From NCBI RefSeq assembly GCF_009914755.1, contig NC_060931.1: DNA of 64,000 nucleotides. One strand, 5' to 3'. Made by a program: the position numbers and the translations under genes. A model generated the notes under the pieces. The model was not told where the DNA came from. It searched no databases and saw only the letters and a list, made by a program, of their open reading frames with translations. Shown piece after piece: positions 1-64,000 of this stretch. This stretch comes from the human T2T-CHM13v2.0 reference genome, Homo sapiens. How positions within the stretch are numbered: the first letter of the stretch is position 1; each line of letters begins with the position of its first letter.

Positions 1-477
1 ATTATCTTGAGTGAAAAAAAAAAAAGCCAATCTCAAAAGGTCACATACTGTATGATTCCATTTATGTAATATTGTCAAAATGACAAAATTATGGAGATGG
101 TTACCCAGGGTTAGGATGATGAGAGGGAAGAAAGTAGGTGTGACCAGAAGAGTAGCTTGGAGATATTTCTAGTGATGCAATAGTTCTTTATCTTGATTGC
201 AAATCTACATATATGTAAATCTTGATTAAATCTATACAAGTGATAAAATGGCCTAGAACTATACATACATTGTGCAAATTTCTATTTTCTAGTTTGATAC
301 TGTACTGTACTCATGTAAAATATAATCATTGGGGAAAATGGGTGAAGGATACATAGGACTTCTTTGTACTTTTTTTTTTTTTTGCAACTTCCTGTGAATC
401 TATACTTATTTTGAAATAAAACGTTTTTTAAAAGTACAACAGAGCAAAAAACAGAGCTCTTAAAAATTAAAAACATG

Positions 478-780
<303 letters not shown>

Positions 781-1218
781 AAAATTAAAAACATGATGGC
801 AGAAATTAAAAACTAAAATGAAGGATTGGAAGATAAAAATTAAATCTCCCAAAGGGAGCAGAAAGACAAAGATGAGGGAAACAGGAGATGAAAGTTACGA
901 AAATCAGAGAACCAGTCATATAGGTTATCTATATGAATACAGAACATCAGAATAATGAATTCAAGAAAAAGAGGATGGAGAAAATAGGAGAGAGAAAGTT
1001 AAGAAAATTTTCAGACTAAAAAGACATAAATTTCTGGTGCCTATCAAAATGAGTGAAAATATAAATATCTTTGTAAAGTCACACTGGGGACAAAAAAAAA
1101 AAGGTTCCACAAGCTTCCTGAGAGGAAAATTCAGTCACGAAGCAAGAGAATGGCTTTGGACTTCACAACAACACAAGACACTAGACCACTAAGCAATGTT
1201 TTGCAAGATGCTGATGAT

Positions 1219-1533
1219 GGCCAGGTGTGGTGGCTCACACCTGTAATCCTAGCACTTTGGGAGCCCAAGGCAGGATTGCTTGAGCCCAGGAGTTCAAGAC
1301 CCTCTTGGGCAACATAGGGAGACCCCATCTCTATAAAAAATACAAAAAAATGAGCTGGGCACGATGACACACACCTGTGGTCCCAGCTACTCAGGAAGTG
1401 GGAGAATCATTTGAGCCCAGGAGGTCAAGGATATAGTGAGCCATGTTTGTACCACTGCACTCCAGCCTGGGTGACAAAGCAAGACTGTCTCAAAAAAAAA
1501 AAAAAAAAAAAAAAAAAAGAAAAAGAAAAAAAA
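1219..1533 (+). mobile_element. AluJ
   Basis: Dimer with long A tail; TSD AAGATGYTGATGAT. Confidence 0.9.
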
Positions 1534-2005
1534 AGATGTTGATGATTTTCAACCAATAATTCTATACTCAGCCAAACTCACTGGCAAATAAATGTTAAGG
1601 TAGAATAAGAATATTTTTAGACATGCCTAACATTTTAGACATAAATTTTTAAAACTATTTCTTATGAATTCTTTCTTAAGAAACTACTAGAAGTTGTGCT
1701 CTATTCAAACAAGAGAGTAAACTGGGCATCTTTGTCTCGGGCACAAACATAACCACACGGAACATACTTGCTCCTCTTCCCCCACACTCCTAAAACTATT
1801 CCTCCTTTTCGTTCTCCCATATTCTTGATCTCACTCATGGCGCCAGCACCAATGAGTAGTCTAAGCTGAGACTTAAGTCACCCATCACGCATCTCTCAAA
1901 GCTAATCAGGAAGTATTGATGATTTTGCCCCCGTAAATATTTATCCTCGATTCCATCCCTAGTTCAATGGCCTTAGTTTAGATCTCTATCAAAATAGTAA
2001 CTATT

Positions 2006-2332
<327 letters not shown>

Positions 2333-2741
2333 TCATTTCCAGTCCTGGAGCCTCCTCAAACCCATCTTCCACAATGTAGCTACAGCCATCTGCCTAAAAT
2401 GCAAATCTGACCATGTCACTCCTTTAATAACTCAAAAAATTTCTCAAATCCTGACCAGCAGACAAGATAAATATGTGGCAAACTGCCATTCTCCTCACCT
2501 ATCTCTCCCACCCCCATGATACACAATATTAACATTTTTATTAATATTTTGATAGACAAATCATAACTTTATACATTTATGGGGTACAATTTGATGTTTT
2601 GGTATATACACACACACACAATGTGGAATGATTAAATCAAATTAACATATCCATCAACCCACTTATCTTTTTTTTGAGGTGAGATATTTGAAATTTACTC
2701 TCATAAAATATACAATTTACTCTATTTTGAAATCTACAATA

Positions 2742-3135
2742 TAGTTGAACTTTGGACAACATGGGCTTGAACTGTGCAGATCCACTTATACCCAGATTTT
2801 CTTCTGCCTCTGTCACCCCTAAGGCAGCAAGACCAACCCCTCCTTTTCCTTGCCCCTTAGCAATGAAGACAATTAGGATGAAGATGTTTATGATGATACA
2901 CTGCCACTTAATGAATAGTAAATATATTTTCTCTTCCTTATGATTTTCTTAATAATAATCTTTCCTCCAGCTTACTTTAAGAATTCAGTACATAATACAT
3001 ATGAGATACAAAATATGTTAATCAAGTGTTTCTGTTATCAGGAAGCCTTCCAGTCAATAGTAGGCTATTAGTAGTTAAGTTTTTTTTGCAGGGGGGAGGG
3101 GAGTAAAAAGTTGTACATGGATTTTCTACTGGGGG
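2742..3135 (+). mobile_element. Tigger2-like DNA transposon nested in an L1MA 3' fragment (~2535-3355, minus)
   Basis: Tigger2-type left end agttgaactttggacaacatgggcttgaactg. The L1 sequence resumes after it. Confidence 0.7.
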
Positions 3136-3679
3136 TTATGAGTCTGCTGTAATTATTATTAACTATAGTCACCATGCTGTGCCAGAGATCTCAAAAACTA
3201 TTCCTCCTGTTTAACTGTAACTTTGTGCCCTTGGATCAACATCTTCCCATTTCTGCCCTCCTTCCCCCCACCCTCCAGGCTCTGGTAACCACCATTTTAT
3301 TCTCTACTTCTATGAGCTGGACTTTTTAAGATGCCACGTATAAGTGAGATCATGCAGCATTTAGACATTACCAATTGACCATGGCTCTCTTGCAGGGCTT
3401 AGACTCAGCCTTACAGCTTTCTCAGCCTAGTACCAGGCAGCCACCAAGAGATGAAACAGTTACAACTCCTATTTGGGATAAAGGCTAAGAACCTCAGCAA
3501 GGCAGAGAAAGCCTGGACTCCTACAGGGGCCTGTTCTGAGTTCACACACTCCTTACCTTCACTTGGGCTGTTCTACCCGGGATGATGCTTCACCTGGCTA
3601 ATGAATGGCCTTGCCACCCCTTCCATCTCCACAACCCTTCTCTCACTCCCTCAGTTGAGTACTACCTATTTTCTCGTAA

Positions 3680-4138
<459 letters not shown>

Positions 4139-4664
4139 TGAAACTGCCACAAATGCAGCAGGGGACTAGCGGTGAAACAGATGAAGAAACTGAAGGGTCC
4201 TATGGAGAGAGGGGTAAGCCTAATGTCCTATTTTGCCCGTTTTCCAAAGGTTTGGTCAGCTTACTCCTGCTCTTCCTGTATCCCCACAATCAGAGATGCT
4301 GGCTGGCTTTCAACACGTGCCATTAGTGTGCAGCGCTTCCTTTGTCTTTTCTGTTTTGTAACTGTCACTCCGAGACTGTAAGCCATTTGAGGGCAAGGGC
4401 TGTGTCTTTGGGTACTTCGCTCCTCGCAGTCACAAGTACTGGCGTGCGTACGCGGGGAGAGATCGCTCCTCAAAACGGGGTCCTGAACGCTGCCCCGCGG
4501 CCCCCAAGCCCGGCCCGCCCCGCCCCTGCATCCCGACCCCTCCTCACGCCGGCCCCTTCCCGCCTTCCGGGCGGCGGAAGTCGCTGGCTGCTCTTCCCTG
4601 CCCACATGAGCCTTTTCCGGTGCGCCCGCCCCCTCCGGCTCTCCGGCCGAGACCTGGCCCTCAC

Positions 4665-4697
4665 CTCAGGGTTCCCAATGTGCCTCCGGAGGGACAT
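4665..4697 (-). CDS. CEP41: CEP41 coding exon 1 (MSLRRHIGNPE); the gene continues off the left edge of the window
   Basis: ATG at 4697-4695 on minus, 11 codons, then GAG|GTGAGG donor. N-terminus recognised as CEP41; lies in a CpG island. Confidence 0.93.
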
Positions 4698-4892
4698 ATT
4701 TGCTCCAACCGACCACGTTCGGGGTTCTAGCCTCACGGGTTGCCTCTAACCCTAGCTTCCTACCCCCACAACCTTGTTCAGCCGCCTCCCTATACCCTCT
4801 TCTCCGATTGGCCCGTCTTCCCCGGCCGGCCAATGGGGGCCCCGTTTACTCTCTCATCTCAGGGTCGCAGAAGGGCAAGACGCCGCTCAATG

Positions 4893-4907
4893 GTTGCCAA
4901 GGGCAAC
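4893..4907. promoter_or_regulatory. RFX X-box GTTGCC-AAG-GGCAAC
   Basis: Palindromic half-sites matching GTNRCC-N(0-3)-RGYAAC, upstream of a ciliary gene. Confidence 0.7.
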
Positions 4908-6911
4908 GCGGGACGCCGGCTAGCGAGGCCTTTTGTTCTCTGGGCTGGGGCTCGCCGGCTCCAGCCTTAGGGCGGGAAGAGAGGCGCGGGGGGAGGGGAA
5001 GGCTGGCGCCTGCGCAAAGCCGGGGGCGGGGGCAGTGGCTTGAGAGCCGGGACAAAACACGAGTTTTAGCTAATGTGGAACCATAAATACAACACAAGAC
5101 TCCCCATCCCCCAGCTCCGTTTTATGGCCGTTTCAACCAAACATCTGGGCTACTGATTCCACAACAGGGAATATTATATGGGCCAGGGTTGTTCAGCAGA
5201 AATGGGAGAGTATGGTTTATTATTTTCTGGTTAAGTTAATATGCGAATTATGCAAAATACATGGGTAAATACAGTAATTATCGGTGCTTTAAAAGCTTTT
5301 AGGCTAGCTATAGAGCGACATCCTTAATTGCAAAGCACACGCGCTATTCTGTGGTTCATCGTTCATTTAACAAATACTTAATAAGCACCTTATGAGAAAA
5401 GCTGCAGTAGGTCTTGTGGAGAATGGGAGGATGACTAGGACCCAATCCCGTCGTCATGGAAACCATTGTGACTCCTGCCACCAGCCACCACCTGTTCCCA
5501 TTCCGGATCTGAAAATGAAGTCCTAGCACCTTTACAAAACAATTACACACACAGTTTGACTTGGCTCCTAAATGTCCCACCAAATCCATCAAAATTATTA
5601 TTTCCTTTTACATGAAAGGAACAACACAGTAACCCTTTGTCCTTTGCTCTAAGTTGTTTTTCCAGGAATGGAGAAAGGTTACTCTGAGCAGTTCATACTC
5701 GCCAGTTGTCTGTTAGTGAATAATAGCACACATTTGAGCTACTTCAGGGTCTGTGAGATGACCCATTCAACAACATGGCCTCACATGCCCTTGTTCTCTT
5801 AGGCACTTCAGCAACCCAACCTTAGGGCTACACCTTGGATCATGTTGCCAGTCAGTGCTGCTTGACCAGAATTTTGAATTCTGGCCACAGCTGCTTCTTG
5901 GACTTTTCATGTCACTCTTTCATGTTTATTAAGTTTTGTCTTAATTTCCATAATCTTTGCCAGTTCTTTAACCCCTCTAAAATTCTCAGTCTCTCACTCC
6001 TCTGCTAAGGAAGGGTTTGAAGGCTGCAAAAAATTGGAAGGAGGCAGAGGGAAGAATGTTAATCTAGAAGCTTTTGCATAGCAAGCAGAAACTTCTAGAT
6101 TCATTAGTATTTAGAATGTATGCTTACCTGGTGCACCTTGTGGGTAACCATAGAGATTATGGATAGAATAACGGGAAAGGAGAGAGGGAGATGATAGGGG
6201 ACTACACTCAGAGGTGGTGAGAAAGACAGAAAAGGAGAGATTTAAAGACGTGTAGGTAAAATCAATAGTATACATGAGAAGAGGTAAGGGGTGCAAGGAA
6301 TAGAAATTCATCAAAGATGGCTATAGTTTCTCTAACTTGAGGAACTGAGTAGATGGGCGATAATGCATTAATCAAGTTAAAGAACAACAGTCAAAAAGCC
6401 AAAACAGCAGAAAGTACAAGTAGGTCCAACAGTCCATTCAACTTCCATTCTTCAGTGTTTTGGCTCACTTCTTTGTACGGTTGTCTCTCTTTTGTTCCAG
6501 AGAACATCTGGTTTACTTGCCTCACTAGTCATCGTGGTTGTCACATTTGGACTGCACAGGAAGCATTATAGAGAGATTATAGAACCCGGCTGGTTCTTGG
6601 ATCCAACTGACTGTGTGTCTGTGTGTCTGGGTGGGGTAATTTAAATACATGTTCCCTCCCCAATCCCTCAATTCTGATTCTGGCCGGCGGGTGGGGAGCG
6701 GGGGGTGTTGTGGTCCAAGGAGACTCTCCTTTAAAAGAGTCACCCCTTTCCTTCACATTTGGCCTCAATGGAATCCTTGGAAAGCTTAAAGCTATAAACC
6801 AAAAGACTTTTAACATCATGTATTTCTCTTTAGGATTCCTTTTGGATCCTGCTATGCCAAAACTGGATCAAAACGAACGCCAAGTGCTTACTTTGAAAAA
6901 ATAGGCAAATG

Positions 6912-7035
6912 GTGGTGGCAATGGCTCACGCCTGTAATTCCAGCACTTTGAGAGACCAAGGCAGGAGGATAACTTCAGGCCAAAAATTCAAGACCAGCCT
7001 GGGCAACACAGTGAGACCGTGTCTCTATTTGTAAA
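6912..7035 (+). mobile_element. FLAM / Alu left monomer
   Basis: Monomer; TSD AAAAAATAGGCAAATGGT. Confidence 0.8.
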
Positions 7036-7107
7036 AAATAGGCAAATGGTACAAAATGATAACTGATAAAAGAAAAACATCCAATAAACATATCAAAAAA
7101 ACACAGA

Positions 7108-7475
<368 letters not shown>

Positions 7476-9805
7476 TTAGTGCTGGCTAATGATTCATGAA
7501 ACAACATGATCACATATTGTTAGTGCGAATATAAAGGAGCATGATCATTTTGAAGAATAATTTGAGAGTAGGTATTGAGAAGTCCTCAAATCTTAATATG
7601 CTAAGAATTCCTCCTAAGGAAATAATTGGACAAATGTACAGACATTACATCCATAGATGTTTACTGGAAGTATATTTAAAATGATAAAAATTGAAACAAT
7701 CTAATTGATCATCAATTTAAAAATGATTAAAATAAATGCTGGCATATCTATACAAAGTAATCTTATGGAATCATTTAAAAGTATGTTTCAAGGCATAATT
7801 AAGGCAGTGGAGAACTGTTCCTGATACAGTAGATGAAAAGAGCAAGAAACAACTTTTTATTTAATATAATCCTGATTTGCATGGAGAAAAATACAGGTAT
7901 CTGCAGAGAAAAATTGAAAGCAAAATCAAAAATATAAACCATCTTTGGATTATGGAATGTGGATATTTGTTTTATTCTTTATACTTTTATGTATTTCACA
8001 AATTTTCTTCATTGACTGTGAATTAATTTTATAATTTAAAAATTACATTCTCCCTCTAAGAAACAAAAAACCTGATGTTGACTTCAGCCTGGAAACTGTC
8101 TATGGCTTTTGTGTGGGCTGATTTAGACTGAAGCTGAATTCTGAGTAATTCCTCTATCTGAAGTGCCGCAGTTCTTGGCAGTAAAAGACTCTCCAGGCAC
8201 TTTAGTAAGAGTCTTGCAATCAAAGTCGTGATTGCTAAGAGGTTCAAGCTTTGTTTGTAAGAGAAGAAATTCTGATTCTTTTCTTTAAAAGTTCCTACTT
8301 CCACTGATTAATCTTATTTTTCTCAAAGTTAGAAGTGCTCTTGCGAACTTCCATTTGTTTGATGTCTTCTTTTTAACCCTCTATGTGTTCCAAAAAGCTT
8401 TTATTCTCTGCAGAGCTGGTAGAAGCTCTAGATAGCTAAGTGTGGCTGGTTTAGGGCTATTTTGTGTTTTAGGTGCTCGTTTCCCTTCCCCTGGAACTAA
8501 ATGGGCATTTTGGTGTCCAGCAGGCTGGCCCTCTCTTGAACCGAAAGCCCTCTGGACCTTCTCCCATTCTGAATCCCTCTCTTCCAACCTCACAACCCCC
8601 AAAGAACTCTCCACTCCCACCCTCAGCGCTCAAGCCTGATCTCCTAACTGCAGCCCAACACCCTCCCCTCAGACCTGTCTCATGATGTTACTTCTCTGAT
8701 GTGGGCCTTGGCTCCTTCCCTTGGCTTCATTTACCCTCATTCCCTAAATGACATGCAATTCCAGATGCTTCTGGAACAATTCTGCCTAATCCAGTCCAGA
8801 CCCGGGGTCCTTCCCCTGGCCTCCAGAAATGGAACTACACCTGAGGCAGTGAACCCACAGATCTGCAGGTCCCACTCTGCAATGAAGTCCCTGCAATTGT
8901 GGTAGCAATTTGATTTCATTCCACCTAGTGGCAGAATGTGTCCGAGGGAGGGACATACCAGCCTCTGAGTGGAGGCCTGGCCCTTGCCTGCCTCCAGCTT
9001 AGGCTAGAGTTGAAGTACTTGGCCTGAGCCCAAAGGGCTCAACCATCCCTATGGCCCCTTGCAGAGGAATAATAACTACCTCCCAGAATTTCTTTGGGAC
9101 CATCACAGGCTGTGTTACTTTCTGATGAAACGAGGAAATTGGCATCCTGGTTGCTTGATGGGGTTGGCATTCTCACCTAGGCAGTTCTGGAGCCACCTCT
9201 GTGGGCCACATGGAACTCCTGGCTGTGGCAGAAGAGATGCATGATGGCCCTTCCAGCAAGATTCAAGACCTCTTTTACCATCTGTGAGCAAACCCAGTGC
9301 ATTTGGTTGTCACATGCCATGATCTGGTTTCTGGCGTGGGATTTGCATAGAACAATGCTCTGCCACAGACTTAGTTCCAAGGGGGCTCTTGAACTGACCT
9401 GGGTCTCAGAACGGTCTGCCCCCAGGGGATGAAGGAGGAATCAGTGTTGAGAGGTACCTGTCTCGCTCTGGCACAATGGACAACTGGCGAGCCTGTGCCC
9501 TGCGAAGAGGCCAGTAAATGTGGATCAACTGTGTCAGATATTCACATTTCTTAAAATAATCCAGAAACCTAGGTTTTCATGTGAAACCTATGGGCCATTA
9601 ACTTGTAGTCCCTATGCTAGATGCTGCAAATGTAATTCCTGTCCTTCCTGGTTCTTAAATAATCCATATCATACCCATAGTAAAAACAAAAACAAAAACC
9701 ATATTAATGGAGTTCTGCTTTGATTTAGGATGTAAAAAGTTGCAAGGGAACATCACTCCTATCCTAAAATAAGAAAAATGAATAGCCTACAAAATCATAA
9801 GTTTC

Positions 9806-10097
9806 CTTTTTTTTTTTTGAAACAGAGTCTTGCTCTGTCACCCAGACTGGAGAGTACAGTGGCATGATCTTAGCTTACTGCGATCTCTGCAGGTTCAAGT
9901 GATTCTCCTGCCTCAGCCTCCCAAGTAGCTGGGACTACAGGTGCCCACCACCATGCCTGGCTATTTTTTGTATTTTTAGTAGAGATGGGGTTTCGTCAAG
10001 TTGGTCAGGCTGGTCTCAAACTCCTGACCTCAGGCGATCCACCTGCTTCAGCCTCCTAAAATGCTGAGATTACAGGCCTGAGCCACTGCACCCAGCC
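9806..10097 (-). mobile_element. AluS
   Basis: Reverse dimer; TSD AAAATCATAAGTTT. Confidence 0.9.
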
Positions 10098-10340
10098 AAA
10101 ATCATAAGTTTTCTTGTATTCTTCAGAGAGTTGAGATCACAAAGCAACCACATAATGTAATTCCAAAAGTAACAAGCCCCACTGAGAACAGAAGAGATAC
10201 ACAAACAGTTTCACATTTGGCAGAGCACTAGGGGAAAAGGTAACCATCATAGAAGTGGGGAAGAAGAAATCAGCTCAAATTTTCACTAATCCTAAAGGCT
10301 GAGTTTGGGCTAGTGGATCAGGTTAGAATGACTGGAAGCC

Positions 10341-10703
10341 TGTGACAGCTAATTTTATGTGTCAGCTTGGCTAGGCCGTGGTACCCATGTATCTGATCAA
10401 ACACTATTCTAGATATTTCTGTGAAGGTATTTCAAAAGACGAGATAACATTTAACTCAGTTGATTTTGAGTAAAGCAGATTACCCTCTATATGTGGGTGG
10501 GCCTCATGAAATCAGTAGAAGTCCTCAGGAGAAAAGAGACTGATCTCCTCCAAGGAAGAGGGAGTTCTGCCAGCAGACCGCCTTTGAACCCTTCCCTGGT
10601 TCTCCAGCCTGCCAGACTACCTACCCTGCAGATTTTGGACTTGTCAGCCTCTATAATTGTGTGAGCCAATGAACCAGTTCTTTGAAATAAATCTTCCTCT
10701 CTG

Positions 10704-10742
<39 letters not shown>

Positions 10743-10790
10743 TTACCCTATTGTTTCTGTGTTTCTGTTTCTCTGGAGAACCCTAATACA
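10341..10790 (+). mobile_element. MLT2 (ERVL) solo LTR with internal (AC)n
   Basis: TG...CA termini, MLT2-type 5' end, near-TSD AAGCC/GAGCC. Confidence 0.8.
10707..10738. repeat. (AC)16 microsatellite
   Basis: Read directly. Confidence 0.95.
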
Positions 10791-12704
10791 GAGCCCCAGA
10801 CACAAGGGGAATTTATGTTTACTTGTTGCAGTGTCTTCTCCAGCAGTGTCCACTGAGTGCTCAAAAGAAAGATGGGGGCGAGATAGGAGACCAGAGAGAG
10901 TCCCCCTTGGTGGTGTACATTTGCAGGACGTGACTTGCTGCTGCTTCTGAAGACAGTCACAAACCACCACCCATATTCTATGACCCTTCTCTTATTAAAG
11001 GGCTTTAAGGGAGGGGCAGCAGCCTCCCAGGATCACCAGGGGAGGGGTAGAAGCTAAACTTGGGAAAGGAAAAGAAATCATCCTTTGTGCTCTCATGATA
11101 TCAGTAAATATCTAATGCTTCAGTGGGAGGGCAGAAGTAAAAGCTATTTGCTTCTGGGGTGGGGGTGGGAGGGTCAAAAAAACCTCTTGGGTCCAAGAAC
11201 CTGAACCAATATAAAGTAGAGATAGACTACCTATGGGAGAGATACAGGTAAAAGTCTTCTGCCCAAGGTCCACCAAAGATACAAGGCAGAGTTTGGCTAC
11301 CGTGGGGCAGGTGAGGGGAGGAGGATAGGAATTTGAGAAGGTCCCATCCCCCAAGCCCAGGTGCGTAGGCCTTGCCTAAGACTAAGGCTGGACTAGGAGA
11401 TACAAGAATCACTACCTGGCTAAGCAACAACCCTGGCAACAAGTAGCAAGCAACAAGAGTCTATTGCTGAAGTGGAGGCAATACTATGGAGAGAAAACCC
11501 CACTCAACAGTACAGGTATGCAGGTACTGCTGAAAGCTGATGACAGAACAGGAATACTGAGAAAAACTCTCCACTCACCACACTAAGCACAAGATAATGG
11601 CACTTTCTGGTGCACTAAGGTTAGTGATAGCAAAAACATAACTCAGTCATAGCTCAACTGCTAACTAGATTAACTCAACCCTCCACAATACTAACTTAAC
11701 AAAAGAAAGAGCATGGCCATTTCCAGGTATAACTATTTACCTCATCTCTCCTGGCTTGTACACATGATGTCCAGCATTCAATAATAAATTATAATACAAA
11801 AAAAGAAAATAAAAACAAGACAGAGAGAGAAAGAGAGAAGAGAAGAGAGAAAAAGCTTATTGTCAAGAGATAAAACAACCAACAGGACCAGGCTCAACAG
11901 AACCAGGCTCACCAATAAGGATACATAAGACAGGGATTTTAAAATAACTATCACTAATATATTAAAAGATCTAGCAGAATAGAAAATACATAGGAACATA
12001 TGGGTAATTTGGAGAATAGATAGAAACTATAAAAAAAGTAAATGTGACAAATAAACACAACATCAAAAATGAAGAATCCTTGTAATAGGATCATCAGCAG
12101 GCTGGACATAGCTGATGAAGAAATCAATGAACTTGAAGATAGTATGATAGAAATGATCACAAATGAAACAAAGAGGAAAAAGTTGAGAAGGAAGTTACAG
12201 AACTCATCATTTAAAAACTGGAGAACAATATGAAGGAGAGGACAGAGAGGCAATAGGGGAGAGGAAATATTTAAAGATATAATGGCCAAGAATTTTCTAA
12301 AATTGATGAAAGATAAGGAACTACAGATCCGAGAAATTCAACAGCATAAATACAATAGAATGGAACAAAATCAAAATAAAATTTACCTATACACTCATTA
12401 TAGTCACAGTGACAAAAACCCAAGATACAGAAAAAATCTCAATGGCAGCTAGAGAAAAAAAGAAGTATTATATACAGAAGAACAAAGATAAAATTACAGC
12501 AAACTTCTAGAACCTTAGTTGTACAAAACAGAAAACAATGGAGGGACATTTTTAAGTGCAGAAAGAAGAAAAAGAGTCAATCTTTAATTATATACCCAAG
12601 GCAAATGTCTTTTAAAAATGAAGATGAAATAAATTTTTTAGATAAAAATTGAGAGAATTCATTGCCAATAGACTTGTATTACACAAAATGTTGAAGGAAG
12701 TTCT

Positions 12705-13950
<1,246 letters not shown>

Positions 13951-14206
13951 CTAAAACTAGAAAACATAAGGAGAAATCTTTACAACACTGGATTTTGCAA
14001 TGAATTCTTAAATATGACACCAGAAACACAGGCAAGAAAGAAAAAAATAGATGAATGGGACATAATAAAAATTTAAAATGCTTATGCTTTGAAGAACGCC
14101 CTCAAGAGAGTGAAAAGATAACCCACAGAATATGAGAAAATATTTGCAAATCATTTATCTGATAAGCAATTAATATCCAGAATATATAAAGAATTTCTAA
14201 AACTCA

Positions 14207-14645
<439 letters not shown>

Positions 14646-14716
14646 AAGAAATGCAAATGAAAACCGCAATGAGCTACCACTTCATATCCAGTAGGATGGT
14701 TATTACATTATTATTA

Positions 14717-14739
14717 GAAAGAAAGAAAGAAAGAAAGAT

Positions 14740-14794
<55 letters not shown>

Positions 14795-14796
14795 AA
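14717..14796. repeat. (GAAA)n tetranucleotide STR with one GATA interruption
   Basis: Read directly. Confidence 0.95.
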
Positions 14797-15254
14797 ACCA
14801 GTGTTGGTTAGAATGTGGAGAAGTTGGAACCCTTGGGCATTGCTGGTGGGAATATAAAATGGTGGGCTGCTGTGGAAAACAGTTTGGTGGTTCCTCAAAA
14901 ACTTAAATATAGACTTACTAGATGACCCAGCAATTTCACTCCTCAGTGGTATATACTCAAAATACTTGAAAACAGAGACTCAAACAGAAACTTGTCCACC
15001 AATGTTCATAGCAGCATTATTCACACTAGTTAAAGGTGGAACCAACCCAAGTGTCTATCAACTGATGAATGGATAAGCAAAATATAGTATATATGTATAA
15101 TGAATATTATTCAGACATAAAAAGGAATGAAGCTCTGAAACATGCTGTAACTTGCATGAACCTTAAAAACATGCTACATTACATAAGCCAAACAGAAAAG
15201 GGAAAATGTGTGATTTTACTTATGCGAGTTATCTAGAATAGGCAAAGTCATTCA

Positions 15255-15727
<473 letters not shown>

Positions 15728-17316
15728 TTATGAATGTACTTAATGCCACTCAATTGCAGATCTAAATGTTTAAAGTGGTAAACTTCATGTTATGTACGTT
15801 TTACTACAATAAAAACAGACAGAACACAACCAAAGCTATACCAGCTATATTAATTTCAGAGTAGGCTTTAGAACCCTGCAGTGAACCTCCACAATGAGGC
15901 CTTTGAAATCCTGTCCTCTACCAATCACTTCCACTCAGTCTTTTACCATACCAAGAGTTCTTGCCATTCTGAAGACAGCTCTTCAAATGTGCCGTGTTGT
16001 CTCTGCCCTGAGTCTTTGTGCCTGCTTGTCCTTCTGTTTGATAAGTTCTCCCACTCTTCATCTGGTTACCTTCTACTTGTGCTTTAGGATAAAGATGGAA
16101 ATCACCTCCTTCTGGAAGGCTTCCTGGGCGACCACCAACCCTCATCCCAGACTTTGGGAGGCGCTCTTTTTAAAGGCATCTGTGGGCTGCCATGCTATAC
16201 TGTGATAGGCGACTTTCTTGTCTGCCTTCTTCACTACCCTATCAGCTCCTTGAAGGCAGGGATATCATGTCTCATTCTTTATATTCCTAGTACCTGGTAT
16301 GGTGTCTGGTGTATGGCAGGCACTCAATCAATAGTTGTCAAATTAATATAATTATGGGACAATGCTCGTGAAGGGACATGGAAGACCAGGACATGAGAAG
16401 CTTCCCCCTTTAGCATACTGGTCATTCACCACCTTTTTTTCTACTGTCTAGTGAATCAGTATATAGGGCATAATGTGAAGTATCTCCCAATCTGATAAAT
16501 AGTATCTTTTGATTGTTAAACTGGTGAAATCCACACACGATGGATGTGAATAAATGTCTGCAAATATCATCCTAAGAAACAGGATGCAACAGTGCCTGGA
16601 AACCTAATCAAAGCATGACGGAATGTGAAGGAAAGCTGTAACCTAATCAATGGCCTTAACAGCTGAAGAAAGAATATGTGAGCAGAAGGGGGGTGGTCTA
16701 TAGGGAGTGCTGAAAAGTGGAGCCAAGGAACAAACATTTGTCATGATGTCTCTAGCCCTGTCAAGGGAAAGAGTTGTTTTTTGACCATTAGGCACAAGTA
16801 TGCAGTCCACCCTATATCCCTATGGATGCCACAGAGCTCATCCAATTCCCTCCCTTTGTTCTGATTTCATGCTCACAAACAGCCTCCTGATTATAATTTG
16901 GCTTCCCATGTAGATTTTCCAACAGGAGAGAATGCGCTGACCAGTCAACATGAACATCTGGTCCATTTGGCAAGGAGCGTTCTCTTTGTATACGAATGCA
17001 TTGGTGTTCTGGTTTCTATATCAGTCAGTTTATATACCCCAGGGTCTGCAGAGGTGCTCCTTCTTCCAGCTCTTGCTAGGACTGCCAGCAAGGTCCTGCT
17101 CCCCTTTGTTTGCACCCTTACCCAGCCAGTGTGGGCTGAGGACAAAGTATGAGGAGTCAGCCACAGCTCCTCCAGGTATAAACCCATCTTGCTTTGGGCT
17201 TACCTCTTCCTCATAGAGGTAAAGGGCTTTGGACCCACAGTCAGTGTTGATGGGCAGGACCTTCCCGCAGGGTTTTTCCTCTTCTTCAGAAGCCTGGTCT
17301 CTGCTCATGATACAGT

Positions 17317-17701
17317 GTTTTGTTTTTAAGATTCAGGGGGTACATGTGCAGGTTTGTTATATTGATATATTTCATGATGCTGAGACTTGAGCTTCTATGG
17401 AAATTGTCATCCAAATGGTGAACATAGTACCCAATAGGTAGTTTTTCAACCCTTGCCCCCTCCTTCCCTCCTTCCTTTTAGAGTGCTGTGTCTGTTGTTT
17501 CCATCTTTATGTCTGTGTGTACCCAATGTTTAGCTCTCACTTATAAGTGGGGACATGTGGTATTTGATTTTCTGTTTCTGTGTTAATTCACTTAGGATAA
17601 TGGCCCCCAGCTGCATCCATGTTGCTGCAAAGGACGTGATTTCTTTTTTTTTTTAATGGCTGTGTAGTATTCCAGGGTGTATATGTACCACATTTTCTTT
17701 A
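17317..17701 (-). mobile_element. Old primate L1 3' fragment (L1PA13-16-like) with 12-bp TSD
   Basis: L1 3'UTR sequence (gattcagggggtacatgtgcaggtttg...). TSD TCATGATACAGT at 17305-17316 and 17702-17713. Confidence 0.85.
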
Positions 17702-18584
17702 TCATGATACAGTTCTATCTTCCTGTGCTGTGGTTCCCTGCCAATACATTCATGCACCTTAGCAATAATTTTCAAAGGTCAGGGATTAGGAAAAAACACT
17801 TCCAGAGAACACAGCTGATATCGAGATGACTCTGGCTGTGGTTCACCCTGTCAAGGACTCAGGCATAAGTGGAATGGAGGAAGGAGAAGGAGATGGCCAG
17901 CCTCTACCCTGTTGAGTTAGTCCTGTTGGGATGGATGCTTGGATAATTTCTGTTGGTCCTAAGGCCTCCACCAACGTTTTGGTAGTGCTGTGGCTATTCT
18001 GGGGTGCTTTATCTTGATGGGCTGCTTTGAGTTCTGGAAAAATTTAGGAGCTAAGTTAATGGAATTACTGAGAGGAAATGCCAAATGGATTGTTGTTGGG
18101 CTGGAGAGAGGCCTTGTATACATTTTCAGGTTGAAAGGAAGATCTGTAGAAAGTAGAGAGAAGGAAGATGGGGTTGGTGAACCCTATTCTAAGAAAAGAA
18201 AAAAAACCTAAAAATTCGTAGTTAACTGGAGGAAATTAAGCATTTATTCTTCCTTTCTAGCAGGAACTGATTTCAGGGTAAGCAAATAGTCCCCAGTTGG
18301 TGAGGAAAAGCTCTGTCAGAAGAATGTCATCAAATAAATGCAGAAGGAATTATAAAATAAGAAAAGCAAAATTTTGGAAGCCCAAATAAAATTACTGATT
18401 CAGGCAAAAAGCTTCAATTGTTGTTAAAAAAAAATGCTGGGGAGCTAGATACTTGTATAGTACCAAACAAACACATCCCAGACAGCTTCTCAGTGGCAAG
18501 GAGGAAAAAACATACAATGAAGGGGTCAGGTTGTCAGCATCCTCATATCTGGGGGTGGTCAATCTTAGTTTTACTAATGGGTAG

Positions 18585-18953
18585 TGTATTAGTCTATTCA
18601 TGCTGCTGATAAAGACATATCCAAGACTGGGCAATTTACAGAAGAAAGAGGTTTGATGGACTTACAGTTCCATGTGTCTGGGGAAGCCTCACAATCATGG
18701 CAGAGGGCAAGGAGGAACAAATCACATCTTACATGAATGGCAACAGGCAAAGAGACAGAGAGTTTGTACAGGGGAACTTACCTTATAAAGCCATCAGATC
18801 TCTTGAGATTTACTCACCTTCACTAGAACAGCACAGGAAAGATCCACCCCGATGACTCAATTACCTCCCACTGGGTCCCTCCCACAACATGTGGGAATTG
18901 TGGGAGTTACAATTCAAGATGAGATTTGGGTGGGACACAGCCAAACCGTATCA
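18585..18953 (-). mobile_element. THE1 (MaLR) solo LTR
   Basis: Reverse complement of TGATA.GGTTTGGCTGTGTCCC...TAATACA, near-TSD GGTAG/GATAG. Confidence 0.88.
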
Positions 18954-19911
18954 GATAGTCAGCTAGATATTATGTGTCCCCTGATGTAACTTGATGCAGC
19001 ATACAATATAATTTATGGTATGTTCTAGCAAAATGTATTGAACTGAAACATAGAGTTCAGATATAACTTTTATGGGAAAACAAGAGATGGAGGAACAAGC
19101 TGAATGGCGTCATGAAGAAGCAATCAGAAAAATCAGAAGGACATTCTGCAAGATAACTGACCTGGCCTCTTCAGCAGGCCAAACTCATGGAAAAGGTACT
19201 GTGCTAGCTTCAAAGAGATTAAAGGGACATCAAAACAAGATGCAATACATGGTCCTAGATTGGCCATCCATTAGGGCAAACTAACTGTAAAGAAAAATTT
19301 TTAAGCAAATGGAAAAATTTGAATATGATTGAGGGTTAGTTGAAATGGAAACTTACAGAAATGGAAAGGCAACTGAAGTTTCCAGAGAGTATATTTAGTA
19401 ATATGTCATTTGGTTAAAACATTACATATAAACACAAAGAAAGAGGCAAAAAGATATTAATGTGGGGCTTAGCAATTGTATATTCCCTTTTTTATTGAGA
19501 TACAATTTACATACTGTAAACTCACCCATACATACCATATATTTACATACCATATTTTACAAGGTTGTGGCACCATCTCCACTATATAATTCCAAATTAT
19601 TTTTATCACCCCAAAAAGAAGCCACATATACATTAGTACCCCATCTCCCCTTTCTCCACCCCAGGAAGCAATAATTTACTTTGTCTCTATGGATTTGCCT
19701 ATTATGGACAGTGCATGTACGTGGAATCATATAACATGTGGCCTTTTGTAGCTGGCTTCTTTCATTTAATATAATGTTTTTAAAGTTCATCCATGTTATG
19801 GTATGTATGATTACCTCATTCCTTTTTGTGGATGAATAATATCCCATTGTATGGATATATTAAATTTTGTTGATCCATTTATTAGTTGATGAACACTGGG
19901 TTGGTTTGACC

Positions 19912-21544
<1,633 letters not shown>

Positions 21545-22141
21545 GAAGAAATATTTATTCAAGTCCTTTGCCAACATTAAAATTAATTCATTCTTGTTTT
21601 CTAATTGTTAAGCTAAAATAATTCTTTTATATTTTCTGGACACTAGACTCTTATCAGACATGTGATTTGCAAATATTTTCTCCCATTTTGTGGGTCGTTT
21701 TCTCACTTTATGGGTCATGTCCTTTGAAGCACAAGAGTATTTAATTTTGATGAAGTCCAATTTATCTATATTTGCTTGGTTTCTTTTGTTTCTTGTGTCA
21801 TATCTAAGAAACAATGCTTAACCTACATTTATGAAGATTTACCCCTATATTTTATTCTAAGAGTTTTACAGTTTTAGCTCCTACAGTTAGGTCTTTGATC
21901 CACTTTGAGTTAATTTTTGTATTTAGTATGAGGTAGGAGCCCAACTTCTTTCTTTTGTATGGGGGTAACTGCTTGCCCCAGAAACATTTGTTGAAAGGAC
22001 TGTTTTCTCCCTAGTGAATTGTCTTGGCACCCTTGTCAAAAATCAGTTGACCATAAATGTATGGGCTTATTTCTGAACTCTCAAGTCTATTCCATTTATC
22101 TATATGTCTACCCTTCTGGCAGAATCATACAGTCTTGAATA

Positions 22142-22376
22142 TAGTAGTCCTCCCTTATTTGAGGTTTCACTTTCCATTCGTGGTTTTAGTTACCCACAGT
22201 CAACCGTGGTCTAAAATATTAAGAAATTTTGAGAGAGTGAGAGCACACATTCACATAACTTTTATTACAGTTTATTGTTATAATTGTTCTATTTTATTGC
22301 CTATTTTTGTTAATTGCTTATTTTGCCTAATTCACAAATTAAACTTTATCATGGGTCTGTATGCATAGAAAAAAAC

Positions 22377-22424
<48 letters not shown>

Positions 22425-22512
22425 GAGAGAGAGAGAGAGAGAGCTATATATATTGTTCAGTATCCACTGGGGGGCTGGGAACGTACTCCCCATGGTTAAA
22501 GGGGGACTACTG
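22142..22512. mobile_element. MER44-like TcMar-Tigger MITE
   Basis: Terminal inverted repeats AGTAGTCC.CCCTT / AAGGGGGACTACTG with TA flanks. Confidence 0.75.
22379..22443. repeat. Compound (TG)21-(TA)2-(GA)n STR
   Basis: Read directly. Confidence 0.95.
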
Positions 22513-23404
22513 TATTGTAGCTTTAGTAAGTTTTGAAATTGGAAAGTGGAAGTGTGAGTCTTTCAACTTTATTATTTTCCAAGGTTGCTGGGCTCTTCTG
22601 TGTCCCTACCATTTCCATTTGATTTTTAGAATCAGCTTGTCAATTTCTGCAGAAAAAAAAAAAAGGCATTTGGGATTTTGATAAGGATTGCATTGATTCT
22701 GTAGATCAATCTGCAGAGTATTGCCATCTTAACCATTATAAATCTTCCAACCTATGAACTATATATCTTCCCATTTATTTAGGTCTTCTTTCACTTATTT
22801 CAACAATGTTCTATAGTTTTCACTGTACAAGTCTTGAATTTCTTTTGTGTCAGTAGAAGTAAGCTCTTATGGTCTTTCACAGCCCTGGGCACAAATATGC
22901 CCTATGTATGCATGTAGACTTGTAGAGTTTAAGGAATATGCAGATTTTTTAAAAGTTCCTGTGGACATTCCATTCCCAGAATTTTCTGTTAAGCTTTTTG
23001 CTTGTCTATTATTTGCTCCAACTGTTATTCATGAACTCAAGCAGCCATGAAGTTAAACAATTACCTTTAATTGTTTTTGACAAACATACTAGGGAAAAGG
23101 TTTTTTTACACTGATGAACTTTAATCACATAAAGCCAGCCTTGCAAGTAGGGTTCCCGGGAAACACCAGATAGGTAAAATAATGACAATTTCTTTTGAAT
23201 GAGGCTTTGAAGGAGCTCCAGCTCCTTCAAAGTGGTGGGAGGTTGCGGGACTCTGCCCTCTCTGGTGGCTGCCGGGCTGCTGCTTTTTACTGCAATTGTG
23301 GGCTCTTTGTTTTCAAGGCTTCTGTGGATCTAGAAAGAGGAGCATGGGAATAGGGAAAGTTAAATTATCACAAAACTCATTGTTTTTACTGAGATTCAGC
23401 TGTT

Positions 23405-23680
<276 letters not shown>

Positions 23681-24260
23681 CTTAGGTGTTTTTCTTGAAT
23701 AAATGTTCTCTGAATGCTGTAAGCCTTTGGTTAATTTCCAGAGTTCTGAAAGGGTTTATTCTGACCATTTTTCCAGTTTTCCCATTGCTTTCATGGAGGA
23801 GAAGATTTTGAGGTTCTTAGTCTACTATTCTTGCTGATATCATTCAGCAGTAATAATTTCTTGGTGATGGTCATGTGGCAATTTATTTTGTAATACTGGT
23901 TGGTCTCAATGTTCTAATTTTCCACAATATCCATGTGATATGTCTGCAATAATACATGGTCATTTACATAAAGTAAAAGAAATAAAATCTAAAACTAAAA
24001 TCCATGAAACTTTAGTTGCCATTTCAGGGTAAATCTGGCTGGTCAGACCAGGGACAATACACTAGAAACATTCATTTAACTTTCCCTGATTGGTTACTTC
24101 AGTGATCACTGTCAATTTACCTGTAACAACCAGAAGTAAAGCCTTTCAAGTGAGAAGTTTATCTGCATGTTTGTGGGGACAGCAGAGAGAACAGTGTAGT
24201 GACTGTGACTCTCCAGTTAGTTTTGAGAGAGAGAGCTCCTTGGGATGGAGGGGTAATTTT

Positions 24261-24392
24261 TAGGGTGACCATATGCTGGTTTCCTGGGACAATCCCAATT
24301 TATACCTGTTGTCACAGTGTAATAATTAAAAGCATCCACTTTGCACTCTCAAAAGTGTCCCAATTTGGACGATGAATTTTATGGCCACCTTA
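24261..24392. mobile_element. MER94-like hAT-Blackjack MITE
   Basis: Terminal inverted repeats TAGGGTGACCAT / ATGGCCACCTTA. Confidence 0.7.
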
Positions 24393-26837
24393 GTTATTGA
24401 CAGCAGCAGCAGATGACTCAGGAACTACTGCAAGAATGGAAAACTTGGGGAGCCAGTCTAGGATTAAGAGTGGATGTAGGGATGACAGTCGAAAGGACTG
24501 AGCATGGCTCCCCAACAAATGCATAGAGGTTTCCCCCAACAGTGTCTCAGGTATCGCTTGGATTCTTGTCTCAGGGGAGTTCTTAGTTCAAGCTGATTCC
24601 TCCTGTGTTACTATAAGGCAATCACTAGATCCTCTTCCCACCTGCTCTGGCTAGCAGAGGAATTAAGGCCCACCTCCAGGCTCTTGCAGATATTTTCCAT
24701 TTATCTTTGGTAAGAGCAGCCACATGACAATCCCTTTCTGGGCTTCTTGGGCCAAGATATGGCTTGCAATTTGTGGTACTGAGTTCTCTGGTTGAAGAAG
24801 ATGCTCTGTGATAGTCTTCCAGGTGTCTGCATCTTGGCTGAAACTGCTTTGGAGGTTCGGGGAAAAAGACTCATCAACTTCAAGGATTTAGGTGAGTGAT
24901 TAGAGAGAGACAAACAGGTAAGTCTTGCCGCCTAGAGATTAGGAAGATGAGGTTCTAAGGATTCAGGGTGACTGTTAAATGCAAGGTTTGGCATGATCAA
25001 GAGCCTTCTTTGGATTCTTTTGGGTAGGCTGAAGACAGGAAACACATTTCACTAGCTTTCCTTAAGTTTTTGGAGGAGAGGAACACCAGGCAAGCATTCT
25101 CCACATGTGGGGCAAATATGTAGATGTTGCTCACTGAGAAAATAAAACACAACAAATCCCAGAATCCAGTATGATCACCATAGCAATGTAAACCCTTTCT
25201 ATGAAAGGAATGTTTCAACAAAGTAGTCACGAAGCAAGGGCGATGTTTTCCTCTGAATGCCTGTTCTCACCCTCACATGCAATTATGCAGGCATAGGCCA
25301 ATGATAGGCAGGAAATTTGTTGATGAGTGCACAGCTCTTTCAAAAAAAAGCTGTGATTAGGTGTGGGGCAAATCAGCAGGTAGGGTCAAGCTACTCATGA
25401 TAAGCCTGTATTGAACTAGATTCACCTGGAGGGAGACTTGTTTAAAAGGTATTTTCAGAGTACCTACAAAATTGCCTCATTTATGTTTTTTTCTCTCTTA
25501 TTTCATTGATGTATTGAATTACATCCACTGACTTTAAAATGTTAAGCCAATCTTCCATTTTTGGGATAATCCCCCTTGGTCAGTTTTATTTATTGTTGCA
25601 TTCAATTTATTAATATTTTGTCTATGTTTATGTATGTATGTTCATAAGGGATATTGGCCTGGAGTTTTATTTTCTTGTAATGTTTTTGGTTTCAGTATCA
25701 CTGTATTGTTGGTCTCATAAAATGAATGTTTTCCCACCTCTGTTTTCTGAAACAATTTGTGTAAGCTTGGTATTATTTTTTCCTTGAATATTTAATAGAA
25801 GTCAGGGAAACCTCTCTCCTGTTCGGAGTTTCTCTTATAGGAATATTGTTTACACTTGACTTTATTGAGAATTTACACCCTTAAATTGTACCCATTTTAA
25901 GCATACCATCCAATGAATGTTGATAAATGTATATACCCGTGTAACCACAACTACAATCAATTCTGTCATCCTTATAAGTTCCCCTATGCTCTGGTCCAAG
26001 CAATATACATTAACCTGGTCCTAGGCTACCACTGGTCTGCTTATGTCACTGTGGATTAGACTTGCATTTTCTAGAATTTCATTTATATGAAATCATATGG
26101 TATGGTTATTGTGGTTCATCATACTGTTTTTAAGACTTATCCATGTTGTTGTAGGTATTAGTACTTAGTTACTTTTTATTGCTAAGTGTGGACATACTAC
26201 AATCTGTGTATTTATTACCTGTTAATTGACCATTGGGCTGACTTCAGATTTTAGCTATTAATAAACCTACTATGAATATATATGTACAAGCCTTTGTGTG
26301 GACATATGTTTTTATTTCTCTAGTGTAAATAGGAATGGAACTGTTGGGTTGTATGGTAAATATACATTTAACTTTGTAAGAAATTGCCAAACTGTTTCTA
26401 AAGTGGCTGTACTATTTTATATTCCCATCCACAATATATGAGAGCCACAGTTTCTCAACACCTTCTCCAACACTCAGTATTCTCACTTTTAAAAATTGTA
26501 GTCATTCTAGTGGGTGTGTAGTAGTAAATTATTGTGGCTTCAGTTTGCATTTCTCTGATGACTTATGATATTGTACATCTTTTTGTGTGTTTGTTGGCTG
26601 TGCATCCTATTTTGTGAAGATCTCTTCAAACCCTTTGTCTATTTTTAATTGGGCAGTTTGTTTTTTTAATTCATGAGGTTTAAGAGTTCCACATATATTC
26701 TGAATACAAGTCGTTTGTCTGATACATGTTGTGAATACTTGCTTTTTTGGGGTATCGGTTATTATAAGTTGTATTTTTCAAGGACTTTCTCCATTTCATC
26801 TAGGTTTTCAAATTTACCAGCATAAAATTATTCATAA

Positions 26838-27164
<327 letters not shown>

Positions 27165-28479
27165 TAATGTCTGTGGGATCTGTGGTGGTAACTCTTCTTC
27201 ACTCCTGTTATTAGCGATATGTGTTCTTTATCCCTTGATCAATCTAGCTAAGGGTTTGTTGGGTTTTTTGATGCTTTCAACGAAGTATCTTTTTACTTTG
27301 TTTATTGTTTTCATTATCTGTCTCTTTTCTCCTTTGTTAATTTCTGCTCTTTGTTATTTCTTTACTTTTATGGATTATGAGCTTATTTGCCCTTCTCTCT
27401 CCAGTTTTTGAAGGTGGAAGCTTAGGTTAATGATTTCAGATCTTTTTCCTTTGGATGAGGTATAAGCTTCCCTATGAGCACTGCCTTGGCTGCATCCCAG
27501 AAATTTTCATATGCAGTATTGTATTTTCCTTGTCATTTAATTCAAAATATGTTTTCATTCTCTTCATGATTTTATCCTTGATCCCAAATTATTTATGTTT
27601 GTTTAATTTCCTTTTATATGGTGTTGTGAAGATTATACAAAAGAAACTTGAACTCCCGTTGGCATTTGATTCAGTGCTAGATAGCTTTAAGTCTTAGTTC
27701 CTGCCTGTGTTTATTGCCTCCTGCAGTACCCTGATAAAGCTCACTCACCCTCAGGTCTCATAAGCACATGTGCCCTCTTGCTGCCTCTTTGAAATTTCAT
27801 GCTAGGTGGAACCTCTTTTAAATCTCATGGTAGCAGGACGACTTTCTTTTTATAAACCATTGCACATTTGCTATTCACTCTGTCTGTATTCTGGACTTTG
27901 TCCCAGAGAGAGCCATCCTCTCCACCACTCACTTTGGGACTTCTACTCCTATGTGAGTAATTCATATTTATTTGATCATACCACAGAATTACTGTCATGT
28001 TGACATCCAAGCATAAAATTGGAGTGTCTCTATGCCATGTGGAATTGCTATAACAAGCTTTATGAGTTCTATTTTAATGTCTTTGTGGTCAGAGAATACA
28101 CTCTGTATGATTTCCATCCTTTTACATTTATCGAAACTTGTTCTGTGGCCCAACATAGAGTTTGTAGTGGTGAATGTACCATGTGAACTTGAAAAAAATA
28201 AAGAGCATTCTAAAGTAATTGGGAATATTCTCTACAAATGTCAATTAGGTCAATTTGGTAAATAGTGTTGTTCAAGTATTTTATATCTTAACTTCTCTTC
28301 TGTCTATGTGTTCTATTAATTCCTGAGAAAGGCTGAGATCTCCAACTATAATTGTGAATTTCTCTAATTCTTTTAGTTCCATTAATATTTGCTTCATATA
28401 TCTTGAAGCTCTGTTATCAGGTGCAAATACATTCAGTTTTGCTGTGTCTAGATGAACTGATTATTTTATCATTATGAAA

Positions 28480-29669
<1,190 letters not shown>

Positions 29670-30497
29670 ATCCTTCTTTATCTCTGTCAATACTCCTTAT
29701 TCTGAAGTATACTTAATTTGATATATAGTCACCCTAGATTTCTTATAATTACTTTTCACATGTTATTTCTCTTTCCCTCTTTTTATTTTAGTCTCTTTCT
29801 GTCTATGTCAAGTGTGTTTCTTGTAGCCATCACAGAGTTGGGTCTGGTGTTTTTATTCACTGTGATAATTTCTGCCTTATAATTGAATATTTTTATTTCT
29901 TTATATTTAATTACATATATGGTTTAGCTTATGTCTACCACTTTGCTATTACTTTTCTATTTGTTCATCTTATTTTTTTCTTTTTCTCATTTTTCACCCT
30001 CTTTTGTTTTAATTGCTTATTTTTTAGTGTTTCATTTTATTTCCTCTATTGCATTACTAGCTATGGCTCTTTGATGTTTCTGTGGCTGTTCTATGTATAA
30101 TAATATCCATCTTTACCTTATTACACCATGTTATAAATCATATTCTATCCCATTAAGTATGCCGCTGTATCTGTCTATATTCCCCTTCCGACCTTTGTGC
30201 TCTTGCCGTTTTCCTTCTACATATTAAATCCCACAATGCGTTGTTATTATTGGTATTTAAACAATTATACTTTAAAGGGATTACAGAAATGAGAAAAATT
30301 TATTTATTTTAACCCACATATTTACCATTTCTGATTTGTGTGTGTAGGGCAGTGGAGATCTAAGTTTCCTTTCTTCAAGAAGGAATAATTTTCCTTCAGG
30401 TATCATTTTCCTTCAGACTGAAAAATTTCATTAACATTTCTTATAGTATAATAGTGCCAGACACAAATAATTTCAGTTTTGTGTTTATCTGAAAGTC

Positions 30498-31298
<801 letters not shown>

Positions 31299-32112
31299 TG
31301 AACTTCAGATTTTATTTGGGTTTCAGCAGTTTTTCCATTAATGTTTTCTTTCTGTTCCCAGATCCTATCCAGGGTACCACATTGCTTTTTTTTTTTTCAA
31401 ATCATGTATCCTTAGTCTTCTTTGATGTATGATACTGTCCCAGTCTTTGCATGACCTTGACGGTTTTGAAGGGTTCTGGTCAGGTATTTTATAAAACATT
31501 CTTCAATTTGAGTTTTTTTGATGTTGTTCTCATGATTAGATTGGGGTATGGGGTTTTGGAAGGAAGGCCACAGAGGTAAAATGCCCTTCTCATCACATCA
31601 TATAAGGAGGTACATCATGGCTGTATGACATCACTAGTGACATTAACCTTGACCATTTGGTTAAAGTAGGATTTGCCAGGTTTCTTCATGGTATAGTTAA
31701 TATTTCTCCCTTTCCACACTTTATTCTTTAGAAGTGAGTCACTAAGTAAAGGAAGAAGGAATTAAATTCTACCTGATAGAGTGGAGAGTATCTACCTATA
31801 TTATTTGGTTCTTATGTAAAGATTTGTCTCCTCGCTTTGATTTATTTACTTATGAAATTGTTTATTCAATCACTTATTTATATCAGTAGGGACTCATGTA
31901 TATTTACTTTGTAATTTGGATTATAATCCAATAATGTTATTTATTTTGTTGCTCAAATTGTCCTAGATTTTGGCAGAACCCGAAATCTGGGCACTGGTTT
32001 TGTTCATTACTACCAGAATGTCATTGCTTAGTTCCTCTCAGCAGACAGAGCTAGGTAATATATGTAAGTATACTAACCCAAAGACTGTTTCTCCATGTAA
32101 GTGTGTATGTAT

Positions 32113-32115
<3 letters not shown>

Positions 32116-32152
<37 letters not shown>
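32116..32152. repeat. (AC)18 microsatellite
   Basis: Read directly. Confidence 0.95.
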
Positions 32153-32158
<6 letters not shown>

Positions 32159-32728
32159 TTCATACTGATGCCTCTGACTCCAATTCAGTCCCACAGAGCT
32201 CATTCTAGCCCACCTTTCTTGCTTTTCTGTCACTTTCCTCCCCAACAGTGGGAACCTGGCTCCCACCATTCACCCTTCACCTACTTAATTGCCCATCTCC
32301 CATATACATGTAAAGCAATTTCAGAATTGTTCACCTATACTCCAATGAGAAGCAAATTTACCAACTAGAATACAGTGTTGATATACAGTTTCTTTTGCCT
32401 TTAGCCTTAAAGCTTCCACTTAAAATGCACTTTCCAAAGTTACTTAGTTCAGTTCCTTTTCTTCCACACCCTTAAGTGTGGTTATAATTTTATTACAAAA
32501 TAAAGTTAGATTTATTTGTCATAGTTTACATTCCATCCTGGGATTTCCCCTGACATCCTGCTTGATCTATATCAATAATTACTGTCATTATTACTGTAGC
32601 GTTATAGTAATAGTATATCTTGAAATCAGGTAATGTTCTTTTTCAGAATTATTTGGCAATTCTAATTCCTTTGCCTTTCCATGTGAATTTTAGAATAAGC
32701 TTGGAAATGTCTACAAAAAAGTTGGTGG

Positions 32729-33017
32729 GGGCTGGGTGTGGTGGCTCATGCCTGTAATGTCAGCACTTTGGGAGAATCAGGTGGGCAGATCACTTGAGGT
32801 CAGGAGTTTGAGACAAGCCTTGCCAACGTGGTGAAATCCTGTCTCTACTGAAAATACAAAAAGTTATCCAGGCATGGTGGTATGCACCTGTAATCCCAGC
32901 TACTTGGGAAGCTGAGGCAGGAAAATTGCTTGTACTTGGGAGGCAGAGGTTGCAGTAAGCCTAGATCACGCCACTGCATCCAGCCTGGGTGATAGATTGT
33001 CTCAAAAAAAAAAAAAA
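32729..33017 (+). mobile_element. AluS
   Basis: Dimer; TSD AAAAAAGTTGG. Confidence 0.9.
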
Positions 33018-34692
33018 GTTGGCTGGGGTTTTGATTGGTATTGCATTAAATCTATAGACCATATTTGGTAGAGTTGACATCTTAACAAAATATGAGTCTT
33101 CCAGTCTACAAGCATGATATATCTTTCCATTTGTTTAGATCTTTTATTACTTTCTTCAGTGTTTTTTTTAGATTTCCAAGTACAGATCTTGGACATATTT
33201 TGTTAGATTTATACCTGTCTTTTTTTCTTTCTTTTGCAGTGTGAGAGGTGCTATTGGAAAGGGCATTTTGTTGTTGTTTTCGTTTCTTTGTTTCAGGTTG
33301 CAGTTGGTCATCGCTTGTATATAGGAATACAATCGACTTTTGTATGTTAACCTGGTATCCTGCAACCTTGCTAAACTCATTGATTACTTCCAAGATATTT
33401 GTTAGTGTAGATTCTTTGGGATTTTCTACATAAGCCATCATATTGCATGTGATCAAAGAAAGTTACATTTATTTATTCTAATCTACATACCTTTTATTTA
33501 TTTTTCTTACCTGATTGCACTACTAGGACCTCAAGTATAATGTTTACTTGGAATCGTAAAGAGGACATTGTTGCCTTTCTCTGGACCTTAGAGGAAAAGG
33601 ATTCAATCTCTCACCATTAATTATGATGTTAGTAATAGGGTTTTTTTTTGTAGATACCATTTATTAGGTTAAAGAAGTTCTCTTCTATTTCTAGTTTGCC
33701 AAAAATTTTGACCATGAATTGATGTTAAATTTTATCAGAAGCTTTTTTCTGTATCTACTGAATTGGTCATATAATTTTTCTCACTTTAGTCTATTAATGT
33801 GGTTAATTACATTGATTGATTTTTGGATGTTGATGTAGACTTATATTCCTAATATGAACCCCACTTGGTCATATGTATTGTCTGTTTTATGTATTGATGA
33901 ATTAAATGTGCTAATATTTGGTGAAGGATTTTTTTGTCTATGAGTTATATTAGTCTGTAGTTTTCTGTTGTCTGATTTTCGTATTTAGGGTAGTGCTGAC
34001 CTCATAAAATAAGTCAGGAAGTGGTCTGTCCTTTTCTATTTTGTGGAAGAGAATGTGTAGAGAATGTGTTGTTTTTTCCTTAAATATTCAGTAGAATTCA
34101 CAGTAAAAACATCTTGCCATGAGTTTTTTGAGAAAGTTTTTAACTACAAATTTAATTTATTTAATAAATATAGCATTATCAGAACTATTCTTATCTATTC
34201 CTTCTGTAGTTTGTATCTTTTAAGGAATTGGTTCATTTTATCAAAGCTTTTGAATTTGGGGGCATAGAGTTGTTTGTAACATTGCCTTAGTATCCTTTTT
34301 AATATTTGTCAGATCTCTCTCCTTTTATTTCTAATACTGGCAATTTGTATCTTCTCCCTTCCTTCTCGTTTAGTCATGCTAATCTTTGGTTTTCAACAGA
34401 GAGGGCAGCATTTAGGGAGACACAAACTTGCCTAGAAAATTATATAGGGACACAGTTGACTCAAGCATTGGTCTAAGAACATCAGCAGGTTTTTGATTGT
34501 CAAGGAAAAATTGGATTTTGTAGTATCAGGAAGCCCAGCCTGTTGATCCTGCTGGGGACTCATATATCCAGATGGAAGGTGAATTTATGTTCAAGCATAA
34601 TTCCTTAGCAACCTGAGATACTTTAGTTGCACTAATATTTGTGTCTTTTTAGACATTAGATTGGAATGATCTCATGATAAGATATTAACTAA

Positions 34693-34893
<201 letters not shown>

Positions 34894-34899
34894 TAAAAG

Positions 34900-37090
34900 C
34901 TGGTTCTTTGGGAATATCAATAAAGTTGATAATATGTAGTATACTAATCAGGAAGAAAAGAGAGAAGGCGCAAACTACTAATATCAGGAATAAATATTAT
35001 AGGAGATATAATGGGGATATCACCAGAGTACCTATAGGCATTAAAAAGATAATACTATTTATGAAAAAAATACATGCCAATAAATTTTGACAATGTTACA
35101 AACCACCATCTCACTCAAGAAGAAATAGCTTACCTGAATTGTCCTATATGTATTAAAGTAATTGGATTTATAGACTAAAAACCCTCTTCCCCCATAACAT
35201 TAACTAGCCAACAAAACAAACCCCTCCAGGGCAAGATAACTTTACTGATAAATTCCACCAAAATTTAAGGGAGTAATAATACCAATGCTATAAATAATAC
35301 CAATACATTTTTCTGAAAAATGGAAGAGGAAGAAACATTTCCCAACTTATCTTGTTAGGTCAGCATTACCTTGATACTAGTATTGGACAAAGGCATTATA
35401 AGAAAGAAAACTATATTCCAATATATTTCATGAACATAGACACAATCTTAACAAAAGTTTAACAAATCAAACCCAAATCATAATACATCATCATACCTAG
35501 TTGTCTAGCAATAGATGAATGGATAAACAAAACATAGTTTCACAGCTTGCCAGGAGTTAAAAAAGAAAAGGAAGAAAAGAAAACATGGTAATATATACAC
35601 AGTAGAATATTATTCAGCCATAAAGAGAATGAAATCCTGTCACTCGTGGCAACACGGATGCAACTGGAGGACGTTATGTTAAGTGAAATAAGCCAGACAC
35701 AGAAAGTTAAACACCACACGTTCTCACTCGTATGTGGAAGCTAAAAAACAGTTGATCTCATAGAAGTGAAAAGTAGGACAGGGGATATTAGAGGCTGGGA
35801 AGGGCAGGTGGAAGGAGGGAATAGGAAGAAATTTGTTAAAGAATACAAAATTATAGCTAGATAGAAAGAGTAAATTCCAGTGTTGTATTCCACTGTAGGT
35901 GACCATAGTTAACAATAATATGTAGTTTTTATCCCTCCCTTCCTCCCTCCCTCCCTCCCTCCCTCCCTTCCTTCCTTCCTTCCTTCCTTCCTTCCTTCCT
36001 TCCTTCCTTCCTTCCTTCCCTTTTTCTTAGAGATAGGGTCTCACTTTGTCACCCAGGCTGGAATGCATGCTGTGATCATAGCTCACTGCAGCCTCAAACT
36101 CCTGGGCTCAAACAATCCTCCCACCTCAGCTTTCCAAACAGTTAGGACTACAGGTACATGCCATCATACCTGGCTAATTAAAAAAAATTTTTTTTTTTTT
36201 TTGTAAAAAGAGGGGTCTCACTATGTTGCTCAGGCTAGTCTCAAACTCCTGGTCTCAAGCCATTCTCTTGCATCGGCCTCCCAAAGCACTAGGATTACAG
36301 GCATGGGCCACTGCGCCTGGCCTATTATGTAGTATTAAATGCTAAGAGGAGGATATTGAATGTTCCCAACATTAAGAAATGATAAATGTTTGAGATGATG
36401 CATATGCTAATTACCCTGATTGGATCACTATACATTATATGCATTGAAACATCACTACATACCCCATGAATATGTAAAGTTATTAAATGTCAATTAAAAC
36501 TAAAAATAAATAAAAAGTATATCATCAGTATTTACCTAAGAGAAATATGTCCACACAAAGCTTTGTACACAAATGTTCATAATAGCTTTATTTATAGCAA
36601 TCCAAAATGGAAGCAACCCAAATGTCTTCCTGTAAGTCACTAGGTAAATGAATAAATAAGTAGTTGATGGCTACATAGTTGATTCCATATAAGGAATACT
36701 ACTCAGCAGTAACAAATAATACACTATCTATACACCCAGCAACATGATGGTTCTCAAAATCATGTTGAGTCAAAGAGGCCAATCAAAACAGAATACATAC
36801 TGCATGGTTCCATTTATATAAAATTCTAGAAAAGGAAAACTAACCTATAGTGATAGAAATTAGATCAGTGATTACCTGGGGATGGGGGAAGCAAATAACA
36901 GATTGTGAAAAAGGAAGACAGATGGATTACAGAGGATCATGAAGAAATTTGCGGAGTGGGTAATGGCTTTGTTTATTATCTTGATTATTGTGATGATTTC
37001 AGGGGTATACACATATGTCAAAATTCATGAAATTACACACTTTAAATATATGTGGTTTATTGTACAACAGTTATAGCTCAATAAAGCTGT
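34900..37090 (+). mobile_element. Old L1M fragments (ORF2 and two 3' ends)
   Basis: L1 motifs; 3' ends near 36510 and 37085 (ctcaataaagctg). Confidence 0.7.
36020..36321 (-). mobile_element. AluJ whose tail has become a (TTCC)n/(TCCC)n microsatellite (35932-36020)
   Basis: Reverse Alu abutting the pyrimidine repeat. Confidence 0.88.
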
Positions 37091-38347
37091 TAAAAACTCA
37101 CCAGAAATGAAAAATGTAGAGAGGGCTGAGGACAGCTTTAAGTGGATGTTGGTCTCTGGCAGTCATTTATCTCTGCCTCCCCTACTTGCCTTGTTCTCAT
37201 TTTTGGATTTCCTGTGCCTCTATTCTTCCTCATTTTGGCTGTGCGTGTTCACTTTTATTTCCTATTGCTGTGTCAACAGTTTGTGGGGTTAGAACTTGGA
37301 AAGGGTACTGGGTCTCTTTACTCTTTTCTTAAGCCCCTATTTTGTCCCTAGTTTGCCTTTGGTCATTTCCAAAGCTAAGAACATTTCCAGAGCAACAATT
37401 TTGGTTCCCTCTCTGTATCTTGTATATAGTCCCTGATCTAATAGGCTGAGGTCCTTCCACTGTCTCTGTATAACAGTTTTAACAATTTAATGGTGACAAG
37501 AATTGGCAGTTTGTTTGTTTGCTTGTTTTTAATGCCCTTGAATTTTTAGCTGTAAAACTCCATCCCTGGACTGCGGAAACATGAAGATAGTCTCACCTCT
37601 GATCATGGTCCAGGCGCCTATATTCATGGCTTTGGGCCCCACCTCTTAGCCTTCATATACAACTTTGTTTCTTTTTCCAGGAGTCATTTTAACCAATTCC
37701 ACAGCTTTCAGCTGCTTCATCTTGAGAGCGGAGAGTGCTGTACTCATAGCAGGCAGCTCTCCCAGAGCAATTTACGGCTTCACAGTTCTGCAAATTACAG
37801 TCATTTGCAATCTTCTCCATTAGTGCCCTGACCCCATCCAGCTATGTCTGCATGTTTTTGGTTCCTGATGTCTGAAGCTTCTTGTTGCTTTACTATCTGA
37901 TCTCTCCAAGCTGAAAATGTTCCTTTTCCATTTTCTGGGGGCCTTCTGATATGTAGACATGCTCGCTATTAAGATCATAAGGTCACATTTGCTTGTTTTT
38001 TTGTTCTTGAGTTTGCTAATTCTTCCATTTACAAACTTGTAGTTTTCCAGAACTAGTTTTCCTATAGGGAAGAGATTATCAGTGAATTCTGATCCTTCCC
38101 AGAGCCTTATTACTTAAACCAGTCCTGTCTACCTCTCTTCTATGGGCTGGGTAATCTTGCTTAAAATCTCTTCCACCATCAGTCCAACGCCTCTGTGAAA
38201 CCCAGGCTTGGTTTCTTATGTCTCCCCTTGAGTGAGTCTTGCCATTTGTCTACCTGTCTAGGCTGACCTAGTGGTTTCAAGGGAGCCCTGCTCCCCAGCA
38301 AGCTTCTACTCAGCGGCCATGAGAAGCAAGTCAGGGATGCTTTTTTG

Positions 38348-38510
38348 GGGTGGTTCTCAAACTTTAGCGTGCATCGGGATCACTTTGAGGGCTTGTTGAG
38401 ACACAAATTGCTCCATCCCCAGAGTTGCTGATTGGGAAGATGGAGCATTTGCAAATTACCAAATCCTCAGGTGATGCCGATGCTGCAGGTCAGAGGCCAG
38501 CACTGCTGAC
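38348..38510. mobile_element. MER5A-like hAT-Charlie element
   Basis: gtggttctcaaactttagcgtgcatc ... caggtgatgccgatgctgc. Confidence 0.7.
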
Positions 38511-38671
38511 TGGGAACCCTGTGTTGGTCCATAGTCAGCAATTGTCCAGGGTCTGTCTCCCTGTGTTATCCAATGATCCCATTTATTTTTCCTTTGTTGT
38601 TGGCTACTGTTTTTAGCTCCACGTTTGTCCTTTGTGTTCATCCTCTTGGGCTTGGTTCTCCTTGGTTTTCT

Positions 38672-38979
<308 letters not shown>

Positions 38980-41809
38980 CCTCCTTGGTTTTGTCTTATC
39001 TCTGAGTCCTTTGACCCCATCTCACTGGCTCTTCATGCTCCGTGTCACCCAGGCAGGAGTCCCTTCTCTAGCTCTGGCCTCTTGGGGATCCAAATTCAGT
39101 ACCAAAACCCTTAACCACTTTGCAGGGGATTGTGTCCAGACCAACTCTTGCAAAGTCTTAACCCTGAAACCTCCTAGCCATAGTTTGCCAAGCTGTTCCC
39201 CCTCAATCATTGCCTTGCCTTGGAACTGGCCAATTAATATGGGTGCATTTTGCACTAATAGCTCCAGACTTCCCCCTCTTGCATCTGCCACCTCAGATTA
39301 TTGTCAGAGGCGCTAAGGAGGATGCTCTGTGAAATAATATTTACTCTTATTTCTCTATCAATGGCTGTCTGAAGGAGCATTTCAATAGTACCCTCTTGGG
39401 TAGAGGCAAGGAAACAGGCAAGTGTGTCCTGGTTTCTGCTCCTAACAAATTTCCCTTCTCTCTTCTGTTAAAGTCCTTAAGTGCCTGATCACCCATTTTA
39501 ACCACCAAATATTAACTAAAATAGCCTCCTCATTCCTGTCTTCATTTATTAGAGCAGTTAAATCTGTATTCGTCCTTTTAAGTACGTTGCTTTTATGTAG
39601 TCTCGTCTGGGTTCTAAGATTTCAACCATCCTAAGTCGTGCCTTTCTTTCCCTCTTTCTCCCTGAAGCCCTTGTAATTTTCCTATTTGCCATTTCCAAGC
39701 TAAGACCTGTCTCCAGGGCAACGGTCCCCTGCTCACTAGTGAGTCCTCAGCCCCTGCCCCCTCAGCAAAGACCCTTCGACTTTTTATGTGCAAATTGGAT
39801 TTTCAGAACCTAATGCTCCGGGTGTAGGCTGATTGTATTTTTTTTTCCTTTTTCTTTTTCTTCTTTGCCTTTGGCATTGTAATTATTTAATTTTTTCAAC
39901 TGCTTCAGTCGAAGAAGCTATATTGCCAATTTAATTCTCCCACTTCACTCCACCTGCCTCATTTTCTGTGCTTTAAAAGCCTCTATGATAATCAAGACTT
40001 ATTGATTAAAATTTCCAGAGGGCCCCAAACAGGAGAGACAGACACGGGAGTATCTTTGGACCTCTTGTGGTCAGGCTGCAGGTTTCGTGCTGATGGCCAG
40101 AAGCTGTTCGTTCAGCCCATCTTTGAATAGAGTCATCCTGGGGTAATTTTCCTGTCATCCTAGAATGCATGAGAGGAGCACCCCGCCTGTTCTTCAGTGG
40201 TTCCTGGTCCCTCGGATGATGTAGTCTGTGAGGAAGTTTTTTTCTGGCCAGTAATGAAAGGAAAAAAAATAAGGCCAGGTGCCAGTGAATGAACTTTTTC
40301 TGGGGAAGGGTAGTCATTTCTATTTTGTCCTTCTCGCTTTTGTGGTATTAAAATGTCTTTTTATTTTTATGGCCCTTTCTTGAGCTCTTGTGTTTTATTA
40401 TACCTGTGAACTTGAAACCTGTGGGTTTTATCTCTCTCTTCCACCAATTCTGAAGCTAAAAGCTGGTTCACTAGAGCTGGTTTTAAGATGAACTTCCCCT
40501 GACCCCAGAAATGAATCTGCCTCTCCAAGAACACTAGATTCCTACTCCTACCAAGAGATGCTAGTCCAGACCTCAAGCCAGGGCAGGATCCCATACTTTG
40601 CACATGAGATGTTCCCCAGGAACGCAGCTGCTCTTAAGGTTTGTGTGAGCAGCTTCCAAACCTCAGTCCCTCATTCATAGGCTTACATCGGTTCTGCCAA
40701 CCCCACCAGGTGTTAGCCTTGTCCTCAGAATCCCAAACCTTTTCATTCTGAATACTTGCCTGGTTTCCTCTTCTGGCAAAGTGTCTGGACACTGTAAAAA
40801 TCTCAAGAACATCCCTGATCCCAGCCCTTACTTTTTAAGGAGGCATTTTTTCAAATTTTTTCCAACAAAGTATTCCTAAGAGCGAAGACTGAAAACATGC
40901 AAAGGAGAAAAATGAAAGCAGTCTGAAGGGATCACTGCAAGCAAGAAATGTGTATTTTGTGTTAAAAATGCATTCAGTGTTTGCATTCTACTTTATAATA
41001 GATTCCTTTTGTATTGATATTAAAATGTTTAAAATTACTTACCATCAGGCAAAATGAGTCTGCCACTTCAGAAATGCGATGTCTCCATCCAGGAGCTCAA
41101 ATACTCATGGTGCACAAAGTGACCCCACAAGAGTTTCAGCCAACCCCATGGCCCAGAATGGTTCCATCCTGCAGCTTGACTTGGCTCAGAAATCCTTTAC
41201 TCATCTTTAGCCAACTTCCTATGCCATTTCTTTTTAAGGGACTTTACCAATCCCCTCCAAGCCCAATCTTACCTCCACCTCATTCTACAGGTTATGTTCT
41301 GTTTTGGCAAGGAAGGAGTGGCATCTTTGTAGCTCTTCTTAGCTCTTGGGTCGCATCTTCTTAGCTCTTCTTCAGTCCATCTCAGAGGACACTGATATGT
41401 GGACCAAGGAATGCATCTCTCTTCCTTTATGTTATGCTCTGTTAAAAGAGCACCAAAGCATGTTGCCTTGGGCTCAGTTATTCTAAAGATTAAAAAATAT
41501 ATATTTTTGTCCTGATTCCCAAAGTAGTGCATCATAATAGTCATCAGCTGTGTTTGCTTGTCAGTGCCTTTATTCTATCAGGGCCTCTTTTTTTTCTCTT
41601 TTTTCTTTTCTCTTTTTAGGAACCACTATTCAGTGTGGGGCTGATACCACCCTGTTGCTACTCAGCTCCAAGCATGGTTCCTGTGACCCAGGCCTGGTCA
41701 TTAGAGTCCCAGTGTTCAGGGAAGGGTATATGTCCAAGCAAGTCCATTTAGAGTCAGTCCAGAATTATCTGGGTATGGTGGTATGAGCCTATAGTCCCAC
41801 CTACTCATT

Positions 41810-44375
<2,566 letters not shown>

Positions 44376-44520
44376 TGTGAACTCAGTGGATTTGCCTTAA
44401 AGTGCTTGAACAACTATGACAAGCAGAGTGTTGTACGATGGAGATAGTGGAAATGGGGGTAGGTGGGTTACAGATGGGAAGGAACCCCATCTATGGTTTT
44501 AGAAATTCTGGGTTTTGTTC

Positions 44521-45097
44521 CATTGTGGAAGTCAGTGTGGCGATTCCTCAGGGAGCTAGAACTAGAAATACCATTTGACCCAGCCATCCCATTACTGGGT
44601 ATATACCCAAATGAGTATAAATCATGCTGCTATAAAGACACATGCACACGTATGTTTATTGCGGCACTATTCACAATAGCAAAGACTTGGAACCAACCCA
44701 AATGTCCAACAATGATAGACTGGATTAAGAAAATGTGGCACATATACACCATGGAATACTATGCAGCCATAAAAAATGATGAGTTCATATCCTTTGTAGG
44801 GACATGGATGAAATTGGAAACCATCATTCTCAGTAAACTATCACAAGAACAAAAAACCAAACACCGCATATTCTCACTCATAGGTGGGAATTGAACAATG
44901 AGATCACATGGACACAGGAAGGGGAATATCACACTCTGGGGACTGTGGTGGGGTCGGGGGAGGGGGGAGGGATAGCATCGGGAGATATACCTAATGCTAG
45001 ATGACACATTAGTGGGTGCAGCGCACCAGCATGGCACATGTATACATATGTAACTAACCTGCACAATGTGCACATGTACCCTAAAACTTAGAGTATA

Positions 45098-45136
<39 letters not shown>
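44521..45136 (+). mobile_element. 5'-truncated L1HS, Ta-1 subfamily (ORF2 C-terminus, 3'UTR, polyA)
   Basis: ACA at 45006-45008, G at 45091, T/G at 44612/44615. Pure ~37-A tail. TSD AGAAATTCTGGGTTTTGTTC at 44501-44520 and 45136-45155. Confidence 0.93.
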
Positions 45137-45138
<2 letters not shown>

Positions 45139-48100
45139 AATTCTGGGTTTTGTTCCTTTCTTCTTTTTTTTTTTTTTTTTGAGAAATGAACAGGCCAAAG
45201 AGAGGAGTAATTCATGGATCTGACTTTATTCATGGTTCAATCTCCCCACTTTAGTACCATATTCCATTCCCCACTGCTTAGACCACAGAGGAGAAAGTCT
45301 CTGAAATACCAGCCTAAATTCAGTGAAACCTGTTTAAATAAGTAATTTCATTCAACTGAAGAATTTTCAGTAGATAAAATAGATAAAATACGGCCTCCAG
45401 GACTCTTGCACCAGTCTGACTTTTAGCTGCTGCCAAAAACAAAAGAATGTTTCACTTGGAAGTGTTCCTTGTTCTTCTTTTAAGGTAAATCTTTACTTTG
45501 CAGATTGTAGAGTTTTCAATATTATCTTGATGTTAACTGGGGAAACCACTGATGCTATGTTGTAGACATGGGCCAGGACAGTACTCTCTGGTAGACCTTG
45601 GCTCCGGGACATTCGGGTTTGATTTCCCTAGTACCTTTGGTGCTGACAGCTCCTGCTTCCTACACAGCTGGTGCCAGCGCTGTGAAGAGTGAGAACTTAA
45701 CTTGCAGGGACAGGAGAATGAGACTCTCTGGGTGTGCTATGGGCAGAGTTAGACTCCCATAGAGCACAACAGCCCATGTGATCAAGCTCTGCCCAGCAGC
45801 CCATGTGATCAACCACAGGCTGCAATGTTTCATGGTGGAGAAAGAAGGGATGAGGGAGCCTGTGCATTCCTTTAACTGCAGTGGCCAAGAAGGGATTCAG
45901 AAAGAGGCTTTAAACCTGAGTTTCACAATTTATCCTTGCTGTCACTGGCTAGTTCGAACTCTCCTTGCTCCTTATCTAGACTATAGCAATCACTTCCCAC
46001 TCAGTGCCTCTTCTTCCAGAATCCTTATTTTCCTCTATTCCTTCTTCTCATGGATGTGAAATGATGGAAGTTCCTAGTCTACCCTCCCTTAAATTATGAA
46101 GTAATGTTTGCTTACAGTGTTGAAACAGAAAGGAAAGACTAAAGCATCCCTTCAGCTGCCCCCACCACCATGATTTCTTTCCTCATTTGCCTCTGAGGGC
46201 CAGAAGGAACTGAGGGAAGCAGAGAGTGTAAGATAACAGGGAATACATTGAGGAATAAATAGGAACTGTATGGGAGCCTCTCCTAAAGGCATTCCCATTT
46301 AAGTGAAAAAACAACCACCACCAATAAACAAATCTTCCTGCAGATTAAATTTGTTCCTGTGCTGCCAATTTGCCCCACCTAGATCTTTCCAGCATTTCTA
46401 ATACGTATACATCTATACCAATATTATAAATGTAACTATAAATGTTTAGATACATGGTACATATATGTTAGACAACCAGGATTACAATATACATACTATT
46501 TTGAACTTTGCTTTTTCATGTAACATTGGGAAGCTTTACATGTTAGACAACCTCATAACTAGCACCCTGTCGATGGACATTTAGGTTGTTTCCAGTTTGA
46601 ATTTTTTTTTTCAAATAATACAGCATTGTTTGTTCTTAGACATGTGTCAGGGAGTATACATAAAGTATAAATGTGAAACAGTGGAATAGCTGGGTCAAGT
46701 TTGATAGCTATTGCCAAAATGCCTTCCCAAAAAGTTGTATCTATTTAATTCTAGCAACAGTGTTCCTCTGTTTAATTTTGAACTTTTTTTTCTCTGTATA
46801 TGTTTTATTAGTTATTCACATCAGAATAGCTGCCCTCTTTTCACCGGCCCAGAGTGAACTACCCACAGAAAGTTTCTCTACTCTGTTTATTGAAGAACCA
46901 GAGGAACATAAATATGTTTTGCCTACATAAAGTTAATGGCCTGTAGTAAAGAATGTAGACTTTTAAGCAGCCTTCCATGTCATTTGGCTTAGGAAACACT
47001 GAGTTAGTGTGCTAGACACCTGGCATGGGTTTGGAGGAAAAAGGTGGGCTTTTTTGGGCAGTGCCCGCCAAGTTGGGCCACAGCTCCACCGCCTACCCCT
47101 TCCCTCTTGCTCAATGTACACATCACCAAGTCTGTGCTCCACTGTTTCTCCTCTACTAGAGAGGGACAGGAGCCTGGGGGATGGGAATGTGTCTTCCCCT
47201 CCTGGAGTCTGAACATCCTCGTTGGACTTCTAGATGAGGCCAGAACTTCCTTTGAGTACTGGGCCACATCTTCATAAGCTTCAGAGACCTCTTCCCCCTG
47301 TTCCCCATTCTCATATCATCTTGGTGAAAGCCTTGCCCTTCTGCCCAGTGGCCCCCTTCCCCCAACCACCAGAGGCAAAGGAGTGCTTGAAACTGTGGAA
47401 ACTTTAAACATTGTGGATTCTAAGAAGTAAAGCCTTTAGTAGTAAAAGATTTACCAACAAATAAAGTGTTTCTGAAAAAGGTTGCGTTGCTCTAGTTCTA
47501 GCAATGTGCTCACTCTGCAGCTGTGGGATCTCTGGGTGCCATCTTGTTTTCCTGCCACTCTCCCTATTCCCTGGCAGACCCTGTCCCCTTGGAATGCCCA
47601 CAGAATTTTGATCATAGCTAAATTACATCATTTATCACATTACTTGTTGTCAGCTTATGCGTTTATCTCTACCACTGGATTGCAAGCTACTTGAAGTTCT
47701 TAATAAGAACAGCGGCAGCAATAATACAGTGCTTCTTGTGTGCCAGGCACCCCACCAAGTGCTTTACACATATTAACTCATTTAGACCTCACACGTCCCT
47801 CACAATATCTTGGTATCTTCATCTCTCACAACTCATTAAACATTCTATGGTTGTCTTTCAATTTAGATCTCTCTTCTTCAAAAGGAGTTTTTAAGAAAAA
47901 TCTATTACTGGCTTGTAATATATCAATCTCTAAGCAAAAATACTCGTAACATTCATATAATAAGAACAGATTACATGGGATAAAAGTAGGATCATTTTCT
48001 CATTTAGCCTGACATCAAGAGTATTTATTTGGCTTTCTATACCATTAGTTTAAATTAGAACACTCTATTTCCATCCACTAGAGTAGAATAGCTATGTGTT

Positions 48101-48454
48101 TTCCCTTTAAAAGATAAATTAACTCTGTAAGCATTAATACTTTAAAAAATGACTAGTGGTTTTTCAAATATTTTAGTTCTACCAAACTGATGAATAGATA
48201 AACATGAGCAGATAGATCTGGATTTAAATCTTGATTCCACAATTTACCAGCTCTGTGACCATGGGCAAGCTCCTTAATCTTTCAAAGCCTGTTTTCTCAT
48301 TAGTAAAATTAGGATAATAATAGTTCTTTATAGGGTAATCATCAGAAGTTAAAAATGTACATATGAGAAATTCAGCACAGAGTCTGGCACAAAGCGATTA
48401 ACAAATATTTGCTGTTATTCATTCTTATCATCATTATTATAAAATGTTGGGTTG

Positions 48455-48612
48455 AGCTGGGCATGACGGTGCATGCCTGTAATACCAGCTATTTGAGAGG
48501 CTGAAGCAGGAGGATTTCTTGAGCTCAGGAGTTTGAGGCTGCAGCAAGCTATGATCGCACCACTGCACTCCAGCCTGGGAGACAGGGTGAGATCTCTTGT
48601 CTATAAAAAGAA
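48455..48612 (+). mobile_element. FAM/FRAM Alu monomer
   Basis: Monomer; TSD TAAAATGTTGGGTTG. Confidence 0.8.
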
Positions 48613-49700
48613 AATTAAAATGTTGGGTTGGCAAAAGGGACATAGAAATGAGTAAGATGCTGTCCTTGTCCTCAAGAAGCTCAGCTCTGTGGTAGGAGAG
48701 ACAAGACAGGTCTGCAAACATCATCACAAAACAATGTGATAAGGCAACAGAGGGACAGAGAAAGCACAGAGGAGGGAGGGATCATTTCCATAGGAAAGTT
48801 TCATGGGAGGCTTGCAAGAGGATGTGAAAATTACATTGATTTTTAAAGAACGAGGAGGAATTTTTTAGGTAGCCCAAGTGGGACAGGACATAGCTGGTCC
48901 TGGAGAACATGTGTAAAGGCACGGAGAAAGGAAACTGCATGGTGTTTTGGGAGGAACTATAATTAGTAATGTTTGGTCAGATCATGAGGTTTTGGTGGGG
49001 GTGGGTAAGATGGAGGTGGTAAGATAGAAGATTCTAGAGGAAGTCAAGGCAAGGACCAGATTTTGAAGTGTTTTGCATGCGGAGCTGAAGAGCTTGAATT
49101 TAGCACCAGCAATAGGGTGTCAGTAAAGAGTTTTATAAGAGAGATGTGATCAGATTTGCATTTTAGAAAAATCACTTTGGCAGGTTTGTGAATGATGGAC
49201 CAGAAATGTGTGATGGTGGAGACTTGGAAGCCAATTAGGAGGCAGTAGTCCAGGTGAGAAATAATGCCCCGAACAAGGGCAAATGGCATTAGGAATGGAG
49301 GGGAGCAAGCTGAACTCAAGAGACCCTTGGGAGGTAAGATGAAAAGGATGGGGAGGAGGGAACTTGTTGGGATCTGTATCCAAGGGTACCCGACCCCTTG
49401 GTCTCATTCCACTGTTCCACAGGGGTTGGTGACAGTGTGTGGGAGACAGGGGTGGACAGAAGTGCGTTAACCAAGATACAGACTAGAGAAGGAAGCGTCA
49501 GTTCTTAGGACAGGGGTCAGTTTGTAGTGTGGGAAAGAGGAGGTGAGAAAGGGTAGTGAATTTCACCTGGCCCTTGTTGAGTATGTGATGCCTGTGTTCG
49601 CCATGTGAACAGCAGAAAGCAGCAAATATAAGGATCGAGAGCACGGGGTAGAGAGAGGGCTGGCGATGGACACCATCTTTAGGGTAATTGCGAAATTAGG
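48610..49700 (-). mobile_element. L2 LINE remnant; a MIR lies at ~48200-48420
   Basis: L2 motifs tgatcagatttgcattttagaaaaatcactttggc and ggaagccaattaggaggc. Confidence 0.65.
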
Positions 49701-49829
49701 GGAAGGGCTGAAATACGGAAGGCTCGCCGAAGATCTCTAGGTAGTTAATAACTATCAAAATGTCACTTCTTTGGCCTTCACTTTTATTATGTAAAAGTAC
49801 TCAGATCAGGCCGAATACAATTTTATTTT

Positions 49830-50720
49830 CTTTATCCAATGCCGGAGGCTATTGTCGAAGCCACGGCCTGCCATTTCATACCCTTTGCAATAGGTGGCGC
49901 TGACGCCTGGCAGGGAGAAGGCGGCAGCACATGCTGGGCTCGGGGGCGATGGGCTTGTGCGCGGACCTGGCGACGCTCTAGCCCCGAGCCGCGTATTCGT
50001 GGCCGGGTCCTCCCTGGGAACAGGGTGAAGGCCGAGAACCTCTGGCCTCAGGAAGCGCATGCGCAACCGGTTCTCCGAAACATGGAGTCCTGTAGGCAAG
50101 GTCTTACCTGAATCAGGTAAGAGGCGGGCGGGGAAGGAGTGGAGCCTCCCCGTGCACCCTCGCAGCCCGCTCCAGGAGTGGGACTAGCCCTCCTTGGGGG
50201 TGTGGCTCGTGTGCGTGGGCCACACCAGTCCTAGGGGCAGGTAAGTGCGCGTGGCCCAGGAGGCGTGAGGCTGTGCTGGCGAGGGGAGGGCTCCCGGGGC
50301 GCGTGGGTGCCCATACGAGGTGCGCCGCCGCCGGTCCAGAAGAGGGCCACGTGGGCGAGAGCCTCGGTCGTCGCCTCCCAGCACCTCGGGGTCGTAGAGA
50401 ACACAAAAGTCACACAACCCTCGCCGAGGCTTGACCCCCGCGACAGAGTTTAGTCATTCCGTTAGCTGGCTCCACCCGCCCTCCTGGGCGTGGGGACTCG
50501 ATTTCTTGGGAGGCTGCGCCTTCCTACTTGTGGGACAGCCAGGCTTGGAGGTTGGAAAGGTCGCAGGCACACGGGTGTGACCGAGTGGTAGAGGGCGTGG
50601 CTGTTCCGGGTCGGAGCTGCAGGTGTCGGTCCAGGTCCAGGCGCTGGGGTCACCAGGGCAGAGAGCGGCAGTGGTGGCGCGGCTGGGGGCCTGGTTCAGG
50701 GAGGGGGACAGCTGAAGAAG
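49830..50720. promoter_or_regulatory. MEST: MEST upstream (alternative) CpG-island promoter
   Basis: CpG-rich. NRF1 palindrome GCGCATGCGC 50055-50064, CTCF-like AGGTGGCGCT 49892-49901, splice donors after 50116 and 50240. Confidence 0.85.
49900..50116 (+). other. MEST: MEST alternative non-coding first exon (5' end approximate); splices to exon 2 and uses the ATG at 59090
   Basis: CAG|GTAAGA donor after 50116. A second perfect donor CAG|GTAAGT follows 50240. Confidence 0.75.
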
Positions 50721-50769
50721 GTGTGAGGTGAGGAGAGCAATCGAGGAAAACGGAAGCACCTGCTCCTGG

Positions 50770-54900
<4,131 letters not shown>

Positions 54901-55408
54901 TGGATTAGAAAAATTCCTCCCTCTTTCTTGTGCCTCTGGGCCCTTGCATTGTGATTCTATCTTACGTAAATAAAGGGGGCTTTGCTCTCCTAATTGTGCC
55001 CACTGTTCTGTGCAGCGCGGACCGGCGCATGCAGCGAGCGGGGCTGCGAGGGCGCTGCTGTGGCCAGGCGTCTGGCATGCTGACCACGTCGCGCTGCTGT
55101 AAAGGAAACCTGCCCCGCGCAGCGGCGGTGGCTGGAGCGGGAGAAACCGGACTTTGTGCAACTTTGGCCATAGTGGCCATCCCATGAATCTGTTTACTAG
55201 CTTGGTGGTGGGTCCAACAGAGCTTGTTGCTCCCTAGCCGCTTGCTCGTGCCCTTGGTGGTTACCGGTAGTTAAGCTTAGGGCGCATAGGGCCCTCGTGG
55301 CTCGCCACCTCTCACGGTTCAGTACCCACGCTTCGAACGAGGGATGGGAGCAGGCGCCACGGCCGGCACCCCAGAGCCCTGCTGCCCCTTAGTTCGAGCG
55401 GCCATCCT

Positions 55409-55468
55409 CCTGTGGGGCTTGTGGGCAGCCTGTGGGGTTTGTGGGCGGCCTGTGGGGTTTGTGGGTGG
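55409..55468. repeat. 3 x 20-bp G-rich tandem repeat (CCTGTGGGGYTTGTGGGYRG)
   Basis: Units start at 55409, 55429 and 55449. Confidence 0.9.
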
Positions 55469-56034
55469 TCTAAGGAAAGAGTTGGGGCACTCAGGGGTCT
55501 GCTGTTTTTGCCCGTGGCCTTAACTCATCAGGGGAGGGTTTCTGCAGCAGAATCTCGGGCTCAGGGTTGGCGGTTAACGAGGGAGCAGCGGGGTCTTGGG
55601 GAGGGGGCTCGACACCCCTGAAGGTGCCCCCTAAAGGAGCCACTGTTAGAGGGGCACCCCATCTTTGTGGCCATGGCGGTGGTAGAGCGGCTGGGAGGGG
55701 CTCTGCGGCGAGCAAGGGAGCAGGCGGTAGGGGTTCTGCGGCGATGGGCGGGCTAGGGGCGGGGCGCGGGTGGGCTCTAAAAGTCGGTGCCCACTCGCTC
55801 CGCGCTGCCGCGGCAACCAGCACACCCCGGCACCTCCTCTGCGGCAGCTGCGCCTCGCAAGCGCAGTGCCGCAGCGCACGCCGGAGTGGCTGTAGCTGCC
55901 CGGCGCGGCGCCGCCCTGCGCGGGCTGTGGGCTGCGGGCTGCGCCCCCGCTGCTGGCCAGCTCTGCACGGCTGCGGGCTCTGCGGCGCCCGGTGCTCTGC
56001 AACGCTGCGGCGGGCGGCATGGGATAACGCGGCC

Positions 56035-56060
56035 ATGGTGCGCCGAGATCGCCTCCGCAG
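56035..56060 (+). CDS. MEST: MEST coding exon 1 (MVRRDRLR)
   Basis: gccATGG Kozak context, 26 nt, CAG|GTGAGT donor. Confidence 0.96.
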
Positions 56061-56275
56061 GTGAGTGTGCGGTGGGAACGAGGGGGTGTGGCTGGCGGCC
56101 CTGGGACTAGGGCGCAGGCGAGCGGAGGACTGTGTGCCCGTGTCCGAGCTGGGGCTGCCTCTGGGCGAAAACTCTACCGACAGGCGGCACGCATTCCGCG
56201 CCCGCTCTGCCTACTTGAGGAGGGGGTGTCACTCCTGCCCGCAATGGAATGTTCAGAACGCGGGACCTCCTTGGG

Positions 56276-56810
56276 TTAGGATTTCTAGACCCCGGGATCG
56301 TCGTGGTGAGATTTAGGATTTCTGGACCCCAGCGTCATCTTGATATGACTTAGGATCCATAATGACCCTGGTCTCACCCTGATGCGAATTGGGATTTTTA
56401 GATCCTGGCATCACCCTGGTGCGATTTAGGATTTTTATACTCAGTCATTGCTGCAGCATGATTTAGGATTTCTAACCCCCAGCATCGCCCTGGTTTGATT
56501 TAGGATATTTAGACTCCGGCTTCCCTCTGGTGCGATTCAGGATTCTTAGACTCCGCCGTTGCCGTGGCGCGATTTAGGATTTATAGATCCCGGCAAAGCC
56601 CTGGTGCGATGTAGGATTTTTAGAACCCCAGCATCGCTCTGGTGCGACTTAAAGGATAGGCCCCAGCATCGCCCTGGTGCGATGTAGGATTTTTAGAACC
56701 CCGGTATCTCCGTGGCGCACCTTAGGATTTCAAGAACGGGATAATCGCAGTGCCGAGATCGCCGCGGTGCAGCTTAGGATTTCAAGACCCAGGTATCACG
56801 GTGGCGGGAG
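56276..56810. repeat. Degenerate 37-bp tandem repeat, 14 units, in MEST intron 1 DMR
   Basis: TTAGGATT-like anchors at 56276, 56313, 56350, 56389, 56426, 56463, 56500, 56537, 56574, 56611, 56649, 56684, 56722, 56774. Confidence 0.92.
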
Positions 56811-59088
56811 TCACCGCAGTGACTAGAACTCGCAGTGCCCGTCAGCCGCCTTAAGTATTTTTCAGATTTCAGTAACAAGCGCGAGTGAGAACGGCGATGT
56901 GACCAAACTGTCATGTTGCGCAGGGATTGTTCACCTTGGTTTCGCGGGTTTTCAAAGTGGTTCGTCTCGCGGCGACGCCATCAGGTGGGCGGCAGGTTGG
57001 GTGGTATTATTACGGGAGTGTGTTTTTCTGTTTACAAGATGAAGAAATCAAGGCTCAGAAATTTCTGGAAAGTTTGTTACTGGAGTTTGCTTATTGTCTC
57101 CGCTCATGGCTCATCAAATAGTTGGGATTTTGGCCAAAAAATGTTTGCTTAACCCATTTTGCCTACTGACGGCTAGGTTGCTTCACTTCTAAAAATCCTA
57201 AAAGTTCATGGGGGCATTTTTACTGAGGTAATAAGACAAAAAATGGCCCCCTGAGAGGTTGCCTCTTTGCTTTCTTGGAGTAAGAGGAGGAGGGTGTGGA
57301 GGGGGGTGTCCAGGAGTGGAGTATGTTGGTCGATAGCCTCGTTTTTTAACCCCCCACTTTCCCTGAGCAGCGGCGGGGAAGCCTCCCCATTTGCCGCTCT
57401 GGCCGCCCCTCCCGGGGCTCTCTGCTGAGTCACTGCAGAGATTCAGCTGCTGGAACCCCGGGGATGAATGCGATGAGAAGCACTGGGGGAAAGGAGTAAT
57501 GAAATCTGCACATGAAAATGTATACATTGAAGTACAGGACAGATAGGGCTGGGCAAATGATCGTCAAAACCTAATGGTTTTTGTCATCTGACCTTTCAAG
57601 GAGATACTGGGATACAGCCTGCTATTGTTGGGTGAAAACTGTGATATAACCATCATGTTCTGGCACTTTTTTGAACCATTTCTAGTATTACCTTGAGAAG
57701 TAGGACCAAATGGTTCTATCCGTCTTATGGACAGGTACTTTGGAGAAAAAAAGAAATGACTGCCCTAATAATGCCTAAAAAATAGCCTGGGGAGCTGACA
57801 TTGTTTAAGAAACATGGTTATTTTACCACTGTAAAACCACAGGCTTGTTTTTAGATTTTAGCAAAAAGTATCAGGGATATGGGGGGGAAAAGTATCTTGT
57901 AAGTTGAGGAAGTTAGCGAACGGGTAGGTAGATTACAGGCAATAGGGAAGAATGTGTGTACAGACGGAAAGCCATTTCCCCCAGGGCTTTAGCAATTAAT
58001 TTATTTCAGCTCTATGACAACTCTAATTTTAGTTTTGGAGGGTATTATTTCCATTCTGGCTGTTTTGAGAGAACTTCCATTCTACTGACAATTCTTGATC
58101 TGTTGACCATCAGAAGTCATAGACTTGAAACAGAACGGTTTATAATTCCTGTTTGGCACTCCTTGTCAATGTGGATAAACTGACTTGTGCCTTTGAAGTC
58201 CTGGGCATGGGAGGGTTGGGTGTACCAACCAGTGCTCTTTTTCCAAAGACAAAATCAATTCTCACACGCTGGGTATGAGTTATGCCTTATCTGGGGGTGG
58301 GGGAGCATCTTAGGAAATTAAATGGAAACTTAAAGAGTCTGCTAAGAAAAGCAGAAATGTAATCTACCGCCTTGACCTCTCAAGAGATTAGATATTCAGG
58401 GTCATGACAAAGCTGCTTATGTTGGAATACACAGTGCAGCTATCTTACTTTCACAGACTGTTTACCCTGAGCAGTTTCTCAGCCCAAATCCAGAAAGGAG
58501 TACTAAATGGGGCTTCATTTAGGCAGGAGGGCTGAAAATCAGGAGTAGCTCTCTGCTTGAGGACATGTGATAAGTTACTACACACACACACTCTTTAAAA
58601 CATGAGATATAGCACATATATATTTTTTGAACATTTTACTGGTTGGGGGTAGTGGGTAGATGGTAGAGCTTTTGGAGTAAATAAGAAAGAAGTTATTTTT
58701 TTCCTGGGAAGCCTTGATAAAAGTCAACGAAAGAGTGTCCAGCATTTAAGTCATGTCCCTTTTATTTATATAAAGTCCTCTTCAGCAGGTATTGGGAAGA
58801 CCACAAGGGTAGGGGCTAAGGGGTTAAAGTCGGGGAGCAGAGGCAGAAGATTATATGTTGAAATAATGTATTTTTTTTCCTTAAGATTAGAATGATGAAC
58901 AAATATGGTGAGTGCTATGGCAGACAGAGGTTTGATTATAGTCTCGGTCAGCTTTGTGCCTATGTGAAGGGCAATGTAATCATTGCATGGTAACAGCAAT
59001 CTCCCACCCCATCTTACCAGGTTTTGGTTTGTAGATGAGTGGACAATGTTACCTGACTGCTTACAGTGGGTCTCTGCTTTTCCTACAG

Positions 59089-59243
59089 GATGAGGGAGTG
59101 GTGGGTCCAGGTGGGGCTGCTGGCCGTGCCCCTGCTTGCTGCGTACCTGCACATCCCACCCCCTCAGCTCTCCCCTGCCCTTCACTCATGGAAGTCTTCA
59201 GGCAAGTTTTTCACTTACAAGGGACTGCGTATCTTCTACCAAG
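59089..59243 (+). CDS. MEST: MEST exon 2 ([25 protein letters not shown]...RIFYQ); internal ATG 59090 starts the short isoform
   Basis: ttttcctacag acceptor, AAG|GTAAGA donor, 155 nt, phase continuous with exon 1. Confidence 0.97.
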
Positions 59244-59836
59244 GTAAGAAGTGGACTATTGGAAGTCCTGCGTGTATCGGTCACATAAGTCCCAGCTGAG
59301 GTATTTATTTTGTGGCTATTGGTCTCTTGTTGCTCCTTAATGATGGAGGAGAGTATCTCTCTCTCTTTCTGTGTAGTGTGCTTGCAGAGAAGCGCAGAAA
59401 ACTGCTGGGAGAATGGGGGTAGGGACTGAGATTCCAACCTGCAGACCTTACCTTTTAGTATAAGTTTTCTTTGTAGCTTGATATGTATTCCAATATTAGT
59501 TTTTTTTTTTTTTTTTTTTGAGCAACCTGTCAGGTAATATATAAAATATTAATAGATATAACCACCATTGGTTCTCTCTCCTTACCATCCCTGATTTCAT
59601 TTTTTCTGTAGATTATTTGTAGTGTAACTGTGATTTAAGTCTTGATACCATTATATAAATTAATTTGCTAGTGATGATGATTATTATGACCACTACTTAT
59701 CAAGTAATTACCATATGCCAGGCACTGAGTTATGTTTTCAGCCTTCATTGTTTAATCTTTACAACAGCATTTGGAGATAGGTGCCATTAACCTCATTTTA
59801 TAGGTGAAGAAACTGAGAAACAGATTGGAAATGATT

Positions 59837-59930
59837 TGTTTTGAGCGGGGGTCAAGAGCAATAACGAAAAATGTTTGTCATAAACCGTTTTTCATTATTG
59901 CTCCTGACCTCCTCTCATTTGCTATATTCA
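59837..59930 (+). ncRNA. MIR335: pre-miR-335 in MEST intron 2 (5p 59852-59874, 3p 59888-59909)
   Basis: TCAAGAGCAATAACGAAAAATGT and TTTTTCATTATTGCTCCTGACC form complementary hairpin arms and are recognised as miR-335-5p and -3p. Confidence 0.96.
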
Positions 59931-60856
59931 ATTAAGTAAGTATACAATTTTTATTATGTTGGCTTGGGTTACTTCCAGTTTTACTGTTTTAAAAAACTAA
60001 TGTTGAAGTAAAAGCTTCATGTCCATACAGTTTATTTTTTCCTTACATTTTCAAACTATACTACTTGTATAAATGGAATGATTTTATTTGCACAGATTCT
60101 CAAGAACAAAACTCTTAGGCTAAAGTATATACAATTTTTAACTGCTTCTAAATTATTTTTGAAAACCTTATTACCAAATTTTCATGTCACTGGCAGTATA
60201 TGAATATACCTGTTCTAATCCCATACTATTAGCAAGGTTAATATTGTCTAAATGTTTACCTAATTTAGATGATGCTGAATGCTTCCATATTGTCATATGC
60301 ATTAAAAAAGTTCATGTTTATGTTGATTAAGCCCTTTTTATAGTTGACAGGATTTTGTAATAGTTTTATTATGTTTTTGATGTTAGATTGGGTCTCCTGC
60401 TGAATAAAAAGTGCTGAGCAAACAGCATAAGCTAAAGGTGTTCCTTGGGAATAGTTGCTGTATCTTAGAGAATTTCTGTGAGGCCATTCATGATAAAGTA
60501 CAAAGAATTTGTAGTTTATGTGTTGTGATCATATGCTTTTAACTGAAAATTTACTTTTCACTGAAAAAATTTGCATATTACAGAACAAAAGGAGAAATGG
60601 GGAGATGCTGTTTAAAAACACCTAGGTGAAAGTAAACAAGGTGCCTTCAAGTATTTTCACATAGCATGATTTTTACAATGTTTTAATATACAGATTGAAA
60701 GGAGAAAAGGCCTGTTCTCACCTAACGCAGTTAAGCTTACATTTTACAAATAATTGTGTCATTTTAATGTCAATTTGGTCACAGTTTCTTGTTCTTTGTA
60801 TCAGATTACTTAGATTTTAACATCTTCGAGGTTATTTTTATAGGGATTTGGCATAA

Positions 60857-61404
<548 letters not shown>

Positions 61405-61661
61405 TTACTGAAGGGAATAAACAACTCCTTGGCACTCTGGAAGGGATCACTGCCAAATTACCCTCCCTCAACAGGGATTAATTACCAGGAATAAAGCATT
61501 TTCCAAGAGGATCATCTGTGGGACCTGTGGTAGTTTCATGGCGTTTTCTCTTTATGGAAGTCTGTTAAGCCAAGATGGGGCTGAAGCTCCTGTGCAACTG
61601 TAGGTCTGGTGAAAGGGAGGGGCAGGAGCAGAAAGCCCAAATCATCGTTTCTTTCTTGTAG

Positions 61662-62203
<542 letters not shown>

Positions 62204-62657
62204 GTAATTGCCTTGGCGGTAGGTAGAAAGTGGGTGTAATCTAGAAGGGCCATCTTTAGATACAGCGGCACCTAAATGGTAATCTGATAATATTTCAAGT
62301 AGACATAATTAAACTATGGGATCTCTACCTCTTCTGTGCCATCAACTCCTTTGGTGGTCTGACAAGATTTATGGACCCTTTCTCAGAATGTTTTAAAATA
62401 AAGAAACAAACAGCATTACAAAGGATAGTGACTTTACTTACATAGTCAATAAAAAGCTGCATTATAGTCACATGTGCTTTTTCAATGCATTAGATAGCAA
62501 GTTCTAGTGGAGGACCTAGTAACAGCTATATCAGAAGGAGTGAGGAGTGTAAAGACTGTTTGCCATATCTGAAACAACTGCAATAGGTTATGAGAGTGTA
62601 GGATTGAAGATACAGAAAAAAGCCACAAGTGTTTCTAATACTACTATGATGTTAGTG

Positions 62658-62852
62658 TAGAAAATCCTTACTTAATGTCATCAATGGGTTCTTGGAAACT
62701 GTGACTTTAAATGAAACGTTATAATGGAACCAATTTTTTTTCTCATCAATGTTTTAAAGAAAGGATGTTATTCAAGGACCTGCTGTACCTCATTCTGCTT
62801 AAAGCCGAAGTTTCCAAGAACCTATCCTGATGTTAAGTGAGGACTTAACTGT
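62658..62852. mobile_element. TcMar-Tigger-type MITE with long inverted arms in MEST intron 6
   Basis: Left arm tccttacttaatgtca...ggttcttggaaact is complementary to right arm agtttccaagaacc...tgatgttaagtgagga. Confidence 0.7.
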
Positions 62853-63434
62853 ATGAGATTCCCCAACTCCTAACTGATGGCAGTGCCAAGTTTCAGTTAG
62901 AAAATACCGAACCCCTGATTAGACTTTCTGGGTAGCCAGCTTGCAAGTTCATGAATATCCAAATGTCTCCTGAACGCCTTAAGAGCAGACTGGGAGAGAA
63001 ATCCGTCTCTCCCTTTATCACTTATGCTCATGGCTTTCTTCCACTGACTCTGAAGAGAAAGGGAAAAGGAAAAACTCTAGGGTTTTTAAAGGACCTATAC
63101 TTATTTAAAAACTTCTTGTTTTATTCTTACAGCCCAAATCATTAACCCTCGTGTTCTGAGTGATAGGGGGAAATGCTAAGGGGAGTCAGAGCCTGGTTAT
63201 CAGCATTTTGGATGACCATATATTTTCTCCCCGTTTCACTATCTTTAAGATGGGAAAAGTAATTCCAGTGGGATTTATTGTGACCAGTTAAACACAGAAT
63301 TCCTGGAGAAGTAATTAGATGACAGTTTTAAATTGTTATTTGTAATTCTGTTTTGGTAGTAAAGGCTGCAGAGGTGATGGTGAATAGGGTGGGTAGTTTC
63401 TGATAATGGGCTTGCCTTTGACCTAAATGTAGGT

Positions 63435-63558
63435 AGGCTGGGTGAGGTGGCTTGCACCTGTAATCCCAGCACTTTGGGAGGCTGAGGTGAGAGGATTGCT
63501 TGAGCTCGAGACCAGCTGGGCAACCCAGTGAGATCCCGTCTCTATAAAAAAAAAAAAA
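63435..63558 (+). mobile_element. FLAM monomer just upstream of MEST exon 7
   Basis: Left-monomer consensus with A tail. Confidence 0.8.
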
Positions 63559-63600
63559 TTAAAGCTGTAGGTAAATGACTAAGATAAGTCTCTTCTACAG

Positions 63601-63641
63601 GTATCTTTCCTGAGACTCACCGTCCACTCCTTCTCCAAAAG
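63601..63641 (+). CDS. MEST: MEST exon 7 (GIFPETHRPLLLQK); the gene continues past the window
   Basis: tcttctacag acceptor, AAG|GTTGGT donor, 41 nt, in phase. Confidence 0.94.
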
Positions 63642-64000
63642 GTTGGTACTTCACTGATAGACCTTTAGTTTTAGGATTTGTACTGACGTAAATAATGCTG
63701 GGACCTTTTAAGGGCCATAGCTCCTGTAACTGGCAGTAGTTAAATCCTCTTCCTTGTGAATTTCTATTAATGAAGTTACTTTTTCCCTTCTTAGGCAACT
63801 AAAGCAGAGGCAGTGGCCCCTACGTAAACCCAAAACCAATCCTAAGAATAAGAGATCAACAAATATTTGGAGAAATTACAGCTATGGAAAGATCTGTGTC
63901 ACAAGCTTGATGTTTGAACAAATTAGGATCCTACTCTAAACTTGAATATATCAGAGTTAAAGTTTTAGGGATTTAGTGAATTGTAGAAAAGTAATCTTAG

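What the first reader, a model, noticed from the sequence alone, without database searches (positions are those of the whole stretch)
56276..56810. 14-unit, 37-bp degenerate array in the MEST DMR with fixed period, conserved core and internal dyad
Seen: approximate consensus TTAGGATTTYTAGACCCCRGCATCGCCCTGGTGCGAT. Nine of 14 units are exactly 37 bp despite heavy substitution. The (GCGA)T-TTAGGATTT junction is conserved while the rest drifts. The consensus holds a CpG-bearing inverted repeat ATCGC-N6-GCGAT (perfect CATCGC/GCGATG at 56667-56684). 37 bp is ~3.5 helical turns, and four units (148 bp) approximate one nucleosome wrap. Established: tandem repeats are common at germline DMRs. Inference: a selected array of binding sites (e.g. 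for a KRAB zinc-finger or methyl-sensitive dimer) or a nucleosome-phasing element for imprint control.
Basis: partly seen in the sequence, partly recalled or inferred. Interest (0 to 1): 0.7.

Follow-up and report, generated by a model that had tools for sequence, protein, structure and literature searches.

The report
Old tandem repeat in MEST imprint
A real, single-copy run of 14 worn 37-base repeats sits inside the maternally methylated control region of the imprinted MEST gene; it is already listed in print and is likely an old, mostly drifting repeat, although its short head motif is somewhat better kept than chance and might be a protein-binding site.

Summary
The array is real: 14 units at 56276-56810, nine of exactly 37 bp, single-copy in the genome, inside the published MEST DMR, with probes in units 1-2 about half methylated. 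It is already in print. A 2025 supplement trims this stretch from the MEST CpG island as a tandem repeat, and a 2007 table very probably lists it as 89% alike to a cattle repeat, with none in mouse.

The fixed period is what neutral decay gives (5 indels seen, 5.0 expected). The dyad is ordinary (20% of shuffled units have one; no covariation). There is no 10-bp nucleosome signal. GCGAT is not conserved, and there is no ZFP57 motif in the array.

Two residues survive. TAGGAT is better kept than other CpG-free columns (3 of 82 versus 59 of 294; scan-corrected P 0.003-0.11, not significant in interior units alone). A perfect inverted copy of the 14-base head lies 377 bp downstream.

Best reading: an old minisatellite that extends the imprinted CpG island and is likely methylated along with it (0.55). 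Rival: clustered sites for an unknown factor (0.25).

The parts
56276..56810 (+). Degenerate minisatellite of 14 units, period 37 bp; A/T-rich CpG-free head (columns 1-14) and C/G-rich tail with five deaminating CpG pairs; 31 CpGs
56277..56780 (+). TAGGAT head hexamer, exact in 11 of 14 units (first at 56277, last at 56775); the only over-conserved block
56667..56684 (.). Perfect 6-bp-arm inverted repeat in unit 11; not above chance
56334..56349 (.). Unit 2 dyad, 5 of 5 pairs kept with three two-sided changes, all transitions
   Evidence: (P 0.006 by column shuffle, 0.07 by arm shuffle)
56722..56773 (+). Unit 13, 52 bp: a short head piece followed by a diverged unit
57188..57202 (-). Solo inverted copy of the unit head without tail; 15-base exact match to the majority unit, and the best head score in the window
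56249..56274 (+). Possible further worn unit upstream, lacking GGAT (weak)
   Evidence: P 0.045 in 1000 shuffles
53826..56990 (.). Published MEST/MESTIT1 maternally methylated DMR (CpG island 54620-56991) that contains the array at its 3' end
   Evidence: PMC4053454 Table 1, mapped
55806..56189 (.). Six ZFP57 motifs (TGCCGC) upstream of the array; two more at 56989 and 57392; none inside it
   Evidence: PMC6317318 Table S1 also counts 8
56165..56314 (+). Human MEST ChIP-qPCR amplicon of the ZNF445 study; covers the last upstream ZFP57 motif and unit 1
56976..56988 (-). CTCF-like site 165 bp downstream of the array, overlapping the end of an alternative MEST first exon (56923-56984)
   Evidence: the pattern was recalled and written after I had seen the site, so it is a lead only

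Best explanation
The array is a single-copy 37-bp minisatellite inside the MEST imprinted CpG island that likely arose by local tandem duplication in an early placental mammal, has since drifted largely at neutral rates, and is likely methylated on the maternal allele along with the rest of the island rather than instructing the imprint. Shown: the repeat, its place in the DMR, half-methylation at three probes in units 1-2, a star-like spread of units with no recent homogenisation, CpG-type decay in the tail, a neutral indel rate, and ZFP57 motifs on both sides but not inside. Established for maternal germline DMRs and inferred here: transcription from an upstream promoter in the oocyte lays down methylation over the whole intragenic island, and ZFP57/ZNF445-KAP1 bound at the flanking motifs keeps it after fertilisation. 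On this reading the array adds about 0.5 kb and 31 CpGs to the island and needs no reader of its own. The better-kept TAGGAT would reflect a CpG-free head, the way units are recognised, and at most weak constraint.
For: Indels 5 observed versus 5.0 expected from 25 interspersed-repeat copies in the window (870 substitutions, 43 indel events). Columns of five CpG-type pairs differ at 40 of 140 cells versus 62 of 376 elsewhere, and 28 of those 40 are deamination-type. Pairwise identity is at most 84% and flat with distance, 0.64-0.70 over lags 1-7; tree supports are mostly under 60. Divergence from the majority is 20% versus 13% for those interspersed repeats, so the array is probably older than most of them. 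No relative elsewhere in the genome (and the listed rows of 24 and 37). No dyad, RNA-fold or 10-bp signal. With the paper's own TRF settings the human gene holds exactly two repeats scoring 100 or more, the second being this array, matching 'MEST human 2, mouse 0, cattle 1, H2/C1 89' in PMC2000230 Table 3. The Mest gDMR island is reported as new in the eutherian ancestor (PMC3217256). 8 of 23 imprinted islands with coordinates in PMC12307798 Table S3 have a repeat trimmed off, and that paper says the repeats share no sequence. KvDMR, IG-DMR and H19 carry their own unrelated arrays.
Against: TAGGAT differs at 3 of 82 cells versus 59 of 294 in the other columns outside the five CpG pairs (Fisher P 1.5e-4). 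Allowing for choosing the best six columns gives P 0.003-0.006 on counts, 0.04-0.05 on tree steps and 0.005, 0.035 or 0.11 in neutral simulations with CpG rates of 2x, 4x or 8x. Unit 11 keeps AGGAT despite a net 2-base loss. The inverted solo head is unlikely by chance: that 14-mer occurs 152 times in 3.1 Gb, and 0 of 115 overlapping 2-kb blocks elsewhere in the window match the unit for more than 12 bases, against 15 here. An 89% human-cattle match of consensus units fits drift from a common ancestor but also fits constraint. The ZNF445/KAP1 ChIP amplicon touches unit 1. A repeat array is needed for imprint maintenance at IG-DMR (as cited in PMC6947649).
Confidence: 0.55

Rival explanations
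1. The CpG-free head (TTAGGATTTYTAGA) is a recognition site for an unidentified DNA-binding protein, multiplied 14 times by the duplication and present once more inverted downstream. The array would act as a multivalent platform that tunes the paternal promoter, the intronic promoter or the DMR's 3' border, with the CpG-rich tails making access allele-specific.
For: TAGGAT over-conservation; a head-only inverted copy at 57188-57202 with no tail in sequence unique in the genome; probable human-cattle conservation; position between the imprinted promoter and an alternative first exon with a CTCF-like site.
Against: The signal vanishes in interior units 4-10 alone (2 of 42 versus 19 of 133, scan-corrected P 0.54) and is weak in the nine 37-bp units (P 0.16). 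Units were cut at GGAT, and the worn flanking units lack it. The 9- and 14-column heads are not over-conserved on tree steps (P 0.40, 0.55). The solo copy has P 0.06 in the most lenient test. The 14-mer is hardly enriched genome-wide (152 versus 129 for the backwards control). No cluster at KvDMR, IG-DMR or H19. No factor with this motif turned up in the searches, and no motif library was available.
Confidence: 0.25
2. Repetitiveness and CpG density as such, not a motif, help the maternal allele keep its methylation through early reprogramming, as proposed for other imprinted tandem repeats.
For: PMC12307798 argues that imprinted repeats share no sequence and act through repetitiveness, and treats this stretch as MEST's repeat. 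The array carries 31 CpGs at observed/expected 0.90.
Against: Units are only 67% alike; fold energies equal shuffles (RNA z -0.30; no z below -1.7 among 12 units as DNA); no 8-10-bp CpG period (P 0.13); mouse lacks a detectable array yet imprints Mest; repeat deletions at several other ICRs did nothing (PMC6947649).
Confidence: 0.12
3. The conserved element works in RNA: repeated UAGG motifs in MEST intron 1 would bind hnRNP A1/A2-type proteins (motif recalled) and mask the many YAG acceptor mimics, and the inverted head could pair with a unit.
For: UAGG is the best-kept stretch and lies on the sense strand 216-750 bases after the exon 1 donor; each unit has two YAG triplets.
Against: No splice form using the array is annotated; no stable fold; no Rfam match in the array; no RNA data examined.
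Confidence: 0.05
4. One reading: a methyl-sensitive dimer on the ATCGC-N6-GCGAT dyad, or a nucleosome-phasing element of four units per wrap.
For: The dyad is in the majority unit and is perfect in 2 of 14 units; unit 2 keeps it through three two-sided changes (P 0.006-0.07).
Against: 20% of shuffled units have such a dyad; pairing across units equals chance (P 0.43); dyad columns are among the most changed; the three changes in unit 2 are transitions, two of the three pairs touching CpG columns; no 10-bp A/T period (P 0.99); the period needs no selection.
Confidence: 0.03

Closest known systems
The MEST ICR tandem repeat in Mohan et al. 2025 (PMC12307798, Supplementary Table S3)
   Same: The island is listed as hg19 130,130,740-130,133,111 and 'without TR' as ending at 130,132,411, so the trimmed 700 bp (window 56292-56991) hold this array apart from its first 16 bases.
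   Different: The table gives no unit, period or motif; the main text does not mention MEST.
MEST repeat H2/C1 in Khatib, Zaitoun and Kim 2007 (PMC2000230, Table 3)
   Same: Two human MEST repeats, the second 89% alike to the single cattle repeat, none in mouse; the same TRF settings give two here and the second is this array.
   Different: The identification is my inference: the supplement with the sequences could not be read, and the table does not mark the repeat as lying in a CpG island.
IG-DMR tandem repeat of the DLK1-DIO3 domain
   Same: A short-unit array inside a germline DMR (18 bp x 8.9 in the human locus); the mouse array is reported as needed to maintain methylation (start of the abstract of PMC8120134).
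   Different: Paternally methylated, younger-looking (87% matches), unrelated sequence, no TAGGAT cluster; function tested by deletion, which has not been found for the MEST array.
KvDMR1 (KCNQ1OT1) repeat arrays
   Same: Degenerate arrays (many rows at 72-75% matches, periods 26-52) in a maternally methylated, ZNF445/KAP1-bound island.
   Different: Unrelated sequence; some rows include ZFP57 motifs, the MEST array has none.
Clustered CTCF sites at H19 and YY1 sites at PEG3 (YY1 recalled)
   Same: The model for the rival reading: repeats whose conserved core is a protein site.
   Different: There the factor is known and the core is conserved across species; here no factor is known and the signal is marginal.

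Membership tests
Tandem repeats of imprinted germline DMRs | Head-to-tail repeat above chance | tested here: met
   TRF score 289; 12 motif hits versus 1.3 expected
Tandem repeats of imprinted germline DMRs | Inside or beside the CpG island of a germline DMR | tested here: met
   Inside window 53826-56990 by coordinate mapping
Tandem repeats of imprinted germline DMRs | Intermediate (allelic) methylation over the repeat | tested here: inconclusive
   Three probes in units 1-2 read 0.24-0.59 in 28 control samples; no probe for units 3-14 in that table; not allele-resolved
Tandem repeats of imprinted germline DMRs | Locus-specific sequence, not shared with other ICRs | tested here: met
   One match in the genome; no related array at 3 of 3 other DMRs
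Functional ICR repeats (IG-DMR type) | Deletion of the repeat alone disturbs the imprint | not testable with these tools
   The mouse deletions found (about 2 kb and 4.94 kb) remove the promoter, exon 1 and the CTCF site together
ZFP57 motif arrays | TGCCGC in the units | tested here: not met
   0 of 8 local motifs lie in the array
Clustered factor-binding repeats (CTCF/YY1 type) | Core more conserved than spacer among units | tested here: inconclusive
   P 0.003-0.11 by method; not significant in interior units
Clustered factor-binding repeats (CTCF/YY1 type) | Core conserved across species and bound by a known factor | not testable with these tools
   No mammalian relatives, motif library or ChIP tracks are held; only the 89% human-cattle figure
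Nucleosome-positioning sequences | About 10-bp periodicity of A/T dinucleotides | tested here: not met
   Power at 9.8-10.8 bp 0.21 versus null mean 0.91, P 0.99
Structured RNA or hairpin arrays | Fold better than shuffles, covariation, or a family match | tested here: not met
   z -0.30; paired cells P 0.43; 0 of 9 Rfam rows in the array
Active VNTR minisatellites | Near-identical neighbouring units | tested here: not met
   Highest pairwise identity 84%, neighbours 70%; length polymorphism in people was not testable

The most novel reading that the evidence does not exclude
The CpG-free TTAGGATTTYTAGA head is the site of a still unidentified eutherian DNA-binding protein. Fourteen phased copies plus one inverted copy bracket the intronic promoter and CTCF-like site at the 3' edge of the MEST imprint and form a locus-specific reader platform, kept in human and cattle and eroded in mouse, that explains part of how the human MEST imprint is bounded or protected apart from ZFP57 motifs.
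Probability: 0.2. Interest if true: 0.6.

Novelty: already known. Interest (0 to 1): 0.2.

Why it matters
Whether tandem repeats at imprinting control regions do anything is an old open question, with deletion results both ways. MEST controls MEST and, by the mouse work, Klf14 imprinting, and is tied to Silver-Russell syndrome. The repeat itself is catalogued, so its presence is no surprise. What this check adds is narrower: the period, dyad and nucleosome ideas can be dropped, and any function should be sought in one short CpG-free head motif that also occurs inverted just downstream. That is a cheap, sharp test (mutate the heads, keep the CpGs). If a factor were found it would be a new locus-specific reader at a human imprint; if not, the array is a clean example of a passenger repeat.

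Tried and rejected
Paralogues or a transposon source: a DNA search with the array found only itself. A 17-base junction motif gave 16 matches, 5 in the array and 11 isolated, control 8. Two periodic patterns gave 122 matches (100 listed) and 84 matches (all listed); the listed rows outside MEST are arrays with unrelated units (judged by eye). The tool warns that no match does not prove rarity.

Likeness to the window's SINE copies (Alu, recognised from memory): P 0.14. Origin from the end of MEST exon 1: a shared 12-mer with unit 13 is not significant (P 0.36). Further units downstream: P 0.10. A 5'-to-3' gradient of CpG loss: P 0.20. CpG spacing of 8-10 bp: P 0.13. Hairpin or RNA gene.

Shared motif at ZNF445-bound DMRs: 1 of 12 profile tests was notable, a single head-like site about 3 kb from the KvDMR primer, with no cluster. 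Mouse remnant: the published 3' guide at mouse Mest resembles the unit junction (score 6.6 versus 10-28 for true units, P about 0.02, noticed after the fact) but is not significant over the region (P 0.14), and the 5' guide scores nearly as well (5.2), so I do not count it.

Known motifs compared by eye from memory (CTCF, DUX4, K50 homeodomain, HSF, BCL6, SMAD, Pol III B box) did not fit; no motif library was available, so this is not a test. A full-text search for the head motif gave 912 papers; none of the 40 listed concerned MEST.

Full report
1. Observation. The array is as described. TRF reports period 37, 12.2 copies, 67% matches and score 289 at 56276-56730. Cutting at the GGAT anchors gives 14 units to 56810, nine of them 37 bp. 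The head pattern has 12 hits in the window against 1.3 expected. Units differ from their majority at 102 of 516 cells. They are 46-84% alike with no trend by distance, so the array is old and no longer homogenised. It is single-copy as far as the searches reach.

2. Setting. It lies in MEST intron 1, starting 216 bases after the exon 1 donor and ending 112 bases before an annotated alternative first exon. The hg19 island and DMR ends in PMC4053454 fall on CpGs at 1 of 1001 offsets, which puts the DMR at window 53826-56990 and the array at its 3' end. Three array probes in units 1-2 read 0.24-0.59 in 28 control samples of PMC7672439 Table S3, and the six family samples are not lower; that table has no probe further into the array. 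All eight local ZFP57 motifs are outside the array, six upstream and two downstream. PMC6317318 reports ZNF445, ZFP57 and KAP1 at MEST. Its ChIP amplicon maps to 56165-56314 and covers both a ZFP57 motif and unit 1, so it does not separate the two. In mouse a paternal CTCF site in the gDMR governs Klf14 imprinting (preprint 10.64898/2026.05.09.724006). A CTCF-like site lies at 56976-56988 here, outside the array (pattern written after seeing it).

3. Period: 25 interspersed-repeat copies in the window give 20 substitutions per indel event, which predicts 5.0 indels for the array; 5 are seen. Junction: GCGAT differs at 18 of 70 cells and is not conserved. Tail drift: five CpG-type pairs carry 40 of the 102 differences, 28 of them deamination-type. 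Dyad: 20% of 3000 shuffled units have a 5-bp-arm inverted repeat (4% for 6 bp, which the majority unit lacks). Paired cells number 44 of 70 against 43.1 by chance. Unit 2 keeps the dyad through three two-sided transitions (P 0.006 or 0.07 by two shuffles), an isolated case that common transitions or template switching (recalled mechanism) could give. Folding as RNA or DNA is no better than shuffles, and no Rfam family matches. Nucleosome: A/T dinucleotide power at 9.8-10.8 bp is lower than in 99% of shuffles, and the only period is the unit itself. At 3.5 turns, neighbouring T-tracts would face opposite ways (arithmetic). The match of four units to 148 bp has no further support.

4. What survives. 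TAGGAT differs at 3 of 82 cells against 59 of 294 in the other columns outside the five CpG pairs. Corrected for picking the best six columns, P is 0.003-0.006 on counts, 0.04-0.05 on tree steps and 0.005-0.11 in neutral simulations. Against this, it is not significant in units 4-10 (P 0.54) or in the nine 37-bp units (P 0.16). Units were also defined by this anchor, and the worn flanking units lack it. Second, a head-only inverted copy sits at 57188-57202, 377 bases downstream. It is the best head score in the window. The 14-mer occurs 152 times in 3.1 Gb, about 1e-4 expected within 1 kb either side, or about 0.004 if any of 37 start points is allowed (arithmetic). 0 of 115 overlapping 2-kb blocks elsewhere match the unit beyond 12 bases. 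A lenient alignment test gives P 0.06. It may be an old inverted duplicate or an independent site. Profile scans of KvDMR, IG-DMR and H19 (8.5-9 kb each) show no cluster of the motif; each has its own unrelated arrays.

5. What is in print. PMC12307798 Table S3 trims 700 bp from the MEST island as tandem repeat, starting at window 56292. PMC2000230 Table 3 lists two human, no mouse and one cattle MEST repeat, with H2/C1 at 89. Its TRF settings give exactly two over the human gene span, the second being this array, so H2 is very probably this array; the sequences are in a supplement I could not read. PMC3217256 states that the Mest gDMR island arose in the eutherian ancestor. PMC6947649 notes that repeats matter at IG-DMR but that deleting them at several other ICRs did nothing. 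I found no description of the unit, its head motif or a deletion of the array alone in ten searches; most subscription papers are outside the library.

What I saw of each paper. Passages plus parts 2-3 of 4: PMC2000230. Passages plus supplement rows or parts: PMC7672439, PMC6317318, PMC12307798 (file 2 whole). Passages plus one methods section: the Klf14 preprint. Passages only: PMC9255983, PMC13547231, PMC12758399, PMC4053454, PMC8928582, PMC3217256, PMC6947649, PMC9241299, PMC4839675. Listing and start of abstract: PMC8120134. Not seen, known only as cited: Hutter 2006, Saito 2018, Lewis 2004, Paoloni-Giacobino 2007.

6. Mechanism. Most likely (0.55) a 37-bp unit was amplified in tandem in an early placental mammal (inferred from 20% divergence, and the probable cattle match) and then left to drift, losing CpGs in the tail. 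It would be methylated in oocytes with the rest of the intragenic island by read-through transcription (established for maternal gDMRs; PMC8928582) and kept so by ZFP57/ZNF445-KAP1 bound beside it (inferred for the array). Mouse imprinting without a detectable array says the intact repeat is probably not required. Rivals: clustered sites for an unknown head-binding protein (0.25), repetitiveness aiding maintenance (0.12), an RNA-level UAGG array (0.05), dyad dimer or nucleosome phasing (0.03). No cross-species sequence, binding data or deletion could be examined, so function is neither shown nor excluded.

7. Verdict. A real and already catalogued repeat of a familiar kind. The striking features noted at first reading are mostly what neutral decay produces. 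Interest 0.2; the head-motif reading has probability about 0.2 and would merit 0.6.

Noticed in passing
window 55409-55465: A 20-bp repeat, 2.8 copies, 94% matches (TRF score 100), upstream of the imprinted promoter inside the DMR; probably 'H1' of PMC2000230 Table 3.
   Followed up: partly
window 55685-55744: A 27-bp direct repeat at 33-bp spacing just upstream of the promoter, sharing a 13-mer with 55975-55987 in exon 1.
   Followed up: no
window 56021-56054 and 56738-56764: The end of MEST exon 1 and unit 13 share a 12-base and a 7-base word; not significant (P 0.36).
   Followed up: yes
window 56976-56994: A CTCF-like site overlaps the donor of the alternative first exon and abuts a ZFP57 motif at 56989; it could be the counterpart of the mouse gDMR CTCF site, which is also on the minus strand.
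   Followed up: partly
window 54013-54026: A weak head-like site on the minus strand near the 5' end of the DMR (score 14.5, 15th in the window).
   Followed up: no
window 54255-54274: Best match (15 of 20) of the published mouse 5' guide; about 2 kb upstream of the array, the size of the mouse deletion, but not significant (P 0.30).
   Followed up: partly
window 59839-59930: mir-335 precursor confirmed by Rfam (116 bits).
   Followed up: yes
L006 3794-4815: KvDMR region holds several degenerate arrays with periods 26-27 and 50-52.
   Followed up: no
L007 2390-2455, 3242-3282, 4791-5000: The IG-DMR 18-bp unit appears in three separate patches, not only in the main 8.9-copy array (likeness judged by eye).
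   Followed up: no
G000 C11:69569893-69570440: An unrelated 30-bp CpG-bearing minisatellite that also contains TAGGATTT.
   Followed up: no
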